Virus record (IMG/VR): IMGVR_UViG_3300005537_000001
Location: 1-64,000 of that record
DNA: 64,000 nucleotides
Reading direction: 5' to 3' (one strand)
Shown: piece after piece, positions 1-64,000 of the stretch
Layout of the letters: each line of letters starts with the position of its first letter
Numbering within the stretch: position 1 is the first letter of the stretch
Position numbers and translations under genes: made by a program
The notes under the pieces: generated by a model
The model's input: the letters and a program-made list of their open reading frames with translations, nothing else
The model's database searches: none
What the model was told of the DNA's origin: nothing

Positions 1-1548
1 TCTATCCCGACGGCATTTTCACCACCGCTAAATCCAACCCCCGGTCAAGCTTACTTTGATCCATCATCTAACGTTGTGTTCATTTATGATGGTCAACAGC
101 AGGCATGGGCCCGCTCAAATCAGAAAACGACCAGGGTCGCCGATGAGCTTCCAATCCAGAAGTTTCAGCTGTTCTTTCTAACAACCTCGGTAATTACCGC
201 CGCGAACCAAAGCCCACTTTGGTTTTTTGACGGCATACAGTGGGTAAATGCAAATTCAACCAACGTTAGAGTTAAAATGGGATCATCTTTCGCGTCATTC
301 GCTGGCGCGCAGCAGATTGGTTCACCAGCCATTAGCGTTGATGGAAGCGTCGGTGTCGACTTGCAAGATGGTGGAACTCTCGGATTAAATTCGGTTGACG
401 ATCAAGCGCTCTGCGCTTTTCCAGCGGTAAATCCGCCAACTGGAACGTTCGCGCTAATCGTGCAGCAGGCGGCAATTTCAGCTCCACCGGTAGCTTCGCT
501 GTGGTTTCAAAGCTTGGGAACTTGGTTTGTTCCTACCGCCGATATGGTTCAGGTGTTAGTTGATGGCGTTTGGCACAACATAGTTGATCCGGGAATTTTG
601 AATTTTTACGGTGCGTTTCTTCCAACCATTCCAAAGGCTGGTGATACTTACTACCTAACTACCACCAGAAGATTGTTGGGATGGGATGGAACATGTTGGG
701 TGCCTATCGACACGGCCGAAAGGGGAGAACCTACTACTCAGAAAACTGGAATTGGTACATCTGGAAAGGCAAATGGTCGAATCCAGTTGGCCTCTACCTT
801 GCAGAGCATGCTTGGTTTTCCAAGCGTTTGCGTTGAACTGCAGCCAAGCTCGTTCAATACCGCGATCGACCGAGCTCTCGGCATGTTCCGCCGCCTCGCC
901 GACAACGCATATCAGCACCGTCACATCGCAATTACCGTTTACGGCAGCACGACTGGTGGTCAAACTTGCTACTACCTCAATGACCCGCGAGACAAAACCG
1001 ATAAGGTTGTAAACGTGCTCAAGATTCACCGCATCAACCAGCTGGGTATCTCATCTCTGTCAGCTGAAACTGGATTGTACGCTCAGGCGTTCTTCAACCA
1101 GCTCTATCAGGGTTCTAACGTGGACGTGCTCTCAATTCACTTGATGAACCAGCTGTCCAAGACCTACGAAAAGATATTTGCTGGTAACCTCATGTTTACG
1201 TGGGATGAGGCAAAGCGTGAACTTACGATTCTCCGCCGCTTCCTCCAGGCACAGGAACGCGTCATCCTCGAAGTCGTCATGGAGCGGGAAGAGGAAGAAC
1301 TATTCGTTGATCGTTGGACGTCACAGTGGATACAGGATTGGGCCGAAGCAGAACTACTTGAGCAGCTTGGTCTTATCCGCAGCAAATACGGCACCCTACC
1401 AGGCGCGCAAGGTGGTCTCACGCTAAACGGCGATACGCTCCTCGCGATGAGCTCTGAAAAGAAGATTGAACTCCGTCGCCAGATAAACGATTTCGAAGTG
1501 GGCAACGGCGGTGTAAACTTTGGCAATACCTCGTTCTTTGAGGGATAG
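1..1548 (+). CDS. Neck/head-completion protein, T4 gp13-like, with a long N-terminal extension (5' truncated by the window)
   Basis: Frame 1 is open from base 1. The C-terminal part has LGFPSVCVEL...AIDRAL and WIQDW...RSKYGTLPGAQGGLTLNG, typical of gp13-like neck proteins. It lies upstream of gp14- and gp15-like genes. Confidence 0.75.
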   Translation, partial: SIPTAFSPPLNPTPGQAYFDPSSNVVFIYDGQQQAWARSNQKTTRVADELPIQKFQLFFLTTSVITAANQSPLWFFDGIQWVNANSTNVRVKMGSSFASFAGAQQIGSPAISVDGSVGVDLQDGGTLGLNSVDDQALCAFPAVNPPTGTFALIVQQAAISAPPVASLWFQSLGTWFVPTADMVQVLVDGVWHNIVDPGILNFYGAFLPTIPKAGDTYYLTTTRRLLGWDGTCWVPIDTAERGEPTTQKTGIGTSGKANGRIQLASTLQSMLGFPSVCVELQPSSFNTAIDRALGMFRRLADNAYQHRHIAITVYGSTTGGQTCYYLNDPRDKTDKVVNVLKIHRINQLGISSLSAETGLYAQAFFNQLYQGSNVDVLSIHLMNQLSKTYEKIFAGNLMFTWDEAKRELTILRRFLQAQERVILEVVMEREEEELFVDRWTSQWIQDWAEAELLEQLGLIRSKYGTLPGAQGGLTLNGDTLLAMSSEKKIELRRQINDFEVGNGGVNFGNTSFFEG

Positions 1549-1565
1549 GACATTCGGCAGCATCT

Positions 1566-1573
1566 TATAAATA
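1566..1573 (+). promoter_or_regulatory. T4-type late promoter TATAAATA
   Basis: Exact T4 late consensus in the intergenic gap before the endonuclease gene. Confidence 0.7.
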
Positions 1574-1602
1574 GATATGTCGAACTTACATCAAGTTGGG
1601 AA

Positions 1603-2583
1603 ATGCAAATGAGCAAAGTTTACAAGCGAAAATATCATATCTTCTATAAAACTACATGTTTAGTAACAAATAAGTTTTATTATGGGATACATTCTACAGA
1701 TGACCTAAATGATGGTTACTTGGGAAGTGGTAGAAGAATATATCGGTCCATAAAGAAGCATGGCGCTAAAAATCATCGACGGGAAATTCTTGAATACTTT
1801 GCTACTCGTAAAGATCTTTCAAATAAAGAAGTGGAGATTGTTAATTCGGATCTTTTAGAAGATCCGATGTGTTTGAATTTAAAGCATGGTGGGGATGATG
1901 GTATATTGAGTGAAGAATCTCGTAAACAACTAGGTAAATCTGTAAAGAAAATGTGGAAACGTCTCAAAGCGGCTGGATATGTTCCACCGCCACAATCACC
2001 CGAAACTATCGCAAAGCGTGCTGCGAAAAATACCGGTAAAAAGCGAACTCCAGAACAAAAATTGAATGCTCAAAGGGCACAACGCAAAGCACAAAAGCGA
2101 TTAGCAAAAGACGTGCAATACAAGACCGAGCTGTCTAGCAAGATAAAAGTTGGTCAAGCAGCGATGTCAGAAGATGCCGTAGCTCTTATGCGGAAGCGTC
2201 AATCCGATGCAGCCATCGCAGAAAGACCAAATCGCTCTGCTGAAAGTTACGAAAAAATGGCAGCAAAGAATAGAGGTAGAAAGCGTTCGCCAGAAACCGG
2301 TCCTAAGATTGCAGCTGCCCACAAGGCAAAAACGGTTACCATTCTAGTTCCTAAAAAGAAGCAAGCTAGAACATGGACGATTGTAGCAGAAAATGGTGAT
2401 GTATTTGATGTAGAGAATCTAAAAACTTTTTGCATTGAGAAAAACATTCCACAGTCACGCATGTACAAATCACTGCTAAACAGAAAGTTTGTAGCTGGAT
2501 ATCGTGCTATTTCAGTTAGAAATACCGAATACGTTAAACCTATTTCAGTTTGGAAAACCAACCCGATTCTCAAGGCAGCGTAA
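1603..2583 (+). CDS. Free-standing GIY-YIG-type homing endonuclease with NUMOD3-like repeats
   Basis: N-terminal IFYKTTCLVTNKFYYGIHST...YLGSG, followed by basic repeats SPETIAKRAAKNTGKKRTPE and SAESYEKMAAKNRGRKRSPET. AT-rich. Confidence 0.8.
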   Translation: MQMSKVYKRKYHIFYKTTCLVTNKFYYGIHSTDDLNDGYLGSGRRIYRSIKKHGAKNHRREILEYFATRKDLSNKEVEIVNSDLLEDPMCLNLKHGGDDGILSEESRKQLGKSVKKMWKRLKAAGYVPPPQSPETIAKRAAKNTGKKRTPEQKLNAQRAQRKAQKRLAKDVQYKTELSSKIKVGQAAMSEDAVALMRKRQSDAAIAERPNRSAESYEKMAAKNRGRKRSPETGPKIAAAHKAKTVTILVPKKKQARTWTIVAENGDVFDVENLKTFCIEKNIPQSRMYKSLLNRKFVAGYRAISVRNTEYVKPISVWKTNPILKAA

Positions 2584-4577
2584 TGGCAAGAACTCCAGAT
2601 TCGTCTACAACTTTATCTTGCGAAGGCCAAGAATTGGTTTGTGAAAATCAAGTTGGCAGCCTCAACAGCACGTCGAGCACTCCAACCCAAGTAGGAAACG
2701 CGCCACCACCAGCGAGCGGTGTTAATACCGGTGCCGCCGGCGGCACCGCGACGCAGCCATACACGCCTCCTCAGCTTTGCGTTGGTACGTTCATGCTGGT
2801 TGGCAGCGACGATCAGTGCGCCATCAACGAAGCTAACATCCAAGCCTCCTATGTAGCTGAATCCCTAAGCATTTCAGGTGCCCCAATTAATGTTTATCCA
2901 CTGTTGGGTGTCCATCAGCAGGGAAGAGGATCAATTATCGGCGAGGGCATGCTCATTGGATCTCCAGCCGCTCCCGGTTTTCCACTAAGTGGAATTAACG
3001 GTGGAACTGGATGGCGCTCGCTACAATCCGGTGCCGCGGTTACAACATCTGGCGTTTACATCGGCGTCGATTTTGGCATCAAGCTGCTAAGCAAGGATGG
3101 TCATCAATCCGAATATCAACCAGAAGCTCAAAAGTGGACCAGCGTTGGTTGCGTCATGCTGACGCAGTCAAATAACCCAGGATTTTTCGCGCAGCAGGTA
3201 CGAGTTGATACGGCAAACGGTGATGTTACGTTCGCTACTCCGACGTTTCGCGGTACTGGTAATGGAACAGTTGGTGGAATTGAGCCCGGTTCCAACGTAA
3301 CGCAGGGTGCCTTGATACTTCAAGCTCTTAACGCGACGATGTTTAGCGTGTTCGCTCAGCTTCCGAGCATGGTTCTTAACCTCGGCACGGCAATGGTAGG
3401 TCGCAAATTTCACAGCACCTACGCAAACTTCACGGTTAACATGGGATCAATTCCATTTGCAGCTGGAGACATGTTCAACATCGCGGTGAATTACATTTGG
3501 TGCCGAGCTGGTGTATTCAACGTTATACAGTCGCCAAGCCCTCAGCCTCTTAACCTTAACACCAAAATTCTAGTAAAGGCTGTGCGCGTAACGCCGATAA
3601 TGTTCAACGGATCTGGAAATTGGGAAGTCGATGATTTAGACGTGCTTGACGGTTCTCCAACCAACATCAACAACATTCAAGATTTGTTCTTCAATGAAAA
3701 TCGTGATCGGGATTACAACACTACCCCAATTCAACTGCGCTGCGCCTACACGCCAGCTGATTCGCTAAACGATCTTAGCAAGTACGGGCTCAACATTCTC
3801 GATCAATACGTTTTCACGACGTCGTTTGCCGTAATGGTTCAAAAGCTTGGGCGCCCAATAATGATCGGTGATATTCTTGAAGTTATTCCTGAGCTTCAGT
3901 ATGATCAAAATCTGATGCCGGTTAGAAAATTTCTAGAGGTAACAGATTCAAACTGGGCGTCGTCTGGATTTAGCCCAGCTTATCTACCCATCGTTTACCG
4001 ATTTACGGCCCAACAGGCGATGCCATCTCAGGAAACTCGCGACATTTTTGGCACCGCGAATACTGAAAAGTACCTGATGGCCGACGCGCTCTTCAACAAT
4101 GGAATTGGCAAGCAGGTAGATACCATACCGCTAACGCGCACCGAAGAAATATCCAAGATGGCAGCCAACAAAGTTCCGGAAGTTGGATCCGATGATAATC
4201 GCTCAGTTGCCGCGGTTCACACGCCTCAAGCTGGTCCGCCTAAAAATAAGAAAGGACAACCAGCCGCGGCAGCTAATCCGGTTGCTGGTACTGTACCTAA
4301 CGCGTACATCGAAGATGCCTTACCTCCAAATGGTTTGCCGTTTGGTGAAGGTTTCGCGTTCCCGACATCACCACCTCCAAAGGATGGAGATTATTTCAGG
4401 CTGTCATATCCGCCTGAAACTAAAATTCCTGCCCGGCTGTTTAGATTTTCCACGATTAAAAATCGTTGGATATTCCTGGAGCAAGATAGGCGAGGACAGT
4501 ATACGTCAGCTAAACCATCGGTCAGAAACATTCTGCAGTCACCAAATCGAGTGCCAATTGACAGGAAGCTAACATGA
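2583..4577 (+). CDS. Neck protein, T4 gp14-like, with large insertions
   Basis: AESLSISGAPINVYPLLG and KLGRPIMIGDILEV motifs; position between gp13-like and gp15-like genes. The ATG at 2583 overlaps the upstream stop. Confidence 0.65.
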   Translation: MARTPDSSTTLSCEGQELVCENQVGSLNSTSSTPTQVGNAPPPASGVNTGAAGGTATQPYTPPQLCVGTFMLVGSDDQCAINEANIQASYVAESLSISGAPINVYPLLGVHQQGRGSIIGEGMLIGSPAAPGFPLSGINGGTGWRSLQSGAAVTTSGVYIGVDFGIKLLSKDGHQSEYQPEAQKWTSVGCVMLTQSNNPGFFAQQVRVDTANGDVTFATPTFRGTGNGTVGGIEPGSNVTQGALILQALNATMFSVFAQLPSMVLNLGTAMVGRKFHSTYANFTVNMGSIPFAAGDMFNIAVNYIWCRAGVFNVIQSPSPQPLNLNTKILVKAVRVTPIMFNGSGNWEVDDLDVLDGSPTNINNIQDLFFNENRDRDYNTTPIQLRCAYTPADSLNDLSKYGLNILDQYVFTTSFAVMVQKLGRPIMIGDILEVIPELQYDQNLMPVRKFLEVTDSNWASSGFSPAYLPIVYRFTAQQAMPSQETRDIFGTANTEKYLMADALFNNGIGKQVDTIPLTRTEEISKMAANKVPEVGSDDNRSVAAVHTPQAGPPKNKKGQPAAAANPVAGTVPNAYIEDALPPNGLPFGEGFAFPTSPPPKDGDYFRLSYPPETKIPARLFRFSTIKNRWIFLEQDRRGQYTSAKPSVRNILQSPNRVPIDRKLT

Positions 4578-4717
4578 CGCCCTGCAAGACATGCGCTAAG
4601 GTAAGGCAGATATTGTCAACCGTCGCTAGACGTCCGATGCAGTTCATGACGCCGCGCGCCGCACCACCGTTTCAACCGGCTTCCACGGTTACCAAACCAG
4701 CGCTGCGGGGAAAATGA
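4574..4717 (+). CDS. Small hypothetical protein, 47 aa (MTPCKTCAKVRQ...)
   Basis: ATGA overlap with the upstream stop; fills the gap exactly; CxxC near the N-terminus. Confidence 0.5.
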   Translation: MTPCKTCAKVRQILSTVARRPMQFMTPRAAPPFQPASTVTKPALRGK

Positions 4718-4721
4718 GAAT

Positions 4722-5780
4722 ATGAGATTTACAGAATTTTTGATCGAAGCAAAGGAAGCCCAAACTAAGGTTAGCCTTAAGCTACAAATGATGCTTCCAC
4801 TTACGGACGATGAGATAAAAGCTTCACTTAGGGGATTAGTTAGCGGTGAGGTTCGACTTCATGATTCTACCAGCGTGAAGAAGCAGTCTAGCGGCTGGAA
4901 CATTCACGCTGATCCGACCATTGGCGAGCACGGTGCTGAAATTATTTCTCCAAGGCTATCTCTAAACGATTCGCTTCACGCGCTCGCTAAAATATGTGAT
5001 TGGATGTCTGAGCAGGACGCCAAGACAAACGATTCTTCATCCCTCAAAATCGACATCAGCATTCCCAACATCGGTGAAAAGCTGGATCCGGTAAAGTTGA
5101 TTATGCTAATGGATGATCACGCGGCTACGGCGCTCGCAAAATACGCCCACAAATATTCAGAACCACAGATTGAAGTGATAGCGCAAAAAGTAAAGCTGAC
5201 CGGAAAGCTGCCAGAAACTCTTGATGACATGGAAAGAGATGCTCATAAATTTCTAGGAATTCGCTCTGGGCAAAATAAGCTTTCGATGGGTATCCTAGAG
5301 CTGCGAATTGATGGTGGAGCTGGTTATGAAAAATCACCATCTGACCTCAAGAAGAAAATTTTCAAGCTGGTAAACGCGGTAGAGGTTGCCTGCGATCCAA
5401 TGTCTGAAAAATCAGAATATTTGAGCAAGCTCTTGGAGCTGTTTAACTCAGCTAGTGACGATGAGCACGTTACCAAGAACGACATGCACAAGATACCCGA
5501 AGATCTACACCGGCTCTACAAGCTTAACGCTCAGGTAAATCATGCCTGGAAGATATTCGATAAAGATCAAATTCACGGTGACGCGAGACACGCGCTGATT
5601 ATCATGATAAATATAGCTCTGAAGACGGTTAAGGAATTTAAAACGTCGCTTAACCTACAAGAGAAAACGCTGTTTAAGCGGCTTGCAAAGCAGGTAGCTC
5701 TCCAGACATCAGATGTTGATTCGTATTATGGACACGATGACATGGCGAGATTAAACTTCAAGAAAGAAATAGGTGTTTGA
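4722..5780 (+). CDS. Amidoligase-2-like fold protein, probably degenerate; candidate virion-internal protein
   Basis: WNIHADPTIG...AEIISPRL and LELRIDGG resemble putative amidoligase motifs. N-terminus is MRFTEFLIEAK. Confidence 0.55.
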   Translation: MRFTEFLIEAKEAQTKVSLKLQMMLPLTDDEIKASLRGLVSGEVRLHDSTSVKKQSSGWNIHADPTIGEHGAEIISPRLSLNDSLHALAKICDWMSEQDAKTNDSSSLKIDISIPNIGEKLDPVKLIMLMDDHAATALAKYAHKYSEPQIEVIAQKVKLTGKLPETLDDMERDAHKFLGIRSGQNKLSMGILELRIDGGAGYEKSPSDLKKKIFKLVNAVEVACDPMSEKSEYLSKLLELFNSASDDEHVTKNDMHKIPEDLHRLYKLNAQVNHAWKIFDKDQIHGDARHALIIMINIALKTVKEFKTSLNLQEKTLFKRLAKQVALQTSDVDSYYGHDDMARLNFKKEIGV

Positions 5781-6330
5781 GGTTGTTATGTTTAATTTGA
5801 ATTGGAAAATAGCTATGTCAACAGTGGGTTTAGATGGATTAACTGGATATCAGCGTAGGGGTAAAGCCATAAAGGCCGCCAAACTAGCAAAAAATCCCAA
5901 TTATTATGATGATTGGGGTAAGAAAATAATTACAATTTTGGGTGAAGATGGATTAAAGAAAAGAGGAAAGGCAATAGCAGCAAATGTGGATACAAAAGCC
6001 CGCGGAAAAGCAATTAGTATTGGGCTAGATAGATATTTTACCGCTCATAGAAAGAAACCTAATGCGGCTAGACAAGCGTACAGAAATAAGATATCTAATT
6101 TATCACGTAAAAATGATTTAAGCGTTCTTGATAATTATCATTTGTGGGGCAATGTCGGTGGTTATGATTTAGATCACATATATTCTGTACAGGATGGATG
6201 GAAAAACGGTGTTCCACCCGAAATTATGTCTCATATTTCAAATTTGAGATTCATACCTAAACGGGAAAATGCACGCAAAAGAAATAAATCCCTAATTACT
6301 CTTGAACAATTATTGGAGAATACAAAGTGA
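5773..6330 (+). CDS. HNH homing endonuclease-like protein
   Basis: C-terminal YDLDHIYS...SNLRFIPKRENARK. AT-rich. Overlaps both neighbours. The start may be the ATG at 5788. Confidence 0.7.
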   Translation: MFEVVMFNLNWKIAMSTVGLDGLTGYQRRGKAIKAAKLAKNPNYYDDWGKKIITILGEDGLKKRGKAIAANVDTKARGKAISIGLDRYFTAHRKKPNAARQAYRNKISNLSRKNDLSVLDNYHLWGNVGGYDLDHIYSVQDGWKNGVPPEIMSHISNLRFIPKRENARKRNKSLITLEQLLENTK

Positions 6331-7070
6331 TCGGGTTTTACTTTTATGATGCCCAGCTTAGAAGCTACCTACTACAGTTTTGCAACATTTTTGCCGGCCT
6401 GCAGGTAAAAACTGGAAAGGGCGTGTGCGAAGAACCAGAATTTATTACCGTGCCAATCGCGATAGGTAGTCGAGATCGCGTGGTAGCTGGAATACAAGCT
6501 GGTAACACCCAGAATAAACCATTTTCTCTACCAACAATGGCAGCTCAGCTGACCGGTCTTACGCGCGGCGTAAGAAAGGGCATTGGCATCGTCGATCGAA
6601 GAACTTATCTACCTGAAGGTGGTGTATTTCCTACCGATCTCAGGGTTGCAGAACGATCAATGCCGATACCATACATCATGTCGATTGAACTTTCGATCTA
6701 TGCGTCCAACACGCAGCAGATGCATCAAATATCCGAGCAAATAATGACGCTGTTTGACCCGGCGATTCAGATACAAAAGAATGACGCTGCGTTTGACTGG
6801 ACAAAAATAAGCGTCGTAGAAAATACTGGCATCAACATCGAGGAAAATTATCCACCCGGTGGAGATAGAAGAATGATCATTTGGTCGTTCACCTTTGACG
6901 TGCCAATCTACATATCAGCTCCAATGGATATCAAGGAGGAGCTGGTGCGCACCATCATAATCCGCTTAGGAAACTTAGGTGGATTCACCGTAAATGAGTA
7001 TGACGATGAGGGAAATCTAGTACCTTTCACAGCTGATGCACAGTATGGTACCGTTACAGTCACCGGATAG
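6327..7070 (+). CDS. Tail terminator / sheath stabiliser, T4 gp15-like
   Basis: YFYDAQLRSYLLQF, VPIAIG, LPTMA and PIPY...ELSIYA...QI motifs; directly upstream of the sheath gene. Confidence 0.8.
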   Translation: MIGFYFYDAQLRSYLLQFCNIFAGLQVKTGKGVCEEPEFITVPIAIGSRDRVVAGIQAGNTQNKPFSLPTMAAQLTGLTRGVRKGIGIVDRRTYLPEGGVFPTDLRVAERSMPIPYIMSIELSIYASNTQQMHQISEQIMTLFDPAIQIQKNDAAFDWTKISVVENTGINIEENYPPGGDRRMIIWSFTFDVPIYISAPMDIKEELVRTIIIRLGNLGGFTVNEYDDEGNLVPFTADAQYGTVTVTG

Positions 7071-7115
7071 CCTCTGCAAAGTTGTCGGTTTATAAGGGAA
7101 AATCCTGCATTGAGG

Positions 7116-7151
7116 TAAATATCATCGATAGAAGACGACGCGGTGTCGTCT
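7116..7151 (+). promoter_or_regulatory. Late promoter TAAATA (7116-7121) followed by a 5' stem-loop AGACGAC/GTCGTCT (7133-7151)
   Basis: Motif and 7-bp inverted repeat seen upstream of the sheath gene. Confidence 0.55.
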
Positions 7152-7185
7152 AATTAATGAATTCTCATAGTATGGAGTCACCAAT

Positions 7186-9030
7186 ATGGCCACGTTAGTT
7201 TCACCAGGCGTGAGTGTTACAGTCATCGACCAGTCGTTCTTTATCCCGGCTGCGGCACCAACTGTCCCACTGATTTTCGTTGCGACACAGGCTAACAAGC
7301 TACAGCCAGATAATGTAACGCCTGCAACAGGTACTCAAGAGCACAGCGTTGTTCGCACCGTTACATCCATCGGTCAGTCAGTTCAGCTTTATGGCGTGCC
7401 ATTCTTCCGAACTGATAGTTCTGGAAATGCATTTAACGGTTCAGCCCTAAATGAATACGGCTTGTTCGCCCTTAACGAATTTCTTGCTATCGGTAACCTC
7501 GCGTACGTAGTGCGCGCAAACGTTGACCTTCGAAATGCCGCCGTAACATTTATCGGCATTGGAACACCAGTTGCGTCTGGAACGACATTTACCGGCGTTG
7601 GTAACGGCACGATTAATTCAATTACAGCTTCGTCAGCATTTGTTCAGCCACAGACGATAGACGTAATCTTCAACACGACAACCAACTTTACGGTTCAAGG
7701 CTCCGTTTCCGGAATCATCGGCACTGGAATCGTTGGCGTACCATTCACGTCAAGCATAATCAACTTTACGGTTGCTTCTGGTTCGACACCATTTTCACCA
7801 GACGATTTCTTCCAGTTTAACCTTGTCTATACGCCAACATCATATTCCGGCGTGGGCAACGGCATAATGTCAGCAATTACTCCAGGAGTTAACGCGGTTC
7901 CAGAAACATGGTCCATCGTCTTCACGTCACCAACAGCATTCACCGTAACTGGATCTATCCAGGGTCCAACCGCCTCTGGCACAACCGGTTCTGCGTATAC
8001 GAATGGCTTCATCAACTTCACGTTGACACCTGGAACAACGCCATTTAACATCGGTGATGAATTCCAGCTTGTCCTAACGCAGGTAAATCTTTTCAACCCA
8101 CTTGGCGCTACAGATGCCGCGCAGCGCGTTGCCATCACCACCGCGATAGCTGCTGAAATCAACAACAACCCAGAAGTTCAATCTGATATATTCCAGTACA
8201 ACCTAATCGTAGCTCCTGGATATTGGGAAGTTGTCAATGACCTGCAAAATCTGTCAAATAAGGTTTATGGTGAAGCATTCGTAATCGCCGATACACCAAG
8301 CAACCTAACCGCTGAGCAGGTGGCAAATTGGGGTAACACGACCGCTCGCGCGAATGGAACAAACGTAGCTTACTACTACCCATGGGGTCAGGGTTCAAAT
8401 CTTGACGGCAAGCCGGTAGTTGTTGCTCCATCCGGCATCGCGCTAGCTACCTACGCATTTAGCGACAGCGTATCGTACGTATGGTTTGCTCCAGCTGGAG
8501 TTGCACGTGGTGTAGTATCTGGAATCAAATCTGTCGGCTACGTATCTGGCGCGCTAGGAACGGCCGCTGCGTACACTCAAGTCAATTTGAACCAGGGTCA
8601 ACGCGATAATCTATACCAGTTCTTCACGGATATCAACCCAATCGTGTTCTTCCCAAGTCAGGGTCTGTTGGTATGGGGTCAAAAGACTTCTCCAGCAGCC
8701 GCTTCGGCTCTTGATCGCGTAAACGTAGTTCGCTTGGTAATGTTCATTAAGCGTCAGCTTCGAATCGGCTCTATGCCTTTCGTGTTCGAACCAAATGACG
8801 CTATTACGCAGGCAAATCTTGCGGCGGCGGCCAGCGCTTTCCTAAATGACATCTTGACAAAGCGTGGATTGTTTGACTTCGTTGTTCTATGCAACGCATC
8901 CAACAACCCACCATCAGTCGTTGAACAGAATCAACTTTTCATGGATGTAGCCATTCAGCCAGTAATCGCGGCAGAATTCATCTACATTCCAATTACTGTC
9001 CTATCAACTGGCGCAACTTTGCCAGCTTAA
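7186..9030 (+). CDS. Tail sheath protein (gp18-like)
   Basis: N-terminal LVSPGVSVTVID; WFAPAGVARG; INPIVFFP...VWGQKT; LDRVNVVRL; FVFEPND; C-terminal IQPVIAAEFIYI. Confidence 0.95.
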   Translation: MATLVSPGVSVTVIDQSFFIPAAAPTVPLIFVATQANKLQPDNVTPATGTQEHSVVRTVTSIGQSVQLYGVPFFRTDSSGNAFNGSALNEYGLFALNEFLAIGNLAYVVRANVDLRNAAVTFIGIGTPVASGTTFTGVGNGTINSITASSAFVQPQTIDVIFNTTTNFTVQGSVSGIIGTGIVGVPFTSSIINFTVASGSTPFSPDDFFQFNLVYTPTSYSGVGNGIMSAITPGVNAVPETWSIVFTSPTAFTVTGSIQGPTASGTTGSAYTNGFINFTLTPGTTPFNIGDEFQLVLTQVNLFNPLGATDAAQRVAITTAIAAEINNNPEVQSDIFQYNLIVAPGYWEVVNDLQNLSNKVYGEAFVIADTPSNLTAEQVANWGNTTARANGTNVAYYYPWGQGSNLDGKPVVVAPSGIALATYAFSDSVSYVWFAPAGVARGVVSGIKSVGYVSGALGTAAAYTQVNLNQGQRDNLYQFFTDINPIVFFPSQGLLVWGQKTSPAAASALDRVNVVRLVMFIKRQLRIGSMPFVFEPNDAITQANLAAAASAFLNDILTKRGLFDFVVLCNASNNPPSVVEQNQLFMDVAIQPVIAAEFIYIPITVLSTGATLPA

Positions 9031-9038
9031 GAGTTGTA

Positions 9039-9060
9039 GGAGGGCACTTAAGTGCCCTCC
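9039..9060. terminator. Perfect 22-bp palindrome GGAGGGCACTTAAGTGCCCTCC; probable terminator or processing hairpin
   Basis: Self-complementary sequence directly after the sheath stop. There is no clear U-tract. Confidence 0.5.
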
Positions 9061-9110
9061 AGCTTATGATAGTGCTATTTTGGAAAAAGAAGAACTATTA
9101 CGGTTGTTCC

Positions 9111-9117
9111 ATAAATA
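9111..9117 (+). promoter_or_regulatory. Late promoter ATAAATA
   Basis: Recurrent motif upstream of the tail tube gene. Confidence 0.6.
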
Positions 9118-9153
9118 AACGCAAGAACAGCCTCTTGTTTGAAGGAGAATATC

Positions 9154-9756
9154 ATTAGCACGTTAAGCCAGATGGGAATCCCAGCCGCAGGGTTCGGCAT
9201 ATTACACCCAAAACAGAAGTATCGCTGGCAGGTAACTTTTACTGGTCTCGCGGCGCTGGTTCCGTCTGTATCTGGTCGTGACCTAACTCGTCAGGCAACG
9301 ATTATCAAGCGTCCTACTCTCTCCTTCGAAGAAGTCGCAATCCACCGCTACAACAGCACGGCATACATTGCTGGTAAGTACGTGTGGGAAGATATGACGT
9401 TTACGGTTGAAGATGATATTACTGGTTTGGCGTCAGCGGCAGTTCAAGGACAGCTGCAGACTCAACAGCGCCTCATCGGCGCCGACCTTCCAGGTGCATT
9501 CCTCAACGCGGCGGCAACTGGTTCAGATTACAAATTCGGCACAACGATTCAACAGCTTGACGGCAATGAAACTATCGTTGAGCAGTGGCTCATCGAGGGC
9601 TGCTGGATTAAGAATGCTACATATGGTGAAAACGACTACAACTCAAACGATGCTCACACGATTGCATTGACGATTCGTTTTGACCAAGCAAGCCAACAGC
9701 TTACTGGTCAGGGCTTTGGTACCGCTCTTGGTGGCAATCTTAGTCAGAACACTTAA
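9154..9756 (+). CDS. Tail tube protein (gp19-like); probable ATT start
   Basis: PKQKYRWQV, RPTLSFEEVAIHRY, W.DMTFTVED, EQWLIEGCW and LTIRFD. AGGAG at 9143-9147 sits 6 nt before the ATT at 9154. Confidence 0.9.
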   Translation: MSTLSQMGIPAAGFGILHPKQKYRWQVTFTGLAALVPSVSGRDLTRQATIIKRPTLSFEEVAIHRYNSTAYIAGKYVWEDMTFTVEDDITGLASAAVQGQLQTQQRLIGADLPGAFLNAAATGSDYKFGTTIQQLDGNETIVEQWLIEGCWIKNATYGENDYNSNDAHTIALTIRFDQASQQLTGQGFGTALGGNLSQNT

Positions 9757-9774
9757 GGATTTTAGGAGACGATA

Positions 9775-11694
9775 ATGGGTAGTATTGAAAATTTCTTTGA
9801 TGGTATCAAGGGCCTTAAGCGGGATTTTAAGGACGATTTCATCGACAACTTTCGCTCTGACTTCAAGGTTGACTGGTCAACGGTACCAGTAACTTTACCA
9901 GTTGGTCACGTCGCAATTTCAAACACCGCGCTTCCGGTAGTTACTGGAACAGGTACCCCTGGTTCTACGCTAACGGTTAGCAATGGAACATGGCTCGGTA
10001 CACCAACACCAACGTTCACGTATCAGTGGTTCAGCTCTTACACTGGCCCAATCCCAGGCGCAAATAGCAACACGTACGTCGTTACCAACGAGGCCGGTGC
10101 TTTTGGTATCTTCGCGAAGGTTACAGCTACAAACGTCGATAGCACGGTTACAGCCACGTCAAATACGGTTTCTATCGTTCTAACTCCAGCAGCTCCAGTC
10201 AACACATCGCTACCAGTTATATCTGGCAACGCTCTTGTTGATTCGATGCTAACCGTTGACCCAGGCGTATGGACGGGTGTTCCAACTCCTCTCTTCACCT
10301 ACCAGTGGAAGTCAAGCCTTGCGACAATCGCATCTCTTGGTACGGTAACTCCTGGATCTGGTTACACTCCTGGATTCTATTCTGACGTTCCACTAACTGG
10401 TGGAAGCGGAGTGGGAGCGGTTGGTCAAGTACAGATCAATCCAGCTGGTCAAGTATTCAGCGTAACAATTTCAGCTGGTAACGGTAATGCCGGAGCTGGC
10501 TATGTCGCGGGCGACAGCTTGTCATTCTCACCTTCACGCGTTGGTGGAACAGGATCGGGCGGCAGCGTATTGGTTGCAACGGTAACCCACGCGATCCAAA
10601 ATGCTACCGACAAGGTTTACCTCACCCAGCTCGTGGACGCGACGGCAACGCTCACCTGCACGGTTACAGCAACAAACTTTCCAAACGGCGTTCAAGCTCA
10701 AGGCTTTGCAACATCTGCAAACTTTGGCCCAATCGCCCTCACTCAGACGGCTCCAAGCAACAGCGTAGCGGTTACAATCACTGGCACGGCGCATGTCGGT
10801 CAGACTCTTACCGCGGTTCCTGGTACATGGGCTGGTGGTCCAACACCACGCCTAACCTACCAGTGGCTCTCAGCTGGCGTGCCAATCGCGGTTGGTGAAA
10901 CTGTTGAGGTTGATGGTGATGACAATCAAGTCACCAACACCACGATCGTATCACACCCTGGTCAAGAAACAAGCGATGAAACTGATTACGTTTCAGTCAT
11001 GGCGACCGGTCTCACGTATGTCATTCAAGCATCCGACGTTGGAAACGCGATTCAAGTTGTAGAAACCGGCTCAAACGTTGCTGGTTCAGAATCAGTAACG
11101 TCTGTAGCTACGGCTGTTGTTCCAGTTGTTCCAGTATCTAACTTGACGCTACCAGTAGTATCTGGTTCTGGCAAGCATGGAACGCTTCTATCGGCGACTG
11201 CAGGAACTTGGGCAGGTGCTCCAGCTCCAAGCTTCAGCTTCCAGTGGATGTCCGGTTCCAACCCAGTTCAAGGCGAGTCTGGTCCAGCTATCAACCTCGT
11301 TCTAGCCGCGAACAACACGTCGTCATACCAAGTTCAAGCGTCTGACATCGGTCACACGATCACTTGCGTGGTAACTGCAATCAATACTAGCAACATCACA
11401 GCTTCTAGCCTTACAGCTCCGGGTGGAAACCCAGGCGTTGATCTCATGAACGGCACGTACACCAACGTTCCACTCTACAATGGTTCTGGTACTGGTGCGG
11501 TAGCTACGGTTGTAGTTTCCGGTGGTCTAGTAACATCCATCACGTTGACGAACCAGGGAACTGGTTATGCGGTTGGCGATGAGCTAACGGCGCTACAGCA
11601 GTTCATCGGTGGAGTAGGTTATCCATTCACACTGATCGTGACAGCTGTTGGTACGTCAGTAACAGCGACATCTAACGGCGTCGTGGCCTCATAA
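9775..11694 (+). CDS. Virion structural protein with about 4 Ig-like repeats
   Basis: Repeated P-x-x-S/TG...G.TL....GTW.G.P.P..TYQW...Y.....D.G..I...VTA.N units; located just after the tube gene. Confidence 0.7.
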   Translation: MGSIENFFDGIKGLKRDFKDDFIDNFRSDFKVDWSTVPVTLPVGHVAISNTALPVVTGTGTPGSTLTVSNGTWLGTPTPTFTYQWFSSYTGPIPGANSNTYVVTNEAGAFGIFAKVTATNVDSTVTATSNTVSIVLTPAAPVNTSLPVISGNALVDSMLTVDPGVWTGVPTPLFTYQWKSSLATIASLGTVTPGSGYTPGFYSDVPLTGGSGVGAVGQVQINPAGQVFSVTISAGNGNAGAGYVAGDSLSFSPSRVGGTGSGGSVLVATVTHAIQNATDKVYLTQLVDATATLTCTVTATNFPNGVQAQGFATSANFGPIALTQTAPSNSVAVTITGTAHVGQTLTAVPGTWAGGPTPRLTYQWLSAGVPIAVGETVEVDGDDNQVTNTTIVSHPGQETSDETDYVSVMATGLTYVIQASDVGNAIQVVETGSNVAGSESVTSVATAVVPVVPVSNLTLPVVSGSGKHGTLLSATAGTWAGAPAPSFSFQWMSGSNPVQGESGPAINLVLAANNTSSYQVQASDIGHTITCVVTAINTSNITASSLTAPGGNPGVDLMNGTYTNVPLYNGSGTGAVATVVVSGGLVTSITLTNQGTGYAVGDELTALQQFIGGVGYPFTLIVTAVGTSVTATSNGVVAS

Positions 11695-11720
11695 CAAGTA
11701 TTTTTTAAGGAGACTTTTCC

Positions 11721-12332
11721 ATGATTACTCTTTCAACTCTCCCACTAGCTTCTGGTAAGCAGGCTGATTTGACCCCATCTGACATCCTCGCGCTGCTAAA
11801 TGCATACGTGAGCGCAGCTAACAATTCCGGTCCAATCACCGCCTTTGGTACGATCACAGCTGGTTCGGCATACACAAACGGAACCTACAACGGTGTTCAT
11901 CTTACTGGCGGTCACGGAACCGGTGCGGTTGCTAACGTAACCGTAGCAAGCGGTGCCGTCACGGCTGTAACGCTCGTCAGCGGCGGAAGCGGCTACAAGG
12001 CTACCGATTCACTTTCAGCATCCGTTGCAAGTCTCGGTGGAACTGGTTCAGGATTTGCGGTTGCGGTTTCAACCGTTAACACGGCAATCGGCACCGACGC
12101 GGTAACTGTTGCTTTCGCTAACGCGCTTTTCTCATACGTCTCAAATCGATTTGGCGTCATGAGCGAAATCACGCTAGCTGCTCAGCAGGCATTTATCGCT
12201 CCTGGTTCACCAACTGTTGTCGCTCTTGAAGATGAGTACAACAATCCAGCTGCAGAGTTTGTCAACACCACGAACCCATCTGGTGTTGCGGCAACTCCTC
12301 AGAACCCAGCTGGCGTTGTAATTCAGCAGTAA
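11721..12332 (+). CDS. Virion structural protein sharing a Gly-rich beta module with 9775-11694
   Basis: GSAYTNGTYNGVHLTGGHGTGAVANVTVASGAVTAVTL.SGGSGY motif; good Shine-Dalgarno (SD) sequence. Confidence 0.6.
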   Translation: MITLSTLPLASGKQADLTPSDILALLNAYVSAANNSGPITAFGTITAGSAYTNGTYNGVHLTGGHGTGAVANVTVASGAVTAVTLVSGGSGYKATDSLSASVASLGGTGSGFAVAVSTVNTAIGTDAVTVAFANALFSYVSNRFGVMSEITLAAQQAFIAPGSPTVVALEDEYNNPAAEFVNTTNPSGVAATPQNPAGVVIQQ

Positions 12333-12353
12333 GTTCTTCTTCATTGAAGAAAA

Positions 12354-12385
12354 AGAAAGGGTTATCTTTCGAGATAACCCTTTCT
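12354..12385 (+). terminator. Intrinsic terminator-like hairpin with a 14-bp stem and TTCG loop
   Basis: AGAAAGGGTTATCT-TTCG-AGATAACCCTTTCT. Confidence 0.75.
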
Positions 12386-12402
12386 CATGTCCGGCGAATG
12401 CC

Positions 12403-12409
12403 ATAAATA
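12403..12409 (+). promoter_or_regulatory. Late promoter ATAAATA
   Basis: Recurrent motif just after the terminator. Confidence 0.6.
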
Positions 12410-12437
12410 ATAGCATAATCGCAATCAGGATAGCCTA

Positions 12438-13754
12438 ATGGCAGATATTTCAGGTACAGTGTCAGCTTCAGGCGTTCAGCTTGAAGCCCAAGCATTTGGC
12501 ACGTTTGGTGCAGCGGTTGGAAATCAAGCCCAAGGTTTGCTGCCGAGCATATTCAATTCAGCTTCGGTTGGGCTGAACGTTGGCAGCGGTGGTGTTGGAC
12601 TCAGCTTGACCCTAGGGCAAAATCAACTGCCAGAGCCGGCGATCTGGGATCCCACTCCCTATGCAACCGCGCTCGCATCTGGCTCCGGTGGATTTGATCC
12701 CAAAACTAAGTTTCTGTTTAAGGTAACTTTCCGATTTACCCCAGACGTTGCGGCTGAAATTGCAAACATCTTGGGCATACCAAACAACGGTCATCTTGCT
12801 ACCGACATTACGTTTACGGTAAAGCAGATTGATCTGCCTAAGTACAAATTTGAATACGAGGAAGTCAACTACTACAACTTCAGAACTCAGATACTTAAAA
12901 AGATAACCCATGATGAGCTTGGATTTTTGATGTATGATACGACGGGCAACCAAGCTATAAATTTTATCAACGCGTATCTTCAGCTTCTGGTTCCAGCTTC
13001 ACGCCAAGATTACACAACCGGGTATGATCTTTGGAATCATGGTTTTGCGTTTACAACCGGGCCACAGCAGGGTAACGACACTAGCTCAAGAGCTAACGTT
13101 GGCAATGGTGGTAACTCCGTCAACATTTTGGACGCCATGATTATCGATCAATACTATCTCTCACGCGACCCAAGCCGTGGATTGCGCGGCGCGAATATAG
13201 TTCAGGCAATCAAGGTTAACAGCTTTGTGTTTTCAAATCCTAAGCTGACTCGCTTCGACATCACCGACGTCGACCATGAAAAGGGCAACGAACCAAGCAT
13301 CATAAATTGCGGGTTTGTATTCGACACGCTATTCATGAAAACTGATCAACTTGGTGTGCAGGTGGCGCCGTCCCGCCCCTCGCTGCCAGGAGCTGATCTT
13401 CTTTCTTCTGTGCCACCTACTAGCGCATTTGGCACTCAAGTTGGTGGTGGCGGAAGCATAAATCCATTTCTAAGCTTATTTGCTGGTCAGATGGGTAGGC
13501 AATTGAATATCGGCGTGGCGGCAATATTGAATAATGCAGGTCTAACCAATTCACCCGGCGGTGGACAATCCATCGCTGTTAATGGCGCGGTTGGAACTAA
13601 CGCTGCCAGAACTCTTGCTAGCGTCGGAGCTACAGCTCCAGGGATTTCACTCCCAGCTACACCGATATTAGTCGATAATAGCGCAACGCCGGCGCAAGTA
13701 GCAAATTTAAGCACGCAAGTTGCATCAAGCAGCAACGCGATAGTAAATTCGTAA
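12438..13754 (+). CDS. Tail-tube-fold baseplate / tube initiator (gp48/gp54-like)
   Basis: PKTKFLFKVTF...VKQIDLPKYKF...YNFR...YDT resembles the tube-protein fold; Gly-rich termini. Confidence 0.55.
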   Translation: MADISGTVSASGVQLEAQAFGTFGAAVGNQAQGLLPSIFNSASVGLNVGSGGVGLSLTLGQNQLPEPAIWDPTPYATALASGSGGFDPKTKFLFKVTFRFTPDVAAEIANILGIPNNGHLATDITFTVKQIDLPKYKFEYEEVNYYNFRTQILKKITHDELGFLMYDTTGNQAINFINAYLQLLVPASRQDYTTGYDLWNHGFAFTTGPQQGNDTSSRANVGNGGNSVNILDAMIIDQYYLSRDPSRGLRGANIVQAIKVNSFVFSNPKLTRFDITDVDHEKGNEPSIINCGFVFDTLFMKTDQLGVQVAPSRPSLPGADLLSSVPPTSAFGTQVGGGGSINPFLSLFAGQMGRQLNIGVAAILNNAGLTNSPGGGQSIAVNGAVGTNAARTLASVGATAPGISLPATPILVDNSATPAQVANLSTQVASSSNAIVNS

Positions 13755-13756
13755 TC

Positions 13757-14212
13757 ATGGCATCACGCGGAAGATTCATACCAAGATTCCCTGAAAAATA
13801 TATTGGAGATCCCAAGAAGATTTTCTTTAGAAGTTCCTGGGAGATCGTGGCAATGAAATATTGGGACTCAAGAGCCGACGTGCTAAGATGGAATAGTGAG
13901 GAGATTGCGATTCCATATCTCAGCCCGGCGGATAATAAGGTTCATCTCTACTATCCGGATTTTTACGTAGAGCTCCTTGACAAGGATAATGTGCTGCAGA
14001 AATTTATAGTAGAGGTAAAGCCGTTACATGAGTCAGAAGAAAAATTCGCTAAGGGTGATAGAGCTAAAGCTTCGTTAGAAATAAACAACGCGAAATGGGC
14101 TGCTGCCGCGATCTACTGTGAAACGCGCGGTTACAAGTTTAAAACGATTACCCAGCGTTCTTTGTTTTATCAGAAGCCAAAGAAAGAGAAAAAAGCAGAT
14201 GACAAAGTATAG
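13757..14212 (+). CDS. Head-completion nuclease, T4 gp4-like (TnsA-like PD-(D/E)xK)
   Basis: GRFIPRFPEKYIGDP..IFFRSSWE, WNSEEIAIPY, YYPDF, EVKP, NNAKWAAA. Confidence 0.85.
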   Translation: MASRGRFIPRFPEKYIGDPKKIFFRSSWEIVAMKYWDSRADVLRWNSEEIAIPYLSPADNKVHLYYPDFYVELLDKDNVLQKFIVEVKPLHESEEKFAKGDRAKASLEINNAKWAAAAIYCETRGYKFKTITQRSLFYQKPKKEKKADDKV

Positions 14213-14672
14213 ATACACTGTTCAAAATCCATCACGATACGCTGGTGATCCAAGCAGGGTCACGGCCCGTTCCAAGTGGGAACTGATGTATATGAACGCG
14301 CTTGATATGTCACCAATGGTGCGTAGGTGGGTAAGTGAACCCAAAAATCTTGGTATCGCCTACATCAACCCGCTTGACAGAAAAATACATCAATATTGGC
14401 CTGATTTTTTGGTGCAGTATGTTGATGGAAACGTAGAAATTTTAGAAATTAAACCGCTTAAGGAATCGCTAGCCGAAAATGCTATAAGCAATTTTGATAA
14501 GCTTGCGCTGCTACAAAATGTAGCCAAGTGGGCGGCGGCCAATAATTTCGCTAAAAAGATAGGTGGTAGATTTAGGGTTATAACGGAGCAAAATCTGTTT
14601 AAGAAGAAAACAGCGCGACAGGCAACTCCGTCAAACCCATCAATACCAGCTAGAAAACCCAAAAGGATTTAA
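14199..14672 (+). CDS. Second gp4-like nuclease paralog
   Basis: NPSRYAGDP...RSKWE, WVSEP..IAY, YWPDF, EIKP, NVAKWAAA. Confidence 0.8.
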   Translation: MTKYRYTVQNPSRYAGDPSRVTARSKWELMYMNALDMSPMVRRWVSEPKNLGIAYINPLDRKIHQYWPDFLVQYVDGNVEILEIKPLKESLAENAISNFDKLALLQNVAKWAAANNFAKKIGGRFRVITEQNLFKKKTARQATPSNPSIPARKPKRI

Positions 14673-14674
14673 AC

Positions 14675-15139
14675 ATGAAACCACTGCAGCACCCCCTAGA
14701 ATCAGTTTTCAACATGGGTGAAAATGACATGGATATTGAAAAAGAATATGGTATGACTGAAGCTTCACAGCAGCAGGTAACGCTAACTCCGGTTGAAGCA
14801 CCACCAGACGTCAAGGACGAGGATGATAAGCTTATCGAGGGCAACATTGACCGCGTTTACGACGCCGCGATGGAAGCGTTCAACACGCAGACAGCCTTCA
14901 TTGAAGTTATCGACCCAAAGTTCGCGGCGCGCAACGCCGAAGTAGCCGCAAACTACCTCAACATCGCTCTCCAGGCGGCGGTGGGTCGGTCAAGGGTAAA
15001 AACTGACCGCAAGCGAGCTAACCAAACATTCATCCCGTACGGTCAACCAGGTGGTAAAACTACCAACAATCTCATAATTGCTGACCGCAATGAGATCTTG
15101 AAGATGATTACGGTTGACAGCACTGAAAAGAAGCTGTAG
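14675..15139 (+). CDS. Probable terminase small subunit (gp16-like)
   Basis: Helical protein with ARNAEVA and C-terminal TTNNLIIADRNEILKM, reminiscent of gp16; size and position fit. Confidence 0.55.
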   Translation: MKPLQHPLESVFNMGENDMDIEKEYGMTEASQQQVTLTPVEAPPDVKDEDDKLIEGNIDRVYDAAMEAFNTQTAFIEVIDPKFAARNAEVAANYLNIALQAAVGRSRVKTDRKRANQTFIPYGQPGGKTTNNLIIADRNEILKMITVDSTEKKL

Positions 15140-15174
15140 AGCATCCTGAAACTCACCTAACGCGTCCATTCAGA

Positions 15175-15181
15175 ATAAATA
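15175..15181 (+). promoter_or_regulatory. Late promoter ATAAATA
   Basis: Recurrent motif in the intergenic gap. Confidence 0.6.
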
Positions 15182-15205
15182 AAGAATTACAATTGGGGTA
15201 TCCTA

Positions 15206-17167
15206 ATGACATTTACGACTGAAGCCAAAAATCATCTAGGTGAACGTTCTTTCCAAACGTACGCTGCTTGGAAGCGCGCGTGCAGGGCGTTCAACCCGAA
15301 AGTTTACTTTGACGGTGATAATGACATCGCCCAAGCCATGGTTGAAGTTGGTGGCACAGGTGGGCAACATCGTTCTATAGGCGAATGGGATGGTGCTGAA
15401 GGTGTCATTTATTCTCATGCAGTTAGAGAAGATAAGGAAGATGTTCTATCTCTGCCAAGACTTGATGCATTTCTGGCTGGCACGCTCATTGAATCCGATG
15501 AGCTAAAGAAGGTAGCTGCTGAGGGTGATGATCACTCTAAGCGTCGAACTGCCGACAAGCTTGAAATTGGCGATGTCGTAGAAATTACCGGCAACGTTAA
15601 TTTCAAGGAACAAACCGGTGAGATAACCCGCTTCGGCAAGGACAAGCATTTTGTCGTCGTTCGCCTGTATAATGGTGGAGAGCACTCATTTCATTCCTCA
15701 GACGTCTCTGAAGCCGACCTCAGCCATGAGGCTCATGAAGAGGAAGACAGTGATGCAAATAAATTTTACGTTGCGTTTTATGACAACGCTGAAGAGCGTT
15801 CTTGGATTGGCGTAATTTCCAAGGAGCACGGTGGTAAGTGGCACGAGAAATCCTTCAAAGGTAAGCCTGAACTTCGCTGGGGTCAGACATACATGTCGTA
15901 CCTTACTCCAGACGACATCATGAATTGGATTCACAAGGACTATCACCGTGGTATTGAAATTGAAGGACCATTTTTCGACGCGCACGAAGCTGAAGAACAC
16001 GTTAAGCAGAACTGGGGTCGCATCGATGAGGCGGTAAAAGCTAAAACACCTTGGGCAGTTCTTAATTCAATCGCCAAGGATCACGGTAAAACCGGATTTG
16101 CAACGCTCAATTCTCAAGATGCAGCAAGATACGTTAACATGAAAAAAGCTGCTAAAATCGCTGAAGATGAAGAGGGTGAATTCGGGTTGATGACTTGCGA
16201 TGAAGCTGCGATGAAGCGCATCATCAACAAGAATCCGGATCTTCTTATCGGTGATGCCAAGAAGATGTTCAAGGCACAGGTAGCAGAAGCTAAAGATCCG
16301 CCAAAGGGAGAAAAGATATCCCTTATGCAGGCTTTTGGTTCTTCTGAACTAGCAGCCCTTGAAAAAGCTGGTATTCACCTCATCGAAAAACCATCATATT
16401 GGGAAGATCTCAACAAGCGCCATGCTGTTGATGAGCTCAAGCTGAAGCGTATCGAAAACATCATCGGGCACAAGCTCAAGGAATATGAAGGTTGGGAAAT
16501 TTATCCAACTATGCATGATGATGACATGCCAAAACATCCTCAATCCAGCGTTGCGAAGATGCCAAAAGAAGATATGTTCATCGTATCTTTCGGCGATGGT
16601 TCTGAGCGCTACCTTTGCGATCGCACTGGCGCTAAATCCTACATACGCTTTTGGGCAAAGATTCTTCCAGGAGTGAATGAAGAAACATTTACAAATTATT
16701 CTGATTGGAAGCAATCGGTACTTCTCTCACACCCAACCCAAGCCAAGAACATCAAGTTTCGCGGTAAGATGGAAGGTGAGAAGACAACCATTTCAGCAAT
16801 TGTCCCTGGACAAGATGCAATCTATGGAATTTGGGACGACGCGATAGAAGCTGGTAAGGTTCTCTCCGAAGCAAAGAAAGAATTTTCTATAAAAGCACTA
16901 CTTGCAGCCTTTGAAAAGCACGGTGCTTCTGCAAACTATGAAGTTAGCGAAGAAACTGAAAATTCTGCTAAATTGGATGTCTCAACATCTCGCGGGGATG
17001 GTACGCTAAAAATTACAGTTTCACCTGGCACTACTTACGCGCACATAATTGCTGACATCTCAATGCGTAGAAAGGGTAAAAGCTCGTTAAAATTTAAAAC
17101 AACCGATTCTCTCCAAAATATTGTTGATCAAATCGATGATGAAATTGACGGCTTGGTACATAACTAA
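15206..17167 (+). CDS. Multidomain hypothetical protein; candidate processed capsid-internal polyprotein
   Basis: Small domains, including a KOW/SH3-like unit and a duplicated F..Y..WK...G.WD unit, separated by xxE|A/E/S/D motifs. Confidence 0.55.
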   Translation: MTFTTEAKNHLGERSFQTYAAWKRACRAFNPKVYFDGDNDIAQAMVEVGGTGGQHRSIGEWDGAEGVIYSHAVREDKEDVLSLPRLDAFLAGTLIESDELKKVAAEGDDHSKRRTADKLEIGDVVEITGNVNFKEQTGEITRFGKDKHFVVVRLYNGGEHSFHSSDVSEADLSHEAHEEEDSDANKFYVAFYDNAEERSWIGVISKEHGGKWHEKSFKGKPELRWGQTYMSYLTPDDIMNWIHKDYHRGIEIEGPFFDAHEAEEHVKQNWGRIDEAVKAKTPWAVLNSIAKDHGKTGFATLNSQDAARYVNMKKAAKIAEDEEGEFGLMTCDEAAMKRIINKNPDLLIGDAKKMFKAQVAEAKDPPKGEKISLMQAFGSSELAALEKAGIHLIEKPSYWEDLNKRHAVDELKLKRIENIIGHKLKEYEGWEIYPTMHDDDMPKHPQSSVAKMPKEDMFIVSFGDGSERYLCDRTGAKSYIRFWAKILPGVNEETFTNYSDWKQSVLLSHPTQAKNIKFRGKMEGEKTTISAIVPGQDAIYGIWDDAIEAGKVLSEAKKEFSIKALLAAFEKHGASANYEVSEETENSAKLDVSTSRGDGTLKITVSPGTTYAHIIADISMRRKGKSSLKFKTTDSLQNIVDQIDDEIDGLVHN

Positions 17168-17168
17168 A

Positions 17169-17693
17169 ATGACAACATTCAAACAATTTATGGCAGAAGC
17201 TGAGGGCGAGAAGATGGCGGTTGCCATGGCTCAAAAGATGCTAAATTCTATGGTAGATGAGCTACCTCATATTCCAGAGCAAATCTCTCAAGGCGCAAAG
17301 CACCACGGTCACAAGTTCGTCGACACTGCGAGTGGTCCATGGGTAGTAACCCACTTCAAGAACGGTGAAAATGAGTTTGTCAAGGTTGAGGCACCTAAGG
17401 GGTCAATGAAGCATCCAATGTTCTTCATCCCTCGCGGTGCATCCAACATGAACGAAGGTGCCGTAAAGAACGCCATCATGGACATCATCGAGAAGGCTGT
17501 TAATCAAGCTGATTATAGCCACGATTACCAGTCAACTCTTGATACCATAAGTGATAAGGTGCGCAAGTTGGATAAAAATAACTTGACAGCTGGGATGACG
17601 CAAAAGCAAATGCGCGAGTTGATTAAGCCAATGTACGCTAAAACCGATCATGACTTAATCATGCATCACCGCAAACTAAAGAGCAAGGGTTAA
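17169..17693 (+). CDS. Hypothetical protein with a capsid-targeting-like N-terminus (MTTFKQFMAEAE)
   Basis: ATG 1 nt after the upstream stop; the N-terminus resembles the T4 CTS MKTYQEFIAE. Confidence 0.6.
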   Translation: MTTFKQFMAEAEGEKMAVAMAQKMLNSMVDELPHIPEQISQGAKHHGHKFVDTASGPWVVTHFKNGENEFVKVEAPKGSMKHPMFFIPRGASNMNEGAVKNAIMDIIEKAVNQADYSHDYQSTLDTISDKVRKLDKNNLTAGMTQKQMRELIKPMYAKTDHDLIMHHRKLKSKG

Positions 17694-17702
17694 GGTACCA
17701 AT

Positions 17703-18884
17703 ATGAAATTACTTCAAGAACTCTCCAAGATGACCGAGGCAGCCGTTATGGGCGTGCTGATGGACACTATCTGCAAGGCGATAGATGCCGCAAAGTGCAA
17801 AGGTGAATCCTACGAACAAGCGCTAAAGAACATCGCGGCAGAATTTCGTAAGCTTGACAAGCATGATTCGTCAAAGATGTCAGATGAGGCTCTCAAGGAT
17901 CTCATCATGTCATTCTACAATCAAGATAAACACCTTAGCGCTAACGACAACGTTGTTTCATACCGCGATACCGGATTCTCAAAGGGTCAAGGTCCCGGAG
18001 TAACTCCAGGCGCAACCGATGGTATCGTAAACAACCGCGTCAATCAAATTAAGGAAGAAGCTGGCGATGATCAGGCAGATGTAGCGAGAGAATTTGAAGC
18101 TCTCATGAAGAAACACAAGAAGAGCATGAAGCCGGCTGACGTCAAGAAATTTGAAAAAGCTTTTGACAACAAGAACAAAGAATGGCTCCATATCTATCAG
18201 CATGACGAATCAGAAGATGAGGATGCTGAGGAGGCGCAGCGAGAAAATCTGCGTGATGCCCTGGGTGAACTGGAGGGCGTCCTCGACGATCTCAAGCATC
18301 ACCTCAAGCTAGCTGAGGAAGAAGGTGTTGAACCAGCTCCGAAGCGCGACCTCAAGGCTGAGGCAATCGGCATAGCGACGGCATGGCTGAATAGCAACTA
18401 CAAAAAGTTCAACCTCCCGCTGAAGGTTCGCCGCGTTCCTACTTCTGGCAAGTATATCATGACCACCGTAGTTGCGAACAAGGGTGAAACTCCAAAGAGA
18501 ATCTTCTTGAAGGTTCTCGATGGTGAGGCAAAGCAGGTATCTTCCAAGGAGTGGAAGATGCTCGATGAAGCTGACATCAGCGCCTCTGGTGGTGATATGG
18601 CTGGAGCGAGTGGCTCACTAGACAATCAATTTCAGGGTGGAATTCCAGTCGGCGCCGCCGATCCCCACAATGGTCCACAGGGTGGTGAAGTTGCTACACC
18701 GCCACCGTCAAACAAGCCACCAGCTGCAAAGGCTCCATCCGGCCCAGCTACTCGCACGATCGCCAAGGGTGGTGACTTTCGAGTAGACCTTGGGCAAAAT
18801 GAACAGGTAAGCATCATTGACGGCAAGGGTAACATTCGCCTCTCAATGCCGATGGTTATCTGGAAAGAACTGACTCGCCAATAA
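17703..18884 (+). CDS. Acidic/charged hypothetical protein; candidate capsid-internal protein
   Basis: Starts MKLLQELSKMTEAA; internal IKE|E, LAE|E and LDE|A motifs. Confidence 0.55.
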   Translation: MKLLQELSKMTEAAVMGVLMDTICKAIDAAKCKGESYEQALKNIAAEFRKLDKHDSSKMSDEALKDLIMSFYNQDKHLSANDNVVSYRDTGFSKGQGPGVTPGATDGIVNNRVNQIKEEAGDDQADVAREFEALMKKHKKSMKPADVKKFEKAFDNKNKEWLHIYQHDESEDEDAEEAQRENLRDALGELEGVLDDLKHHLKLAEEEGVEPAPKRDLKAEAIGIATAWLNSNYKKFNLPLKVRRVPTSGKYIMTTVVANKGETPKRIFLKVLDGEAKQVSSKEWKMLDEADISASGGDMAGASGSLDNQFQGGIPVGAADPHNGPQGGEVATPPPSNKPPAAKAPSGPATRTIAKGGDFRVDLGQNEQVSIIDGKGNIRLSMPMVIWKELTRQ

Positions 18885-19315
18885 TGCGTAAGCTACACTT
18901 CAAGGAGTTTGTTGAGCTTAGAGATAGCTTGTTGGCTATAGCTGAAGCTCATGGCGCTGATGTCGTCGATCGAACACCTGCCCATCACAAGCAGGAAGTT
19001 CCGCTGTACGTTCCAGGTGGAGCTACGGTGGTTGTGCTAAACGACAATGTTACCCCATTTGAAGTAGTTATCGAGGCCATCATGCATGGCACCCACCTGA
19101 GTGAAGCTGAAGCTACAAAGCGAATGATGGCGGCACACAAGAATGGTTGGGCTGCGGTAGCAAGCTATGGAAGTCGAGATCTCGCAGAGACGGTAGCTCA
19201 CAAAATTGAAGAGCACGCTGCCCACAATCCAAACTATGATCATTACAAGCAGCACACCGGTCATCATGGGCCATGGCCACTCACCTGCGAAGTAATGGAC
19301 GCAGACCAAAAATGA
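18884..19315 (+). CDS. clpS: ATP-dependent Clp protease adaptor ClpS
   Basis: VVVLNDNVTPFEVV...A...M..AHKNG.A.V...SRDLAET, the ClpS core. Confidence 0.85.
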   Translation: MRKLHFKEFVELRDSLLAIAEAHGADVVDRTPAHHKQEVPLYVPGGATVVVLNDNVTPFEVVIEAIMHGTHLSEAEATKRMMAAHKNGWAAVASYGSRDLAETVAHKIEEHAAHNPNYDHYKQHTGHHGPWPLTCEVMDADQK

Positions 19316-19497
19316 AAACAACGTTCGCTCAATTCCTCCAAAATGATTCTGAGGAAGAAAATAAAGTTCCAAGCCTGCTGAAAAAGCAGGCTGGACCACC
19401 TCTTGGCGCGCTTGATAAGCTTAAAAATAAAGTGAAGCTTAAGCTGGGCCACAAACCGATGTTTCTCAAAAAGCAGGCAGAAAGCGCAGGTGACTGA
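19312..19497 (+). CDS. Small basic protein (MKTTFAQFLQNDSEE...)
   Basis: ATGA overlap with the clpS stop; CTS-like start. Confidence 0.5.
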   Translation: MKTTFAQFLQNDSEEENKVPSLLKKQAGPPLGALDKLKNKVKLKLGHKPMFLKKQAESAGD

Positions 19498-19753
19498 ATT
19501 TCAGGTAGATGAAATTGGCATCCACAGCGACATGGACAAGCCAGTTCGCGTGAAGGTCAACGTTACTGCCGCTCGAGTAGAACATTACGGGGACGTTGTC
19601 GAAGTCATGGCCCGCGGTGCTATCGAACGTTACACCAAAAAGCACGGATCCCAACCATCAGATTCTCAGATTGACCACCTCAAGGCCGACCTAGTGCGCG
19701 CGCTGGTGATTCAACGAGACGTTCTCGGTGCCCAAAGCTTGGAAATTACCTGA
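19490..19753 (+). CDS. Hypothetical protein
   Basis: Overlapping start; coding-like composition. Confidence 0.55.
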   Translation: MTEFQVDEIGIHSDMDKPVRVKVNVTAARVEHYGDVVEVMARGAIERYTKKHGSQPSDSQIDHLKADLVRALVIQRDVLGAQSLEIT

Positions 19754-19771
19754 TTCATCAACCTGACTTCC

Positions 19772-19778
19772 ATAAATA
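19772..19778 (+). promoter_or_regulatory. Late promoter ATAAATA
   Basis: Recurrent motif upstream of the terminase operon. Confidence 0.55.
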
Positions 19779-19833
19779 TACCTGACGGGTTTGTTAAAAC
19801 GTTTGCACGTGATCCCGCTATAGGAGAAATGAT

Positions 19834-20256
19834 ATGGTTAGAATAAGTGAAGACATTGATGATGTCTTGGGTGAAGAATGCATGCGAATTCTTCTCGCGC
19901 GTAATTCAGATATGTTTCGCGGCGATGACATGCCCGGCCCAGTATGTCTCGTGGACAATGCTGGTAACGTAAGGAACGATTCTTCAGATGTTGATGTAAT
20001 TCCACTTACAGCCTACTCAATCAAAGTTCCTCTCCCACTTAACAGCGATTCGCTTAACGTAATTTTCAACATCAGCGAATTTGCCGAGAAGCGAACGTTC
20101 ATTCACTATTATTCGTGCGCTAAGCGCCCGCACGTAAGCGCTGGTGATGACGTAGTGGTGGTAGATCCCAACACTTTTGAACCACGCAAAAGAGCTGTTG
20201 ATGAGGTGAAAGCGAGAGAGCTAAACTTTGCGATTTTTCGGTTTGGGTTGTCATAA
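19834..20256 (+). CDS. Hypothetical protein
   Basis: SD AGGAG; stop overlaps the terminase start. Confidence 0.6.
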   Translation: MVRISEDIDDVLGEECMRILLARNSDMFRGDDMPGPVCLVDNAGNVRNDSSDVDVIPLTAYSIKVPLPLNSDSLNVIFNISEFAEKRTFIHYYSCAKRPHVSAGDDVVVVDPNTFEPRKRAVDEVKARELNFAIFRFGLS

Positions 20257-21884
20257 TGCCGGCCAATCCGTTTATCAAGCGTGCCCATTCTGAAAATGAA
20301 TACACGCCAGAGCTAGTTCAAGAGCTCAAAAAATGTCAGGCCGATCCGGTTTACTTCATCAGAAACTACGTTTATCTGCAACACCCGGTTCGCGGTAAGC
20401 TTATTTTTAACCTTTACCCGTATCAAGAAGAGCTCGTAAGAACGTGCCAGCACAACAAGCGCGTAATCGCTCTTATCTCACGTCAGATGGGTAAAACTCA
20501 AACGATTTCGATGTACCTTTTGTGGTACGCGATGTTTCACAGCGATAAAACCATAGTCATAGCATCCAAAAATAACGGCCACGCTATGGAAATCATGGAT
20601 CGCATTCGCTTTGCCTATGAAGAACTTCCAAATTGGCTCAAAGCCGGGTGTAAGTATTACAACAAGCACAACATCGAATTTGATAACGGATCAAGAATTA
20701 AATCTGAAGCTACAACTGAAAAAACCGGTAGAGGTCTTGCAGTTTCCAAGCTGTATTTGGACGAATTGGCGTTCGTAAGCCACAAGATTCAAACGACTAT
20801 GTGGCGATCTCTTGCCCCAACCTTGGCTACCGGTGGTGAAGCAATCATTTCATCAACCCCAAATGGCGACACGGATTTATTTTCTACTCTTTGGCGAGGC
20901 GCTAACCTTAACAAGGGCGCCGAGCATGCCCCAGATGCTAAGGAAATTATCAAGACCGAAAATGGAATGAATGCGGCTAACCTATTCGTTCCACTGTTCT
21001 TCCCATGGAATTTGCATCCAGAGCGTGGTGAGCAATATCTCAAGGACATGATCGGTGAGCTTGGCCCTATAGGCTTTAGGCAGGAAGTTTTATGCGAGTT
21101 CATTTCGTCACAAGCCATGCTCATTGACTCACTCAAGCTGTCATATCTCAAACCATCTCGTCCAATAACTGAAAACATGGGTTTCAAGATATGGAAGGAA
21201 AATATTGGTGGGCGTGGTAAAACATATCTTGTTGGTTTGGATCCAGCTACCGGAAACAGCAAGGATTTTTCAGTCATCGAGGTGTTTGAATTTCCTAAGA
21301 TGGAACAGGTGATGGAGCTGAGGTTGAACACCGTCAGCATTCCACTCATCTACGCTAAGCTTAAGTGGCTGTTTAGATTCCTACGAAAGCCAGATGCTGG
21401 TAAGGGTAGAGCTGAAGTAATTTGGTCATTTGAGCGCAACGGCGTTGGTGAAGCTTTGGTTGCGATGATTCAAAACGATGATTCGCCGGATGGCGGAGTC
21501 TACATAGACGGTGTTGATCTCTACAATGAGAATCCGCTGCGCCTCGGTTGCTACACGACTGGTAAATCCAAGATGCTTTCGTGCATGCAGATGAAGAATC
21601 TTATCGAGAAAGGCGCTACTGGAATTGTCATTCATTCGGATCTTTTGCTGTATGAGCTGCAAAATTTCGTTTCGCAGGCTGGCACGTTTATGGCTAAGGA
21701 CGGATGTACCGATGATGCTATCTCAGCTCTTACCATCGTCATGAAAACTTTATCGCGACTTGCGGCATACGATGAGAAGGCTCGAAAGGTAGTTTACGAA
21801 TCGGTAGATCCGGATTCTGATCATGTTGATCCTGATACACCACAGGACCAGTATGGTGATGAGCCCGTTCCCATCTTTGTTTAG
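20256..21884 (+). CDS. Terminase large subunit (gp17-like)
   Basis: DPVYFIRNY, Walker A SRQMGKT, Walker B LYLDELAF, SSTPNG, nuclease GLDPATG..D.S and TDDAISA. No intein. Confidence 0.95.
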   Translation: MPANPFIKRAHSENEYTPELVQELKKCQADPVYFIRNYVYLQHPVRGKLIFNLYPYQEELVRTCQHNKRVIALISRQMGKTQTISMYLLWYAMFHSDKTIVIASKNNGHAMEIMDRIRFAYEELPNWLKAGCKYYNKHNIEFDNGSRIKSEATTEKTGRGLAVSKLYLDELAFVSHKIQTTMWRSLAPTLATGGEAIISSTPNGDTDLFSTLWRGANLNKGAEHAPDAKEIIKTENGMNAANLFVPLFFPWNLHPERGEQYLKDMIGELGPIGFRQEVLCEFISSQAMLIDSLKLSYLKPSRPITENMGFKIWKENIGGRGKTYLVGLDPATGNSKDFSVIEVFEFPKMEQVMELRLNTVSIPLIYAKLKWLFRFLRKPDAGKGRAEVIWSFERNGVGEALVAMIQNDDSPDGGVYIDGVDLYNENPLRLGCYTTGKSKMLSCMQMKNLIEKGATGIVIHSDLLLYELQNFVSQAGTFMAKDGCTDDAISALTIVMKTLSRLAAYDEKARKVVYESVDPDSDHVDPDTPQDQYGDEPVPIFV

Positions 21885-21913
21885 TGTACTTGTGGTCATA
21901 TTTGGATTATAAT
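21885..21913 (+). promoter_or_regulatory. Early/middle sigma70-like promoter TGTACT-N17-TATAAT
   Basis: Same architecture at about 10 intergenic sites in the window. Confidence 0.7.
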
Positions 21914-21920
21914 CTGTAGC

Positions 21921-22076
21921 ATGAAACCAACAACAGAACAAGAGTGGTTTAAGAAGCTAAGCCCACTCGAGCAGAAGAAACAAATCCGTCGGTGGCGCTA
22001 TCGTCGTCAATATTGGGGGCGCAAATATGGTGACGACTGGGTAATCCGCTCAATGTTCGCCGTGGGCGTGCTATGA
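21921..22076 (+). CDS. Small basic protein, 51 aa (MKPTTEQEWFKK...); probably leaderless
   Basis: ATG 7 nt after the -10 box; ATGA overlap with the next gene. Confidence 0.55.
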   Translation: MKPTTEQEWFKKLSPLEQKKQIRRWRYRRQYWGRKYGDDWVIRSMFAVGVL

Positions 22077-22354
22077 GCTCCCTTGTTGATCAAGTCACAT
22101 CGTGGTTCAACATCGGCGCCATCGTGATCCTTTGGATCAACATTCAATGTCTCCTTCGAGACAAAAGCCTCAAGGGATATTCCATCTACGCCGCAATCTA
22201 CTTCTTTGCGTGGGCAGTTTGGGGTATCTTCATGTACCAGCGCCTTGATCTATTTTGGAGCATGATCGCAAGCTGTGTTCTTTCCGCCGCGTACGCCGCC
22301 TACATCGTGATGATCCTCTTCTTCAAATTTTTTGATGGCGTTGGTCGTGATTAA
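22073..22354 (+). CDS. Three-TM membrane protein, PQ-loop/SemiSWEET-like
   Basis: 93 aa, hydrophobic; NIQCLLRDKSLKGYS...FFAWAVW. Confidence 0.5.
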   Translation: MSSLVDQVTSWFNIGAIVILWINIQCLLRDKSLKGYSIYAAIYFFAWAVWGIFMYQRLDLFWSMIASCVLSAAYAAYIVMILFFKFFDGVGRD

Positions 22355-22607
22355 TGGGATGATGGTTTATTGGATTGAGTTACACGATGGTGTAACTCCT
22401 CAGGCCTGCTTCGAATGGTTTGAAGATGGTGAAGATCAAATAGTAAAAATGCTGGCGCGCTGCGCTGAGCTTAGAGCGGCTGGGAAGATGTACGTGACAA
22501 GCTGCAGTCACCACTCAACAGGAGTTGCAGGCGTTATTGATGGAAAGCTTCCGGATGGTAGCGTATATCAATGGAGAAAAAGAAGATCGTATGACACGCC
22601 TACCTAA
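22332..22607 (+). CDS. Hypothetical protein
   Basis: Chain of overlapping ORFs. Confidence 0.55.
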   Translation: MMALVVINGMMVYWIELHDGVTPQACFEWFEDGEDQIVKMLARCAELRAAGKMYVTSCSHHSTGVAGVIDGKLPDGSVYQWRKRRSYDTPT

Positions 22608-22770
22608 ATACAATGAGCTGGTACAGCTGCTCGAGCTTCACGAACAAGCTCTCACGTGGGCTGTTGGCACCGGTAAGCTTCCACCGACATGCCCTGGCCA
22701 CTTCATGCATCTTCTGATAGAGGCAAAGGATCGTGTTGACCAACTTAACAATAATTCGAATTTAACATAA
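22591..22770 (+). CDS. Hypothetical protein (MTRLPKY...)
   Basis: Start overlaps the upstream gene end. Confidence 0.5.
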   Translation: MTRLPKYNELVQLLELHEQALTWAVGTGKLPPTCPGHFMHLLIEAKDRVDQLNNNSNLT

Positions 22771-22808
22771 TAGGTTGGATTGTACTTTCAACAGGTTCAT
22801 GGTATAAT
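22760..22808 (+). promoter_or_regulatory. Early promoter TGTACT-N16-TATAAT with an upstream ATTTAACATAAT box
   Basis: Box at 22760-22771, -35 at 22781-22786, extended -10 at 22803-22808. Confidence 0.65.
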
Positions 22809-22815
22809 GACCAAC

Positions 22816-23115
22816 ATGAACACATCTGACAGCGTTATCGGACACGTTTACGATCACAAGCGCTTCACATACGAAAAAGCTAAGAAAACTTTCGTTAGTG
22901 AAATTTCCGAAGTACCGGCGGTTCTCCGCCAGCTCTGGACCGATTCTCTCGATATCGGTTTCGGCATTCGGGGTAATCGTGGGGTGGTTTATTTCACCCT
23001 CAAAAAGCACAACAAGGACGTCGATGGAGATACTATCTCCTGGGTGTTCGAGGCTCACAACCCGTCGCGCAGCCCCATCCTTGACGGTCTGACCGTTATC
23101 ATCTTCAACGATTGA
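22816..23115 (+). CDS. Hypothetical early protein; probably leaderless
   Basis: ATG 7 nt downstream of the -10 box. Confidence 0.6.
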   Translation: MNTSDSVIGHVYDHKRFTYEKAKKTFVSEISEVPAVLRQLWTDSLDIGFGIRGNRGVVYFTLKKHNKDVDGDTISWVFEAHNPSRSPILDGLTVIIFND

Positions 23116-23125
23116 GGAATTTTCC

Positions 23126-23344
23126 ATGATCGCTATGTCCTCCGTAGCTCAGCTGAATGTGATCGGCTTTCTTGCCTACGAGCGGTTAGGCGGAGCTGAA
23201 GGTATCGATCGGATAGCGCATGAAGCTTCCCAGTGGGATGATCCAATTCCCGACGAGGATGGCGACATCGCGTATGGTCAAATGCTCGAGCGACAAGCCC
23301 AAGATTGGGCTGATCGTGAACAATGTCCGGAGTGGGCCCAATGA
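23126..23344 (+). CDS. Hypothetical acidic protein
   Basis: SD GAGG; 72 aa. Confidence 0.55.
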   Translation: MIAMSSVAQLNVIGFLAYERLGGAEGIDRIAHEASQWDDPIPDEDGDIAYGQMLERQAQDWADREQCPEWAQ

Positions 23345-23418
23345 GCGAGAACAAGCGCGACCTCATCGTTTTCTTGATAGCTCTTTTCGCGATCGCAGCC
23401 TTCTTTCTTTGGGTTTGA
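23341..23418 (+). CDS. 25-aa single-TM peptide (MSENKRDLIVFLIALFAIAAFFLWV)
   Basis: ATGA overlap with the upstream stop; ends 1 nt before the next start. Confidence 0.45.
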   Translation: MSENKRDLIVFLIALFAIAAFFLWV

Positions 23419-23419
23419 A

Positions 23420-23860
23420 GTGATCTACAAGGTCTTTCTTCGCAAAAGCCACAAGAAGGCGTACATCGAAGCTCTAGCTGATTTTTTGATCGATGAGCTT
23501 AGGCTCCGAAGCAGCCGCTATAATCTTGCGATAACTCCAGCTCCAAAGTTCTCCACGGATGGTGGTTGGGTCGTCCATACCGATCGCGAGATCGTAATGT
23601 TCCTAAACCCCAACCAAACGCCATATGAGCTTGGGCACACGATTGCACACGAATTTGTTCACGTTAAGCAGATCGCGAGCGGCCTCCTTCGCTTTGAACC
23701 GCCAATGGTTAAGTGGAGAGGAGGCGTGTTCTGCCGGTACAACAAATCGGCCTATTTGAAAAGACCGTGGGAAATTCAAGCTCTACAACAACAGGCCATC
23801 CTGCTGCGAAAGTTTGAGCTGCATTGTACATCGTCCAAAAAGCGTGTTACAATAACCTGA
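23420..23860 (+). CDS. Putative zinc metallopeptidase (HExxH)
   Basis: TIAHEFVHVKQ...PWEIQA, a common phage metallopeptidase-like pattern. Confidence 0.65.
   Translation: MIYKVFLRKSHKKAYIEALADFLIDELRLRSSRYNLAITPAPKFSTDGGWVVHTDREIVMFLNPNQTPYELGHTIAHEFVHVKQIASGLLRFEPPMVKWRGGVFCRYNKSAYLKRPWEIQALQQQAILLRKFELHCTSSKKRVTIT
23825..23853 (+). promoter_or_regulatory. Early promoter TGTACA-N17-TACAAT
   Basis: Matches the recurrent consensus; lies inside the upstream gene end. Confidence 0.55.
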
Positions 23861-23874
23861 ACCAGGGAGTTAAC

Positions 23875-24339
23875 ATGATCTACGTACGCTTTCACGGCAC
23901 TATACCAGTTGAGGTTTCAGCTGATCCTGCTAAGGTGCCGTATAACTACGAAGTAGGCCAACAGACCGTTATGGCGTATCGGATAGGTCCAGAGTGGCAG
24001 AATCGCACCGACTGGAAGACCTTCGAGGAAGTAACTCGAATAGCCCGTCTTCTTGAGATCAACACCGGCCGAAAGTTACTACCGGTTGATCACGGCTCGC
24101 ATACATCTCCCCGGTACGATCTCATCGAGATACCAAAGATTGGTGATGAGGTCTCGTACAGCTTCAACGGTGACACGTATCCTGATGGAGTGATCACGAA
24201 GATTACTCCCACCTATCAAATTACCACGTCGGGGGGTCACAAATACCGTCGACCCAAAAATCGTGGATATTGGCTGCGAATTGGTGGAACTTGGTCTCTT
24301 GTCAGGGGGCACATCTATGAGCAAAATCCCAGCTTCTGA
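23875..24339 (+). CDS. Hypothetical protein
   Basis: SD GGGAG before the ATG at 23875. Confidence 0.6.
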   Translation: MIYVRFHGTIPVEVSADPAKVPYNYEVGQQTVMAYRIGPEWQNRTDWKTFEEVTRIARLLEINTGRKLLPVDHGSHTSPRYDLIEIPKIGDEVSYSFNGDTYPDGVITKITPTYQITTSGGHKYRRPKNRGYWLRIGGTWSLVRGHIYEQNPSF

Positions 24340-24634
24340 GGTTAGGGAAGAAAGAATCTTTCCCTGGAAACCCCAACCCAATCAAACTCCGCGCAGCGCG
24401 GCCAATCTCGCGATGGCGAAGGAGCGGTTGAAGCTTGACCTGCGTGGGTGTGGAACACCGTTTGGACGAAGTGGTGGACACTTTCTTACTCAGCGCCAGA
24501 TGAATCGCATTCGTCACGCTGAAAGCGTCATCAATTCCCAGGTGAAGCGCAACCTTCGCGCACCGCGGCCACTCAATGACGGCGACGCGTATTACGATCC
24601 GCAAATTTCGCGGGAGATTGGACGTGGACGCTGA
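24317..24634 (+). CDS. Hypothetical basic protein
   Basis: Chain of overlapping ORFs. Confidence 0.5.
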   Translation: MSKIPASEVREERIFPWKPQPNQTPRSAANLAMAKERLKLDLRGCGTPFGRSGGHFLTQRQMNRIRHAESVINSQVKRNLRAPRPLNDGDAYYDPQISREIGRGR

Positions 24635-24956
24635 AGAACTCCAAGCTCCAACCACCTGCAACACCCTCAACCGCCTTCTCAACGAGGTTAGGTTGAAGTC
24701 GAGCAAGAGGTGGATGATACGAGAGCGCGGTAAAACCATCAAGTCGTTTTTCACAGATCCAACCGTTGTCAAATCATACGAGCTTTACACTCGCGAATCA
24801 TCAGATGACGCGTGGTCGAGCGTAAATTTTTACACCGAGGGTACCGACTCAAGCGTTCAAGCTTCAGTCATCATCGCGTACTTCTACGGTGTGCTAGCTG
24901 GTCTTCAAGACAAGAAGGAGGCGGTTCTTGGCAACCGAATTGGCGGAATTTGCTGA
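24576..24956 (+). CDS. Hypothetical protein (start may be the GTG near 24624)
   Basis: Chain of overlapping ORFs. Confidence 0.5.
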   Translation: MTATRITIRKFRGRLDVDAEELQAPTTCNTLNRLLNEVRLKSSKRWMIRERGKTIKSFFTDPTVVKSYELYTRESSDDAWSSVNFYTEGTDSSVQASVIIAYFYGVLAGLQDKKEAVLGNRIGGIC

Positions 24957-25260
24957 TCTTCTTTTCAGGGCACGGTTGGCTGCGGCTGAAGCTGCAGCAT
25001 CCAAAATCAAAGAAAATCCGAAAGAATGGTATCCATGCGGCTTCGCGTGGGTAACTATCAAGCCGGCTCGCGGAAAATTTGTTTCATTTCTCAAGAATAA
25101 CAGCGTTGGACACGCCGCCCATGACGGCGGCTGGACCATCTGGAATCCGAGTAACAATCACACCCAGTGGATGGACGCCAAGATGGCGGGAGCTGAAGCT
25201 TTTGCTGCCGTCCTTCGAGCTGGTCACATCAATGCAAATGCAGACTGTAGGATGGATTAA
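24928..25260 (+). CDS. Conserved phage hypothetical protein (CGFAWV...AFA.VL motif)
   Basis: YPCGFAWV...Q.MDAKMAGAEAFAAVL, a pattern I recognise from many phages. Confidence 0.6.
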   Translation: MATELAEFADLLFRARLAAAEAAASKIKENPKEWYPCGFAWVTIKPARGKFVSFLKNNSVGHAAHDGGWTIWNPSNNHTQWMDAKMAGAEAFAAVLRAGHINANADCRMD

Positions 25261-25488
25261 ATGCGGGATAAAATTTTGACGATATTGATGTGGGCTGGTG
25301 TTGTTCTGGTAATACCGCTCCTCATGACCTTTTGGTTATTTCTGGTAATCGTGTTCTTGCTAATCGCGATTTCTGGATTGATCTACTTCATCTACTCGTA
25401 TGTAGTTGGTGAGCCAATACCGATTACGAAGAATGGCAAGGAGATTGGAGTTCTCATTCGAGGAACATATCATCCACACAAAAGATAA
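25261..25488 (+). CDS. Small membrane protein
   Basis: Long hydrophobic N-terminal half. Confidence 0.55.
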   Translation: MRDKILTILMWAGVVLVIPLLMTFWLFLVIVFLLIAISGLIYFIYSYVVGEPIPITKNGKEIGVLIRGTYHPHKR

Positions 25489-25489
25489 G

Positions 25490-25521
25490 TGTACGTTTTT
25501 CAATATCTATGATAGTATAAT
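25490..25521 (+). promoter_or_regulatory. Early promoter TGTACG-N17-TAGTAT(AAT)
   Basis: Variant of the recurrent consensus. Confidence 0.5.
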
Positions 25522-25533
25522 CACAGGAGGATC

Positions 25534-25686
25534 ATGATGCACATCCTTATCGTAGCTGTTGGGTTCATTCTGTTTCAGTTGATCGTGGGATCCCTCATCG
25601 GTCGATTCTTTGGCTTCAACGATAGAAAGGTGAATGATGAAACACTTAGCGCTGGTCGCGCTCATCACGCTAGCCGGAGCAGCTAG
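25534..25686 (+). CDS. 50-aa membrane peptide (MMHILIVAVG...)
   Basis: Strong SD AGGAGG; one TM segment. Confidence 0.5.
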   Translation: MMHILIVAVGFILFQLIVGSLIGRFFGFNDRKVNDETLSAGRAHHASRSS

Positions 25687-26086
25687 CGCCGCACCGACCA
25701 TCGATGATATCGATCCGCCAGTTACGCAGGCGGCGCTGGATAGCTCAAGCTGTGGTGCGCAGTGGTGTCGACCGTTTTGGAAATCGATGCCTAAGTTAGA
25801 GTACGTATTCTACGCGGCGGAAGCCGCCGATATGCTGACAACGCTGGATATCAAGAATCATCCCAACCTCCAGGAGGAGAATCCGCTGTTGGGACATCAT
25901 CCATCCGACGCAACTATCGTTGGGGCTACTACGATAACCGCGCTGATACATTCATCGATAACGTATCTGATGGTTGATCATGATGTAAACCCGAAGGTTA
26001 TCAGGGCGTGGGAAATTCTTAGCATTGGAACGGAATCGGGTTTTGCGCTTCACAACTGGAAGATGGGGTTGAGGTTTAAATTTTGA
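25634..26086 (+). CDS. Signal-peptide-bearing membrane/exported protein
   Basis: Signal peptide MKHLALVALITLAGAASA; D..TT....E.NP.LG motif. Confidence 0.55.
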   Translation: MMKHLALVALITLAGAASAAPTIDDIDPPVTQAALDSSSCGAQWCRPFWKSMPKLEYVFYAAEAADMLTTLDIKNHPNLQEENPLLGHHPSDATIVGATTITALIHSSITYLMVDHDVNPKVIRAWEILSIGTESGFALHNWKMGLRFKF

Positions 26087-26184
26087 AATTTGTTCTCGCT
26101 CTTTTATCCGTACCGCTTCTTGAATTTGTTCTCATTTTCGCAGCAATAAAATTGACAAAGCCGGGTATTCATGAACACGATTGA
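26083..26184 (+). CDS. 33-aa hydrophobic peptide (TTG start)
   Basis: TTGA overlap with the upstream stop; SD GAGGT; fills the gap. Confidence 0.4.
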   Translation: MKFVLALLSVPLLEFVLIFAAIKLTKPGIHEHD

Positions 26185-26773
26185 AAAATTTAACGAGTTT
26201 TTCTTAGATTTCAAGCAGACCAATCTGTGGTACGCGATGGCCAACACCCACGAGAACAGCCCGTGGCACCGCGAGGAGAGCGTCGCCGTTCACACGCAGA
26301 TGCTCATCGATTACTACACCGCGAACTTTTTTGATCATCGAACCGACAAGCAGCGCTTGCTGTCGATGGTTAGCTGCTTGATGCACGATGTCGGTAAGCC
26401 GATGGCGGAAGTCAAAAAGTTCTCCGAGGAGCGAGGTGAATATCGCGCCTATCACGGTCACGAACTTATGTCTGCTCGCATCTGGACTGATTACGCGCTT
26501 TCCAAGCTGCAGCATGGTGGAAAAGTTCTCGATTTCAGCTTGATGGACGTAGCTAACGTTGCCCTCATGATCGAGCACCACGTTCCCTTCGCGCTCAAGG
26601 ACAAGAAGAAGCGCAAGAATTTGAAAGATGCTTTTTTCCACCGCATAGGTAAGGATGGTCATCAGGCATGGTTGGATTTACTTAACAGCGATCAGCATGG
26701 CCGCATATCCGATGATCAGGAAAAGAAGCTGGATGACGTTGCAGTTTGGATGCAAGAATGGGAGCTGGTATGA
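26171..26773 (+). CDS. HD-domain phosphohydrolase
   Basis: SPWHREESVAVHT...MHDVGKP...GHE..SA...EHH. Confidence 0.8.
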   Translation: MNTIEKFNEFFLDFKQTNLWYAMANTHENSPWHREESVAVHTQMLIDYYTANFFDHRTDKQRLLSMVSCLMHDVGKPMAEVKKFSEERGEYRAYHGHELMSARIWTDYALSKLQHGGKVLDFSLMDVANVALMIEHHVPFALKDKKKRKNLKDAFFHRIGKDGHQAWLDLLNSDQHGRISDDQEKKLDDVAVWMQEWELV

Positions 26774-27036
26774 GCAAGTACAATTGGCATTCTCCGGATG
26801 ATGGAAGTGGCCTATATTGGTTTTACATCTGTCACACGATCTTTTGCGTGATGATGGTTGGTGGACTTTGGATTGGTGGTTCGGTGTTGTGGGTTAAGCT
26901 GCTTCACAATCATCTGATTCTAAGCGTGATATTTTTCACCGCGTGGTCAGCGCTGATGCTTGCGTGGATGGGATTAGCAACCACAAAGATCAATAACCCG
27001 GATGGTACCGCGGAATGGAGAGGATATTTCCGATGA
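26770..27036 (+). CDS. Small two-TM membrane protein
   Basis: Two hydrophobic segments; ATGA overlap. Confidence 0.55.
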   Translation: MSKYNWHSPDDGSGLYWFYICHTIFCVMMVGGLWIGGSVLWVKLLHNHLILSVIFFTAWSALMLAWMGLATTKINNPDGTAEWRGYFR

Positions 27037-27269
27037 GCATATTCGAACGAGTCAAAGCCCAGCTTCTTACCGAGATGAACGACATAGAGGAAATGTTCAA
27101 GAATTCCGACGAACGTAAACCTGGAAACTGCCTTGAGACATCTGAAGTCGTAGTTAGATACCAGCTTAACGGGCAAGATCGCTTTTTCGTGCTAGATCAT
27201 TGGTCAATTTACGAGCTACTGCGGAAGCGGGCCGCAACTCTGCGCAGAGAGTTGGTGTCGAATGGGTAA
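27033..27269 (+). CDS. Hypothetical protein
   Basis: ATGA overlap chain. Confidence 0.5.
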   Translation: MSIFERVKAQLLTEMNDIEEMFKNSDERKPGNCLETSEVVVRYQLNGQDRFFVLDHWSIYELLRKRAATLRRELVSNG

Positions 27270-27849
27270 AATTGCATACATCATGATTGGCGCTTCGGGT
27301 TCTGGAAAATCGACCCTTATCAAGCACATCACTAAAGAAAAAATGATGCTTGGCGGAAATCCCAAAGTTTCCACCTTCTCGCTTGATTCGTGTCGCATGA
27401 ATTTCATTCACACGAAAAAGGTTGGTCAGTGGTGGTCGGATAATGATTCTGACGCCGACATGTACGCTCAAGCGTTTGAGTGCGCAACAGAACATGAAAA
27501 GGAATTCAAAGCGTTCGTTGACGCGGCGTGGGCCGAGGCGCTGAAGGCTGATGCGCTGTTTATCGACAATACCAATCTTTCGCGAAAGTCGCGAACGCGG
27601 TGGATAGCTGAAGCTCGTCAGAAGGGATTCACCGTGTGGGCCGTCCAGGTAATGAGCCCACTAAAGACCGTTATTGATCGTCAATCTACCCGCCGTGACA
27701 AATCAGTCCCAACATCAGTTGTTCGGGATATGTATTTCAGACAGGAAGAAATTCTAGTTCCTGGTGAAGCTGATTTTCTATTCGTAGCTGATGGAACGTC
27801 CAAGAATCCTACCCTTCATTCGGTGATTCATTTTGACAATAACACGTAA
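27262..27849 (+). CDS. P-loop kinase, AAA_33 / polynucleotide-kinase-like
   Basis: MIGASGSGKST, SLD, IDNTNLSRKSR, DRQSTR lid, VP..VV..M. Confidence 0.8.
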   Translation: MGKIAYIMIGASGSGKSTLIKHITKEKMMLGGNPKVSTFSLDSCRMNFIHTKKVGQWWSDNDSDADMYAQAFECATEHEKEFKAFVDAAWAEALKADALFIDNTNLSRKSRTRWIAEARQKGFTVWAVQVMSPLKTVIDRQSTRRDKSVPTSVVRDMYFRQEEILVPGEADFLFVADGTSKNPTLHSVIHFDNNT

Positions 27850-28240
27850 GCGCTTTATCGTTGAGGTTAGCGGTCAGGGTTTCTACGTTGATCACGATCA
27901 TCTGTGGAAACCAATTTACACAACCGATATTACGAAGGCTAAGCAATGGAAAACATGGGCTGGTGCCAAGAGTCGCGGTGAGCAATGCGTACCGAATTAT
28001 TACAAAACCGGTGAGCGCCCTGCGTATCGAATTTACACGCTTAAAGAAACGATAACTACTACCAGCTCCAGTGACGATTGGAATGAGGTTCCATCACTTG
28101 TTGAGCTTGAAGCTAAATGGGAAGCTGAAAAGAAATTCAAGCGTGAGTCCGGTGAGATTAAGAAGATCACCTTAGGTGATCTGTTAGTTCTGCCGAACGC
28201 AGTTCCCGATGATCGATTTGATGGTGGACGACAGCGATGA
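27833..28240 (+). CDS. Hypothetical protein
   Basis: Chain of overlapping ORFs. Confidence 0.55.
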   Translation: MTITRKRFIVEVSGQGFYVDHDHLWKPIYTTDITKAKQWKTWAGAKSRGEQCVPNYYKTGERPAYRIYTLKETITTTSSSDDWNEVPSLVELEAKWEAEKKFKRESGEIKKITLGDLLVLPNAVPDDRFDGGRQR

Positions 28241-28533
28241 CCATCGCACCATGTCCGCACGGCTGCGGAAACTACGTAAATTACGCCGACAATCTCGCCT
28301 ATTGTCCTGGTTGCCGCCGCGATCTATTTGTGACAGGCATGCTGATCCCAGAGGGTCCTGTAGAAGCTGGAAATCCACACGATTGGAAAGCAAGTTGGTG
28401 TTGGAAGTGGTGGGGACCGATGAGCCACCGGATGCGCTGTCGCCTTCCAAAACACCATGAAGGCCCACATGATACCCACGAACAAAGAGAAGAATGCGTA
28501 TCTATATCAACGACTGGTGAGCTAGTTTGCTGA
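28237..28533 (+). CDS. Cys/His-rich putative Zn-binding protein
   Basis: CPHGCG...CPGC and C...C...HHEGPH. Confidence 0.55.
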   Translation: MTIAPCPHGCGNYVNYADNLAYCPGCRRDLFVTGMLIPEGPVEAGNPHDWKASWCWKWWGPMSHRMRCRLPKHHEGPHDTHEQREECVSISTTGELVC

Positions 28534-28543
28534 TTCGCAGTTG

Positions 28544-28572
28544 TTTACTTCCTAGCGCAGCTGTGCTATAAT
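28544..28572 (+). promoter_or_regulatory. Early/middle promoter TTTACT-N17-TATAAT
   Basis: Matches the recurrent consensus. Confidence 0.7.
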
Positions 28573-28578
28573 TGACTT

Positions 28579-28777
28579 CGTACTGGTGAAGCGACACCTT
28601 CACATCCGCTGAAAATAACTAGAGAGCCAAAGGCTCCTACTAAAATCCCCGATGAAACCCGCTGAAGCGCACCATTTCCAGGCTGCGCGCTGGATGAGAC
28701 TAGTATAAATAATCTCGCATACTCATGTTGTGTGCGATTTATATTTTGAAAATTTACTGTTTAGGAGAATAACTAAA
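28579..28777 (+). promoter_or_regulatory. Structured leader of the ssb (gene 32-like) gene, containing an internal late promoter TATAAATA (28704-28711)
   Basis: Largest non-coding stretch in the window; four short hairpins, then an AT-rich tract before the SD. Confidence 0.5.
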
Positions 28778-29668
28778 ATGTCTGCAAATGCAAAACTTCA
28801 AGCCCTCAAAGCGGCTTTTGATAAGAAGACTTCTGGTGGCGATCAAAACTGGAAACTCTTCTACCCCTTCTGGAAAATGCCCGACGACGCAACCGCGATT
28901 GTCCGTTTCCTCCCAGATCTTGACGGCGACAACAACCTTGGATTTCTTGTAGAAAACCTACAGCACGAATTAGTTGTCAACGGAAACAAGAAGAAGGTTC
29001 CCTGCCTCCAAATGCACGGCGAATCCTGCCCAATCTGCGATCTATCACGTAAGTATTACGACGAGAAGAACGAAGAGATGGGTAAAAAGTATTACCGTAA
29101 GAAGGAATACATCGGTCAAGTTATCGTCATCGAGTCTCCAATTGAGCACGATCAGTCGAAGCTTGTTAAGCTAATCGCGTTTGGTCCAGCTGTGTTTAAG
29201 CAGATTCAAGCTGCATTCCAGTCTGGCGATCTCGAGGAAGCACCATACGAGTTCAAGGGCGGCTACAACTTCCGCATCAAGAAGACGAAGTCTGGTCAGT
29301 ACGCCTCGTACACCACTTCATCCTTCGCGCCAAAGCAGACCGATCTCGACGATGAAATCATCGAGAGCTTGGAGCTGTTCAACCTTGCTGACTACCGTGG
29401 CAAGAAGTTGGATTTGGCTACCGTCGAAGCTCTTTTGGTCGCAGACCAAACGGGTCAGCCAGTAGCTGAGGACGACGCGGATGATGCTCCAGCTCCTTCG
29501 GTATCACCGGCACCAGCTAAGGTCGCTGCAACCAAGGTTGTTGAAAAGCAAGCTGAGGAAACCGCTCCAGCGGTAACAGCGGCTGCTCCAGCTACCTCGA
29601 AGGCAAATTCTGTCCTAGAACAGCTCCGCGCCCGCGCGAAAGCCCAAGCGGCCACCAGCGCAGCGTAA
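28778..29668 (+). CDS. Single-stranded DNA-binding protein, T4 gp32-like
   Basis: A.VRFLPD, VPCL..HGESCPIC, YYRKK.YI..V.V, G.N F.IKKT.SGQY..Y..S.F. Confidence 0.85.
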   Translation: MSANAKLQALKAAFDKKTSGGDQNWKLFYPFWKMPDDATAIVRFLPDLDGDNNLGFLVENLQHELVVNGNKKKVPCLQMHGESCPICDLSRKYYDEKNEEMGKKYYRKKEYIGQVIVIESPIEHDQSKLVKLIAFGPAVFKQIQAAFQSGDLEEAPYEFKGGYNFRIKKTKSGQYASYTTSSFAPKQTDLDDEIIESLELFNLADYRGKKLDLATVEALLVADQTGQPVAEDDADDAPAPSVSPAPAKVAATKVVEKQAEETAPAVTAAAPATSKANSVLEQLRARAKAQAATSAA

Positions 29669-29675
29669 TTGAATT

Positions 29676-29699
29676 TGGAGAGGGACTAACACCTCTCCA
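29676..29699 (+). terminator. Terminator-like hairpin TGGAGAGG/CCTCTCCA followed by TTT
   Basis: 8-bp stem just after the gp32 stop. Confidence 0.6.
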
Positions 29700-29720
29700 T
29701 TTCTAACAAGGAGAAATTCT

Positions 29721-30821
29721 ATGGCACTATCATTCCTCAAGGATTTTAGAAAGACCCTAGCGAAGATGGATTCCATCGTTACCGATTTTGGACCACCAAA
29801 ATTTTGGTATGGTACTGGAAACCTCGCGCTGAACAATCTTATCTCTGGATCCTTTTCGAAAGGCGTCCCACAAGGACGCATCACATGCCTCGCTGGTCCA
29901 TCCGGAGCTGGTAAATCATTCATCCTCGCCAACATCCTAAAGCACGCTCAAGATCAAGGTGCTTTCGTTCTCGTGCTCGATTCCGAACACGCGCTCGACA
30001 AGGGTTGGCTCTCAAAGATTGGTGTTAACGTTGATGACGATAACCTCCAATACGCGGGAGTAACAACTTTTGCCGATGTGGTGAGCGTACTTTCTGAATT
30101 CATTCAGATGTACGAGAAGGCCTATGGCCGCGATAACTTCGATGCACCGAAGGTTGTCATCTCCCTTGACTCAATCGACATGCTCATCACCGACACAGAA
30201 GACAAGCACTTCCAAGAGGGACAGCAGAAGGGCGATATGGGTCAGAAGGCGCGCCAGTCGAAGCACATGCTTCGCACCATCGTGTCGCGCATCAAGCGCT
30301 TCCCAATGTCGTTCCTAGTTAGCCATCAAGTCTATCCTAACCAGGATTTGATGAATGGTCAAGGGCTCTGGATCATCAACAACGCGATTCGTTATTCGGC
30401 ATCCCAGATTCTTCTCATTACTCCAGCTAAACTGAAGGAAGAGGGAGAAGTAACTGGTGTTCGAATGAAGGTAGAGACCTACAAGTCTCGCTTCGCGCAG
30501 ATGGGAAAGAAAACAGAAGTTCAAGTTCCTTGGGCATCTGGCATGAGCAAGTACTCTGGCTTCCTCGACATGATGGAAGAGCAGGGTATCGTTACTTCTG
30601 CCGGCGCGTGGAAGTCACTTGATCTTCCTGGTGAAAAGACCATCAAGTTCCAATCGAAGGATCTCGACGAGGAGCTTGTAAACAAAATTCTGTCTCATCC
30701 AAAGATTGCTGCGGCTGAAAAGACAGTTCTAGAAATGATGGCTGACGATTCTAACTTCACCGAAGAAGCTGAAGGTATCGTCGATGAAGAAAAGCCATCT
30801 CCAAAAAAGAAGAAGGAGTAA
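29721..30821 (+). CDS. uvsX: RecA-like recombinase UvsX
   Basis: TG..ALN..ISG....G.PQGRIT.LAGPSGAGKS, LDSE.A, ISLDSI. Confidence 0.85.
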   Translation: MALSFLKDFRKTLAKMDSIVTDFGPPKFWYGTGNLALNNLISGSFSKGVPQGRITCLAGPSGAGKSFILANILKHAQDQGAFVLVLDSEHALDKGWLSKIGVNVDDDNLQYAGVTTFADVVSVLSEFIQMYEKAYGRDNFDAPKVVISLDSIDMLITDTEDKHFQEGQQKGDMGQKARQSKHMLRTIVSRIKRFPMSFLVSHQVYPNQDLMNGQGLWIINNAIRYSASQILLITPAKLKEEGEVTGVRMKVETYKSRFAQMGKKTEVQVPWASGMSKYSGFLDMMEEQGIVTSAGAWKSLDLPGEKTIKFQSKDLDEELVNKILSHPKIAAAEKTVLEMMADDSNFTEEAEGIVDEEKPSPKKKKE

Positions 30822-30824
30822 TTT

Positions 30825-31043
30825 ATGTCGAAAAATCTATATGGTGAAAGAATCGTTATCGAGGTCGTTTCTGGCGGATTCATTCTTGAATATCCAGTGT
30901 TCGTCGGCGACGGCGATAAGGAGCACAGCGAGCTGGCACGAGAGGTATTCGTATCTCCACGCAAGCTTAACCAGAAGCTCAAGGACGTCATCAGCACCGT
31001 CAGCCTAGTTACTGACGGTAAAGAGGGCGACGGCGAAGAGTGA
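30825..31043 (+). CDS. Hypothetical protein
   Basis: SD AAGGAG. Confidence 0.6.
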   Translation: MSKNLYGERIVIEVVSGGFILEYPVFVGDGDKEHSELAREVFVSPRKLNQKLKDVISTVSLVTDGKEGDGEE

Positions 31044-31441
31044 TGCTGAAAGCTGAATTGAAAAACGAGTCGGTTGATCAGTTGATGTGCGCACACGGAA
31101 TGTGCGCACCTCCCGCGCGGCTAACGTGGAAAGAAATCTACGCGACTATATCTCAAAAGCATTTAGTTATCATCGGGGAATATCGAAATAAGCGCGGCCG
31201 CGTTTACGAGTGGAAGTTTCGCTATCGCTGGGTAGAACTTTTACTGTCAAATCCGCTGAAGTGGAAAAGTTTTATCCAGGATTGGGTAATTGAAGATCAA
31301 CTCGCAAAAACCTTATCCAGCGAGATTCAAAAGGAACTCGACGCTGAAATTGTTCAGCTGCTCGTAAATCTCGGCGGCGTCGAAATGGCCAAGGATCCCG
31401 AATCAATCAGGCAGCTTAAGGCGCTGGCTGGGCATGAATAA
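31040..31441 (+). CDS. Hypothetical protein with a gp23-like helix motif
   Basis: EDQLAKTLSSEIQKELDAEIV. Confidence 0.5.
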   Translation: MMLKAELKNESVDQLMCAHGMCAPPARLTWKEIYATISQKHLVIIGEYRNKRGRVYEWKFRYRWVELLLSNPLKWKSFIQDWVIEDQLAKTLSSEIQKELDAEIVQLLVNLGGVEMAKDPESIRQLKALAGHE

Positions 31442-31697
31442 GTATCTCACGTATACCGCGATGGCGAAGCTGCTGAGCCTCATCACTGATGAAGGCGCTC
31501 ACGCGGTTAGAATAACTTCACAACCTCGCGGTAGCGTCTCGTTTGAGATGCTTCACGAAAGGCAGCCATGGACCGATCTGATGATATCGGCAACACCGAA
31601 GGTGTATACAAATTTCTATACTTTCGATAAGCTAGATTCAGCCGCTATCGATTTTGATTATTCTTCTTCCGAATTCATAATCACGAGACAAGCATGA
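31434..31697 (+). CDS. Hypothetical protein
   Basis: Chain of overlapping ORFs. Confidence 0.5.
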   Translation: MNKYLTYTAMAKLLSLITDEGAHAVRITSQPRGSVSFEMLHERQPWTDLMISATPKVYTNFYTFDKLDSAAIDFDYSSSEFIITRQA

Positions 31698-31900
31698 CAA
31701 TCAAGATAACGATTACCAACAGCGACGTCGGAGAAAACCGAATAGTCGAAGTGCGAAATGTAGGTTCTGATTTGACAGAGCTTGACAAGGATCCTCGTAC
31801 AAACTATGCCAACCGCCAAGAATTGAAAGGCGGTGAAACCGCGGTTATGTGGGTTCACGGCGGTCAATCGATAGTAGTTTGCGAAGTAAGGAATGGCTGA
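31694..31900 (+). CDS. Hypothetical protein
   Basis: ATGA overlap chain. Confidence 0.55.
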   Translation: MTIKITITNSDVGENRIVEVRNVGSDLTELDKDPRTNYANRQELKGGETAVMWVHGGQSIVVCEVRNG

Positions 31901-32361
31901 TGACATTTCTACTTACCCTGGACGAGGACAAGCTTGACGAGATAGTTCCGCTGCTACCAAAGTATGAGCAGAAGATAGCGGCGGCCGAGCCCATCTTCAA
32001 GATCGAGGGTAGGCGGTTGGAAGAGGTCATGCGCACGCTCCCGCACTATCAGTCAGCTTATGATCAAGCCTTTCAGGAAATGAAAGGTCTTGAGGAGTGG
32101 ATTCTAAACATCAAGGAAAAGCGAGTTGGCAAGCTGTGGAAAAAGTACAACGAGAACTACAGCAAAGCCCTGTCAACAAAAGACATCACGATGTACATCG
32201 CTTCCGAAAAGGAAGTTGTCGAGATAAATCAGATAATCATTGAGGTTGTCGCCCTAAAGAACAACCTCGCCTCCATCGTGGACGCCCTAAAGCAGATGGG
32301 ATGGATGGTCGGAAACATCACAAAATTACGCATCTCCGAGATGCAAGACGCAATTCTCTAA
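31900..32361 (+). CDS. uvsY: Recombination mediator, UvsY-like
   Basis: Helical protein with Y.E...KALS..D...YI..E.EV...; position between uvsX and uvsW. Confidence 0.65.
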   Translation: MTFLLTLDEDKLDEIVPLLPKYEQKIAAAEPIFKIEGRRLEEVMRTLPHYQSAYDQAFQEMKGLEEWILNIKEKRVGKLWKKYNENYSKALSTKDITMYIASEKEVVEINQIIIEVVALKNNLASIVDALKQMGWMVGNITKLRISEMQDAIL

Positions 32362-32371
32362 GGAGTTAACC

Positions 32372-32884
32372 ATGGCAGATGACGATATGGACGAGCTCGA
32401 CATTAACCTTGACGAGCTCAATTGGCCGCCGGGCACTGCTGGAAGTGGAGGCGCTGGAAATACCGGATCAGCTGGTTGGCCTGCCGGCGGAATCAACATT
32501 CCTGTTTCGGGTAGCTCTGGAAGCGCTGGCGTAGGTTCGGTAGGTGGATCTGCCGTAGCTGGTAAAGCTGGTATCGGTTCAACGATGCTCGCGCTGATAC
32601 TTTCTCAAGTTAAAAGCGACGTTCGATATGTTATCGTTCCAGAAGATGGTCCATGCTTGGAGCTTGAGGAACAGAAGATCATTACTCCGCGCGAGATGAT
32701 TGGAATTTCCAAATTCATCAACGTTGTTAACTGCATGATCGCTAGTGACTTCGCGCTGGGTGTAAATTGGTCCGAGCTGATAAAGAAACTTGGAATCACA
32801 AAGCACTTTATCACCGGAAAGCAAGACGTTGCGCAGTATGATGACGACACCGATATCCTCTACCTCTTTCTGTTTGACGATTGA
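32372..32884 (+). CDS. Hypothetical protein with a Gly/Ser-rich N-terminal linker
   Basis: SD AAGGAG; acidic start, then about 45 aa of G/S/A. Confidence 0.6.
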   Translation: MADDDMDELDINLDELNWPPGTAGSGGAGNTGSAGWPAGGINIPVSGSSGSAGVGSVGGSAVAGKAGIGSTMLALILSQVKSDVRYVIVPEDGPCLELEEQKIITPREMIGISKFINVVNCMIASDFALGVNWSELIKKLGITKHFITGKQDVAQYDDDTDILYLFLFDD

Positions 32885-34305
32885 TGAAGTGCTATCTATC
32901 CGTTAGGGACGAGGTTTGGTGCAACTTCACCGGACTAACGCCAACACATATCGAAGTGCTGTGGAAAGAATTCGGTATCCATGTCGATGGATATTTTTTC
33001 ATGCCCGCATATAAGTTGGGGAGGTGGGATGGTAAGGTTCACTTTTTTGAAAAAACTGGAAAAACCTACGTACGGCTTCTCGATAAAATTCTTCCCTTCA
33101 TCGAGAAGTGGGGCTACGATATTGAGCTCATCGACAATCGAAAGATTACCGTTCCTCCTATCGCGCGCGCCTTCCCAGCAATGTTTGGCAACGTTGAATT
33201 TGGCGGCAAACCGTTTGAGCTCCGCCCGTACCAAGTAGACTCGATAAATTCAGCTCTAGAAAATGGATCTGGTTTCATCATCGCTGGAACTGGAGCTGGA
33301 AAAACATCCATTACCGCCGGAATATCACACATCTACGCTCAAGCTGGGTACAAGGTAATGACGATAGTTCCTTCTGCGGATCTGGTAGCGCAAACAGCAG
33401 AGTGGTATCGATTGCTGTGCGGTGATGACGTAGGAATTTATTCTGGCGAGGATAAGGATGTCAACCACTCGCACGTCGTTGCAACTTGGCAGGCGCTTCA
33501 ATACAATCCCAGTATACTTCAGGATTTCAATGTGTTAATATGGGATGAAGCCCATGGTATTAAAGCGGCAGTAGCCCAAAAATTAATAAACACCAACGGC
33601 AAACACATAGCATACCGCTTTGGCGTTACTGGAACGTTTCCAAAATCAGAATCAGATAAGATGGCGCTGCACTCCTCCATAGGACCGATCCTAAAGGAAA
33701 TTCCGGCGGCGTGGCTAATCGAAAATAGCTATCTGGCTAAGGTTGAAATTGAACCGATTGAGCTTCACGAAACGTACGTTGACGAAGAATTTGTAAACTA
33801 CGACGCCGAGAAGTCCTTCCTTGGAAAGAGCACCGGAAGAATGGAGATCATCGCGGATCTCATCATCTCCAAGTGCGCAACCCACGGAAACACTCTCGTG
33901 CTAGTCAACAACATTCCCTTCGGAAAGAAGCTGGCATCACTGATCAAGGATTCTGTGTTTCTCTACGGAGAATCTCCAACTGATCTGCGAAAGGAACATT
34001 ACGACATGTTCGAACAGCGAGATGACTTGATAGTGATAGCTTCTTCAGGAATCGCAAGTACCGGCATTTCGATCGATAGGGTGTTCTGCTTAATGCTAGT
34101 TGATGCAGGTAAATCGTTCATCAAGGCGATTCAATCAATTGGCCGAGGTCTTCGAATTGGACATGATAAATCGGCGGTGCACGTTGTAGACGTTCATTCT
34201 AAGCTCAAGTGGGCTAAGAAGCACGCCAAGGATAGAATCAAGCACTACGTTGAAGCTGGGTATCCAGTTCTCAAAAAACAAACTGTAAAGGTGAAGTATG
34301 AGTAA
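32884..34305 (+). CDS. uvsW: SF2 DNA helicase, UvsW-like
   Basis: LRPYQ, GTGAGKT, WDEAH, GVTGT, QSIGRGLR. Confidence 0.9.
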   Translation: MKCYLSVRDEVWCNFTGLTPTHIEVLWKEFGIHVDGYFFMPAYKLGRWDGKVHFFEKTGKTYVRLLDKILPFIEKWGYDIELIDNRKITVPPIARAFPAMFGNVEFGGKPFELRPYQVDSINSALENGSGFIIAGTGAGKTSITAGISHIYAQAGYKVMTIVPSADLVAQTAEWYRLLCGDDVGIYSGEDKDVNHSHVVATWQALQYNPSILQDFNVLIWDEAHGIKAAVAQKLINTNGKHIAYRFGVTGTFPKSESDKMALHSSIGPILKEIPAAWLIENSYLAKVEIEPIELHETYVDEEFVNYDAEKSFLGKSTGRMEIIADLIISKCATHGNTLVLVNNIPFGKKLASLIKDSVFLYGESPTDLRKEHYDMFEQRDDLIVIASSGIASTGISIDRVFCLMLVDAGKSFIKAIQSIGRGLRIGHDKSAVHVVDVHSKLKWAKKHAKDRIKHYVEAGYPVLKKQTVKVKYE

Positions 34306-34633
34306 CATTTTAGGACCGATTACGATGGAAGCTGGACCAGCGGTAGAAGCCCAGACCGGGCCGTGGTACAAGCTATCAGCTGAAGACATGCAGGCTTTCG
34401 CGGAGTATACCGGCGCGTTGGATAAAGATGGTTGTATGAAACACCGCCTTAACGTTTTCTTCGAGGATGGACGAAGCCGCTACGCGGTGTTCACCGAAGA
34501 GGAGTGGAATTTTCTTAACATGGTAGTTCCAGGGCGCAAGCGAATGATGGACAACCATGGACGCCTTTACTCGCAAGAGGATATCGCTAGCATCAAGAAA
34601 TCAATTCAAGAAGCGCTGCATGGATCTGTTTAA
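34298..34633 (+). CDS. Hypothetical protein
   Basis: Chain of overlapping ORFs. Confidence 0.55.
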   Translation: MSNILGPITMEAGPAVEAQTGPWYKLSAEDMQAFAEYTGALDKDGCMKHRLNVFFEDGRSRYAVFTEEEWNFLNMVVPGRKRMMDNHGRLYSQEDIASIKKSIQEALHGSV

Positions 34634-35195
34634 AACACCAAAGCAGCTACCGTTTCTACACTACACATACCATTGGGTAGATGCCAATACGTGGGGTAAT
34701 GGCGCAACTGAAAAACAGCAACAGATGTCAATTGATTTGGGACCAATGCCATTTCTAGAACAACCGTCTCTCGACGATTTGTGGACTACCGAAGTCAACG
34801 AGAATATTCAAAAATCAGGTGAACACCAATTGCTGGTCGCCGCCAACATTCTCCGCAGTGCCGTCGCATTTAGAAGTAGAAGGGCCGTAGCCAATATTCT
34901 CATCGTGCAAAATCAAGAGAAGAAGGATTGGTTAGATACTAATGCCACCTTCCTACGGCAGCAAGCCTGTACCGTGATTGTGGATCCAACGCTACAGCCA
35001 AATGAAATTCGCGCAACATATTGGAAACTCATCTTCAAGAAGGATCGCATTGGTAGTGAGGTGGTGTGCTTTTCGGATATTCCAATCGCGGTTGATGGTG
35101 GCATTCAGATTTCGCCAGAAGGCTTCAGCGCAATTCAAAAATCGGATAACATCAGCATAGATTACCACTGTTATTTTCGTAGAGGATTCATGTGA
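34620..35195 (+). CDS. Hypothetical protein
   Basis: Chain of overlapping ORFs. Confidence 0.55.
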   Translation: MDLFKTPKQLPFLHYTYHWVDANTWGNGATEKQQQMSIDLGPMPFLEQPSLDDLWTTEVNENIQKSGEHQLLVAANILRSAVAFRSRRAVANILIVQNQEKKDWLDTNATFLRQQACTVIVDPTLQPNEIRATYWKLIFKKDRIGSEVVCFSDIPIAVDGGIQISPEGFSAIQKSDNISIDYHCYFRRGFM

Positions 35196-35458
35196 CTCGG
35201 GTAGTTCACTTCAGCAACCCGCATGATGTCTACATCGGTCGTCCGTCCAAATGGGGAAACCCATTCGAGATAGGAAAGGACGGCACGCGATCTGATGTGA
35301 TCGCTAGGTACGAGGAATGGGTAAGAACACAGCCCCAGCTCCTAAGTGAGCTACACGAGCTAGATGGAAAGACGCTTGGATGCTGGTGCAAGCCAAAAGC
35401 GTGTCACGGTGATGTCCTAGTTAAGCTTATACAAGAACAAAAATTTCTAACATATTGA
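35192..35458 (+). CDS. DUF4326-family protein
   Basis: DVYIGRPSKWGNPF...LDGKTLGCWCKPKACHGDVL. Confidence 0.85.
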   Translation: MTRVVHFSNPHDVYIGRPSKWGNPFEIGKDGTRSDVIARYEEWVRTQPQLLSELHELDGKTLGCWCKPKACHGDVLVKLIQEQKFLTY

Positions 35459-35466
35459 GAAAATAA

Positions 35467-35982
35467 ATGCAGGTACTTCCAGAATTCAACAAACCCTTCG
35501 TAATCGATTCTCTCCAAGCTCCGATTGTCATCAAGCATAATTGGATATTTAGCGCACCGGCGTGTGACTTCATGCTCAATCAGATTCAGTATCTCGAGGA
35601 AACAACCGGTGCCGCCGTCAAGGTGCGCATCAACGGAACTGAATTTTGGATTCCAGCTACGTGGTTTATTCTCGTCACCGATAAAGAAACCTATCAGATA
35701 GATACGGTTGGCATCCAATCCTGCGCGTCAAGTCAGCACGTTGCATTTAGCTTTTCTCCAGATGAGATGAACTTGCGCATGCTCGATATCATGGTGTTAG
35801 ATTATGCTGAGCAGATGTCTCTGGTGCACCCAATGATCAGCAAGGGCACCGCTCTAGTGCATCCAGTAGGCCCATCAACCCCACGCTTCGGCAAAACGCA
35901 TCAGCTGTCGGTCGTTATCGGCCCGCACGATCTTTACAAATATCTCACCAACAAAGTTGTCGGTGATATTTTCTCATACTAA
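35467..35982 (+). CDS. Hypothetical protein
   Basis: 171-aa ORF with a coding signature. Confidence 0.6.
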   Translation: MQVLPEFNKPFVIDSLQAPIVIKHNWIFSAPACDFMLNQIQYLEETTGAAVKVRINGTEFWIPATWFILVTDKETYQIDTVGIQSCASSQHVAFSFSPDEMNLRMLDIMVLDYAEQMSLVHPMISKGTALVHPVGPSTPRFGKTHQLSVVIGPHDLYKYLTNKVVGDIFSY

Positions 35983-35991
35983 GGAATCAAA

Positions 35992-36186
35992 ATGAGCACC
36001 AAACTACAAGAATATAAAGCTCTCAAGCACAAGGGTAAGACGAAGAAAAGTTTCCACGCTTGGTTGCTCCCAAAGCACCACCATCGGCACGCGGCAAGCG
36101 GTCCAAAGGTAGCTTACGCGCGCAAGCTAATCAATGACGTCAATATTCCAGCTTCAGCGCTTGTAGCGATAACGGCAAGCTTATAA
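35992..36186 (+). CDS. Small basic His-rich protein
   Basis: SD AAGGA; 64 aa. Confidence 0.55.
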   Translation: MSTKLQEYKALKHKGKTKKSFHAWLLPKHHHRHAASGPKVAYARKLINDVNIPASALVAITASL

Positions 36187-36210
36187 ACCTGTTTTTCAGT
36201 TTATGAGCGG

Positions 36211-36265
36211 GTGAGGGATAAATACCCTCACACAAAATTACAAAGATTGCGACGTTTGTCGTCGC
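36211..36265 (+). promoter_or_regulatory. Late promoter ATAAATA in the loop of a GTGAGGG/CCCTCAC inverted repeat, plus a downstream GCGACG/CGTCGC hairpin
   Basis: Inverted repeats at 36211-36231 and 36249-36265. Confidence 0.55.
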
Positions 36266-36294
36266 GTCGTTTACAGTTTTTGCCGGAGTATCAT

Positions 36295-38649
36295 ATGCCT
36301 ACAGATCTTTACGTCATCAAAAGAAATGGCGAAAGAGTTCCACTTGCCATTGAAAAATGGCAGGCGCAGATAGAAAAAGTCTGTGAAGGAATCGATGGTG
36401 TATCATCATCGATGATCGAAATTGCGGCGCAGGCCCACCTCTATGATGGGATGACCACGCGAGAACTTGATCAAATGGCCTTACGCGCCATGATAGATCT
36501 TATCGATGAGGAAGAGCACCCCGACATTGGAAATGTCAACTACCAGTATGCAGCTGGAAAGCAGCGCATTTCAATGCTTCGCAAGGATATCTACGGGCAG
36601 TATCAACCACCCCGCTTGTTCGAAATCATCAAGAAGAATGTAGAGAAAGAATTCTACACTCCAGATCTTTTAACGTGGTATACGGAAGAAGAATGGGATC
36701 AAATAGAAAAAATCGTAGATCATGAAAAGGATGAAAATCTTCCGTATGCGGCAGTTGACCAACTCATTGAAAAATATCTTGTCCAAGATCGTACCAAGAC
36801 GGGCTCCATTGTTGAGTCTCCCCAAGTACGATACATTGTCGCTGCAGCAACGGCTTTCCATGCCGAATCAAAGGATCGACTTCGGTGGATACGAGATTTC
36901 TACAACTCAGCTTCTGACGGCTTGTTCACTCTTGCTACACCAGTTCTTGCCGGACTTGGAACTCGTACTAAGCAATTCTCCAGTTGCGTACTCATTAAGT
37001 CAGACGACAACCTCAAATCTATCTTCGCATCTGGACAGGTCATGGCAGACTATGCTGCAAAACGGGCTGGTATCGGGCTCGACGTTGGTAGACTTCGTCC
37101 TCTTGGCGCGCCTATACGGGGAGGGGAAGTTAAGCACACAGGCTACATTCCATTCCTCAAGAAGTGGTTCGCGGACCTCCGATCCTGTTCCCAGGGTGGA
37201 ATTAGAAATGCTAGTGCAACCGTCAACTTCCCAATCTGGCACTATCAGTTTGATGACCTTATCGTCCTAAAGAACAACCAGGGCACCGAAGAAACTCGGG
37301 TGCGTCATCTTGATTACTGCGTCGTGATGAACAAATTTTTCTGGAAGCGCTTCGCGCAGAAAGGAAACATTACCTTCTTCGATCCAAATGAAGTTCCAGA
37401 CCTTTATGAGGCATTCTATTCCGACAGCAAAAAATTTGAGGAGCTCTACGTTAAGTACGAGAATCAAGCTGGGCTTCGCACTAAGGTAGAATCAGCCGAG
37501 ACGGTGATCAAGGATTGGCTGCTTAAGGAGCGCGGTGACACTGGACGCTACTACATCCTCAACATCGACAACGTGATGAACCAAGGTCCATTTGATCCTT
37601 CGGTAAATCCGATCTATCAGACCAACCTTTGCACCGAAATTATGCTCCCGACTAAGGGATTCCAAACCGTAGATGACCCAAGCGGGCGCATCGCGCTTTG
37701 CACCCTTGGCTCGATGAACTGGGGTTCATTCCGTCACCCAGAAGAAATCAAGAGACCAGCGATAGTGCTGCACCGCGCGCTTCACAACATCTTGCAGTAC
37801 CAGGATTTCCTTTCAATTCAATCTAAGCTGGCAAATGATGAGTTTGAACCACTTGGCATCGGCGTTACCAACTTAGCCTACTGGCACGCTAAGCGCAAAT
37901 TCAAGTACGGTGAATCCGATTCACTCGCTGAAGTAAAGCGCTGGATGGAACACCAGGCTTTCTATCTAACTGAAGCTTCGGTTAAGCTGGCGCAGGAAAA
38001 AGGTTCATGCCAGCTGTCAGCTCAAACGCGCTATGGTCAAGGTTTGTTTCCATGGGAAAATCGAGCTAAGGGCGTAAATGAATTAACCAATTTTGAACCT
38101 AGCGAAGACCTAGACTGGGAAGGTCTTCGCTCGAAGATGAAGCAATTCGGCATCCGAAATGCTACCCTGATGGCAATAGCTCCAGTTGAATCGTCTTCGG
38201 TGGTAATAAACTCCACAAACGGAATTAATCTTACCAAGCAGCTGATCATCATCAAGAGCTCAAAGGCGGGAGAATTCGCGCAGGTGGTTCCTGAATACCG
38301 CAAGCTCAAGAATCACTACCAGCTGCTGTGGGACCAAGACGATTGTATTCACTACTTGAAGACAGTAGCGGTTCTTCAAGCCTACGTTGATCAGGGTATC
38401 TCTGCCGATACTTTCTACTCGGGTAAGAACTATCCCGAGGGTAAAATTCCAGCAACAATGCTAGCTAAAAATCTGATGCTCTCTTCTAAATGGGGAATCA
38501 AATCGCATTACTACGATTTGAGAGATAAGCAGGGAACGAAGGATATGCTAAAGGCTACCGAGATTGCGCCTGGCTTAATCGAAGTATCAAAAGTAGAAAA
38601 TGAAAATGAATCAGATAATCAAGAGGCTTGTGAGGCATGCGTATTATAG
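36295..38649 (+). CDS. nrdA: Ribonucleotide reductase class Ia alpha subunit
   Basis: ATP-cone VIKRNG, FSSCVL, QTNLCTEI, ALCTLG, HYYD, C-terminal CEAC. Confidence 0.97.
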   Translation: MPTDLYVIKRNGERVPLAIEKWQAQIEKVCEGIDGVSSSMIEIAAQAHLYDGMTTRELDQMALRAMIDLIDEEEHPDIGNVNYQYAAGKQRISMLRKDIYGQYQPPRLFEIIKKNVEKEFYTPDLLTWYTEEEWDQIEKIVDHEKDENLPYAAVDQLIEKYLVQDRTKTGSIVESPQVRYIVAAATAFHAESKDRLRWIRDFYNSASDGLFTLATPVLAGLGTRTKQFSSCVLIKSDDNLKSIFASGQVMADYAAKRAGIGLDVGRLRPLGAPIRGGEVKHTGYIPFLKKWFADLRSCSQGGIRNASATVNFPIWHYQFDDLIVLKNNQGTEETRVRHLDYCVVMNKFFWKRFAQKGNITFFDPNEVPDLYEAFYSDSKKFEELYVKYENQAGLRTKVESAETVIKDWLLKERGDTGRYYILNIDNVMNQGPFDPSVNPIYQTNLCTEIMLPTKGFQTVDDPSGRIALCTLGSMNWGSFRHPEEIKRPAIVLHRALHNILQYQDFLSIQSKLANDEFEPLGIGVTNLAYWHAKRKFKYGESDSLAEVKRWMEHQAFYLTEASVKLAQEKGSCQLSAQTRYGQGLFPWENRAKGVNELTNFEPSEDLDWEGLRSKMKQFGIRNATLMAIAPVESSSVVINSTNGINLTKQLIIIKSSKAGEFAQVVPEYRKLKNHYQLLWDQDDCIHYLKTVAVLQAYVDQGISADTFYSGKNYPEGKIPATMLAKNLMLSSKWGIKSHYYDLRDKQGTKDMLKATEIAPGLIEVSKVENENESDNQEACEACVL

Positions 38650-39731
38650 CTCGTGACTATGGGGTGATCCCTGAATATTCTAAGCGGCAGATGTTTCTGG
38701 ATCCAGCTGGTCCAGTGACTACCCAGCGCTTTGACGATTACGCGTATCCGAAGATAGCAAAATTCGACGAAACTCAGCGCGGCGCGTTTTGGGTACCCGA
38801 AGAAATTACCCTGACGAAGGATAAGATTGACTTCAAGGAAGCTTCCAAGGCTGTTCGTCATATCTTCACGTCAAATCTTCTTAGGCAGACTACACTAGAT
38901 TCTATCCAAGGTCGAGCGCCCGCGCAGATCTTTACACCGGTAGTTTCCGTTCCGGAGCTTGAATCACTCATGCTAACCTGGACGTGGTTTGAGATGCTTC
39001 ACTCACGAGCCTACAGCCACATCATTCGAAACATCTACAACGTTCCGAAGGATGAATTCAACAAGATTCACGACAACGCCGAAATCGTCGCGATGACCAG
39101 CTCAATCGGCAAGTACTACGATAAGCTTCACCACCTGAACTGTAGGGTTGAAACAGAATCACGCGTTACCGAACACGATTACGTGAAGGCGATCTATCTC
39201 GCGCTGATCGCATCTTACGGGTTGGAAGCAATCAGATTCACTGTGTCCTTCGCAACAAGCTTGGGGATGGTTGAGAATAAAATTTTTATTGGCAACGGAA
39301 ATGAAATTGCCCTCATCTTGTCTGATGAGATGCTTCACGTTGATTGGACAGCTTATATCATAAATACCTGCGTCAAAAGCGACCCACGTTTTACTCAAGT
39401 GGCGAGTGAAACGAAAAAAGAATGTCATGACATGCTGGTCTCCGTTATTGACGAGGAGAAGGCGTGGGCAAAATACCTGTTCAAAGAAGGATCAGTTATT
39501 GGTTTGAACGAGCGAACGATGGTTGGCTTCGTCGATTGGACCGCGCAAAGTCGTCTCAGGGACATCTCGGTCAAGTACGACGCGGGAGTGAAGTCAACTC
39601 CGGTACCTTGGTTCAACAAGCACCTGAATACAAACAAGAAACAAACGGCCCTTCAAGAGAACGAAAGCGTAGCATACGTTATTGGTTCCATGACGAATGA
39701 AGTTAAATACGAAGATCTACCAGAGCTATAA
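38637..39731 (+). CDS. nrdB: Ribonucleotide reductase class Ia beta subunit
   Basis: FWVPEE, TLDSIQGR, EMLHSRAY, LEAIRF, DEMLH, ALQENESVAY. Confidence 0.97.
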   Translation: MRIIARDYGVIPEYSKRQMFLDPAGPVTTQRFDDYAYPKIAKFDETQRGAFWVPEEITLTKDKIDFKEASKAVRHIFTSNLLRQTTLDSIQGRAPAQIFTPVVSVPELESLMLTWTWFEMLHSRAYSHIIRNIYNVPKDEFNKIHDNAEIVAMTSSIGKYYDKLHHLNCRVETESRVTEHDYVKAIYLALIASYGLEAIRFTVSFATSLGMVENKIFIGNGNEIALILSDEMLHVDWTAYIINTCVKSDPRFTQVASETKKECHDMLVSVIDEEKAWAKYLFKEGSVIGLNERTMVGFVDWTAQSRLRDISVKYDAGVKSTPVPWFNKHLNTNKKQTALQENESVAYVIGSMTNEVKYEDLPEL

Positions 39732-39989
39732 ATGTACAAAATCTACTCAAAACCAAATTGCCCATACTGCGTTCGCGCGAAATCATTTCTGCTTGAAAAG
39801 AACCTACCATTTGAAGAATATATCTTAGATGTCGGTCAGGTAAAGGACGAGCGAAACGTGTATTTTACCGTTCCACAGCTGCAAAAGTTAGTACCTGGAG
39901 CGCGCACCGTTCCTCAGATCTTTGAGAATGACGCTCTTATTGGCGGGTTTGACGCGCTGCAGAATCACTTTTACAAGCTGGCGAAATAA
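39732..39989 (+). CDS. grx: Glutaredoxin
   Basis: CPYC, RTVPQIF, IGGFD; follows nrdB. Confidence 0.92.
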   Translation: MYKIYSKPNCPYCVRAKSFLLEKNLPFEEYILDVGQVKDERNVYFTVPQLQKLVPGARTVPQIFENDALIGGFDALQNHFYKLAK

Positions 39990-40019
39990 GAACTTAATCT
40001 CTGGTTTCAACCAAACTGG

Positions 40020-40026
40020 ATAAATA
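40020..40026 (+). promoter_or_regulatory. Late promoter ATAAATA
   Basis: GGATAAATACC context, identical to the site before nrdA. Confidence 0.6.
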
Positions 40027-40060
40027 CCTCATAGAACCATGTCAGTAAGGGGACATCTCA

Positions 40061-43000
40061 ATGAGGCTTACGTTTCGCCAGGGACTTGTTGCTGCTCCAG
40101 CGCCAACTAGCTTTCTAACCGTCAATGGAAGCAATGGAATTGATCTAGTCGTAGGTCAAATTCCAGTTGTTGCTACGGCTGCATTTTCAACTAGCGATTA
40201 CCTAATCGGCGAATACGCCAGCGTGGTCAACGCTTGGGGTCCATTTCCGATTGGTCCGGTTACCCAGTATCTCTACTGGCAGATAAACGAAGCTACCGGC
40301 GCGATAGTTCGCGGCTCAACAACCCTCACTCCCGTTATTTCTGGCGTAGCTCCGGCAAGTCCAGCTGTTGGTCAAATTTGGTGGAACACAAACCTTAACC
40401 AGATGAATATTTGGAATGGATCCGTTTGGAATACAACGATCCTCGTGTTTGCCGCTCAGCTGACCAACGGCGCGATTCTTCAATACTTCGAAAATATCGG
40501 CCCAGGATTCTCCCAAGTAGGTCTTAACGGCCTGCACGTAGATGCTGGATTCGTGCTAACGGATGGATTTGGCGGCGTGTTTCGTGATCAAGCCGGCGCC
40601 CTCCTAACTACCGAAACCAATCTAATTTCGAATGATACCGGCAGCCAAGTTAAGCTTGACAACGCGCTGCTAGTTGTAACAACATACAATCTACCAATAC
40701 CAGCCTTCACGCTCGTCTACCTTAACAACGGTCTTGCGACGCCAGCTTCTAGCGACCCGGTAAATTTCCAAGTTCAAGCTCCTATCGCGATGATTACCGA
40801 GGCCACGCCTGGTAACACCGCTGCAGCTCTTTCTACAGCCGGTAAGATTGTCATCAATACTGCCTGGGAAGGAACGCTGATAACATCACCGGCCCAATTC
40901 GGCCTGCCGGTATATTGCGACAATTTTGGCAACATCACGTTCGTTAAGCCATCATCGTCAAAATACGTTCGAGTCGGTACGGTATTAAACAACAACAGCA
41001 TCCTCCTATCGTTTGATTGGGAAACTGATCTATCATCCGCAGCGATTGGTTCGGGTGTGCAGGAAGTTCTGTCGACATCGCCGATAATGATCACTGGTTC
41101 CGCGCAATTTCCTGTTGTCAACATACAGCCGGTAACTATCTCTCAGCCAGGATTTCTAAGCTCAACCGATTTTACAACCTTCCTGAACTACGGCCCACTC
41201 ATCGCCACGAAGGTTAACTCTTCATTTTCTGGCTGGACGATCGCTCAGGTAGTTGGACTACAATCTACGCTCAACGGCAAAATCAACGTTGTTGGCGGAG
41301 TCATCGGTAATCTGCCTGCATTTGCGGCGAGTGGTCAGCTAGCTGACAGCGGCATCGCCGCCTCGACGATTAATGCTAAGGTCGACAAAGTTCCGCTTGC
41401 GACATCCGGTGATTTCGCCGCGTTTATGTCGGGTGGAAATATCGTTGACAGCGGCTTTAACGCGTCATCATTTGCCGGTGCAACTACAACCGCAAATTCA
41501 ATCGCGACGCTTACTTCAGATATCAACACGATCAACATTACTCTCTCCAGCAAGGCCAATTTTGTAGCTGGAGGAATGGCTGGTGATTTTGTATCTCTCC
41601 AATCCGACGGTGATATAGCCGACAGTGGATTTAGCTCATCATCTTTTGCTGGCGCGTCAGCTACTGCGACGGCCCTCGCGAACATCAATTCGAGCATTGT
41701 TTCGATCAACTCATCTCTCAACACGAAGGTTGATAAGCCAGGCAGCGTTACAGCTGGCAATTTCGCATCGTTCGTAGCTGGTGGTGATATCATTGACAGC
41801 GGGTTTAACAATGGTTCATTCATAGCAATTAACAGCACGTCTATCCAGCAATCGCAAATTGTTGGCTTGGCTCTCGCGTTAAGCTCCAAGGTAAACAAGT
41901 CCGGCGACACGATGACTGGAGCGCTAACTGTTCCATCATTCAACGTTGGTTCGGTATTTTCAATTCAACCAAGTGGAGAAATTGATCTAAGTGGAACCGC
42001 CGGATCAACCGGTCAAGTGCTAACATCAAATGGTACCGGCAATCCAGCATCTTGGGCAACCATCTCCAGCGTGTCAAATCTTTCTGGTGGCTCTGCTGGT
42101 AGCGTTCCCTATCAAACATTTACGAGCACGACAGCTCAACTGCCAATTGGAACAACTGGTCAGGTACTTACTGTAGTTTCTGGTTTGCCAGCGTGGGCGT
42201 CACCAGCGGCTGGACCAACGCCGGCCAATCTTCTAACTGGCACGACGCTTGCGGCTAACGTAGTCAATTCTTCGCTGACAACTCTCGGAGCCCTAACTAG
42301 CTTAACCGTTACCGGAGCTGCTAGCGCGTCGATGTTCTCTGGTAGTGGAGCTGGATTAACTGGAATCGCGCCAAGCCTTATCGTTGGTGGTCTTGCTGGT
42401 GGAGCTGCCGGCAGCTTGCCATTTCAAAGCGCTTCAAATACAACGATGATGCTCGGCATTGGCACAGCTGGGCAGGTGCTAACCGTTGCCGGTGGCGTTC
42501 CTACGTGGTCAAACCCTGGTGCGGCTGGTGTTTCTTCGGTAACTGGAACCGTAAATCAAATTACCGTATCTCCAACAAGTGGTAACGTAGTTGTATCCCT
42601 TCCAAGCTCGGTAACAATTTCTGGCACGTCGACCGCCGGCATGTTTTTTGGAGACGGTTCCAACCTCACAAGCATAAACGGTGCCAACATACAGGCGGCA
42701 TCAGTTCCAAATTCAGCCCTTGTTAACAGCAGCGTCGTTGTTGACGTTGACGGAGCTGGTGCTGGAAGCGTTTCTCTAGGTGGAACTTTAACGCTGTTTG
42801 GCAGCGCTATCCAGGGTATCACAACATCTATCGCCGCCGGATCACAGGTAACAATTTCAGCTGTTGACGCAACGACATCGCAAAAGGGTGTGTCAAGCTT
42901 TAACGCTTCGCAATTTACGGTAACTGCGGGTGCGGTATCGCTAAACACGGGTCCAGCTGCTCCCCACGTAACCGCGCAAACTGGTACCACATATACGGCG

Positions 43001-43255
43001 GTAGCATTTGACTACATCATCGCCGACACGACGGCAAATCCACTGACCGTTACCCTTCCAGCTTCACCAACTATTGGTCAGGTGGTATGGTTTGTAGATG
43101 GTGCTGGAACATGGGCAACGAATAATTTGACCGTTGCACCAAATGGTTCAGATAAGATAAATGGTACTGTTGGTAGCTTAATTGCAAATCAAAATAGAGA
43201 AAATTTCTCTCTCGTCTACTACAACGTAGCCCAGGGTTGGATAATCGGAGTTTAA
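40061..43255 (+). CDS. Tail fibre / fibre-base structural protein
   Basis: G.F..F...G...DSG repeats; GQVLT....P.W repeats; C-terminal TLPASP.IG..V...D..G..NN module similar to T4 gp34 repeats. Confidence 0.75.
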   Translation: MRLTFRQGLVAAPAPTSFLTVNGSNGIDLVVGQIPVVATAAFSTSDYLIGEYASVVNAWGPFPIGPVTQYLYWQINEATGAIVRGSTTLTPVISGVAPASPAVGQIWWNTNLNQMNIWNGSVWNTTILVFAAQLTNGAILQYFENIGPGFSQVGLNGLHVDAGFVLTDGFGGVFRDQAGALLTTETNLISNDTGSQVKLDNALLVVTTYNLPIPAFTLVYLNNGLATPASSDPVNFQVQAPIAMITEATPGNTAAALSTAGKIVINTAWEGTLITSPAQFGLPVYCDNFGNITFVKPSSSKYVRVGTVLNNNSILLSFDWETDLSSAAIGSGVQEVLSTSPIMITGSAQFPVVNIQPVTISQPGFLSSTDFTTFLNYGPLIATKVNSSFSGWTIAQVVGLQSTLNGKINVVGGVIGNLPAFAASGQLADSGIAASTINAKVDKVPLATSGDFAAFMSGGNIVDSGFNASSFAGATTTANSIATLTSDINTINITLSSKANFVAGGMAGDFVSLQSDGDIADSGFSSSSFAGASATATALANINSSIVSINSSLNTKVDKPGSVTAGNFASFVAGGDIIDSGFNNGSFIAINSTSIQQSQIVGLALALSSKVNKSGDTMTGALTVPSFNVGSVFSIQPSGEIDLSGTAGSTGQVLTSNGTGNPASWATISSVSNLSGGSAGSVPYQTFTSTTAQLPIGTTGQVLTVVSGLPAWASPAAGPTPANLLTGTTLAANVVNSSLTTLGALTSLTVTGAASASMFSGSGAGLTGIAPSLIVGGLAGGAAGSLPFQSASNTTMMLGIGTAGQVLTVAGGVPTWSNPGAAGVSSVTGTVNQITVSPTSGNVVVSLPSSVTISGTSTAGMFFGDGSNLTSINGANIQAASVPNSALVNSSVVVDVDGAGAGSVSLGGTLTLFGSAIQGITTSIAAGSQVTISAVDATTSQKGVSSFNASQFTVTAGAVSLNTGPAAPHVTAQTGTTYTAVAFDYIIADTTANPLTVTLPASPTIGQVVWFVDGAGTWATNNLTVAPNGSDKINGTVGSLIANQNRENFSLVYYNVAQGWIIGV

Positions 43256-43259
43256 TTGA

Positions 43260-46200
43260 ATGACTAAGACAGTTTCAAATTCAAGAAGTCCAGATAGCAT
43301 TACTAGCAACCTAGTAAATGGAACAGCAGGTGCGCTAATTTATGCAACCGGCGATGGTACTACCTCAACCGCTCTCACGATTGGCTCAAACAGTCAATTT
43401 TTGACGGTAGCGTCAAGCTTGCCAGCTTGGACATCAGTTCTCCCAAGCGCACAGCTTGATCATAACTCAATACAGATTGGTTCAACTATAGTTGCGCTCG
43501 GTGGCACCACCACGACCATCACTGGACTATCAACACCAACAAATCCAACTGATGCTGCAACCAAGGCATACGTAGATGCTCACGCTTCTGGATTAACCGT
43601 AGAATCACCAGCAGCCGAGGCAACGTCTGGCAGCGACCTAAGCGCGCTTGGTCCATTCACCTACAACAATGGAGCTTCTGGCGTAGGTGCAACGATTACT
43701 GATACTTCAGCTGGAACAGTATTCGTCGTCGATGGTATGGCAGTAGGACTTAACGCCCGCGTTCTCATCAAGGATCAAACCAACAAAACGCAAAATGGTA
43801 TCTACGTGCTAACCACGGTTGGTGTAGCTGGAACAACACCATATCAGCTAACCCGCGCGACAGATTTTAACAGCAGCAGCAACATTACGGCTGGTGACTT
43901 CATTTTCGTAACAAGCGGTAATACAAATGCCGCAACTTCATGGGTGCAAACAACAACTGGCACCATAACCGTCGGCACGTCAAACATTGTTTTCACTCAG
44001 TTCAGCAGCGCTGCAGCGTATGTTGGTGGAACTGGAATCAACATTTCCGGTCTAACGATTTCAAACACTGGTGTTACATCGCTGGTAGCTGGATCAAACA
44101 TCAGCATATCATCCTCTACCGGTGCCGTAACGGTAAACGTAGTCGGTTCACCAGCAATTTCTGGTACCAACATTACCAACATACCAAACGGCGCGCTAGT
44201 CAACAGCAGCGTAACTATTGGTTCTACTCCGGTCGCTTTAGGTGGTACCGCGACAACTATCGCCGGGTTGTCGTCGGTAACATCAACGTCATTCGTTGGC
44301 GCGCTAACTGGCAACGCTTCATCAGCATCTAGCGCGACAAACATCGCTAGCGGCGTAGCTGGAAACGTTCCATTTCAGTCAGCAGCCGGTACAACATCAT
44401 TCGTAACTAACGCCGCTGGTGTTCTCCAAGCCTTAACCTCCGGTGCAACACCAGCTTGGACAACATCCCCAACGATCAGTGGAGCAAACTTTGCCGCGAC
44501 ATCGATACCAAACAGCGCCCTGGTTAACAGCTCGGTAACGGTTAACGGTACATCCATCGCCCTCGGTGCTTCTGGAACCGTTGCCGCGGCAGCTGGAACC
44601 TTAACTGGCACAACCCTTGCTGCCAACATAGTCAATTCTTCGCTAACGTCGGTAGGTACGCTCGGCACCCTAACTATATCCGGACTTACCAGCAATTCGT
44701 TCCTATTTTCTGGAAGCGGTGGTCACCTGACAACCACCACCGCACCAACCAATGGTCAGTTACTAATCGGTTCTACCGGAGCTGCTCCAGTAGCAGGAAC
44801 GCTTACGGCTGGTACCGCCATCAGCGTAGTAAATGGTGGTGGATCAATCACGATAAACAACACCGGCGTAACAAGCATAGTTGCCGGCACCGGAATATCC
44901 ATCAATTCATCTACCGGTGCGGTAACCGTAACAGCGACCGGATCTGTAACCAATCTTGCTGGTGGTGCGGCAAATGAAATACCATATCAGTCAGCGCCAA
45001 GCACGACAGCGTTCGTTTCACCTGGAACGTCTGGGCAGGTACTTGTTGGTACTACCGGAAATCCTCCATCATGGTCATCAACTATTTCCGGTTTGACGTC
45101 GATATCTGCTACTACATTCAACGGAACGCTTAGCGGTAACGCATCAAGCGCAACCATCGCGACAGCCGCGACGAACATCGCCGGTGGTACAGCTGGAAAC
45201 GTTGCGTACCAAACCGCCGCAAGCACTACCGCGTTTGTTACAAATGCAGTTGGTGTTCTCTGCGCCGCAACGGCTGGCGCAACTCCTGCATGGCTAACAG
45301 CACCCGCGCTAACTGGAACAAACTTCAACGGTATCCCAAATTCAGCTCTTTCCAACAGCAGCGTAACCATTGGCTCAACCGCAGTTTCTCTTGGAGGTAC
45401 GTCAACAACTATAGCTGGGTTAACGTCAGTCACTTCAACGTCATTCGTGGGTGCTCTAACTGGCAACGCGTCAACATCAACGTCAGCAACAAACATCGCT
45501 GGCGGTGCGGCTGGTTCACTACCATATCAAACCGGAGCTGGTGCTACAACATTCCTAGCAGTCGGCTCAGCTGGTCAAGTTCTAACTTTGTCAGGTGGCG
45601 TCCCTACTTGGGCAACTCCAGCGTCTTCCGGATTAACGGCAACCTTCATCGGCTATGGAAGTGGATCTAACTCTTTAACGGGCACGTCAGATTTTACATG
45701 GACTGATTCAGCTCAAACTCTAACGATGGGAACCGCTACCACTGGAGCTAGCATCGTAGCAACAGCAGGGTCTGGCGTTGGACCTCAATTCTCAATTACC
45801 GGTAGCGCCGGAGCCGCGGCGAGTGGTGGTGGAGCTGTTGTTATCACTGGTGGAGCTGGAGGAGCGAGCGGCGCGATTGGTGGGTTAGTAACCATCATGG
45901 GTGGTGCCAGCTCAACAAACTTTAACGGTGGTCAGGTAAGCCTAGTAGGTGGCACCGCAAGCGCGGGGCTTGGAGGACTAGCGATTGTTCAAGGTGGTAA
46001 CGCTACCGCGAGCGGTGCTCTTGGTGGTAACGTGCTTATCACCGGTGGTAACGCGACGGTCGGCGTTGGAACGGCGGGTAGCGTTACGATAAGCACCGGC
46101 AACGCGGCTCTCGGTGGATCAATCGTATTCAAAGTAGGAACTCCACCAGCTACCGCGTACACAATTAACACAAATGCCGCCCTCGGCATTGGAAGCACTC

Positions 46201-48368
46201 CATCATTTGGTACAAGTGGACAGGTGCTAACGTCAAATGGTAGCGGTGCGGCACCATCATGGACAACGGCGGCCTCAACCTCCGTAACGGCAACTCAAAT
46301 CGCGTATGGCAGCGGTTCAAACACAATTACAAGCACTCCAGATTTCACGTGGACTGAAAGCACCACCGTTCCAGTTTTAACGCTTGGAACAAATTCTGCA
46401 GCTACAAATGCAACTATAACCGCTGGCCTTAACACAAGTACTTCAGTCGGCACAAATCTAACCATATCATCTGCAGCTGGTAACAGCGGCGCAACATCAA
46501 ACGCGGCTGGTGGAACGCTAACCCTATCGTCAGGTGCCGGTCAAGGTAGCATCGCGGCGGTTGCTGGAAATGGCGGCGTGGTAAATCTTTCAACAGGAGC
46601 TGGTGCAGCTGGTCTAGCGCAGGCAGCATCTCCATTCGGTGGTGGTGTTGGCGGCACGCTAACTATAGCTGGTGGTACCGGTGGTTTGGGCGGTCAGGCT
46701 CTAAACGCATCTGTCAACAGCGCAAACGGTGGCAGCGGAGCTGGAATAACAATTCAACCAGGTACCGGTGGTCAGGGTGGTGTAAAAACAAATGCTGGTA
46801 CATCCGGTAACGGTGGAACTGGTGGAACGCTAACCATCGCAGCGGGTATTGGTGGCGCTGCAGGAACCGCGTCTGGTGGTGGATCAGTTGGATCAGTTGG
46901 AGTCGGTGGAAATATCGTATTTCAAGTTGCAGCTACAACCTCACTCGCGAACGTATTAACGATTACAAACTCTGGTGGATTTTCATACGGCACGACCGCC
47001 ACCAACTTTGGAACATCTGGTCAAGTTCTCATTTCACAGGGTAACGCTTCTCCAACGTGGAGCAGCTCACCAACAATTTCCGGTGCAAACATAACCGCTG
47101 GAACGATCGCGAACGCTTCCCTAGCTAACAGCAGCGTAACTATTGGTTCTACATCAGTTTCACTTGGTGGCACGGTAACAACGCTAGCTGGACTTTCATC
47201 TGTTACATCTACCACGTTCGTCGGCGCCCTAACTGGTAATGCAACAACGGCAACTTCTGCCGGCAGCGCCACAACGGCAACCACCGCGACCAATCTGTCG
47301 GGTACAACCGTTGGTTCACTACCGGTTCAAACCGCTTCAGCTACTACCGGATATATCGCGGACGTCGCTGTTGGCAGCGTGCTTGTTTCTGGCGGTATTA
47401 ACACGATTCCAGCCTGGTCAACTACGCCAACCTTCATTGGTACCAACATAAGCGGCACCGCCGCTTCCCTAACCGCCGGTGCCGTATCAACAGCTTCAAG
47501 CTCTACCAACACAACATTCGATGTTGCGTTCTTGAATGGCAACAGCGTTCTTTTCAACAGCCAAGTTACAATCAATCCTTCAAGCGGATCATTGACCGCA
47601 AATGGCACTATCACCGGTAGCACGTTTAGTGGATCCGGTGCCTCGCTAACCAACATACCAAACGGCGCGCTGACAAACAGTTCGCTAACTGTTAACGGTG
47701 TATCCATCGCTCTTGGTTCTTCCGGAACGGTAACTGCCGCAGCTGGAACCTTAACTGGTGCAACTCTAAACTCAACCGTTGTTAACTCATCTCTAACGTC
47801 GGTAGGTACGCTTGGTGCCCTAACTGTATCTGGTACGGTAACCGGCGGAACATTCAGCGGCGCTGGTACTTCTCTAACTGGTACAGCTTCATCGTTGACG
47901 GCTGGCGCTGCTGCTACCGCCACCATCGTGAACAACGCCGGCGCATCTTCAGCAACATGGTTTCCAACCTTTGTAAGCGCTAGCTCTGGAAACCTACCGC
48001 TGACAATCGACAGCAGCGGTAACGTGCTATCGTACGTACCAAGCACCGGTACGTTGAACTCAGTTATTCTCAATTCTACATCTGATATCAACGTTAAAAC
48101 AAACATCACACCAATAGGCGGAGCTCTCAGCATAATTGAAAGCTTGAATGGTGTTCGTTTTAACTGGAAAAATAATGGTCTGCCTTGTGCCGGTCTTATC
48201 GCTCAAGATGTTGAAAAGGTTCTACCAGAGCTTGTCGCGACAAGCGAATCCGGAATCAAGAGCCTTAACTACAGCGGTGTAGTTGGTGCCCTTGTAGAGG
48301 CCGTAAAGGAAATGAGCGCGATGATTAGCTCCCTCAAAGCGGAGATTGAAGCGCTAAAGGCTAAGTAA
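43260..48368 (+). CDS. Long tail fibre with a C-terminal intramolecular chaperone (peptidase S74)
   Basis: DAATKAYVD; repeated NSSVTIG...LTGNA modules; C-terminal SDINVKTNI...GLIAQDVE..PELV plus coiled coil. Confidence 0.88.
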   Translation: MTKTVSNSRSPDSITSNLVNGTAGALIYATGDGTTSTALTIGSNSQFLTVASSLPAWTSVLPSAQLDHNSIQIGSTIVALGGTTTTITGLSTPTNPTDAATKAYVDAHASGLTVESPAAEATSGSDLSALGPFTYNNGASGVGATITDTSAGTVFVVDGMAVGLNARVLIKDQTNKTQNGIYVLTTVGVAGTTPYQLTRATDFNSSSNITAGDFIFVTSGNTNAATSWVQTTTGTITVGTSNIVFTQFSSAAAYVGGTGINISGLTISNTGVTSLVAGSNISISSSTGAVTVNVVGSPAISGTNITNIPNGALVNSSVTIGSTPVALGGTATTIAGLSSVTSTSFVGALTGNASSASSATNIASGVAGNVPFQSAAGTTSFVTNAAGVLQALTSGATPAWTTSPTISGANFAATSIPNSALVNSSVTVNGTSIALGASGTVAAAAGTLTGTTLAANIVNSSLTSVGTLGTLTISGLTSNSFLFSGSGGHLTTTTAPTNGQLLIGSTGAAPVAGTLTAGTAISVVNGGGSITINNTGVTSIVAGTGISINSSTGAVTVTATGSVTNLAGGAANEIPYQSAPSTTAFVSPGTSGQVLVGTTGNPPSWSSTISGLTSISATTFNGTLSGNASSATIATAATNIAGGTAGNVAYQTAASTTAFVTNAVGVLCAATAGATPAWLTAPALTGTNFNGIPNSALSNSSVTIGSTAVSLGGTSTTIAGLTSVTSTSFVGALTGNASTSTSATNIAGGAAGSLPYQTGAGATTFLAVGSAGQVLTLSGGVPTWATPASSGLTATFIGYGSGSNSLTGTSDFTWTDSAQTLTMGTATTGASIVATAGSGVGPQFSITGSAGAAASGGGAVVITGGAGGASGAIGGLVTIMGGASSTNFNGGQVSLVGGTASAGLGGLAIVQGGNATASGALGGNVLITGGNATVGVGTAGSVTISTGNAALGGSIVFKVGTPPATAYTINTNAALGIGSTPSFGTSGQVLTSNGSGAAPSWTTAASTSVTATQIAYGSGSNTITSTPDFTWTESTTVPVLTLGTNSAATNATITAGLNTSTSVGTNLTISSAAGNSGATSNAAGGTLTLSSGAGQGSIAAVAGNGGVVNLSTGAGAAGLAQAASPFGGGVGGTLTIAGGTGGLGGQALNASVNSANGGSGAGITIQPGTGGQGGVKTNAGTSGNGGTGGTLTIAAGIGGAAGTASGGGSVGSVGVGGNIVFQVAATTSLANVLTITNSGGFSYGTTATNFGTSGQVLISQGNASPTWSSSPTISGANITAGTIANASLANSSVTIGSTSVSLGGTVTTLAGLSSVTSTTFVGALTGNATTATSAGSATTATTATNLSGTTVGSLPVQTASATTGYIADVAVGSVLVSGGINTIPAWSTTPTFIGTNISGTAASLTAGAVSTASSSTNTTFDVAFLNGNSVLFNSQVTINPSSGSLTANGTITGSTFSGSGASLTNIPNGALTNSSLTVNGVSIALGSSGTVTAAAGTLTGATLNSTVVNSSLTSVGTLGALTVSGTVTGGTFSGAGTSLTGTASSLTAGAAATATIVNNAGASSATWFPTFVSASSGNLPLTIDSSGNVLSYVPSTGTLNSVILNSTSDINVKTNITPIGGALSIIESLNGVRFNWKNNGLPCAGLIAQDVEKVLPELVATSESGIKSLNYSGVVGALVEAVKEMSAMISSLKAEIEALKAK

Positions 48369-49495
48369 TGACCGTAAACGTTGAGTCTGGCGGAACTGAT
48401 CTAGCAAGTACGTTGGCCCCATATGTTTCTGGCTGGCCACAAGCTGCAGCAACCGGCATTACCAACAATGGTTCAGATTTAAACACGCTGTTTGCGCCGG
48501 CAGGGTCTGGCACCGCCGCGTCCACGCTTCACCTGCAGCGCGGTACAGTTGATGTTGGTTCATCTTTCGCAACGCTAGGGTCAACCAACGTGGCGGTCAC
48601 CGCAATTTCGGCAGTTTCCGGATCTGCCGCAGCCGGTGCCCCGAGTGGAACCGTAACCTCAAGCGCTGCATCTACTACAGCTTCCAAGGGTAAGCAGTCG
48701 GGATACACGTACACTTGGACGATTGCAAGCGGTAGCGGCATTACATTCAATGGTCAAGGAACACCGTCAACAACCATATCGGCGACCGTTGCTGACAACA
48801 ATGGAACGAACACCGGCACGTTTTTCTGCGCCGTATCGGATGGACACTCAACCACAAATACAAACACGGTCGGGTGGAGCTTAACCAACACTACCGTTCC
48901 ATTTACTCCAGTTACCCACACGTTCGCTGGCCCAACATCAGGAACAGAAACTGTACCAGCTGGTGCAACTAACTGCGTTATAACTATTCTTGGAGGTGGA
49001 GGTGGAGGTGCGGTTGGTCAAAACTCATCTGGCCCATCCGTTGGTGGAGGTGGTGGAGCCGGTGAATCATCGCGTTCAATCGCTGTCGTTGGTGGAAATA
49101 CATTTACCTATGTCGCCGGTGGAGGTGGTAATGGCCCACCATCCGGCACACCACAAGCTGGAGGTGGTGGAGCAAATTCAACGGTAACTGGCACGGTAGC
49201 TGGTGGTTCTGTCAACATGGTTGGAGGTGGAGGTGGAGGTGGACCACTGGGTGGCAGCGTTGGTGGAGCAGCTGGAACAGCTAGTGGTGGAACAACAAAT
49301 ACTTCCGGTAGCGCTGGTCAATTTAGTTCGGCTCCACAGGGTGGAGCCAGCCCGGCACCTCTCGGTGGTTCACCAGATGCATTCAACAGTGGAAACATAT
49401 TCCCAACAAATAAAGGTGCAGGTGGATATGGTAAAGTTGGTGCATCAGCAGCGCAAAACGGTGCTTCCGGTGTCGTTCAATTCGCATATACTTAA
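48368..49495 (+). CDS. Glycine-rich fibre-tip adhesin candidate (gp38-like role)
   Basis: Multiple GGGGG runs; translationally coupled to the S74-bearing fibre gene. Confidence 0.55.
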   Translation: MTVNVESGGTDLASTLAPYVSGWPQAAATGITNNGSDLNTLFAPAGSGTAASTLHLQRGTVDVGSSFATLGSTNVAVTAISAVSGSAAAGAPSGTVTSSAASTTASKGKQSGYTYTWTIASGSGITFNGQGTPSTTISATVADNNGTNTGTFFCAVSDGHSTTNTNTVGWSLTNTTVPFTPVTHTFAGPTSGTETVPAGATNCVITILGGGGGGAVGQNSSGPSVGGGGGAGESSRSIAVVGGNTFTYVAGGGGNGPPSGTPQAGGGGANSTVTGTVAGGSVNMVGGGGGGGPLGGSVGGAAGTASGGTTNTSGSAGQFSSAPQGGASPAPLGGSPDAFNSGNIFPTNKGAGGYGKVGASAAQNGASGVVQFAYT

Positions 49496-49506
49496 TAGGA
49501 AATAAA

Positions 49507-49914
49507 ATGTCACAACCAGACGCAGCTAAGCAGATAATTCAAGAAGCATCGTACGTAACTATATTCGGGCACACTGTAAATGTGTTCGCATCGATGCTGA
49601 TAATCATGTTCATCGCGCTCATGTACGGCCTGTACAAGGCTCAACGCGACAAGGACAACCCGTTCGATTGGATCGATATGTTTACCGGCATCAACCAATC
49701 TACCGGTAAGCGTGAAGCTTCTTCTACCAAGATAATGCAGCTGGTTGGTGGTGTTACAGGTACATTTGTCGTTATCAAGCAAGCTTTAGTCGGCACGCTC
49801 AACTGGGACGTGTTCGCAATCTACCTGTCATACGTTGCTTCCGTCGACGGATTTACCAGATTCATGCTGGCTAAATACGGCGTAAGATCTGATTCAGCTG
49901 ATAAGCCAAGCTGA
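49507..49914 (+). CDS. Membrane protein; holin candidate
   Basis: Two to three TM segments; late position after the fibre genes. Confidence 0.4.
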   Translation: MSQPDAAKQIIQEASYVTIFGHTVNVFASMLIIMFIALMYGLYKAQRDKDNPFDWIDMFTGINQSTGKREASSTKIMQLVGGVTGTFVVIKQALVGTLNWDVFAIYLSYVASVDGFTRFMLAKYGVRSDSADKPS

Positions 49915-49918
49915 CAGG

Positions 49919-49947
49919 TGTACATTCATTCCTAAATAAACTATAAT
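49919..49947 (+). promoter_or_regulatory. Early promoter TGTACA-N17-TATAAT with a late TAAATA (49933-49938) inside its spacer
   Basis: Both motifs seen directly. Confidence 0.6.
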
Positions 49948-49966
49948 TTGTTTTTAGGAAAATGGA

Positions 49967-50440
49967 ATGAAGCTGAAAGAGCTGGTATCGAATAAGAAGA
50001 AAGGTCTTTACGTTGGGATGAGGGTTCTGGAACCATCCTGTTCTCAAATAAAGGAACACTGTCGCAGCGCCGGCATTCCAATTGCCGAATCGGCCGGTGA
50101 ACGACGCCTGCATACAACCGTTCTCTACAGCCGAAAACCATGCCCAAATTTCGTAGCTGAACAAGCTATAGTTCACGGTGCTGAATTTATCTGCTATGAG
50201 CTCTTCAACAAGAGGCATGATTCAAACCAAAAAGTTTTGGTCATCAAGCTTAACGCACCGACGATAGTTGCCCGCCATCTCACGTTGATGGCCGAACATA
50301 ACGCTACGTTCGATTTTCCGGTATTCACACCCCACATAACCATCGCGGATGGTTATAGCGGTGACATCAACTCACTTCCTACGATAAATTTTCCCATAAC
50401 TCTCGGCTTGGAATATTCAGAAGAATTGGATGACAAATGA
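49967..50440 (+). CDS. acb1: Anti-CBASS nuclease Acb1 / T4 gp57B-like 2H phosphodiesterase
   Basis: GLYV, HTTVLYSR, LV..L.....RH, ATFDF..FTPHIT and EY.E.L align motif by motif with T4 57B. Confidence 0.85.
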   Translation: MKLKELVSNKKKGLYVGMRVLEPSCSQIKEHCRSAGIPIAESAGERRLHTTVLYSRKPCPNFVAEQAIVHGAEFICYELFNKRHDSNQKVLVIKLNAPTIVARHLTLMAEHNATFDFPVFTPHITIADGYSGDINSLPTINFPITLGLEYSEELDDK

Positions 50441-51246
50441 CAGAACAAAATGAACGCGCTCGCGCATCAGAAGATACCCTCGGCGATCGGCTAAAAGCTG
50501 AAGAGCAAAAAGAAGCTGGGCGCCGCCTTAGACACGATCTACCCATCATCGCTCGCTTAGACGGTAAAGCCTTCCACACGTTTACGCGCGGCTTAGAACG
50601 TCCATACGACACCCGCTTGAGCCAGCTCATGGAAGATACCACAAAGTATCTCGTAGAAAAAACTCATGCCAAGATTGGGTACACGCAGTCCGATGAAATA
50701 AGCTTGAGCTGGTGGCAGGGCGACCTTAGCGATGGTAGTGAATCAAGCTATGCGTTTGACGCCAAAATCCAGAAGCTATGTTCAGTTTACGCGGGAATGG
50801 CATCAGGATTTTTCAATCGGCATCTCCCAGCCCGCATCCCAGAAAAGTCGGATTCAATTATCGCGTTTGATTGTCGAGTGTGGAACGTCGCCGACGTGCA
50901 TGAAGTTTTTCTAAACTATCTGTGGCGTCAAGATGATGCAATCAAAAATTCAATCTCGATGGCCGCGCAGGCGCGCTTTAGCCATAAGCAGCTTCACGGT
51001 GTCGACAGTGAGGGTAAGAAGCAGCTGCTGCGCTCGATAGGTAAACCATGGGAAGATGAGCCGCTGTTTTTCCGGATGGGAACATTTGTTCAACGCATCA
51101 CAAAGAATATTGAGTTGACTAAAGATCAGCTGGATAAGATTCCCGAAAATTATCGCCCTATCGGTACGGTCGTTAGATCTGTAGTAGAAAATATCAGATT
51201 GGGATACATCAAAGATGATCTTGCCGCGAGAAAGATCTTTGCGTAA
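50437..51246 (+). CDS. thg1: tRNA(His) guanylyltransferase Thg1-like 3'-5' polymerase
   Basis: IARLDGKAFHTFT, YTQSDEISL, FDCR, WRQDDAIKNSISM. Confidence 0.92.
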   Translation: MTEQNERARASEDTLGDRLKAEEQKEAGRRLRHDLPIIARLDGKAFHTFTRGLERPYDTRLSQLMEDTTKYLVEKTHAKIGYTQSDEISLSWWQGDLSDGSESSYAFDAKIQKLCSVYAGMASGFFNRHLPARIPEKSDSIIAFDCRVWNVADVHEVFLNYLWRQDDAIKNSISMAAQARFSHKQLHGVDSEGKKQLLRSIGKPWEDEPLFFRMGTFVQRITKNIELTKDQLDKIPENYRPIGTVVRSVVENIRLGYIKDDLAARKIFA

Positions 51247-51709
51247 CATAGGCGAAATAGCAATTGTAAGTGCCAAAATACTTACTGATTTTCAAAATGA
51301 TCATTCTGATAAAAACAAAAACAGAATATATGGATTTGCTTTTGATCATGCTGAGAAAATATATTTAGGAACGCAAGGTTGGAATGCAACTGATGGTCCT
51401 GTACCGTATGACGTATATAAAGGCAAATTTATTTACCGGACGTCAAAAATAGATTTCAGCAATATTTGTGCTGATATCAAATTGTCAATGGGTAATTCTG
51501 TATCGATTAGTTCAGATGAGTATGATTTTGGAAATTTAGGGCATAATTACAATTTTTTGGTGTACAAATATGTTGCTGATATTAATGGCGGATTCTCAGC
51601 ATTATATTCTGGCAAAATCTCTTTTCAAGATATATCCAAATATTTAATACCATCAAAAAATGCCGGCTGGTTTGCCAATTATGAGCAAATCAAATATTTG
51701 CTTTCATAA
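51215..51709 (+). CDS. AT-rich hypothetical protein; probably recently acquired
   Basis: 164-aa open frame in a conspicuously AT-rich tract; start uncertain. Confidence 0.5.
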   Translation: MILPRERSLRNIGEIAIVSAKILTDFQNDHSDKNKNRIYGFAFDHAEKIYLGTQGWNATDGPVPYDVYKGKFIYRTSKIDFSNICADIKLSMGNSVSISSDEYDFGNLGHNYNFLVYKYVADINGGFSALYSGKISFQDISKYLIPSKNAGWFANYEQIKYLLS

Positions 51710-51717
51710 ATAGACCT

Positions 51718-51909
51718 ATGCAAGAAACACTTCGCGACAAAAATGGTAAGGTGCTTGGATCCATCCGTGAGAGCGGCGGTATCATGAAGCTGTACAACGT
51801 TGGTGGTCGATTTCTCGGATCATTCGATAAAAGTTCCAACATCACGAAAGATGCTGGTGGCACGATCGTTGCTACGGCTGGAAATCTACTGGTGAGCTTG
51901 CTAAAGTGA
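51718..51909 (+). CDS. Small beta-hairpin repeat protein under a late promoter (ATAAATA 51706-51712)
   Basis: D..G..LG-type repeats. Confidence 0.55.
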   Translation: MQETLRDKNGKVLGSIRESGGIMKLYNVGGRFLGSFDKSSNITKDAGGTIVATAGNLLVSLLK

Positions 51910-51912
51910 TCT

Positions 51913-51944
51913 ATTTAACATAATGAATCTCATTTAACATAATG
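51913..51944 (+). repeat. Perfect 13-nt direct repeat ATTTAACATAATG x2
   Basis: Copies at 51913-51925 and 51932-51944. Confidence 0.9.
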
Positions 51945-51951
51945 CACGAAA

Positions 51952-51980
51952 TGTACTTTCGTCAGGTTATAGTATAGAAT
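51952..51980 (+). promoter_or_regulatory. Early promoter TGTACT-N17-TAGAAT
   Basis: Matches the recurrent consensus. Confidence 0.7.
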
Positions 51981-52010
51981 ACACTCTATCAACGGACGGA
52001 AGAGAACACA

Positions 52011-53621
52011 ATGTCAGCGGTACTTAAGCCGAATTCAATCTTGATGGATAAGATGTTGAAGATCTTCAAGAAAGATCAAATCGAGCTCTCTCCTCAGCAG
52101 CTGGCCGTAATCAGATGGGTAATTGAAGGTAAGGGCAGTCTCAAGCTGATAGCCCGCGCCGGATGCGGTAAAACCTTCACCCTCCTCGAAGTGGTCAAAA
52201 CGATCGTAGCTCTCGGCCTTGGTGACGTTGCCTGCATGGCGTACAACAAGAAAATCGCCGATGAGATCAAGTTCAAATTTGAGAAGATTGGGTACGACTG
52301 GAAAGTCGCCCAAGCTGGAACGTGTCATTCCTTCGGATTCGCAGCTTGGAGAAAGGTAGCTCCTCACGTCAAGGTTGTCAAGAGAGGAAACGACAAGCTT
52401 GACGCGATCATCACGCAGTGCGGGTTGGAAAAGGGCGGTGCAATCTACACGCAGAATCACGGCGCCCTAGTCAAGCTTGTGTCGCTTGCGAAGCAGCGCG
52501 CCCTTGGCCACATCGGTGAAATCGAGGACATGTCCCAGTGGTTCGATATTTGGGATCACTTCGGTCTCGACGATGATGTCACCGAGGATGTGATCGCGGA
52601 AGAGCTCATCAAGTGCGCCATCAAGATCTACCGCATCTCGCTCAACCAGTGCCGCGACTACATCGACTTTGACGACATGATCCTCGCGCCTCTCTATTTC
52701 AAGGCGCGCTTCTGGCCTAAAAAGTGGATTCTTTTAGACGAATCACAAGATACCAACCTCGCGCGCCGGGCACTTGCTCTCGCTATGCTGGATCCCAAGT
52801 ATGGTCGGATGCTATTCGTAGGTGACGATTGCCAAGCGATCTACGGGTTCACCGGAGCTGACAGCGACGCGATGGATCTTCTCAAGAAGGCCACCAACGC
52901 GATCACTCTTCCGCTCAACGTAACCCGGCGGTGTCCGAAAAAGGTCGTAGCCTTAGCCAAAACGCTGGTTCCGGATTTCATAGCTCACGAAGATGCCCCT
53001 GAGGGTGTCGTGCGAGCCCTCGCGTATGGACTTCTGGAAGGAGAAAACCTCGGCAGCAGCGATGCCATCCTCTGCCGCAACACGGCCCCTCTTATTACCA
53101 CCGCCTACAAGCTACTATCCAAGGGCATCGGCTGCCGGGTGGAGGGTCGGGAAATCGGTGAAGGGTTGATCAAGCTGGCTCGCCGCTGGAAAGTCAAAAC
53201 GCTTGACAAGCTGCTCAACAAGCTAGAGGACTACGAAGCCCGCCAGACGGCAAACTTCAAGTCGAAAGGCCAGGAACATCGAATTGACGGCCTCATAGAT
53301 CAGGTTTCTTGCCTCCGCGTTATCATCGATCGCTGCTTGTTCCGCAAGCAGAACATGATCGATGATCTTGTCGCTGACATTGATGAGATGTTCGGTGACA
53401 CCGCGGCTGGTGAAAAGCCGGAGGTGCTGACGCTCAGCACGGTTCACAAGAGCAAGGGTCGCGAGTGGAAGAGAGTCTACATTCTCGGTCGTGCCAAGTA
53501 CATGCCGTCACCATATGCCAAGAAAGAATGGCAGCAGATACAGGAAAAGAATCTCGAGTACGTGGCTATTACTCGAGCGCAGTCTGAAATGATCGATCTC
53601 GAAGCCCCAACGCAGGAGTAA
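52011..53621 (+). CDS. SF1 (UvrD/Rep-like) helicase
   Basis: ARAGCGKT, LDESQD, VGDDCQAIYGFTGAD, RCP, STVHKSKGREW, YVAITRA. Confidence 0.92.
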   Translation: MSAVLKPNSILMDKMLKIFKKDQIELSPQQLAVIRWVIEGKGSLKLIARAGCGKTFTLLEVVKTIVALGLGDVACMAYNKKIADEIKFKFEKIGYDWKVAQAGTCHSFGFAAWRKVAPHVKVVKRGNDKLDAIITQCGLEKGGAIYTQNHGALVKLVSLAKQRALGHIGEIEDMSQWFDIWDHFGLDDDVTEDVIAEELIKCAIKIYRISLNQCRDYIDFDDMILAPLYFKARFWPKKWILLDESQDTNLARRALALAMLDPKYGRMLFVGDDCQAIYGFTGADSDAMDLLKKATNAITLPLNVTRRCPKKVVALAKTLVPDFIAHEDAPEGVVRALAYGLLEGENLGSSDAILCRNTAPLITTAYKLLSKGIGCRVEGREIGEGLIKLARRWKVKTLDKLLNKLEDYEARQTANFKSKGQEHRIDGLIDQVSCLRVIIDRCLFRKQNMIDDLVADIDEMFGDTAAGEKPEVLTLSTVHKSKGREWKRVYILGRAKYMPSPYAKKEWQQIQEKNLEYVAITRAQSEMIDLEAPTQE

Positions 53622-53624
53622 ACG

Positions 53625-54056
53625 ATGAATATTGAAGATGTACTCGATGAAGCGAAGGAAATGTTGAACGCTGAATGGGATGATCACATCTCGGCAGAGC
53701 GGGCGGCGCACATGCGCTTGTTCGATCTCCAGGTAGCGAATCGTAAGGAAACTTGGATTCGCAACCGGCTTAGCGCGCTGCTCTCGCGGCCCGCCGAATC
53801 GAAACCAGTGACCGTGCGGCGCGAGGAGTGCCGCAACGTGAGTCCAGTTGGCACCAGCTTGATCTTGAGCCAGCTGAATCCGGGTACGATCCACACGTGG
53901 CCGAACATCGATGACGGTGCCGTGAAGGCAATTCGCTCGACGATTCAATACCTGCAAAAGAAGAAGGGATATTCCTACCAGACAGAATCAACTCGGTCCA
54001 CGCATAATGCCGACACATTCACGTTGGTCGTAATGCGCAACGCAAACCCGGTCTAA
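53625..54056 (+). CDS. Hypothetical protein
   Basis: SD AGGAG. Confidence 0.6.
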   Translation: MNIEDVLDEAKEMLNAEWDDHISAERAAHMRLFDLQVANRKETWIRNRLSALLSRPAESKPVTVRREECRNVSPVGTSLILSQLNPGTIHTWPNIDDGAVKAIRSTIQYLQKKKGYSYQTESTRSTHNADTFTLVVMRNANPV

Positions 54057-54060
54057 AGAA

Positions 54061-54606
54061 ATGACAAATCCTCGAAAAGCAATCGCGGGTGTTACCAAGG
54101 CCGTGGAAATCCGCGGCCAGATCTACTATCTCGGCGGTGGATGGCCTCACCCCAGCTCCAAGGGTCGAATGGAAGCCGCGCTCGACAATGTTGCTGAACT
54201 TTATCGGATTCTCGCCTTCATCGGTAAGGGCGAGCTTGTTGAGAAACATCTCGCAGAACATGGAATTACCATCAAGCTGGACCCGAAGCACCGTCTCGAC
54301 GTCAGGATAGATCGGGGAGATCGTGATCGAGTTCGGGAAATCATCACTTTCGCGGTAGATGCCTGCCTTGAGCTGCAAAAGGAAATTTGCCAGCTGGCCG
54401 ACATCATCAAGGATGATCTTAGACCAATGATCAAGCGCGAGCTGGAAATTAAAGATGAGGAGTATCGTCGCCTTTACGGTCTAGCTCGAGTTATCAAGAA
54501 GCGCACCGACAGGTCTTACAAGCGGTTCGCCGGAAAGAAGGTAAGCATTGAGCAAAGCTTGGAGAACTTCGAGACCGGGTTGGTGGAGTTAAAGCGAGAC
54601 GCGTAG
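54061..54606 (+). CDS. Hypothetical helical protein
   Basis: Fills the operon; 181 aa. Confidence 0.6.
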   Translation: MTNPRKAIAGVTKAVEIRGQIYYLGGGWPHPSSKGRMEAALDNVAELYRILAFIGKGELVEKHLAEHGITIKLDPKHRLDVRIDRGDRDRVREIITFAVDACLELQKEICQLADIIKDDLRPMIKRELEIKDEEYRRLYGLARVIKKRTDRSYKRFAGKKVSIEQSLENFETGLVELKRDA

Positions 54607-54648
54607 CCCGGATTTTCGAACCACCCGATAGTAAATATCTTGTACCTG

Positions 54649-54695
54649 AGTAAATCCTGAATGGGATTTACTTGGGGCGCGTCGCGTGATATTAT
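54649..54695 (+). promoter_or_regulatory. Promoter TTTACT-N17-TATTAT whose -35 lies in an AGTAAATCC/GGATTTACT inverted repeat
   Basis: Arms at 54649-54657 and 54664-54672. Confidence 0.55.
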
Positions 54696-54719
54696 CTCCA
54701 AACAACATTGAAGGGCACC

Positions 54720-55067
54720 ATGGAAACAAAAGAAATTTCCGAATTCGCTGATCCTATTTTAGAAAAATTGGTCAACTCAATCTCCCCAATAGTAGAAAAA
54801 GTAGAAGTTAGCAACGAGCACGCCGTTTTAGTTCTTGGTGTTAAGCAGATTGATGACCAGGAACTTGGTGAGGGCGTCCAGACGTATTTTGCGGCGAGTG
54901 GATTCCTTTCATCTATAGCTGAAGGGCTGTACGCTGAATTGAGCGATCAAATTTCATCCGGCAACCCAGCTCTGTTTTCGGTCATTCGTCAGGTGATAAA
55001 TGACCTGGAAGAAGATTATGGAATAAGCAATGACGATCATGCCATCACCCGCCCAACCATCAATTGA
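54720..55067 (+). CDS. Acidic hypothetical protein
   Basis: Downstream of a promoter. Confidence 0.6.
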   Translation: METKEISEFADPILEKLVNSISPIVEKVEVSNEHAVLVLGVKQIDDQELGEGVQTYFAASGFLSSIAEGLYAELSDQISSGNPALFSVIRQVINDLEEDYGISNDDHAITRPTIN

Positions 55068-55068
55068 C

Positions 55069-55677
55069 ATGAATTACCGTCGAATTTATGAATCTATCAT
55101 TCAGCGTGCTAATTTACGAGCGCATGTTAGCGAGAATCAGAAACATCATATAATTCCACGACATCTTGGTGGAACAGATGATCCCGAAAATATCATTTCA
55201 CTAACGTTCAAAGAGCATTATCTTATTCACTATTTGCGTTGGAAAATTTTTGGTAGTGAAGATGATTTATCTGCATATAGAATGATGAGAGGCATTAAAA
55301 CCAGTGAAGCTCATAAATTTTTCGCTAGAAAAGGTGGGTACATAGGTGGTCAGAAAAATGCAGAATCTGGCTTATTTGATAGAATAAAAACTTTTGAGAG
55401 TATGTCGAAAGGTGGTAAAGCTGGAGCAGCTACTAATAAAAAGAATAAAGCTGGCGCATTTTTCGATAAGGAAGAACATAGACGAGTAGCTGCAATGGGT
55501 GGTCATGTAGTAGGACTCATGAATGTTGCATCGGGGCATCTTAAGCGTATATCTAAGCTTTCAAAGAGAAATACAGGAATGTTTTGGATAACTGATGGCC
55601 AATCATCTAAGATGACATCTGGGTTTATTCCAACTGGATGGAGAAGGGGTAGAATATGTAGGAGGATCCATGCCTAA
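55069..55677 (+). CDS. HNH homing endonuclease
   Basis: NY..IY..II..A...HHIIPRHLGGTDD.ENI..LT.KEH...H; AT-rich. Confidence 0.85.
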   Translation: MNYRRIYESIIQRANLRAHVSENQKHHIIPRHLGGTDDPENIISLTFKEHYLIHYLRWKIFGSEDDLSAYRMMRGIKTSEAHKFFARKGGYIGGQKNAESGLFDRIKTFESMSKGGKAGAATNKKNKAGAFFDKEEHRRVAAMGGHVVGLMNVASGHLKRISKLSKRNTGMFWITDGQSSKMTSGFIPTGWRRGRICRRIHA

Positions 55678-56098
55678 TCCAATAGCAATGGATAATCTAT
55701 ACATGGATATTGCTGAAAGACTTTCTATCATGTCCAAAGCGCGTCGATTAAAAGTTGGTGCTGTCGTTGTGAAGGGGGAAAACATAATCTCTATGGGTTG
55801 GAATGGTATGCCTAGAGGATATGATAATAACTGTGAAATTGAGAATCCAGATGGCACGCTAAGTACTAGACCAGAAGTGCTTCATGCGGAATATAATTCA
55901 GTTAGGAAATTAAAAGAAAATAACACTGATGGTCAATTAAATGGTGCTACGCTCTACTGTACACAATCTCCCTGTCATCATTGCACAGAAATAATCAAAG
56001 ATGCAAAGATAGCAAGAGTAGTTTATCGTCATGCTTATCGCGTAATCAATGGGATACAAGAATTAAGAGCGAATGGTATTCAGGTAGATCAAATCTAA
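55670..56098 (+). CDS. dCMP deaminase
   Basis: VGAVVV...GWNG.P, HAE, SPCHHC. Confidence 0.9.
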   Translation: MPNPIAMDNLYMDIAERLSIMSKARRLKVGAVVVKGENIISMGWNGMPRGYDNNCEIENPDGTLSTRPEVLHAEYNSVRKLKENNTDGQLNGATLYCTQSPCHHCTEIIKDAKIARVVYRHAYRVINGIQELRANGIQVDQI

Positions 56099-56100
56099 AT

Positions 56101-56129
56101 TGTACTTTTTCATCATCCTGGTGTATAAT
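56101..56129 (+). promoter_or_regulatory. Early promoter TGTACT-N17-TATAAT
   Basis: Exact match to the recurrent consensus. Confidence 0.7.
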
Positions 56130-56160
56130 ACATTCACTAATGTGAAATGAAGGAGATGAC

Positions 56161-56487
56161 ATGGGTATGGATTCAGAAGTTGTGACTCTTTCGCCAATCT
56201 CGCCAATCCTCTCGATTGATGAGAAGATGGAGGAAAAGCGCAAGTTAGCTCGCGACTACATAGCCGCGATTGGACCAAGAAAACGCACCAAGTTTGCTCT
56301 TCCCCGCGAGGAATTTACCCCGTCAAAGCGGGAACACGTCGAAACGTACAGGCGCTTTCTCGACACGGGTAGCTGGGGCAACATGCAGTTTCACATTGAA
56401 TATCCCTATCAATCTGTGGCTGAAACTGTCGTCAACAAGTTCGCTCTTTACGCAACATCCAAACTCTTATCACAGGAATCAACATGA
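56161..56487 (+). CDS. Hypothetical protein
   Basis: SD AAGGAG. Confidence 0.6.
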   Translation: MGMDSEVVTLSPISPILSIDEKMEEKRKLARDYIAAIGPRKRTKFALPREEFTPSKREHVETYRRFLDTGSWGNMQFHIEYPYQSVAETVVNKFALYATSKLLSQEST

Positions 56488-56987
56488 AAACTTTTATCGC
56501 AGCGGTGCTCATTCTAGCTGGAATAATTCTGGGTGTGGCCGAAACCAGAATTTCATATTTGTATTCAAACGCGATTGGCTCGTATTGGGCTTTGAGCGAA
56601 AAGGCATCAACGCTTCAGCAGAAATCCACATACCTAGATAAGTATGTGGCTGGATTGGAATCAGCAGAGCTTGCGCCGCATAACGCGATCATCTATCCGA
56701 CGCCAAACAACAGCGTGGAACAAAATCTGGTTGCGCTGAAGTCTCTTCAAGGTCGAATGCACCAAATCCAAGGAATGGATGAGCAGTCCTTCGCGTATCA
56801 AACTGCTATTCAACAGATTACAGCCCAGGAACAAGGTGAAGCTCATCAGCTGACTGAAACGTTTGAGGGTGCGTGGTTGCTGGCAAATCACCCCATATTT
56901 TGGGGTTGGATTAATGGGTTGATTTGGGTGTTCATCATCGTTCCCCTTGTTGGTCTCGGCATCAAAGGACTGGTTGATATCACATAG
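56484..56987 (+). CDS. Membrane protein with N- and C-terminal TM segments
   Basis: Hydrophobic ends and a helical middle. Confidence 0.6.
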   Translation: MKTFIAAVLILAGIILGVAETRISYLYSNAIGSYWALSEKASTLQQKSTYLDKYVAGLESAELAPHNAIIYPTPNNSVEQNLVALKSLQGRMHQIQGMDEQSFAYQTAIQQITAQEQGEAHQLTETFEGAWLLANHPIFWGWINGLIWVFIIVPLVGLGIKGLVDIT

Positions 56988-57526
56988 TGAAAACCGAGCT
57001 CAAAGACAGAACGCTTTGGTTCGATGGGACCAGCCAGGTATCCCCTGAGCTGGTCCCAGAGCTTTTGATCGAGGGATTGCTGCCGATGAACATCGTCGTA
57101 ACGGAAACCAACGACGATATCAACGCGTTCAACGCTCTGGTAGATGATGTGATCCAAATAGCTAAGGATAAAAATCGACCCTTCGACATGAGCTATCGAA
57201 TACCCAAAAAATATCAAGAGCTGGATTGGGAAGATGAGCTCATCGAGGACCTGTGGGTTTACATCAACTCGCAGAAAATTCCAGAGCAGCTGCACGCGAC
57301 ATATACTCGGCGGCTTGAGGAAGAAATCAAGGAGATCCAAGTTCGGGGAATGTCGATGCTGATCAAGACGCTCATGTACGTCGTTGATACTTTTGAGAAA
57401 AAAGAAATAGTTTGGGGCGTCGGTAGAGGATCATCCTGTGCATCGCTTGCGCTGTGCGTCTTAGGTCTCCACAAGGTTGATCCTATCAGGTTCAACATAC
57501 CGATGACCGAATTTTTTCACGATTAG
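56987..57526 (+). CDS. Stand-alone fragment of DNA polymerase III alpha (DnaE)
   Basis: RLEEEI...WGVGRGSSCASL...LGLHKVDPIRFNI...F; ends before the PDxDxD catalytic motif. Confidence 0.75.
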   Translation: MKTELKDRTLWFDGTSQVSPELVPELLIEGLLPMNIVVTETNDDINAFNALVDDVIQIAKDKNRPFDMSYRIPKKYQELDWEDELIEDLWVYINSQKIPEQLHATYTRRLEEEIKEIQVRGMSMLIKTLMYVVDTFEKKEIVWGVGRGSSCASLALCVLGLHKVDPIRFNIPMTEFFHD

Positions 57527-57626
57527 CTTGTTTTGCGATCAGTAACTGGCCGGAGCCCTGATAAATAAATTGCGCACAGCACAACTTCATATTTATCCTG
57601 TAATCAATTTCCGGAGATTATTCCTA

Positions 57627-57926
57627 ATGGCCAAACAAGCACGTTCCGCCCGCGGCAACATAGTTGACTTTGATCTGCTAGCGATCAAGCAGCAGCTGGC
57701 AACCCAACCGGTTCCAGTTGGTGTGAGTCAGCGCCGCAAGTTCATTGACGAGAAGGATGGCATCAAGCATCGCAACCAGGAGAACTACATCGTTACTCCA
57801 CCACCCGTAACAAAATCGCCTCAAGCTGAAGCACCAATCGATACCGGTACTTCGGCGTTGGATCTCGGTAGGGCTGCAGCTGAAGCTTCAGCCACCGCTG
57901 GCGAAAAACACAAATCTAAAAAGTAA
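57627..57926 (+). CDS. Hypothetical protein (MAKQARSARGNIVDFD...)
   Basis: Late promoter ATAAATA at 57561-57567 upstream; SD GGAG. Confidence 0.6.
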   Translation: MAKQARSARGNIVDFDLLAIKQQLATQPVPVGVSQRRKFIDEKDGIKHRNQENYIVTPPPVTKSPQAEAPIDTGTSALDLGRAAAEASATAGEKHKSKK

Positions 57927-57952
57927 TTCTCATACGATAAGGAATAAAGAAT

Positions 57953-58294
57953 ATGGCGCTTCGCCCACTCGGCAATACCTTTCTGTTTGCATTTCTCAAC
58001 GAGACAAACGGCAAATCCTTCGTTCCAAAAAACAAAGGTCGCATCATTCTAACATCCCATGCGAAGGGCGATCTTCGTGGGCAAGGTGAGTACGCTCGTT
58101 GGGCTAAGGTGTTGGCAATTGGCCCGCTAGTTACCGATTTCAAAAATGGTGACATCGTGCTTATCGAGAAGCTTAAGTGGACTATCGGGTTTGAGCACGA
58201 TGGTATTCAAATTTGGAAGTCAGATCAAGATCAAGTGCTCGCGCTTGGAGATGATGAGTCGGTCGCCTACGACTACAACTACGATTATTCCTAA
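57953..58294 (+). CDS. groES: Co-chaperonin GroES-like (T4 gp31 role)
   Basis: LRPLG...; GRIIL mobile loop; KVLAIGP...K.GD.VL. Confidence 0.75.
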   Translation: MALRPLGNTFLFAFLNETNGKSFVPKNKGRIILTSHAKGDLRGQGEYARWAKVLAIGPLVTDFKNGDIVLIEKLKWTIGFEHDGIQIWKSDQDQVLALGDDESVAYDYNYDYS

Positions 58295-58507
58295 ATGAAG
58301 CGTTTCTACATAAAGCCGATGTTTTGGCTTACTCCGTTGAAAACCATTCACAAGCATCAAAAGCGCGTTCTCCTTGTGCGGGCGCGGAGCGCCGATGGTT
58401 CATCCCCTGGGTGGCATTTGTGGTTTTACACTTATCCAAATGGTGTGCAACAAGGTCGATTTCTAGCTATCATGGGTCGATGGGTTTCAAGTGAGAAGCT
58501 AGCATGA
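58295..58507 (+). CDS. Hypothetical protein
   Basis: Abuts the upstream stop. Confidence 0.45.
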   Translation: MKRFYIKPMFWLTPLKTIHKHQKRVLLVRARSADGSSPGWHLWFYTYPNGVQQGRFLAIMGRWVSSEKLA

Positions 58508-58611
58508 TGGCTATTTGGGAAGGATTTTGTAACGCGCATAAATTAACGGTGGCGATAATTATGGCAATACCTACGGTGATTTCTTCTTTCATAAAGCGGG
58601 AGGAACGATGA
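58504..58611 (+). CDS. 35-aa peptide (MMAIWEGFC...)
   Basis: ATGA overlaps at both ends. Confidence 0.45.
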   Translation: MMAIWEGFCNAHKLTVAIIMAIPTVISSFIKREER

Positions 58612-58988
58612 TATCTGCAACTCTTTGTCTAAGCACGCTTCTCATCCTAGTTTGGACCCATCTTTTTGCAGACTTTTTCCTGCAGACAGACAAGATGGCT
58701 ATCAGCAAGAGCTCTTCTAACGCGTGGCTTTCTGTTCACGTTAGCGCGTACATCATTCCATTTCTTATTCTTTGTGGATGGAAATTTGCAGCTGTAAATT
58801 TCGTAGCCCACTGGCTAACCGACTTTTTCTCATCGCGCGCTACAACTAAGCTGTGGAAGCTAGGAGAGGCAGCTAACGCAGCAAAGCAACCAAATTCATA
58901 TCGTCATTGGTTCTTCACGGTAATAGGAGTTGATCAAGCTCTCCACATGACTGCTCTTATCTTGACAATTCCACTGATAGGATGGTAA
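58608..58988 (+). CDS. DUF3307-like membrane protein
   Basis: HLFADFFLQ, HVSAY, HWLTD, GVDQALH. Confidence 0.8.
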   Translation: MISATLCLSTLLILVWTHLFADFFLQTDKMAISKSSSNAWLSVHVSAYIIPFLILCGWKFAAVNFVAHWLTDFFSSRATTKLWKLGEAANAAKQPNSYRHWFFTVIGVDQALHMTALILTIPLIGW

Positions 58989-58990
58989 AA

Positions 58991-59347
58991 ATGAAACTTC
59001 ATCAACTTGTTGAAGCTGCGACACGCAAACAAGTCGCATCAGCCAAAAAAGTTATCTATGATTCTCTTCTTTGGCGAGTTAGCAGCTCACTACCTAGATA
59101 TTTTGACGTGGATGGTAAGCGAACAGAACGCACGCTTGATAATGGTGGTGTCAATGAAAAACAGGTAATGACTGAGTTTCTGAAATATCTCAGAAATATA
59201 AACAAAAGCGGTTCTGAGTGGAGCATGGACTTTGGGACAGATAGGTTAAAAACAGCGACAAAAATCCTAAAGGCCTGCAGGATTCTGGGATTCAATTCTA
59301 CTGAATTAGACGCAATCGAAAAATCAATCGCCCCTAAGGGAAAATAA
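58991..59347 (+). CDS. Hypothetical protein (MKLHQLVEAAT...)
   Basis: CTS-like start; lies within the repeat-flanked unit. Confidence 0.6.
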   Translation: MKLHQLVEAATRKQVASAKKVIYDSLLWRVSSSLPRYFDVDGKRTERTLDNGGVNEKQVMTEFLKYLRNINKSGSEWSMDFGTDRLKTATKILKACRILGFNSTELDAIEKSIAPKGK

Positions 59348-59406
59348 ATGCTGTTTATTCTTCTTGTGCTCCTTACGATTCCGCTCATAGGATGGTAAAA
59401 ATGAAA
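59348..59406 (+). repeat. Chimeric duplication: 59348-59374 copies 59649-59675, and 59375-59406 copies 58965-58996; encodes mini-ORF MLFILLVLLTIPLIGW (59348-59398)
   Basis: 25/27 and 29/32 identity by direct comparison. Confidence 0.85.
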
Positions 59407-59649
59407 GAAAATAGAATTAAAGGTGAAATGGATCCGCGTGAAGCTTTGGAACAAGCAATTTGTAACGGATATGCTCTCGATGCCAGCCACACTAAGAAGC
59501 CAGGCTATATTGTAGAGCACATGTCAGGACATGCTAGGGAGGCGCTTAAGCGTCTATCCTCAAAGGATGTATCACAACAGCGCCGTGGAATTATGCATGA
59601 AACTTTCACCCCACGCCGCCGGCGAACTGTACGATTAGGTACGATTTAA
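59401..59649 (+). CDS. Hypothetical protein
   Basis: Same AGGATGGTAAAA-ATGAAA start context as 58991. Confidence 0.5.
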   Translation: MKENRIKGEMDPREALEQAICNGYALDASHTKKPGYIVEHMSGHAREALKRLSSKDVSQQRRGIMHETFTPRRRRTVRLGTI

Positions 59650-60860
59650 TGCTCTTTATTCTTCTTGTACTCCTTTCAGCTTTCCTCATTGAAGGTATCG
59701 GCACCTACGTTTCGGTTGTAGGTTTATCCGCGCTGTTCGCCGCAAATCCAGTCATCATTGTTCTAGCAATAGCGCTAGACCTTGGAAAGGTTGTGGGAGT
59801 TTCATTTCTCTACAAGTACTTCAAGAAGATAAATGTCGTGATGAAATCCTACATGACGGCTGCTGTAGTTACGCTGATGTTAATCACGTCAGCTGGCGCG
59901 TTTGGTTATTTGAGCAAAGAATTCCAAAAAGCTATCCAGGGAACAAATCAAAACACCATTCTAGTTCAATCTTTGCAGGACGAGCAGGTGCGCCTGCAGC
60001 ACCGCAAGGAAGAAATTGACGCGCAGATCGCCAAACTTCCGGATAACGTAATTCGAGGAAGAAAGCAGCTCATTCAACAGTTCGCGCCAGAGCAAGATAA
60101 AATTACCGCGCGTCTCGGTGAAATCGACAAGCAGCTGCCCCAGCTTAAAATTGATTCAATTACCAAGAACACCGACGTAGGCCCAATCATCTACATAGCC
60201 CAAGCGTTCAATACCGATCCAGAACACGCGGTAAAGTGGGTAATCTTTATCATTATCTTCGTGTTCGACCCCTTGGCAATTTCACTGCTGCTAGCTGGAA
60301 ATTATCTCATCGATGAGCGCGAAAAGCGAAAGCTGGCGCAGGCGAAGCATTCATCTCCGCTAAGTCAATACGGATTTGACGAGAGCGATATCGAAGATGA
60401 ACAACCACTTCCAGCTAAACAAAGTATGATAGCTACTGATTATCCAGAACTTCCAGAGCAAAAATCATACCAGCTACCTGAACCAAGATCATATCCACCG
60501 ATGCCATCTGTACCTCCTCCCAAACCAGAGGGCATGATTCCTGTAGATGAAAGTCCAGTTGTAATCGGTCCTCCAGCTCCGCTTCCTACACCAGAGGAGC
60601 TGCATGAAGCTCTTGGTCGCGAGCGCTACGTTGAACCGGCCGTAGATGAGCTTGATCACTTAACCCACGAAGATCTCGGTCGCCAGAAACCAAATGATGT
60701 GGAATTTCAACAGCCTCAAAGCGGCAGAGTTTTACCAGCTACGAAGCCACGTGAAGTCATCACGAAAGATCAAATCACTCAGCCTGCAAAATCCCAGCTA
60801 GAAAATTCAGCGATACGTGATCAGGAAACGGATGTTGGCTTAGGTGTGAAGGTTCGCTGA
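59649..60860 (+). CDS. Membrane protein with a coiled coil and a Pro-rich acidic tail
   Basis: Three N-terminal TMs (SVVGL.ALF...LMLITS.G.FG.LS), coiled coil, FVFDPLA TM. Confidence 0.7.
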   Translation: MLFILLVLLSAFLIEGIGTYVSVVGLSALFAANPVIIVLAIALDLGKVVGVSFLYKYFKKINVVMKSYMTAAVVTLMLITSAGAFGYLSKEFQKAIQGTNQNTILVQSLQDEQVRLQHRKEEIDAQIAKLPDNVIRGRKQLIQQFAPEQDKITARLGEIDKQLPQLKIDSITKNTDVGPIIYIAQAFNTDPEHAVKWVIFIIIFVFDPLAISLLLAGNYLIDEREKRKLAQAKHSSPLSQYGFDESDIEDEQPLPAKQSMIATDYPELPEQKSYQLPEPRSYPPMPSVPPPKPEGMIPVDESPVVIGPPAPLPTPEELHEALGRERYVEPAVDELDHLTHEDLGRQKPNDVEFQQPQSGRVLPATKPREVITKDQITQPAKSQLENSAIRDQETDVGLGVKVR

Positions 60861-60866
60861 TTAACG

Positions 60867-60895
60867 TTTACTACCTGGATTTATCTGTGTATAAT
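60867..60895 (+). promoter_or_regulatory. Early/middle promoter TTTACT-N17-TATAAT
   Basis: Matches the recurrent consensus. Confidence 0.7.
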
Positions 60896-60931
60896 TGGCT
60901 TCTGAAGCCCTGAATTATTCCAAAGGATTCT

Positions 60932-61852
60932 ATGAATCACAAAACATCAATCTGGGTAGAAAAATACCGTCCAAAAACAATTTCAGAGGTCATCTTTCAA
61001 GATGACCGACAGCGCAAGCTGTTTGAAGCTTTTGTTGCAAATCAAGATATCCCCAACCTTCTTCTCTCTGGATCACGCGGCACCGGAAAGACTTCAGTAT
61101 CAAAGGCGCTCATTCGCGATCTAGGTATAGATTCCGCCGATGTTCTCAAGATAAATTGCTCCAAGGATAAAGTTGACGCGATGCGCAACGAGGTTGACGC
61201 GTTCGCCATGACGATGCCGATGGGTAAATTTAAGGTCGTGCAGCTTGAAGAGTTGGATGGCATGTCGCATGAAGGTCAGAAGCTTCTTCGCAGCACCATC
61301 GAGGACACATCAGCTTCTTGTCGATTTATCGCAACGTGCAATTATGCCAACAAGATTCTACCACCGCTTGAGGATCGATTTCAACATTTCTTCTTTCGAG
61401 CTCCAGATAAGGAAAAAATAGCTCTTCGCATGGCCGACATGCTGGAAAAGGAAAAGATTGAATTCGACGTAGAACACCTGATAACCTACATTGACGTTGG
61501 ATATCCAAGCATTAGGCAGATAATTCAGCTGCTTCAGCAAAATTCTCATGGTAGAGCTTTACTGTCTCCCAAGAATGCAGCTACATCGGTTTCAGAATGG
61601 AAATTTAGTTTGCTCGATATGATTTCATCTGGTAACTTCAAGGCCGCTCGCAAGCTAGTCTGCGAGAATGCATCTCGTGAGGAGCACGGTGATGTGTTCA
61701 CGTTCCTTTACCAAAACATCGATAAGCTGAAAGTGAAGGACAAGGATGCGGCGGTGATTGAAATTGCAGCGTACGCGCGTCACCACGCGCTGGTGGACGA
61801 TACGGAACTGAACCTCGCGGCGCTCTTCATTGAGCTAGGAAAATTAGCATGA
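60932..61852 (+). CDS. Clamp loader ATPase subunit (T4 gp44 / RFC-like)
   Basis: WVEKYRPKTI, LLLSGSRGTGKT, EELD, Q.LLR..IE, CNY. Confidence 0.92.
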   Translation: MNHKTSIWVEKYRPKTISEVIFQDDRQRKLFEAFVANQDIPNLLLSGSRGTGKTSVSKALIRDLGIDSADVLKINCSKDKVDAMRNEVDAFAMTMPMGKFKVVQLEELDGMSHEGQKLLRSTIEDTSASCRFIATCNYANKILPPLEDRFQHFFFRAPDKEKIALRMADMLEKEKIEFDVEHLITYIDVGYPSIRQIIQLLQQNSHGRALLSPKNAATSVSEWKFSLLDMISSGNFKAARKLVCENASREEHGDVFTFLYQNIDKLKVKDKDAAVIEIAAYARHHALVDDTELNLAALFIELGKLA

Positions 61853-62145
61853 CCGTACAAATTCCAGATGGTGTAGAAATTCCTGATCTTCGGTTATCTC
61901 CGGAAGAATCTCGCAAGATTATGGATGAGAATACACCTACAGCTGCAGAAGTACACGCGTTTCACATCAACATGACTTGGTCGTGGAAGGGTTGTGGATT
62001 CGGTGAGCTCTGGATTCGACAGAATGACGATGGTACATTCTCGTACGACACCGAGTGCATGGGGGCAAAATCAGTCCGCAAGTTTCTTCACGCGCTGGCT
62101 GACAAGATTGCAGATGATCTCGTAAAGCAGGGTGCGTTCAAGTGA
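61849..62145 (+). CDS. Hypothetical protein
   Basis: ATGA overlap; WKGCGFGEL motif. Confidence 0.55.
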   Translation: MTVQIPDGVEIPDLRLSPEESRKIMDENTPTAAEVHAFHINMTWSWKGCGFGELWIRQNDDGTFSYDTECMGAKSVRKFLHALADKIADDLVKQGAFK

Positions 62146-62522
62146 AGCTTAACCACGAATACGCACCAGCTGGACATGGTTGCACCTGTCCTTGTCACGG
62201 TGGTGCTCAGCTGTTTGAATACTTGCCGTGCTGCAAGTATGAAGGCATGCTTAATTCACCAACCGAAGATAAAGTAAAACTGTCAGATGATGACTGGCAG
62301 AATAACGTTAAAAATTCTGCAGACTTTCTTAGCGGTCTTATCCCACTGGTGAGGAAAATGAATCCTCAACGAATTGCCGAAGATATCTGCGACGTTCAGC
62401 CAATGCCGAATGATCTCATGAAGCGCACGATGGAAGCTGCTAAGGATGAGAAATGGCTAATCGAAAATGGATATGAGCCAGTCTCTCACCACCGCCTCAT
62501 GTGGACTAAGAAACATGATTAG
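62142..62522 (+). CDS. Hypothetical protein with a Cys-rich N-terminus
   Basis: CTCPCH...CC. Confidence 0.55.
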   Translation: MKLNHEYAPAGHGCTCPCHGGAQLFEYLPCCKYEGMLNSPTEDKVKLSDDDWQNNVKNSADFLSGLIPLVRKMNPQRIAEDICDVQPMPNDLMKRTMEAAKDEKWLIENGYEPVSHHRLMWTKKHD

Positions 62523-62760
62523 CTTTGACATCACGGACAAGTCTGTCACGTTCGACCGCGATCACTACTGCAAGCATCGTGAAATTTATGAGCGGTGCAC
62601 TCAAGATTTCGGTAGCTCAATCGATTTAAACCCGCGGTGGAAGTGGCAGCAAATTTTTGGCTATACGACTATCTGGTTTAATAGCTTAGAAGATTATCGA
62701 GCATTCAGTAAGTGGGTTAGGAAAAACAGAAAATCACTCGTTTACAATGAAGCCATTTAA
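62515..62760 (+). CDS. Hypothetical protein
   Basis: Chain of overlapping ORFs. Confidence 0.5.
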   Translation: MISFDITDKSVTFDRDHYCKHREIYERCTQDFGSSIDLNPRWKWQQIFGYTTIWFNSLEDYRAFSKWVRKNRKSLVYNEAI

Positions 62761-62860
62761 CATCTGGGAAAGAATTCTCTGGGGATTAATCCTCACCGTA
62801 GGAATCCCACTAAATTGGGTTGTGAGAAATATCAGGAAATTTTTCAAGGCGAAAGCATGA
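62747..62860 (+). CDS. 37-aa single-TM peptide (MKPFNIWERIL...)
   Basis: Fills the gap; ATGA overlap with the next gene. Confidence 0.45.
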   Translation: MKPFNIWERILWGLILTVGIPLNWVVRNIRKFFKAKA

Positions 62861-63180
62861 AGTTTACGATACAAGATCTCAAAAATGCCGTCGAAGGTGA
62901 GCTAGGTGAAGCTACCTACGATACATCTATGTGGTTGGTAAATGCATCCGCGCATGTAGAATTCCCCATGACAGAAAAGGAAATCATTGAGGTTGGACGG
63001 AAGCTGGGAGCTTCCGGGGCGCTGACCATGTGGGATAACAGGTGTCTAGAAGAAAAAACAACTTATCATGAGCCAGAAAATGTTGTCTTTTTCATGGGCC
63101 CGAAGGAATATTTGTGGTGGGCGCGGGAGAGACTTGAGCATGGTGGCATCGTTAGTGTTGTTCCGCTAGATGGCGTTTAA
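62857..63180 (+). CDS. Hypothetical protein
   Basis: Chain of overlapping ORFs. Confidence 0.5.
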   Translation: MKFTIQDLKNAVEGELGEATYDTSMWLVNASAHVEFPMTEKEIIEVGRKLGASGALTMWDNRCLEEKTTYHEPENVVFFMGPKEYLWWARERLEHGGIVSVVPLDGV

Positions 63181-63643
63181 ACTCGACATTTTTGAACTTT
63201 TGGGAAAGCTGAACAGCCCTCACAGCGGGGATATCTATTCAAAGCTTACCGAGGAAGAGAAGAAAGGGTTCGCGCCGCTTGTCGTAATGCGCTGGTTGTC
63301 TGGAACATCCGACAAGCGGCAAATAATGATGCTCAACGAATTTGTCAACCCATACATCTTCGCCTTGGGCAAGCACCCCCACCTGCTGATGCAGCTCCTA
63401 CAGGTTGCTTCGTCCAAGACGGGTGGTCGAAACAACTGGTTGGGCATCAAGAGCAAGAAGAAAAATGTGGAGGCGCTGAAGGTAGTTGGGGAATATTTCG
63501 AGATGTCCGAGCGTGAAGCTAGAACGCTAAACCCATTCCCGTCAGATCAAGAAATCTTCGAGATGGCTGAAGAGCTTGGATGGCAAAAAGACGAGCTTAC
63601 CAAGCTCAAGAAGGAGTTGAAAGATGCAAATACTGCAGCATGA
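63170..63643 (+). CDS. Clamp loader small subunit, gp62-like
   Basis: F.P..VMRWLS....Q....NE..N...HP.L...; proximity to the gp44-like gene. Confidence 0.6.
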   Translation: MAFKLDIFELLGKLNSPHSGDIYSKLTEEEKKGFAPLVVMRWLSGTSDKRQIMMLNEFVNPYIFALGKHPHLLMQLLQVASSKTGGRNNWLGIKSKKKNVEALKVVGEYFEMSEREARTLNPFPSDQEIFEMAEELGWQKDELTKLKKELKDANTAA

Positions 63644-63911
63644 TTATACCGGTATTCGGGAAGTTGCAAAATATGAGCATGTCATTGTTAGAAAATGTCT
63701 TGGCGTGCTCATTACGCGGCGCGGGGAAAATGATCCGCATGTAGTTCTACAGCCCATCATCGAGGATGACAAAACTTGGCATACACCATCCGGTGGTTTC
63801 AGCAGTTTCTGGCTGCCAGAGTATATTGATGTGCTGAATGAAGCGCGAACGTGGATTCAAATGAACTGTGATTCAGATCCATCCGGATATGGTTGGAAAT
63901 TTAGGAGCTAA
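63624..63911 (+). CDS. Hypothetical protein
   Basis: Chain of overlapping ORFs. Confidence 0.5.
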   Translation: MQILQHDYTGIREVAKYEHVIVRKCLGVLITRRGENDPHVVLQPIIEDDKTWHTPSGGFSSFWLPEYIDVLNEARTWIQMNCDSDPSGYGWKFRS

Positions 63912-63912
63912 C

Positions 63913-64000
63913 ATGGGCATATCTTTGTTTGGTGGAAGTAGATGTTCGAGCAGTCCGTATGCCGTAGCCAATTCCAACCCGCGACCGGAAAATTTCAAGA
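63913..64000 (+). CDS. Hypothetical protein, 3' truncated
   Basis: SD AGGAG; frame open to the window end. Confidence 0.45.
   Translation, partial: MGISLFGGSRCSSSPYAVANSNPRPENFK

Follow-up and report, generated by a model that had tools for sequence, protein, structure and literature searches.

Capsid-targeting-type leaders on diverse proteins of a jumbo relative of phage T4

Described capsid-targeting systems and the present phage

The capsid-targeting sequence of phage T4 and its processing by gp21 are established (PMC5694885, PMC3012670), and all T4 internal head proteins, including the core proteins, join the core through such a sequence (PMC5694885). The T4 leaders, exemplified by MKTYQEFIAE↓A of IPII and IPIII, MAKINELLRE↓S and MELITELFDE, are short and end in hydrophobic-x-Glu (here and below, arrows mark the end of the leader). 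Phages of the phiKZ/SPN3US type also contain many head-internal or ejected proteins cut by a T4-like prohead protease at x-x-Glu, and their propeptides are thought to direct proteins to the prohead (PMC5694885); unlike the leaders described here, however, these propeptides mostly exceed 100 residues and are mutually unlike. Two other jumbo phages, Atu_ph07 (PMC6102473) and RsoM2USA (PMC8504454), encode the same protease family as the present phage. The former carries leaders such as MRLIDLLE and MKWHQLTE, the products of which are physically present in virions, whereas the latter has the leader MKTFKQFL, likewise detected in virions, and a block of leader genes between the small (TerS) and large (TerL) terminase genes. 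In both, the cargo genes are mostly non-homologous to those of the present phage.

The present phage is a 368-kb ‘jumbo’ T4 relative from a metagenome-derived IMG/VR record (IMGVR_UViG_3300005537_000001), known here from sequence alone; the window comprises the first 64,000 nucleotides of this record. All phage matches of its TerL are <60% identical, and that of the closest phage in culture, from the XacN1/RsoM2USA group of jumbo phages, is ~42% identical. As in T4, the genome encodes a protease of the gp21 family, a capsid protein of the gp23 family and a portal; a late motif resembling TATAAATA apparently drives the genes; and the leader (compare MTTFKQFMAE↓A at 17169) is retained in front of cargo that has nothing else in common and changes quickly. 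The differences from T4 lie in the number of tagged genes (~25–40 versus fewer than 10), in the three length classes of the leaders and in one conserved cargo block between TerS and TerL. The cargo here also has recognisable enzymes and adaptors (ClpS, Acb1, FMN reductase and GNAT) that are not known from T4 heads. The assembly machinery is encoded as follows.

350868-352502: portal
353295-353912: prohead protease, S77/gp21-type (PF03420, E 3e-24)
358873-360141: gp23-type capsid protein (E 1e-94)

The propeptide junction of the capsid protein reads HLQE↓TAAAG and is conserved in relatives, where it takes the forms MIAE↓T and MLAE↓T; small leader genes of the head module (352539, 355023, 356364 and 356635) lie between the portal, protease and capsid protein genes.

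The leader block between the terminase genes

The original prediction described five consecutive late genes with T4-like N-termini between the probable small terminase gene and the large terminase gene. All five ORFs, with the expected starts, are present on the + strand, and the flanking genes are, as proposed, a small-terminase-like gene and the large terminase gene:

13757-14212 and 14199-14672, + strand: two tandem T4 gp4-like head-completion genes (BLASTP to T4 gp4, E 3e-12 and 3e-16)
14675-15139, + strand: small-terminase-like gene, upstream bound (PHROG 445 terminase small subunit, E 1.3e-4)
15175-15181, + strand: ATAAATA, T4-late-type promoter-like element, 25 nt 5' of the block's first gene
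15206-17167, + strand: cargo gene 1, 653 aa, multi-domain, KOW/SH3-like barrel
17169-17693, + strand: cargo gene 2, 174 aa, T4-IP-type leader MTTFKQFMAE↓A (17169-17198)
17703-18884, + strand: cargo gene 3, 393 aa, 12-residue leader MKLLQELSKMTE↓A (17703-17738)
18884-19315, + strand: cargo gene 4, ClpS-like adaptor, 143 aa, start MRKLHFKEFVEL...IAE↓A
19312-19497, + strand: gene 5, 61 aa, basic (pI 9.7), IP-like start MKTTFAQFLQND
19490-19753, + strand: 87-aa ORF with GTG start and no leader, end of the block's late transcription unit
20256-21884, + strand: large terminase, downstream bound (Pfam Terminase_6N, E 7e-16)

The tandem gp4-like genes, conserved in RsoM2USA and XacN1, provide a head-module context 5' of the block; the TerS-like gene has syntenic orthologues in RsoM2USA, XacN1, L104 and L105, and TerL is 42% identical to that of RsoM2USA. 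No terminator-like site was found on the + strand between the ATAAATA at 15175 and position 19753, and the next ATAAATA after the block is at 19772. The five genes form one putative late operon, which would encode head-internal proteins. Blocks of leader genes between TerS and TerL are also found in RsoM2USA (ORF254–258) and in the related genome G001, but the content of this slot differs among relatives.

The first cargo gene has a shortened, atypical leader of six residues (MTFTTE↓AKNHLGE). A leader of the form M[KRN][LFM]xx[EQD][LI] opens ~29 of its 45 listed metagenomic homologues; those aligning at the junction read ...E↓AKNHLGE. The 81%-identical relative L104 has a different N-terminus without a leader. 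The AF2 model (pLDDT 71) places the start of the first folded domain at about residue 7, and Foldseek matched only Spt5/NusG KOW domains. For gene 2, the longest ORF opens at 17121; the ATG at 17169 yields the leader and matches the starts of homologues, which retain leaders (MTTFKQFIVE↓A, MISFKRFVIE↓G), and Pfam and PHROG searches with the product returned no matches. The N-terminal domain of gene 3 and the C-terminal part of gene 2 are paralogues; in the gene 3 family, 45 of 55 retrieved representatives fit the leader pattern MxLLxELxxxxE↓(A/G)A..., and a low-complexity, variable middle separates this conserved head from a conserved C-terminal stretch of ~45 aa.

The ClpS fold suggested for gene 4 holds up: residues 48–115 match Pfam ClpS (E 2.5e-15), solved ClpS chains are matched as well, with the LND..TP and H.NG motifs in register. 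Its leader of 21 residues (18884-18946) terminates in IAE↓A, and in 51 of 83 homologues a leader pattern precedes the conserved VIDRPPV...EVPLHVPGGATVV core. Compared with bacterial ClpS, the N-degron adaptor of ClpAP, the domain scores above the Pfam cut-off and LND..TP..V and H.NG align, but this phage subfamily carries a capsid-targeting-type leader, a conserved VIDRPPV...PLHVPGG linker replaces the bacterial N-terminal extension and, in the aligned TPmeFV motif, one Met is replaced by Phe (TPfeVV). Gene 5, with Gln in place of Glu at the expected cleavage position, makes the weakest case for membership.

Leader pattern across the genome and its relatives

The leaders are amphipathic, 6–21 residues long, in length classes of 8, 10 and 12–21 residues, and follow one of three patterns: MK(L/V)x(E/D)L(L/F)E, MxTFKQF(L/M)xE and the 12-residue MKLxxELxxxxE. 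A fixed pattern, Phi-x-[EQD]-Phi-Phi-x?-E beginning at residues 2–6, was found in 23 genes of this genome against 2.1 expected (11-fold; p 9e-17), and [LIVMF]xE[AGS] with Glu as residue 8 in 13 against 1.9 expected. The fixed pattern is also enriched in relatives, with observed and expected counts of 13 and 1.2 in G001, 7 and 1.3 in T4, 11 and 2.1 in RsoM2USA, and 8 and 2.2 in XacN1 (3.6–10.6-fold in T4, RsoM2USA, XacN1 and an IMG/VR relative). With the same gene caller, phiKZ yielded one match against 1.4 expected and a 400-kb stretch of Escherichia coli none against 1.0; in phiKZ, which thus lacks short-leader enrichment, a search with PF03420 returned no match. Across these seven genomes, enrichment tracks the gp21-type protease, being present in five of five protease-bearing phages and in neither of the two controls without it. 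A PSSM built from this genome alone ranked T4 gp24 (MAKINELLRE↓S) first and Alt seventh of 221 T4 genes.

Leader Leu residues are written with six different codons, upstream DNA is unrelated and synonymous variation is free through residue 8; codon usage and unrelated upstream DNA therefore indicate selection on the peptide. After the Glu, numerous leaders carry D, E, T or R; the T4 leaders examined (IPII, IPIII and gp24) have A or S. Only about half of the T4 matches are known head proteins; lysozyme e, modA.2 and vs.6 match too, so that part of the calls in the present genome will be false.

Late genes were expected to be enriched in leaders, and this is the case: with ‘late’ assigned from the promoter-like motif ATAAATA, 28 of 40 leader genes fall into putative late operons, compared with 106 of 471 (OR 8, p 2e-9). 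The motif peaks 25–49 nt 5' of starts, precedes 54 gene starts genome-wide at this distance and favours A at -1. The seven tagged genes originally listed form a real set but an undercount, as roughly 25–40 genes across the genome, encoding very different proteins, bear a leader. Among the cargo are the ClpS adaptor, the anti-CBASS nuclease Acb1, an FMN reductase, GNAT acetyltransferases and a STAND-like NTPase. Three of the tagged genes lie elsewhere in the window:

4722-5780, + strand: amidoligase-like protein, 352 aa, leader MRFTEFLIE↓A
49967-50440, + strand: Acb1, anti-CBASS 2H phosphodiesterase, 11-residue leader MKLKELVSNKK, own ATAAATA at 49932
58991-59347, + strand: basic 118-aa protein, leader MKLHQLVE↓A, the genome's highest PSSM score

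Both additional starts noted at the outset, at 4722 and 58991, are thus present. The amidoligase-like fold proposed for the former is weakly supported: its Atlas feature score to viral Amidoligase_2 clusters is 0.93, but the Pfam Amidoligase_2 match (E 0.008) is under the cut-off; the RsoM2USA homologue begins MKLIQKLSEL. The ORF with the start at 58991 opens at 58982, so that 58991 is its second ATG and the true start is ambiguous between the two; family searches with its product returned no matches. Acb1 is matched by Pfam (E 4.4e-22) from residue 12, with both HxT motifs intact.

The leader is a portable module, missing from some orthologues of tagged proteins: Acb1 has a leader here and in RsoM2USA but not in the G001 orthologue (39% identity), and the product of 199087 has one that its G001 orthologue (70% identity) lacks. 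For 207418 and its RsoM2USA homologue, leader types differ. Within the homologue families of 15206, 17169, 17703 and ClpS, leader and Glu junction are kept as the cargo varies.

Virion association, alternative readings and possible roles

Published virion proteomes, which report presence and not cleavage or inside versus outside location, contain the same label. Of the 21 Atu_ph07 genes that start M[KR]Phi..Phi.[ED], 19 appear in the virion mass-spectrometry table, compared with 121 of 817 others (OR 55, p 9e-14), although independence is overstated, as the 19 include 11 paralogues (gp53–63) and the apparently related gp408. In RsoM2USA, six virion bands are unannotated, and two of them, ORF89 and ORF132, begin MKTFKQFL (P = 0.004). 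Term searches of the text found no mention of the N-terminal motif in the Atu_ph07 paper (PMC6102473) or of processing in either paper (PMC6102473, PMC8504454). Given this label on virion proteins of related phages, the tagged proteins of the 368-kb phage most likely enter the capsid, and delivery alongside the DNA may follow. Machinery, enrichment, late operons, family conservation and relatives' virion proteomes all agree with the original prediction of a T4-type leader on diverse proteins, and we consider it likely that the leaders are capsid-targeting sequences, probably cut off by the prohead protease.

The strongest competitor, itself unlikely, is that the tagged proteins serve only in assembly, in the core or scaffold of the prohead as T4 gp22, gp67 and gp68 do, and are degraded by the protease and expelled before DNA packaging, so that nothing functional is delivered. 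T4 core proteins also use the capsid-targeting sequence (PMC5694885), small leader genes reside within the head module, and the conserved ends and variable middle of the 17703 family are scaffold-like. However, intact enzymes and adaptors with no evident scaffold role are tagged (ClpS, Acb1, FMN reductase and GNATs), only 357960 is rich in LxE (5.8 per 100 aa, versus 0.4–0.5 in the cargo genes 352539 and 362293), and the leader proteins of Atu_ph07 and RsoM2USA are present in mature virions and hence were not expelled. Less probable still, the leader might address a non-capsid target, such as a shared late chaperone, a membrane-bound assembly site or outer virion parts (whiskers, fibres), with the virion association in relatives reflecting external decoration; many unknown virion proteins of Atu_ph07 were ascribed by its authors to unusual external structures (PMC6102473), and mass spectrometry is blind to inside versus outside. 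Against this, the leaders are similar to the T4 sequence defined by experiment (MKTYQEFIAE versus MTTFKQFMAE) and terminate in the gp21 cleavage motif, their enrichment follows the protease across the seven genomes, and proteins of the head-morphogenesis module bear them. Already disfavoured, and very improbable, is a generic N-terminal helix or translation-initiation effect (AAA, A-rich second codons) without targeting, which would suit the frequency of Lys as second residue in highly expressed genes and the fit of unpackaged T4 proteins, lysozyme (MNIFEMLR) among them, to loose versions of the pattern, but not the lack of positional enrichment in E. coli and phiKZ with the same gene caller and patterns, the conservation at the amino-acid level with freely varying synonymous codons, the strong links to late operons and to presence in Atu_ph07 virions, or the gain and loss of the leader as one unit among orthologues.

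Under the capsid-targeting reading, the leader would be synthesized late in infection as the N-terminal residues of otherwise unrelated proteins and would carry each of them into the prohead core during assembly, where the gp21-type (S77) protease would cut after the hydrophobic-x-Glu ending the leader, and the mature protein would stay within the head beside the DNA. Such targeting, packaging and cleavage may well operate in the 368-kb phage itself. Some of the cargo at least could then be ejected into the host together with the DNA and, like T4 IPI and Alt, be immediately active there. A counter-defence role for the tagged cargo is conceivable and is rendered more plausible by the leader-tagged Acb1 at 49967-50440. 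The capsid-targeting mechanism as such is already known, but the scale on which this phage would employ it and the cargo that it would carry look new.

A T4-type head module and a putatively late block between the terminase genes

The source record, of which the window is the first 64 kb, measures 368,054 bp and carries direct terminal repeats. Its large terminase subunit (TerL, 20256-21884; Terminase_6N in Pfam, E = 7e-16) shares no more than 42% identity with its counterparts in the jumbo phages RsoM2USA, XacN1 and PA5oct, and a megablast search with the block region described below against 50,697 phage records returned no match. Three head genes were identified outside the window:

350868-352502, portal, gp20-type (phrog_213, E = 1e-86)
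353295-353912, gp21-type prohead protease, Peptidase S77 (PF03420, E = 3.3e-24, 83 bits, cut-off 27)
358873-360141, gp23-type major capsid protein (PF07068, E = 1.4e-94)

Since protease, capsid protein and portal are all of T4 type, the phage belongs, distantly, to the T4 superfamily. The predicted propeptide junction of the capsid protein, HLQE/TAAAG (here and below, a slash marks a putative cleavage junction), ends in Glu and is kept in relatives, and the gene at 357960-358847, which is rich in LxE and belongs to a PHROG of unknown function, is a candidate homologue of the scaffold gp22. A second, short S77 protease paralogue (130 aa; 346350-346742, or L023:6350-6742) shares 34% identity over 119 aa with the main protease and scores merely 16 bits against PF03420; a diverged prohead protease paralogue is reportedly described for giant phages in the SPN3US literature. 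Two tandem paralogues of the T4 head completion protein gp4 (13757-14212 and 14199-14672) lie directly upstream of the TerS-like gene, and the same pair is present in L104, a relative of the phage, and in L105, a stretch of the IMG/VR relative G001. The TerL gene of G001 is split by ~460 nt (L105 8731-9615 and 10076-11215), possibly by an intron, intein or insertion; TerL of the cultured jumbo phage Atu_ph07 is also divided in its annotation, into gp109 and gp110.

The five ORFs at 15206-19497, named here by their starts (15206, 17169, 17703, 18884 and 19312), have the N-termini quoted in the original prediction, with the second gene beginning at the ATG at 17169, and are indeed enclosed by the terminase genes, a TerS-like gene upstream (14675-15139; PHROG 445, E = 1.3e-4) and TerL downstream. 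One ATAAATA element is located at 15175 and the next at 19772, and no terminator-like site was found on the + strand between them; by this spacing and the lack of such a site, the block would read as a single late transcription unit. Across the genome, TAAATA has its maximum 25-49 nt ahead of the start codon, a position it occupies at 54 genes; A precedes it in 41 of 59 cases, and the genes so equipped include the protease and tail-fibre-sized genes. It is this shorter (A)TAAATA that shows positional enrichment, rather than the exact T4 late promoter TATAAATA, which occurs 14 times in the genome and was rejected as the working element. In about nine genes TAAATA lies just 10-14 nt before the start codon (51706-51720 in the window; 174046 and 238914 in the full record), an arrangement that would yield leaderless or near-leaderless late mRNAs.

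The leader motif in the genome and in its relatives

The block genes were singled out for short N-terminal leaders resembling the capsid-targeting sequence (CTS) of T4. A T4-CTS-like ending in hydrophobic-x-Glu is found in four of the five, as well as in 4722 and 58991 (for instance, MTTFKQFMAEA, MKLLQELSKMTEA and MKLHQLVEA, each given with its junction residue); within the block, the leader of 15206 is cut to 6 residues, and 19312 has no Glu.

Genome-wide, 511 genes were defined, with starts taken from a simple caller based on codon usage and RBS. The tetrapeptide [LIVMF]xE[AGS], which resembles a cleavage site, is sharply concentrated in the register that places its Glu at position 8 (13 genes versus 1.9 expected). 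With a PSSM from nine seeds, matches of >=12 bits are ~100 times more frequent at N-termini than at internal positions, but this test is circular, and fixed patterns were therefore applied, with the same gene caller, to control genomes. The fixed pattern, Phi-x-[EQD]-Phi-Phi-x?-E starting at residues 2-6, is enriched 3.6-11x in the target and four other phages and in neither control.

Occurrence of the fixed leader pattern at N-termini
Genome; observed; expected; enrichment
Target phage; 23; 2.1; 11x (p = 9e-17)
G001 (IMG/VR relative); 13; 1.2; 10.6x
T4; 7; 1.3; 5.5x
RsoM2USA; 11; 2.1; 5.2x
XacN1; 8; 2.2; 3.6x
phiKZ (control); 1; 1.4; none
E. coli, 400 kb (control); 0; 1.0; none

The PF03420 protease was found in the target, G001, T4, RsoM2USA and XacN1, and not in phiKZ or E. 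coli. The seven T4 matches, which take in some proteins without known packaging, include IPII, IPIII, gp24 and Alt, all known prohead protease substrates, and also gp2 and gene 61.1. When a PSSM derived from the target only was run over 221 T4 genes, gp24 (MAKINELLRE/S) ranked first and Alt seventh; the fixed-register PSSM nevertheless missed leaders of the T4-IP type (IPII and IPIII ranked 34th and 35th), which is why register-free patterns and controls were used. Looser patterns retrieved 40 genes in the target versus 11 in phiKZ and 4 in E. coli, and on these counts a fair estimate is ~25-40 true leader genes in the genome.

With 'late' assigned by the promoter motif alone, 28 of the 40 leader genes bear a late-type element or lie directly downstream of one, compared with 106 of the 471 other genes (OR 8, p = 2e-9), so that the leader is commoner in late-type operons than elsewhere. 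This speaks against the alternative named in the original prediction, a motif equally frequent among early genes.

Two explanations for the recurrence of the leader can be set aside. Nucleotide-level repeats or mobile promoter cassettes are ruled out because the upstream regions are unrelated; given this and the use of six different Leu codons in the leaders, conservation is at the peptide level. Common descent of the tagged genes likewise fails, as BLAST links just small groups, via internal domains and not via the leader. The tagged set is diverse: all-against-all BLAST detected no similarity among most leader genes.

Tagged proteins, their families and their turnover

The ClpS fold proposed for the tagged set is firmly recovered within the block, at 18884-19315 (PF02617, E = 2.5e-15, 56 bits versus a cut-off of 23). 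The protein matches PDB ClpS chains with E ~1e-4, and the N-degron pocket motifs LND..TP and H.NG align. In 51 of 83 homologues the leader pattern comes first, followed by a linker that is conserved in the family and then by the ClpS core (for example, MRIRELFEAPE, MKIDEILEAGE and MSSIKRYLDIVREAD).

Neither 15206 nor 17169 has a Pfam or PHROG match, 17703 has a weak C-terminal PHROG match alone, and the ESM Atlas gave no usable match for 15206 or 17703. For 15206, 45 metagenomic homologues were retrieved, mostly on long phage-sized contigs, and ~29 of the 45 start with an M[KRN][LFM]xx[EQD][LI] leader; those aligning at the junction read ...E/AKNHLGE, so that the target, MTFTTE/AKNHLGE, retains the same junction behind a shortened leader. 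In a relative of 81% identity, the N-terminus differs and there is no leader. The AF2 model of 15206 resolves into several domains predicted with confidence, one of them a KOW/SH3-like barrel, and folded structure starts directly after MTFTTE; Foldseek searches of PDB and viral libraries with this model yielded KOW-domain matches alone, at low TM-score. Homologues of 17169 start MTTFKQFIVE/A and MISFKRFVIE/G. In the 17703 family, 45 of the 55 representatives retrieved carry the leader pattern MxLLxELxxxxE/(A/G)A; leader and N-domain are conserved, the middle is highly variable (total length 71-702 aa), and a C-terminal segment of ~45 aa is again conserved (…DEQVxxxDGxGxxRxSMPLVIWKQLxRQ). The C-terminal piece is also found on its own, as small ORFs, in the terminal repeats of XacN1.

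Beyond the block, the following leader genes have recognizable products:

4722-5780, amidoligase-like protein (weakly assigned)
49967-50440, Acb1, anti-CBASS nuclease (PF23474, E = 4.4e-22, 79 bits versus cut-off 27)
149540, weaker GNAT match
188357, zinc finger and STAND-like NTPase
356938-357513 (L023:16938-17513), NADPH-dependent FMN reductase, between protease and capsid protein; leader MPSATVSKKILTE/A
362293-362862 (L024:12293-12862), GNAT acetyltransferase, in the head-morphogenesis module; leader MLVRELLQE

The amidoligase-like fold of 4722 fared less well than ClpS: it falls below the Pfam threshold (PF12224, 16.5 bits versus cut-off 22, E = 0.008), with Atlas feature matches to viral Amidoligase_2 clusters at a score of 0.93. 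Acb1 keeps both HxT/S motifs, LHTT and PHIT, which align with T4 57B, and has an 11-residue leader and its own late-type ATAAATA at 49932. The leader is present on the target and RsoM2USA proteins and missing from the G001 orthologue (39% identity). If packaged, this enzyme would be a pre-loaded anti-defence protein. In T4 itself, gene 61.1 has a capsid-targeting-like start, MKTFKEFIKED, and that of Acb1 (57B), MMEFKDFSTG, resembles the start of the neighbouring ipI, MKTFKEFTST; to our knowledge, neither 61.1 nor 57B is a listed head protein.

Leader genes cluster at 143-153 kb, 188-194 kb (seven in a row), 206-208 kb, 236-244 kb and 326-331 kb, and also occur in the head module at 352-364 kb, adjoining the portal, protease and capsid genes. 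The TerS-TerL interval is rich in leader genes in RsoM2USA (ORF254-258) and G001 (165.9-172.5 kb) as well, with different gene content. No homologue was found in RsoM2USA, XacN1 or T4 for 37 of 48 leader genes, and most also lack a counterpart in G001, a turnover similar to that of the hyperplastic IP loci of T-even phages. The leader itself is present on some orthologues and missing from others: 199087 has a 12-residue leader and its 70%-identical G001 orthologue none, 207418 and its RsoM2USA homologue have leaders of different types, and 174060 shares MISFKQFL with its G001 orthologue. An internal repeat or domain of ~50 aa is common to seven otherwise different proteins (144543, 152564, 187966, 191342, 193465, 330962 on the minus strand and 365643), five of which (144543, 152564, 191342, 193465 and 330962) carry the leader.

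Virion proteomes of relatives and implications for jumbo phages

Ten abundant virion bands have been identified for RsoM2USA (PMC8504454). Six are structurally unannotated, and two of these, ORF89 (MKTFKQFLSES) and ORF132 (MKTFKQFLNTLMEA), verified by coordinates and mass, are leader proteins; with 9 such genes among 489, the chance of at least two in six is 0.004. A further band, 'ORF257', was dropped as evidence because its published mass (17.57 kDa) misfits locus tag 257 of MG752970 (19.65 kDa); tag 247 fits exactly (17.57 kDa), and the label looks like a numbering slip. For Atu_ph07, each of the 140 rows in the virion ESI-MS/MS table (PMC6102473) was mapped to the genome by mass and gene order. 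The virion proteome contains the products of 19 of the 21 genes with an M[KR]Phi..Phi.[ED] start, compared with 121 of 817 others (OR 55, p = 9e-14), figures that overstate independence because gp53-63 are paralogues, to which gp408 is seemingly related; the nine other positives are diverse. Nothing on N-terminal features, propeptides or paralogues was found in the text of the Atu_ph07 paper, and discussion of a 'capsid targeting sequence' was found in the literature for T4 and SPN3US/phiKZ-type phages only.

In T4, the CTS brings internal proteins to the scaffolding core and is then removed by gp21 (PMC5694885, PMC3012670). This mechanism fits the leader genes by sequence likeness, matching protease, late context and the virion data of relatives, and we infer that the tagged proteins of the target phage are probably packaged and their leaders cleaved. 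That they are then ejected into the host with the DNA and function there is suggested only by analogy with IPI and Alt of T4. Part of the tagged set may instead be core proteins serving assembly alone and not delivered effectors; this applies above all to the small proteins encoded in the head module, and possibly to the 17703 family.

The mechanism as such has been described before; the novelty lies in the apparent scale of its use, in its occurrence across a clade of jumbo phages and in the kinds of cargo, among which the leader-tagged Acb1 with its late-type promoter and the leader-tagged ClpS subfamily stand out. The fullest version of the delivery reading, which we offer tentatively and with rather more doubt than confidence, is that in a clade of T4-related jumbo phages (the target, its IMG/VR relatives, RsoM2USA, XacN1 and Atu_ph07) a portable label of 8-12 residues makes an effector of nearly any gene product, loaded into the capsid and injected along with the DNA. 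The target would pre-load more than 25 of these, including an active Acb1 and a ClpS adaptor, so that counter-defence and takeover of host proteolysis would begin with DNA entry, before phage expression, and the leader alone would predict injected effectors in metagenomes.

The T4 CTS is the classic example of how a phage directs proteins into its own capsid for co-injection, known for just a handful of proteins. The same label is apparently used about ten times more widely than in T4 by the distantly related target phage and its jumbo-phage relatives, on recognizable enzymes including an anti-defence nuclease, which suggests that packaging tags for engineering could come from phages well beyond T4. 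If packaging is confirmed, injected effectors of uncultured phages could be predicted by the leader from sequence alone, the genes described here would form a ready list of candidate counter-defence and takeover proteins acting in the first minute of infection, and part of the large unexplained virion proteomes of jumbo phages (131 proteins in Atu_ph07) would be accounted for.

What the first reader, a model, noticed from the sequence alone, without database searches (positions are those of the whole stretch)
15206..17167. 653-aa apparent polyprotein of small domains separated by protease-like xxE sites
Seen: a unit SFQTYAAWKRAC...F.GD...IGEWDG.EG near the N-terminus recurs as TFTNYSDWKQSV...FRG...YGIWDDAIEAG near residue 495. 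A KOW/SH3-like unit (LEIGDVVEITG...TGEITRFG...VVVRL) is present. Boundaries coincide with TTE|A, VRE|D, LIE|S, IDE|A, VAE|A, VNE|E and LSE|A. Inference: the gene encodes about 7 small proteins released by the prohead protease, which would be a compact way to deliver many effectors.
Basis: partly seen in the sequence, partly recalled or inferred. Interest (0 to 1): 0.62.

Follow-up and report, generated by a model that had tools for sequence, protein, structure and literature searches.

The report
Modular internal head polyprotein of jumbo phage
This 653-residue gene of a 368-kb T4-like jumbo phage strings together six or seven small, independently folding modules, joined at motifs that match the cutting site of the phage's own head protease, so it is most likely an internal head protein that is cut into pieces, although no cutting has been shown.

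Summary
The ORF at 15206-17167 encodes 653 aa. The N-terminal unit recurs at about residue 490. Residues 114-172 form a KOW/SH3-like barrel. All seven xxE sites sit at the edges of confidently predicted domains.

Bare "xxE" means little, because the protein has 62 Glu. The specific motif (L/I/V)-x-E followed by A/S/G does mean something. Across 172 metagenomic relatives it fills 74-90% of the junctions of modules W, B2 and C, against 28% of random windows.

The modules recur alone, duplicated and in other orders. Most relatives start with a leader such as MKLSKELLSLVE|A, which resembles the T4 capsid-targeting sequence. The genome encodes a T4 gp21-type prohead protease. The gene lies in a cluster of leader-bearing genes next to the large terminase. 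A Pseudomonas phage PA5oct homolog in the same slot is recorded as a virion protein.

Best reading: an internal head protein built as a polyprotein and cut by the prohead protease into about six folded products of 7-21 kDa.

Caveats: cleavage and packaging are inferred, not shown. This protein's own leader is only 6 residues long with an atypical P3. No module has a known function, so "effector" is conjecture.

The parts
15206..17167 (+). Whole ORF, 653 aa (P0001), 73 kDa, pI 5.5
15206..15223 (+). Residues 1-6, short leader MTFTTE. It aligns with the end of the 11-18-aa CTS-like leaders of relatives, which cut before AKNHLGE. Here it is truncated and P3 is T.
15224..15430 (+). Residues 7-75, module W copy 1 (A-type), about 65-aa alpha+beta unit, ends at VRE75
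15431..15493 (+). Residues 76-96, acidic disordered linker (pLDDT below 50) bounded by VRE75 and LIE96
15494..15712 (+). Residues 97-169, module B1: a helix followed by a KOW/SH3-like barrel (114-172). Ends at VSE169, but this junction is not enriched for the motif across the family.
15713..16030 (+). Residues 170-275, module B2, the most conserved core (50-80% identity). Ends in NWGx(L/I/V)xE followed by A/S. E275 is at least 90% conserved.
16031..16288 (+). Residues 276-361, module C, helical, ends at VAE361
16289..16681 (+). Residues 362-492, module D. Folded alone it gives pLDDT 91.8 and pTM 0.83, with no structural match. Elsewhere it is mostly a stand-alone 133-176-aa protein with its own leader. 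Followed here by the linker LPGVNE492.
16682..16870 (+). Residues 493-555, module W copy 2 (E-type). Ends in the conserved G-x-V-L-S-E motif. L553 and E555 are at least 90% conserved.
16871..17164 (+). Residues 556-653, tail F. No homolog found. Low-confidence alpha/beta model (pLDDT about 55, effectively without alignment).
17169..17693 (+). Next gene, 174 aa, pI 9.0. Its leader MTTFKQFMAE|A is nearly the T4 internal-protein CTS (MKTYQEFIAE|A).
   Evidence: T4 sequence from own knowledge, CTS properties from PMC9026906
17703..18884 (+). 393-aa gene with leader MKLLQELSKMTE|AA. Its C-terminal 44 aa recur as the end module of four family polyproteins.
18884..19315 (+). ClpS-like gene (143 aa) with a CTS-like start. 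A ClpS module is fused to the C-terminus of relative P0052.
20256..21884 (+). Large terminase, which marks the downstream end of the leader-bearing gene cluster

Best explanation
P0001 is a member of a large, unnamed family of modular internal head proteins of T4-like jumbo phages. I infer that it enters the prohead core and is cut there by the phage's T4 gp21-type protease after Glu in (L/I/V)-x-E motifs at the module junctions.

The expected products are W1 (7-75), a 21-residue peptide (76-96), B1B2 (97-275), C (276-361), D (362-492), W2 (493-555) and F (556-653). They range from 7 to 21 kDa, which is the size range of T4 internal proteins. They would stay with the DNA and probably enter the host with it.

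Each module tends to carry its own cutting site: A-type W at its start, and B2, C and E-type W at their ends. Modules can therefore be fused, split or shuffled between phages without losing processing, and a single leader could load several modules.

Shown: the modular architecture, module independence, motif conservation, presence of the protease, and the genomic cluster. Inferred: packaging, cleavage, delivery, and any role as an effector.
For: 1. Architecture. The AF2 model has pTM 0.34, with pLDDT above 90 in residues 5-74, about 110-170, 183-275, 281-363 and 492-555, separated by low-confidence linkers. Module D folded alone gives pLDDT 91.8.

2. Independence. There are 923 representative proteins at E<=1e-3, and the hits are per module. 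D, B2, W and B1B2 exist as stand-alone proteins of 100-197 aa. The order B2-B1, duplicated W or C, and D-W also occur. In this genome the modules occur only in this gene.

3. Leaders. Most relatives, whatever module follows, begin MK(L/I)xxELLxLxE| or MKIxELFE|. In 133 leaders P3 is L 62, I 25, V 24, and P1' is A 30, G 26. In T4, CTS residues 8 and 10 (P3 and P1) govern processing, and Asp at position 10 blocks it (PMC9026906).

4. Junctions. [LIVM]xE fills 15-aa windows at W start 74%, W end 88%, B2 end about 90%, C start 87% and C end 86%, against 28% of random windows. With A/G/S at P1' the figures are 50-77% against 12%. E275 and E555 are two of only four Glu that are at least 90% conserved.

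5. The same site serves as leader end and as internal junction. xxE|AKNHLGE precedes A-type W in 15 N-terminal and 8 of 10 internal copies. In P0001, VAE361|A lies 14 residues before the D-module AFG anchor, as in stand-alone P0111 (14) and P0140 (13), where the site is the leader end.

6. Protease. Pfam Peptidase_S77 hits at E 3e-24 and phrog_207 at 9e-53, in a T4-ordered head module of portal, protease, then MCP a few genes downstream.

7. Context. P0001 is followed by genes starting MTTFKQFMAE|A and MKLLQELSKMTE|A. In relatives the same slot, between the TnsA-like genes and TerL, holds family members. In L010 the slot holds about 19 genes, and nearly all have such leaders.

8. The PA5oct protein EST35_0203 sits in the same slot, carries a W module, and is annotated as a structural protein by ESI-MS/MS.
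Against: - No proteomic or biochemical evidence exists for cleavage or packaging of this protein or of any close relative.
- P0001's own leader is 6 residues long with Thr at P3. It is the only exception among 15 N-terminal A-type copies, so targeting by the usual route is doubtful.
- The conserved NWGxLxE and VLSE motifs end secondary-structure elements, so they could be conserved for folding reasons.
- The protein is acidic (pI 5.5), whereas T4 internal proteins are described as basic and DNA-contacting.
- Three of the seven proposed sites have atypical P3 or P1' residues.
- The B1 end shows no enrichment (40% against 28%; 11% against 12% with a small P1').
- The counts come from related sequences and are not independent observations.
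Confidence: 0.58

Rival explanations
1. It is a multi-domain virion or head protein that works uncut, apart from at most removal of the leader. The hydrophobic-x-Glu motifs at domain ends would then be structural caps or by-products of a Glu-rich composition.
For: No cleavage data exist. The protein has 62 Glu in 653 residues. VLSE ends the last strand of W and NWGxLxE follows the last helix of B2, so folding constraints could conserve them. [quoted passage not shown]
Against: The same motif, with the same P3 (L>I>V) and small P1' preference, occurs at leader ends and at junctions of unrelated modules. It persists when the neighbouring module changes. It lies in low-pLDDT coil for E75, E96, E361 and E492.
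Confidence: 0.22
2. It is a scaffold or core component, like T4 gp22, gp67 and gp68. It would be cut into pieces that leave the head, rather than cargo kept and delivered to the host.
For: It lies in the late structural region, is acidic (pI 5.5), and has multiple predicted cuts, as T4 core proteins do (own knowledge of T4; PMC9026906).
Against: The modules are compact alpha/beta folds conserved at 50-80% identity, not coiled coils. A separate scaffold-like 258-aa gene follows the protease. The PA5oct homolog is recorded in mature virions. The locus is hypervariable in content, unlike essential core genes.
Confidence: 0.12
3. It is a non-virion regulatory protein, a NusG/Spt5-like transcription factor, as one JGI annotation of a relative suggests.
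For: B1 has a KOW fold. JGI names P0031 a NusG antitermination factor.
Against: Only the small barrel matches. There is no NGN domain and no Pfam KOW or NusG hit. The CTS-like leaders, the late-gene context and the virion record of the PA5oct homolog point elsewhere.
Confidence: 0.04

Closest known systems
T4 internal proteins IPI, IPII and IPIII, with their capsid-targeting sequence (CTS), processed by the gp21 prohead protease
   Same: Relatives have a short N-terminal leader ending in hydrophobic-x-Glu before a small residue. The genome has a gp21-type (Peptidase_S77) protease. The predicted products are 7-21 kDa. The set of leader-bearing genes is hypervariable. The neighbouring gene's leader MTTFKQFMAE|A almost copies the T4 CTS.
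   Different: Here many modules sit in one polypeptide with internal sites, whereas T4 internal proteins are single-module genes. The protein is acidic, not basic. Its own leader is truncated. The cluster lies beside the large terminase. There is no sequence similarity to any T4 internal protein.
Ejection and inner-body proteins of phiKZ-like giant phages (phiKZ, 201phi2-1, SPN3US), cut by the S80 prohead protease
   Same: They are head-internal proteins cut after Glu at a three-residue motif, sometimes at several sites, and they form paralog families (PMC5694885).
   Different: Those phages use an S80 protease with A/S/G at P3. Here the protease is S77-type and P3 is L/I/V. Their cuts mostly remove propeptides rather than separate a string of shuffled modules. 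No homology was found.
Polyvalent proteins of phages and conjugative elements (Iyer et al. 2017, PMC5512222)
   Same: They put many unrelated domains in one polypeptide delivered with the DNA, show extensive domain shuffling, and are proposed to be released by proteolysis, by analogy with RNA-virus polyproteins.
   Different: Those proteins carry an embedded zincin-like peptidase (MPTase) and recognisable enzyme domains. P0001 has neither. Release here would be in trans, by the head maturation protease at conserved junction motifs.
Pseudomonas phage PA5oct protein EST35_0203 (498 aa)
   Same: It occupies the same slot directly upstream of the large terminase. It has a W module (35-42% identity to residues 6-131) preceded by LDE|E, and a leader ending in VKE|S. 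It is recorded as a virion protein by ESI-MS/MS.
   Different: Only the W module is shared, and the rest is unrelated. Its processing has not been reported.

Membership tests
T4-type CTS-bearing internal head proteins | N-terminal leader of about 10 residues ending in (L/I)-x-E before the cut | tested here: inconclusive
   Most of the 172 relatives have such a leader. P0001 itself has only MTFTTE|A, with 6 residues and P3 = T.
T4-type CTS-bearing internal head proteins | The genome encodes a gp21-type (Peptidase_S77) prohead protease | tested here: met
   The ORF at G000:C1:353256-353912 hits Pfam PF03420 at E 3.3e-24, above the cut-off, and phrog_207 at 9e-53, within a T4-ordered head module.
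T4-type CTS-bearing internal head proteins | Physically present inside the head and cut after Glu | not testable with these tools
   The only evidence is indirect: the GenBank note 'ESI-MS/MS structural protein' for the PA5oct homolog. The paper's supplements are not held.
T4-type CTS-bearing internal head proteins | Small basic protein | tested here: not met
   The whole protein has pI 5.5. Module pI values are 5.1-6.3, except C at 8.8. The module sizes (7-21 kDa) do fit.
Polyvalent proteins (Iyer et al. 2017) | Several unrelated domains in one phage polypeptide, with shuffled architectures | tested here: met
Polyvalent proteins (Iyer et al. 2017) | Embedded MPTase/zincin peptidase and recognisable effector enzyme domains | tested here: not met
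   P0001 has no Pfam, PHROG, NCBIfam or PDB sequence hit. Among 41 relatives only isolated hits appear (ClpS, DnaJ zinc finger, FAA_hydro_N_2), and no peptidase.
NusG/Spt5 | KOW barrel | tested here: met
   Z 8.3 and 8.1, rmsd 1.3-1.5 A over 53 residues; Foldseek probability about 1.0.
NusG/Spt5 | NGN domain that binds RNA polymerase | tested here: not met
   No Pfam hit was found, and the structural matches cover only residues 107-185.
phiKZ-type ejection proteins | S80 protease and (S/A/G)-x-E sites | tested here: not met
   The protease here is S77-type. P3 at the conserved sites is L, I or V.
Prohead scaffold (gp22-like) | Long helical or coiled-coil protein | tested here: not met
   The model shows compact alpha/beta modules.

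The most novel reading that the evidence does not exclude
T4-like jumbo phages keep a hypervariable cluster of head-cargo genes beside the large terminase. In it, small modules act as self-contained cassettes, each carrying its own prohead-protease site. Fusion into a polyprotein and fission into single leader-bearing genes would then be interchangeable, and one leader could load six or more different cargo proteins in equal amounts for delivery into the host. This would be a trans-processed phage polyprotein system, distinct from the MPTase-based polyvalent proteins.
Probability: 0.4. Interest if true: 0.7.

Novelty: new variant of a known kind. Interest (0 to 1): 0.6.

Why it matters
T4 internal proteins are the classic example of proteins injected with phage DNA to disarm host defences, and their leader is used to load foreign proteins into capsids.

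If this family is processed as inferred, it extends that principle in two ways. It would include polyproteins with portable cleavage sites. It would also reveal a very large, unannotated pool of candidate head-cargo modules in uncultured jumbo phages: at least 923 cluster representatives. None of the modules tested (D, and the whole-protein model apart from the KOW barrel) matched a known fold; W, B2, C and F were not searched alone.

It also yields a rule that could find such cargo in metagenomes: a leader, plus (L/I/V)-x-E before a small residue at module edges, plus an S77 protease. PA5oct offers a cultured phage in which to test it.

Tried and rejected
- Family and sequence scans. Pfam, PHROGs, NCBIfam and PDB sequence searches of P0001 gave nothing beyond a sub-threshold OB-fold hit. 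Megablast against phage records found no match.
- BLASTP of the two repeat copies found no alignment. Smith-Waterman with shuffles and iterated HMMs were needed.
- Alignment for folding. One alignment of P0001 with module fragments was tested locally and rejected, because MAFFT misplaced unrelated fragment groups. I used 40 colinear full-length relatives for the whole protein, and a separate alignment for D. As a result, D in the full-length model, and F, are effectively modelled without an alignment.
- Fold of D. There was no match by Foldseek against PDB (best E 0.13), VIA-align wide (best Z 4.0) or the ESM Atlas (TM at most 0.39). Atlas feature and structure look-ups for B2 and D gave no usable lead. 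W, B2, C and F were not folded alone, so I make no claim about the novelty of their folds.
- Tail F had no homolog in two word searches.
- Contexts of two D-only proteins were short contigs and uninformative.
- PA5oct paper supplements are not held, so peptide coverage of the homolog could not be checked.
No reads were laid, so the short leader could not be checked against raw reads.
- A B1|B2 cut at VSE169 was considered and down-weighted, because that junction shows no motif enrichment in the family.

Full report
**1. What is there**

The window is the first 64 kb of a 368,054-bp virus record with direct terminal repeats. All genes near the finding lie on the + strand and form a T4-like late module:
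- neck protein, sheath stabiliser and sheath (7186-9030)
- tube-like genes
- two TnsA-like endonuclease genes
- a weak small-terminase-like gene (14675-15139)
- the ORF in question (15206-17167)
- three to four small genes
- the large terminase (20256-21884)

The ORF encodes 653 aa. Stops lie in frame upstream, and a GGGG run sits 9 nt before the ATG, so the start is sound.

**2. The observation**

*Repeat.* BLASTP sees no similarity between the two ends. A Smith-Waterman alignment of residues 1-90 against 486-560 scores 52, against 23.5 +/- 4.4 for 2000 shuffles, and none of the shuffles reached it. HMMs iterated from either copy pick up the other in 41 of 44 relatives. I call this roughly 65-residue module W.

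*KOW/SH3-like unit.* Residues 114-172 superpose on DSIF KOW6-7 (Z 8.3, rmsd 1.3 A, 53 residues) and on NusG KOW (Z 8.1).

*Sites.* All seven listed xxE sites exist and lie at the edges of confidently modelled domains. With 62 Glu in 653 residues, bare xxE is expected near any boundary. Only the narrower motif analysed below is informative.

**3. Architecture**

With 40 colinear relatives as the alignment, AlphaFold2 gives pTM 0.34. pLDDT is above 90 in residues 5-74, about 110-170, 183-275, 281-363 and 492-555. It is below 50 in 1-4, 75-96, 176-182, 366-378 and 556-560. Module D (362-492) folded with its own 39-sequence alignment gives pLDDT 91.8 and pTM 0.83. The protein is therefore a string of independent folds: W1, B1 (KOW), B2, C, D, W2 and an orphan tail F.

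**4. Relatives and module shuffling**

The word search found 43 relatives of 374-1132 aa. They share only pieces of the query. The exhaustive search found 923 cluster representatives at E<=1e-3, and these hits are also per module.

A module map of 172 proteins shows:
- D-only proteins of 133-176 aa
- B2-only proteins of 122-137 aa
- a W-only protein of 100 aa
- B1B2 proteins of 197-243 aa
- the order B2-B1, duplicated W or C, and D-W

In this genome the modules occur only in this gene.

Domains of the neighbouring genes recur as modules inside relatives' polyproteins. ClpS appears at the C-terminus of P0052. The last 44 residues of the 393-aa neighbour appear at the end of four relatives.

**5. 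Leaders**

Most relatives, whatever module comes first, begin with MK(L/I)xxELLxLxE| or MKIxELFE|. In 133 distinct leaders P3 is L 62, I 25, V 24, and P1' is A 30, G 26.

This matches the T4 capsid-targeting sequence in two respects. In T4, the first 10 residues of IPIII suffice for encapsidation. Residues 8 and 10 (P3 and P1) govern processing, and Asp at position 10 blocks it (PMC9026906). T-even internal proteins are described as a diverse set of defence-countering proteins that share only the CTS (PMC3012670).

**6. Junction motifs**

Each module tends to carry a site.
- A-type W is preceded by xxE|AKNHLGE in 15 N-terminal copies, where this is the leader end, and in 8 of 10 internal copies.
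- B2 ends in NWGx(L/I/V)xE followed by A/S in 87 of 97 copies.
- E-type W ends in GxVLSE followed by G/A/S.
- C is preceded (20 of 23) and followed (18 of 21) by such motifs.

Occupancy of [LIVM]xE in 15-residue windows:

| Position | [LIVM]xE | with A/G/S at P1' |
|---|---|---|
| W start | 74% | 53% |
| W end | 88% | 62% |
| B2 end | about 90% | 77% |
| C start | 87% | 52% |
| C end | 86% | 50% |
| B1 end | 40% | 11% |
| Random windows | 28% | 12% |

E275 and E555 are two of only four Glu that are at least 90% conserved among 41 aligned relatives.

In P0001, VAE361|A lies 14 residues before the conserved AFG anchor of D. Stand-alone D proteins P0111 (14) and P0140 (13) have the same spacing from their leader end; other D proteins range wider. 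The B1 end shows no enrichment, so B1B2 probably stays in one piece.

**7. Protease and genomic setting**

The genome has a T4-ordered head module: portal, a 224-aa basic protein, a gp21-type protease, a 258-aa leader-bearing protein and, a few genes downstream, the major capsid protein. The protease hits Pfam Peptidase_S77 at E 3e-24 and phrog_207 at 9e-53.

The gene right after P0001 most likely starts at 17169 with MTTFKQFMAE|A. This is almost the T4 internal-protein CTS as I recall it (own knowledge), and the protein is basic (pI 9.0). The next gene starts MKLLQELSKMTE|AA. The ClpS-like gene also has a CTS-like start.

Relatives on 358-kb and 218-kb contigs sit in the same slot between the TnsA-like genes and the terminase. 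In the second contig the slot holds about 19 genes, nearly all with such leaders. They include a Zeta-toxin/AAA_33-type P-loop protein and a weak T7-kinase-like protein.

In Pseudomonas phage PA5oct the gene directly upstream of the terminase is EST35_0203. It carries a W module and is annotated as a structural protein found by ESI-MS/MS. The paper reports 93 virion proteins but does not discuss this one.

**8. Interpretation**

The best reading is a polyprotein form of a T4-type internal head protein, cut by the prohead protease into products of 7.6, 2.3, 20.7, 9.4, 15.0, 7.0 and 10.7 kDa.

Shown: modularity, shuffling, motif conservation, the protease gene, and the cluster of leader-bearing genes. 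Inferred: packaging, cleavage, retention in the head, and delivery.

The main doubts are these:
- P0001's leader is only 6 residues long with Thr at P3. It is the sole exception among 15 N-terminal A-type copies.
- The protein is acidic.
- Two of the conserved motifs end secondary-structure elements, so they could be conserved for folding.
- The counts come from related sequences.

No module has a known function. D has no structural match, and F has no homolog. "Effector" therefore remains conjecture.

**9. Comparison with what is known**

The protein works like the T4 internal proteins with their CTS. It also resembles giant-phage ejection proteins cut after Glu (PMC5694885), and in concept the polyvalent proteins of Iyer et al. 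(PMC5512222).

It differs from each. T4 internal proteins are single modules. phiKZ-type phages use an S80 protease with A/S/G at P3. Polyvalent proteins carry their own peptidase and recognisable enzyme domains. I therefore rate it a new variant of a known kind.

**10. Limits of this work**

Noticed in passing
window 17169-17693 (+): A 174-aa basic protein (pI 9.0) that starts MTTFKQFMAE|A, almost the T4 internal-protein capsid-targeting sequence. The ORF list reports it from an upstream TTG at 17121, but the ATG at 17169, 2 nt after the stop of P0001, is the more likely start.
   Followed up: partly
window 18884-19315 (+): A phage ClpS-like adaptor (Pfam ClpS 2.5e-15; NCBIfam hits below their cut-offs) with a CTS-like start (MRKLHFKEFVE...). 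A ClpS module is fused to the C-terminus of family member P0052. This may be a packaged modulator of host Clp proteolysis.
   Followed up: partly
L010:781-16512 (218-kb metagenomic contig): About 19 consecutive genes between the TnsA-like genes and the large terminase, nearly all with T4-IP-like leaders (MISFKQFIQE, MLTFKQFVSE, MKIKELLE and others). One is a Zeta_toxin/AAA_33 P-loop protein and one a weak T7-kinase-like protein. It looks like a hypervariable head-cargo locus.
   Followed up: partly
window 13757-14212 and 14118-14672 (+): Two tandem TnsA-like endonuclease-fold genes (Pfam Tn7_TnsA-like_N 8e-19). PHROGs labels them 'head closure', and the MIJ3 record calls the counterpart a Holliday junction resolvase. 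The pair is conserved in the same place in relatives (L009, L010).
   Followed up: no
G000:C1:346341-346679 (L004; L011:2351-2743): A second, weak Peptidase_S77-like match (E 9.6e-4) in a 130-aa ORF about 7 kb upstream of the real prohead protease. It recalls the truncated protease paralog described for SPN3US.
   Followed up: no
relatives P0094, P0099, P0102, P0114, P0131, P0159 and others: A short conserved motif, GE(V/I)(V/I)xxxFGKK, directly follows the predicted cut. It occurs after N-terminal leaders and at internal sites upstream of module D. Its role is unknown.
   Followed up: no
window 1603-2583 (+): A homing-endonuclease-like gene (phrog_314, 3e-39) inserted between the neck gene and a virion structural gene.
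   Followed up: no
window 16871-17164 (+), residues 556-653: The C-terminal tail F has no detectable homolog, even among close relatives that share every other module.
   Followed up: yes
window 4722-5780 (+) and G000:C1:89318-90052, 199087-200085, 353914-354690: Further genes of this phage with CTS-like leaders (MRFTEFLIEAKE|A, MSLLQDLFQLNE|K, MSSLFELLEIAE|V, MLIQDLLNISE|A). They are candidates for other protease substrates or head-cargo proteins.
   Followed up: no

What the first reader, a model, noticed from the sequence alone, without database searches (positions are those of the whole stretch)
49919..51246. Acb1 and Thg1 in one translationally coupled operon under overlapping early and late promoters
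Seen: a T4 57B/Acb1-like 2H phosphodiesterase (HTT...HIT) overlaps a Thg1-like gene by ATGA. Upstream, a late TAAATA is embedded in the spacer of a TGTACA-N17-TATAAT promoter. Established: Acb1 degrades CBASS cyclic oligonucleotides; Thg1-like proteins add nucleotides 3'-5' and can repair 5'-truncated tRNAs; 2H enzymes can also open 2',3'-cyclic phosphates. Inference: a coupled counter-defence unit combining signal destruction with tRNA end repair, expressed throughout infection.
Basis: partly seen in the sequence, partly recalled or inferred. Interest (0 to 1): 0.65.

Follow-up and report, generated by a model that had tools for sequence, protein, structure and literature searches.

The report
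Lid-less Acb1 and Thg1-like gene pair
A 368-kb soil jumbo phage carries an anti-CBASS-type phosphodiesterase gene overlapping a tRNA 5'-end polymerase gene behind a host-type early promoter; one phage lineage inherits the pair together, but nothing shows that the two enzymes work together.

Summary
The genes, the ATGA overlap and the TGTACA-N17-TATAAT element are all at the stated coordinates. The 157-aa protein is an Acb1-family 2H phosphodiesterase with an intact HxT/HxT tetrad. It stops just before the lid tryptophan (T4 W147), and a preprint reports that lid as necessary for T4 Acb1 activity. The 269-aa protein is a bacterial-type Thg1-like protein (TLP).

The promoter fits a phage-wide motif, T[G/T]TAC[A/T]-N17-TATAAT: 5 copies in the window against 0.01 expected. 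About ten relatives have a similar promoter upstream of Acb1.

The "late" TAAATA lacks the A of this phage's late motif (ATAAATA). CTAAATA occurs at about chance frequency, and no relative has it in the spacer.

ATGA overlaps are routine here (64 of 360 same-strand neighbour pairs).

The adjacency is not unique: 14 related metagenomic loci keep a membrane protein, Acb1, sometimes DUF3307, then Thg1. It is confined to that clade: 0 of 72 more distant Thg1 loci have it. Most other Thg1-bearing jumbo phages checked carry Acb1 elsewhere in the genome.

I read this as two independent early accessory functions, not a demonstrated coupled unit.

The parts
49507..49914 (+). 135-aa protein with a strongly hydrophobic segment (residues about 20-44), family 'f1'. 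It is the conserved upstream neighbour of Acb1.
   Evidence: phrog_1322 'membrane protein', E 4e-6. A homologue lies directly upstream of Acb1 in 15 of 16 loci compared. Hydropathy. It starts 11 nt after the preceding 375-aa ORF, so it probably belongs to the upstream transcript.
49919..49947 (+). Sigma70-type (early) promoter: TGTACA, 17-nt spacer, TATAAT. The expected start is near 49953-49955, giving a leader of about 12-14 nt.
   Evidence: The same T[G/T]TAC[A/T]-N17-TATAAT motif occurs 5 times in the window against 0.01 expected and about 20 times in intergenic DNA genome-wide. About 10 of 14 relatives have a similar TTTAC[T/A]-N17-TAtAAT upstream of Acb1.
49933..49938 (+). TAAATA hexamer inside the promoter spacer. 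It is a doubtful late-promoter core because it is preceded by C, not A.
   Evidence: The phage's late motif is ATAAATA (42 against 3.3 expected in + intergenic DNA). CTAAATA occurs 5 times against 2.6 expected. No relative has it in the spacer. The distance to the ATG (29 nt) is typical of the motif.
49967..50440 (+). Acb1-family 2H phosphodiesterase, 157 aa. The catalytic tetrad is intact, but the C-terminal lid is cut off before the T4 W147 position.
   Evidence: Pfam PF23474. PDB 7t26, FBB1 Acb1, E 3e-12. AF2 model pLDDT 86 with FBB1 Acb1 as the top Foldseek hits. Alignment with T4 57B and Aeh1 57B shows the truncation.
50437..50440 (+). ATGA: the Thg1-like start codon overlaps the Acb1 stop codon.
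   Evidence: Generic in this genome: 64 of 360 same-strand neighbour pairs overlap by 4 nt.
50437..51246 (+). Thg1-like protein (TLP-type 3'-5' nucleotidyltransferase), 269 aa.
   Evidence: Pfam PF04446 and phrog_4717. The best solved relative is the Bacillus thuringiensis TLP 4kgk (E 8e-34); human Thg1 3otb scores only E 3e-3. D42 and D86-E87 are conserved.
51215..51709 (+). 164-aa orphan ORF with 32% G+C. It overlaps the Thg1 3' end by 32 nt and is probably in the same transcript.
   Evidence: No Pfam or PHROG match. No homologue in related loci. G+C. No + strand terminator-like site between 48000 and 54000.
51718..51909 (+). 63-aa protein. Two relatives (L043, L100) keep it between Thg1 and the UvrD-type helicase.
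   Evidence: Family f11. Weak match to phrog_18536.
52011..53621 (+). UvrD-type DNA helicase, the start of the replication and nucleotide-metabolism block.
   Evidence: phrog_1967, E 1e-93. A homologue lies downstream of the pair in L004, L006, L043, L099 and L100.

Best explanation
The window is the first 64 kb of a 368-kb jumbo phage from a soil metagenome. The phage has 44 tRNA genes, a tmRNA and a T4 gp55-like late sigma factor.

A late tail-fibre block ends with a small membrane protein. Directly after it, a host sigma70-type promoter of the phage's own recurrent kind starts a transcription unit. Its first two genes are an Acb1-family 2H phosphodiesterase and a bacterial-type Thg1-like protein.

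I think the two act independently.
- The phosphodiesterase would cleave host cyclic di- or trinucleotide immune signals by the metal-independent HxT/HxT mechanism shown for T4 and FBB1 Acb1. Because it lacks the lid tryptophan, it may be weak or have a shifted substrate range.
- The TLP would add templated nucleotides to tRNA 5' ends, either completing them or repairing truncated ones. It would be one part of a tRNA-maintenance kit scattered over the genome: a CCA-adding enzyme, two RNA ligases and a kinase.

One lineage of jumbo phages inherits the two genes as a block. That reflects common descent inside an early accessory-gene region, not a shared pathway.

Shown here: family membership, motifs, promoter recurrence and synteny. 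Inferred: both enzymatic activities, the timing of expression and the independence of the two functions.
For: - Family and fold assignments.
- Catalytic residues are conserved.
- The promoter motif recurs in the phage and in relatives.
- The pair is adjacent in all 8 IMG/VR Thg1 loci with at least 53% identity, and in 0 of 72 more distant ones.
- Upstream neighbours of 49 distant phage Thg1 genes are heterogeneous and include no 2H enzyme.
- Of 17 Thg1-bearing jumbo phage genomes, 11 carry an Acb1 above the Pfam cut-off. The only two with it adjacent to Thg1 are the clade's own members G001 and G002.
- Other RNA-repair genes lie elsewhere in this genome: positions 27280, 68829, 134922 and 276393.
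- Biochemistry of relatives: Acb1 (PMC9117128) and BtTLP (PMC3061083).
- Jumbo-phage Thg1 and 2H enzymes are already catalogued as RNA-repair genes (PMC7824862).
Against: - The flanks of the cassette vary: ribonucleotide reductase and glutaredoxin or tail fibre upstream, different genes downstream. Membrane protein, Acb1 and Thg1 stay together down to 43% (Acb1) and 53% (Thg1) identity. That could reflect selection for linkage.
- Most clade members keep the two genes overlapping or within a few nucleotides.
- Loss of the lid raises doubt that this copy still cleaves cyclic dinucleotides.
- No expression or biochemical data exist for this phage. The only sequencing run holding the DNA is the source soil metagenome.
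Confidence: 0.6

Rival explanations
1. Acb1 and Thg1 are a functionally coupled counter-defence unit: signal destruction plus tRNA end repair. They are translationally coupled and are driven by overlapping early and late promoters, so they are made throughout infection.
For: - The adjacency is conserved in at least 14 related loci while the flanks vary.
- The ATGA overlap is paired with only a weak Shine-Dalgarno sequence before the Thg1 start.
- The early promoter is well supported.
- The phage has a gp55-type late sigma factor and an xTAAATA late motif. The hexamer sits at a typical distance from the ATG.
Against: - CTAAATA is not enriched over chance, and no relative has the motif in the spacer.
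- Late expression needs no second promoter. No + strand terminator-like site separates the unit from the upstream tail-fibre transcript.
- The overlap is generic and is not conserved: relatives have a 61-nt gap or a DUF3307 gene in between.
- The pairing has a single origin. The two genes are unlinked in other jumbo phages that have both.
Confidence: 0.15
2. A joint tRNA acceptor-end healing pair. The lid-less 2H enzyme opens 2',3'-cyclic phosphates on cut tRNA 3' ends, and the TLP rebuilds the 5' strand. Together they would counter a host nuclease that attacks the acceptor stem.
For: - Lid loss would open the pocket that, in Acb1, admits only di- and trinucleotides.
- 2H enzymes such as LigT and CPDases act on such RNA ends and share the fold.
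- In T4 the Acb1 gene 57B lies three genes from the tRNA cluster. In Aeh1 it is directly followed by three tRNA genes.
- A jumbo-phage survey proposes that 2H enzymes clear cyclic ends (PMC7824862).
Against: - The sequence and the model are closest to cGAMP-cleaving enzymes: FBB1 Acb1, the BCSR5 phosphodiesterase and the penguinpox phosphodiesterase. LigT and CPDases reach only TM below 0.5.
- The adenine-contacting glutamate and three stacking aromatic residues of Acb1 are kept.
- Nine of 15 Thg1-linked relatives keep the lid tryptophan, so lid loss is not tied to the linkage.
- No 2H enzyme lies next to Thg1 in 72 other loci.
- The ligases, the kinase and the CCA-adding enzyme lie elsewhere in the genome.
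Confidence: 0.1
3. The TLP is there mainly to add G-1 to a phage tRNA-His copy whose gene lacks it. It would then be a tRNA-maturation enzyme with no role in counter-defence.
For: - This phage and its relative G001 both have a tandem tRNA-His pair. The first copy has A or T at -1 with C73, and the second has an encoded G-1.
- BtTLP, the closest solved relative, adds a templated G-1 to C73 tRNA-His efficiently (PMC3061083).
Against: - Control: five Thg1-negative phages (T5, KVP40, nt-1, Bxz1, Aeh1) all have tRNA-His genes without an encoded G-1.
- Many Thg1-positive phages encode G-1.
- So the trait is not specific to Thg1 carriers. The sample is small and not phylogenetically corrected.
Confidence: 0.15

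Closest known systems
Acb1 (T4 gene 57B; Erwinia phage FBB1 Acb1, PDB 7t26/7t27), the anti-CBASS 2H phosphodiesterase
   Same: - Pfam family PF23474, well above the cut-off.
- 28-33% identity to the FBB1, T4 and Aeh1 proteins.
- HxT/HxT tetrad.
- Equivalents of Y12 (Y15), W74 (F80), F107 (F117) and E141 (E152).
- Same fold: top Foldseek hits with TM 0.64-0.79.
   Different: - It ends at ...EELDDK, two residues into the lid (T4 145-152), and has no W147 equivalent. A preprint reports that T4 Acb1 without the lid is inactive in its assay (10.1101/2025.08.21.671373).
- The genomic setting differs: it sits next to a Thg1-like gene in a jumbo phage, not next to 57A and gene 1 as in T4-like phages.
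Bacterial Thg1-like proteins (Bacillus thuringiensis TLP, PDB 4kgk)
   Same: - Best solved relative (E 8e-34).
- Conserved metal-binding carboxylates.
- It has the TLP-type WRQDDAIKNSIS stretch, matching BtTLP WRQQDASKNSIS in the alignment.
   Different: - It is encoded by a phage with its own 44 tRNAs.
- Its activity has not been tested.
- It is about 25 residues longer at the N and C termini.
Thg1 genes of published jumbo phages (RsoM2USA, XacN1, GAP32, CBB, BcepSauron, phiCbK-like phages)
   Same: Same family, at 38-52% identity. These phages also have large tRNA sets and tRNA-processing genes (PMC5852040; PMC7824862).
   Different: In those phages Thg1 is not next to Acb1. Acb1, when present, lies tens of kilobases away.
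Burkholderia phage BCSR5 phosphodiesterase (2H PDE-9, PDB 9q2g/9q2y)
   Same: It gives the highest TM-scores to the model (0.73-0.75) and is a viral 2H cyclic-nucleotide phosphodiesterase.
   Different: It shares only 16-17% identity. Its lid is N-terminal. Whether the short, low-confidence N-terminal helix here plays that part is unknown.

Membership tests
Acb1 (anti-CBASS 2H phosphodiesterase) | Sequence membership in Pfam PF23474 above the gathering score | tested here: met
   78.8 bits against a cut-off of 27. Residues 12-156 match profile positions 1-139 of 144.
Acb1 (anti-CBASS 2H phosphodiesterase) | HxT/HxT catalytic tetrad (T4 H44, T46, H113, T115) | tested here: met
   H49, T51, H123 and T125. 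Both histidines and T51 are invariant in the alignments; position 125 is Thr in this protein. The residues are defined in PMC9117128.
Acb1 (anti-CBASS 2H phosphodiesterase) | Base-stacking aromatic residues Y12, W74 and F107, and the adenine-contacting E141 | tested here: met
   Y15, F80 (aromatic in place of W), F117 and E152 align with them. The residues are named in PMC9117128.
Acb1 (anti-CBASS 2H phosphodiesterase) | C-terminal lid (T4 residues 145-152) with W147, which closes over the ligand | tested here: not met
   The protein ends two residues into the lid and has no tryptophan. In-frame read-through of the TGA gives no lid-like sequence. Six of 15 clade loci share this state.
Acb1 (anti-CBASS 2H phosphodiesterase) | Compact 2H fold closest to solved Acb1 | tested here: met
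   AF2 model with pLDDT 86. Foldseek ranks 7t27 and 7t26 first (E 5e-9). LigT and CPDases rank far lower.
Acb1 (anti-CBASS 2H phosphodiesterase) | Cleaves 3'3'-cGAMP and cA3 and protects the phage from CBASS | not testable with these tools
   This needs enzyme assays and plaque assays.
Thg1/TLP 3'-5' nucleotidyltransferases | Pfam PF04446 above the gathering score | tested here: met
   93 bits against a cut-off of 29.2. phrog_4717, E 8.7e-69.
Thg1/TLP 3'-5' nucleotidyltransferases | Palm-domain metal-binding carboxylates (the RLDG aspartate and the SDE pair) | tested here: met
   D42 is invariant, and D86 and E87 are nearly invariant, in 39 homologues. They align with BtTLP.
Thg1/TLP 3'-5' nucleotidyltransferases | TLP subclass rather than eukaryotic Thg1 | tested here: met
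   E 8e-34 to BtTLP 4kgk, against 6e-8 to Candida Thg1 and 3e-3 to human Thg1.
Thg1/TLP 3'-5' nucleotidyltransferases | Templated 3'-5' addition to tRNA 5' ends | not testable with these tools
   This needs an enzyme assay. Candidate substrates exist in the genome: a tRNA-His copy without an encoded G-1.
T4-type late promoter | Match to the phage's own late motif ATAAATA, about 20-40 nt before a start codon | tested here: inconclusive
   The distance fits (29 nt), but the base before TAAATA is C. That variant is not enriched (5 against 2.6 expected) and no relative has it in the spacer.
Sigma70-type early promoter of this phage | T[G/T]TAC[A/T]-N17-TATAAT in intergenic DNA on the coding strand | tested here: met
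   An exact match at 49919-49947. Five copies in the window against 0.01 expected.

The most novel reading that the evidence does not exclude
The lid-less Acb1-family enzyme has left cyclic-nucleotide signalling. With the neighbouring TLP it forms a two-enzyme unit that heals tRNA acceptor ends: the 2H enzyme removes the 2',3'-cyclic phosphate from the 3' strand, and the TLP rebuilds the 5' strand on that template. The unit would defeat a host nuclease that cuts tRNA acceptor stems. One jumbo-phage lineage inherits it as a cassette together with a small membrane protein.
Probability: 0.08. Interest if true: 0.7.

Novelty: new variant of a known kind. Interest (0 to 1): 0.33.

Why it matters
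Acb1 is the founding phage enzyme against CBASS. Phage Thg1-like proteins have no tested role.

This locus offers three things.
- A natural set of lid-bearing and lid-less Acb1 proteins within one clade. That makes a ready-made test of what the lid does for substrate choice, including avoidance of decoy-based systems such as Panoptes.
- A phage TLP that has candidate substrates in its own genome.
- A clean example of promoter grammar in an uncultivated jumbo phage: host-type early motifs alongside T4-like late motifs.

The gene pairing itself is a lineage trait. On present evidence it is not a new mechanism.

Tried and rejected
1. Thg1 as the G-1 adder for a G-1-less phage tRNA-His. The substrate exists. 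However, five Thg1-negative phages (T5, KVP40, nt-1, Bxz1, Aeh1) also lack an encoded G-1 in tRNA-His. There is no comparative support, so I keep it only as a minor rival.

2. Divergent 2H enzymes next to distant phage Thg1 genes. A Pfam scan of 49 upstream neighbours found none.

3. Independent co-localisation. Two distant Acb1 loci (L105, L108) have Thg1 3.6-4.5 kb upstream, but thymidylate synthase, dihydrofolate reductase and ligase genes lie between. This is a shared early nucleotide-metabolism region, not a pair.

4. TAG read-through restoring the lid. The genome search flagged a TAG inside the G001 Acb1 match, and the clade carries tRNA(CUA) genes. The in-frame sequence after the stop has no lid-like residues in any lid-less locus.

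5. Co-fold of the two proteins. The job returned no verdict: score 0.00, controls not run. It is not evidence either way.

6. Transcript evidence. The only sequencing run that holds this DNA is the source soil metagenome, and there is no RNA run.

7. Close relatives among 50,697 GenBank phage records. Nucleotide search found none. The best protein identities are 52% for Thg1 and 34% for Acb1.

8. Single-protein searches of IMG/VR found nothing. Searches with alignments succeeded.

Full report
**Setting**

The window is the first 64 kb of a 368,054-bp virus record with direct terminal repeats and 48% G+C. The only public run that holds it is a soil metagenome. Almost all genes are on the + strand.

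The window holds tail sheath and tube genes, the large terminase, ribonucleotide reductase and two very long tail-fibre genes. After the locus come a UvrD-type helicase, dCMP deaminase and a clamp loader.

Outside the window, the genome carries:
- 44 tRNA genes and a tmRNA;
- a CCA-adding enzyme, two RNA-ligase-family genes and an AAA_33 kinase, but no RtcB;
- a homologue of the T4 late sigma factor gp55 (tblastn E 1e-9; phrog_234 E 3e-27).

**The observation**

- ORF 49967-50440 encodes 157 aa. It matches Pfam Acb1 (78.8 bits against a cut-off of 27) and contains LHTTV and PHITI.
- ORF 50437-51246 encodes 269 aa. It matches Pfam Thg1 and phrog_4717.
- The two overlap by ATGA.
- TGTACA (49919-49924), a 17-nt spacer and TATAAT (49942-49947) precede the first gene. 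TAAATA lies at 49933-49938.

**The promoters**

I called genes crudely and examined intergenic DNA genome-wide.

A motif T[G/T]TAC[A/T]-N17-TATAAT, often with TG before the -10 element, recurs about 20 times in + strand intergenic DNA. In the window it occurs 5 times, against 0.01 expected from shuffles. About ten of 14 related phages have a TTTAC[T/A]-N17-TAtAAT in the short gap before their Acb1 gene. The early-type promoter is therefore well supported.

The phage also has a T4-like late motif. ATAAATA occurs 42 times in + strand intergenic DNA against 3.3 expected. It mostly lies 20-40 nt before start codons, including those of the tail sheath, tail tube and tail-fibre genes.

The hexamer in the spacer is preceded by C. 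CTAAATA is found 5 times against 2.6 expected, and 3 times on the other strand. No relative has the motif in its promoter spacer.

No + strand terminator-like site lies between 48000 and 54000. Late transcripts from the tail-fibre promoter at 40020 could therefore read into the pair without a second promoter. I put the chance that the embedded site is a working late promoter at about one in four.

**The overlap**

Four-base overlaps join 64 of 360 same-strand neighbour pairs in this genome. In relatives the two genes overlap by 1-16 nt, are separated by a 13-nt or a 61-nt gap, or are separated by a DUF3307 gene. Translational coupling is plausible here because the Shine-Dalgarno sequence before the Thg1 start is weak. 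It is not a conserved or special feature.

**The Acb1-like protein**

Sequence, profile and fold all place it with Acb1.
- PDB 7t26, FBB1 Acb1, E 3e-12.
- An AF2 model with pLDDT 86 has 7t27 and 7t26 as its best Foldseek matches. Next come the BCSR5 phage phosphodiesterase and the penguinpox cGAMP phosphodiesterase. LigT and CPDases fall below TM 0.5.
- The HxT/HxT tetrad is kept, as are the equivalents of Y12, W74 (here F), F107 and E141 (residues defined in PMC9117128).

Aligned with T4 57B and Aeh1 57B, however, the protein stops two residues into the C-terminal lid and lacks W147. A preprint reports that T4 Acb1 without residues 145-152 is inactive in its cell assay and calls the lid necessary for catalysis (10.1101/2025.08.21.671373).

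Six of 15 clade loci share the lid-less state and nine keep the tryptophan. Reading through the stop codon restores nothing lid-like. This is an Acb1-family enzyme of a truncated variant form, and its activity on CBASS signals cannot be assumed.

**The Thg1-like protein**

It is a TLP.
- The best solved relative is the Bacillus thuringiensis TLP (E 8e-34). Matches to eukaryotic Thg1 are far weaker.
- The metal-binding carboxylates are conserved in 39 homologues.
- BtTLP adds templated nucleotides, prefers 5'-truncated tRNAs, and adds G-1 opposite C73 efficiently (PMC3061083).

**Synteny**

Word-based protein searches found 17 relatives of the Acb1 protein and thousands of the Thg1 protein. Several contig lengths were shared between the two hit lists.

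Context look-ups and IMG/VR scans gave the following.
- All 8 Thg1 loci with at least 53% identity have Acb1 just upstream. None of 72 more distant ones has it within 5 kb.
- All 8 Acb1 loci with at least 43% identity have Thg1 downstream. None of 20 more distant ones has it adjacent.
- A third gene, the small membrane protein at 49507-49914, precedes Acb1 in 15 of 16 loci. The outer flanks vary: ribonucleotide reductase and glutaredoxin or tail fibre upstream, and helicase, methyltransferase, cation-efflux or other genes downstream.
- Upstream neighbours of 49 distant phage Thg1 genes are heterogeneous and include no 2H enzyme.
- Of 17 Thg1-bearing jumbo phage genomes, 11 carry an Acb1 above the Pfam cut-off. 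Outside the clade it lies from about 7 kb to over 100 kb from Thg1, as in XacN1, RsoM2USA, GAP32 and BcepSauron.

So the adjacency is real and conserved, but it has one origin. Both genes are common jumbo-phage accessories that function unlinked elsewhere.

**What the TLP might act on**

This phage and its relative G001 each have a tandem tRNA-His pair. The first copy has A or T at -1 and C73. The second has an encoded G-1. That looked like a cognate substrate, so I tested the idea against controls.

Other Thg1-positive phages are mixed. Five Thg1-negative phages (T5, KVP40, nt-1, Bxz1, Aeh1) all lack an encoded G-1 in tRNA-His. The trait is common in phage tRNA-His genes and is not tied to Thg1. 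The idea remains possible for this phage but has no comparative support.

**Verdict**

The locus is an early-promoted accessory unit that encodes a lid-less Acb1-family phosphodiesterase and a TLP. One lineage of soil jumbo phages with large tRNA sets inherits it as part of a three-gene cassette.

The late promoter and the functional coupling do not have support.

The literature already lists Thg1 and 2H enzymes in jumbo phages as RNA-repair genes (PMC7824862; PMC5852040). In the papers I searched I found no report of this pairing or of lid-less Acb1 forms.

A co-fold job gave no verdict and is not used as evidence.

Noticed in passing
G000 (own genome) 124199-124272 and 126682-126759, outside the window; also L129 (G001) and L131 (G002): Two tRNA genes with a CUA (amber-reading) anticodon are kept in all three complete genomes of the clade. 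TAG still ends about 16% of the called genes, and long ORFs read normally under table 11.
   Followed up: partly
G000 139898-139970 and 139986-140061 (L121); L126 7789-7954 (G001); L173-L177: The clade has a tandem tRNA-His pair, and the first copy has no encoded G-1. tRNA-His genes of T5, KVP40, nt-1, Bxz1 and Aeh1 also have T at -1. How such phage tRNA-His are matured or charged is not explained by anything I found.
   Followed up: partly
window 51215-51709 (+): An orphan 164-aa ORF with 32% G+C, against 48% for the genome. It overlaps the Thg1 3' end by 32 nt. It has no family match and no homologue in related loci, so it may be a recent insertion.
   Followed up: partly
L162 (T4 73952-74410) and L163 (Aeh1 115033-115527): In T4 the Acb1 gene 57B lies three genes from the tRNA cluster. 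In Aeh1 it is directly followed by tRNA-Glu and two tRNA-Leu genes. Acb1 genes thus sit near tRNA-related loci in unrelated phage groups.
   Followed up: no
L009 2741-3151, L010 4503-4913; also L018, L100 and probably L017 and L043: In several relatives a gene of about 136 aa sits between Acb1 and Thg1, overlapping both where its ends are called. The L009 copy matches DUF3307 (E 1e-7).
   Followed up: partly
window 27262-27849 (+): An ORF with an AAA_33 kinase domain (E 2e-13). It may be a polynucleotide kinase of an RNA-repair set whose other parts lie at genome positions 68829 (CCA-adding enzyme), 134922 and 276393 (RNA-ligase family).
   Followed up: partly
G000 338450-338749 (L122), and ATAAATA sites such as window 9111, 12403, 15175, 19772 and 40020: A gp55-like late sigma factor is paired with a T4-like ATAAATA motif before structural genes. 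The motif is nearly all on the + strand. This is T4-style late transcription in a jumbo phage that is not T4-like.
   Followed up: partly
window 1603-2583 and 55030-55677 (+): Two homing-endonuclease-like genes (phrog_314 and phrog_655). One lies in the structural block. The other lies just before the dCMP deaminase gene.
   Followed up: no
G000 90242-90646: ARAGORN calls a phage-encoded tmRNA with the tag peptide ANDAFFGEELRLAA.
   Followed up: no
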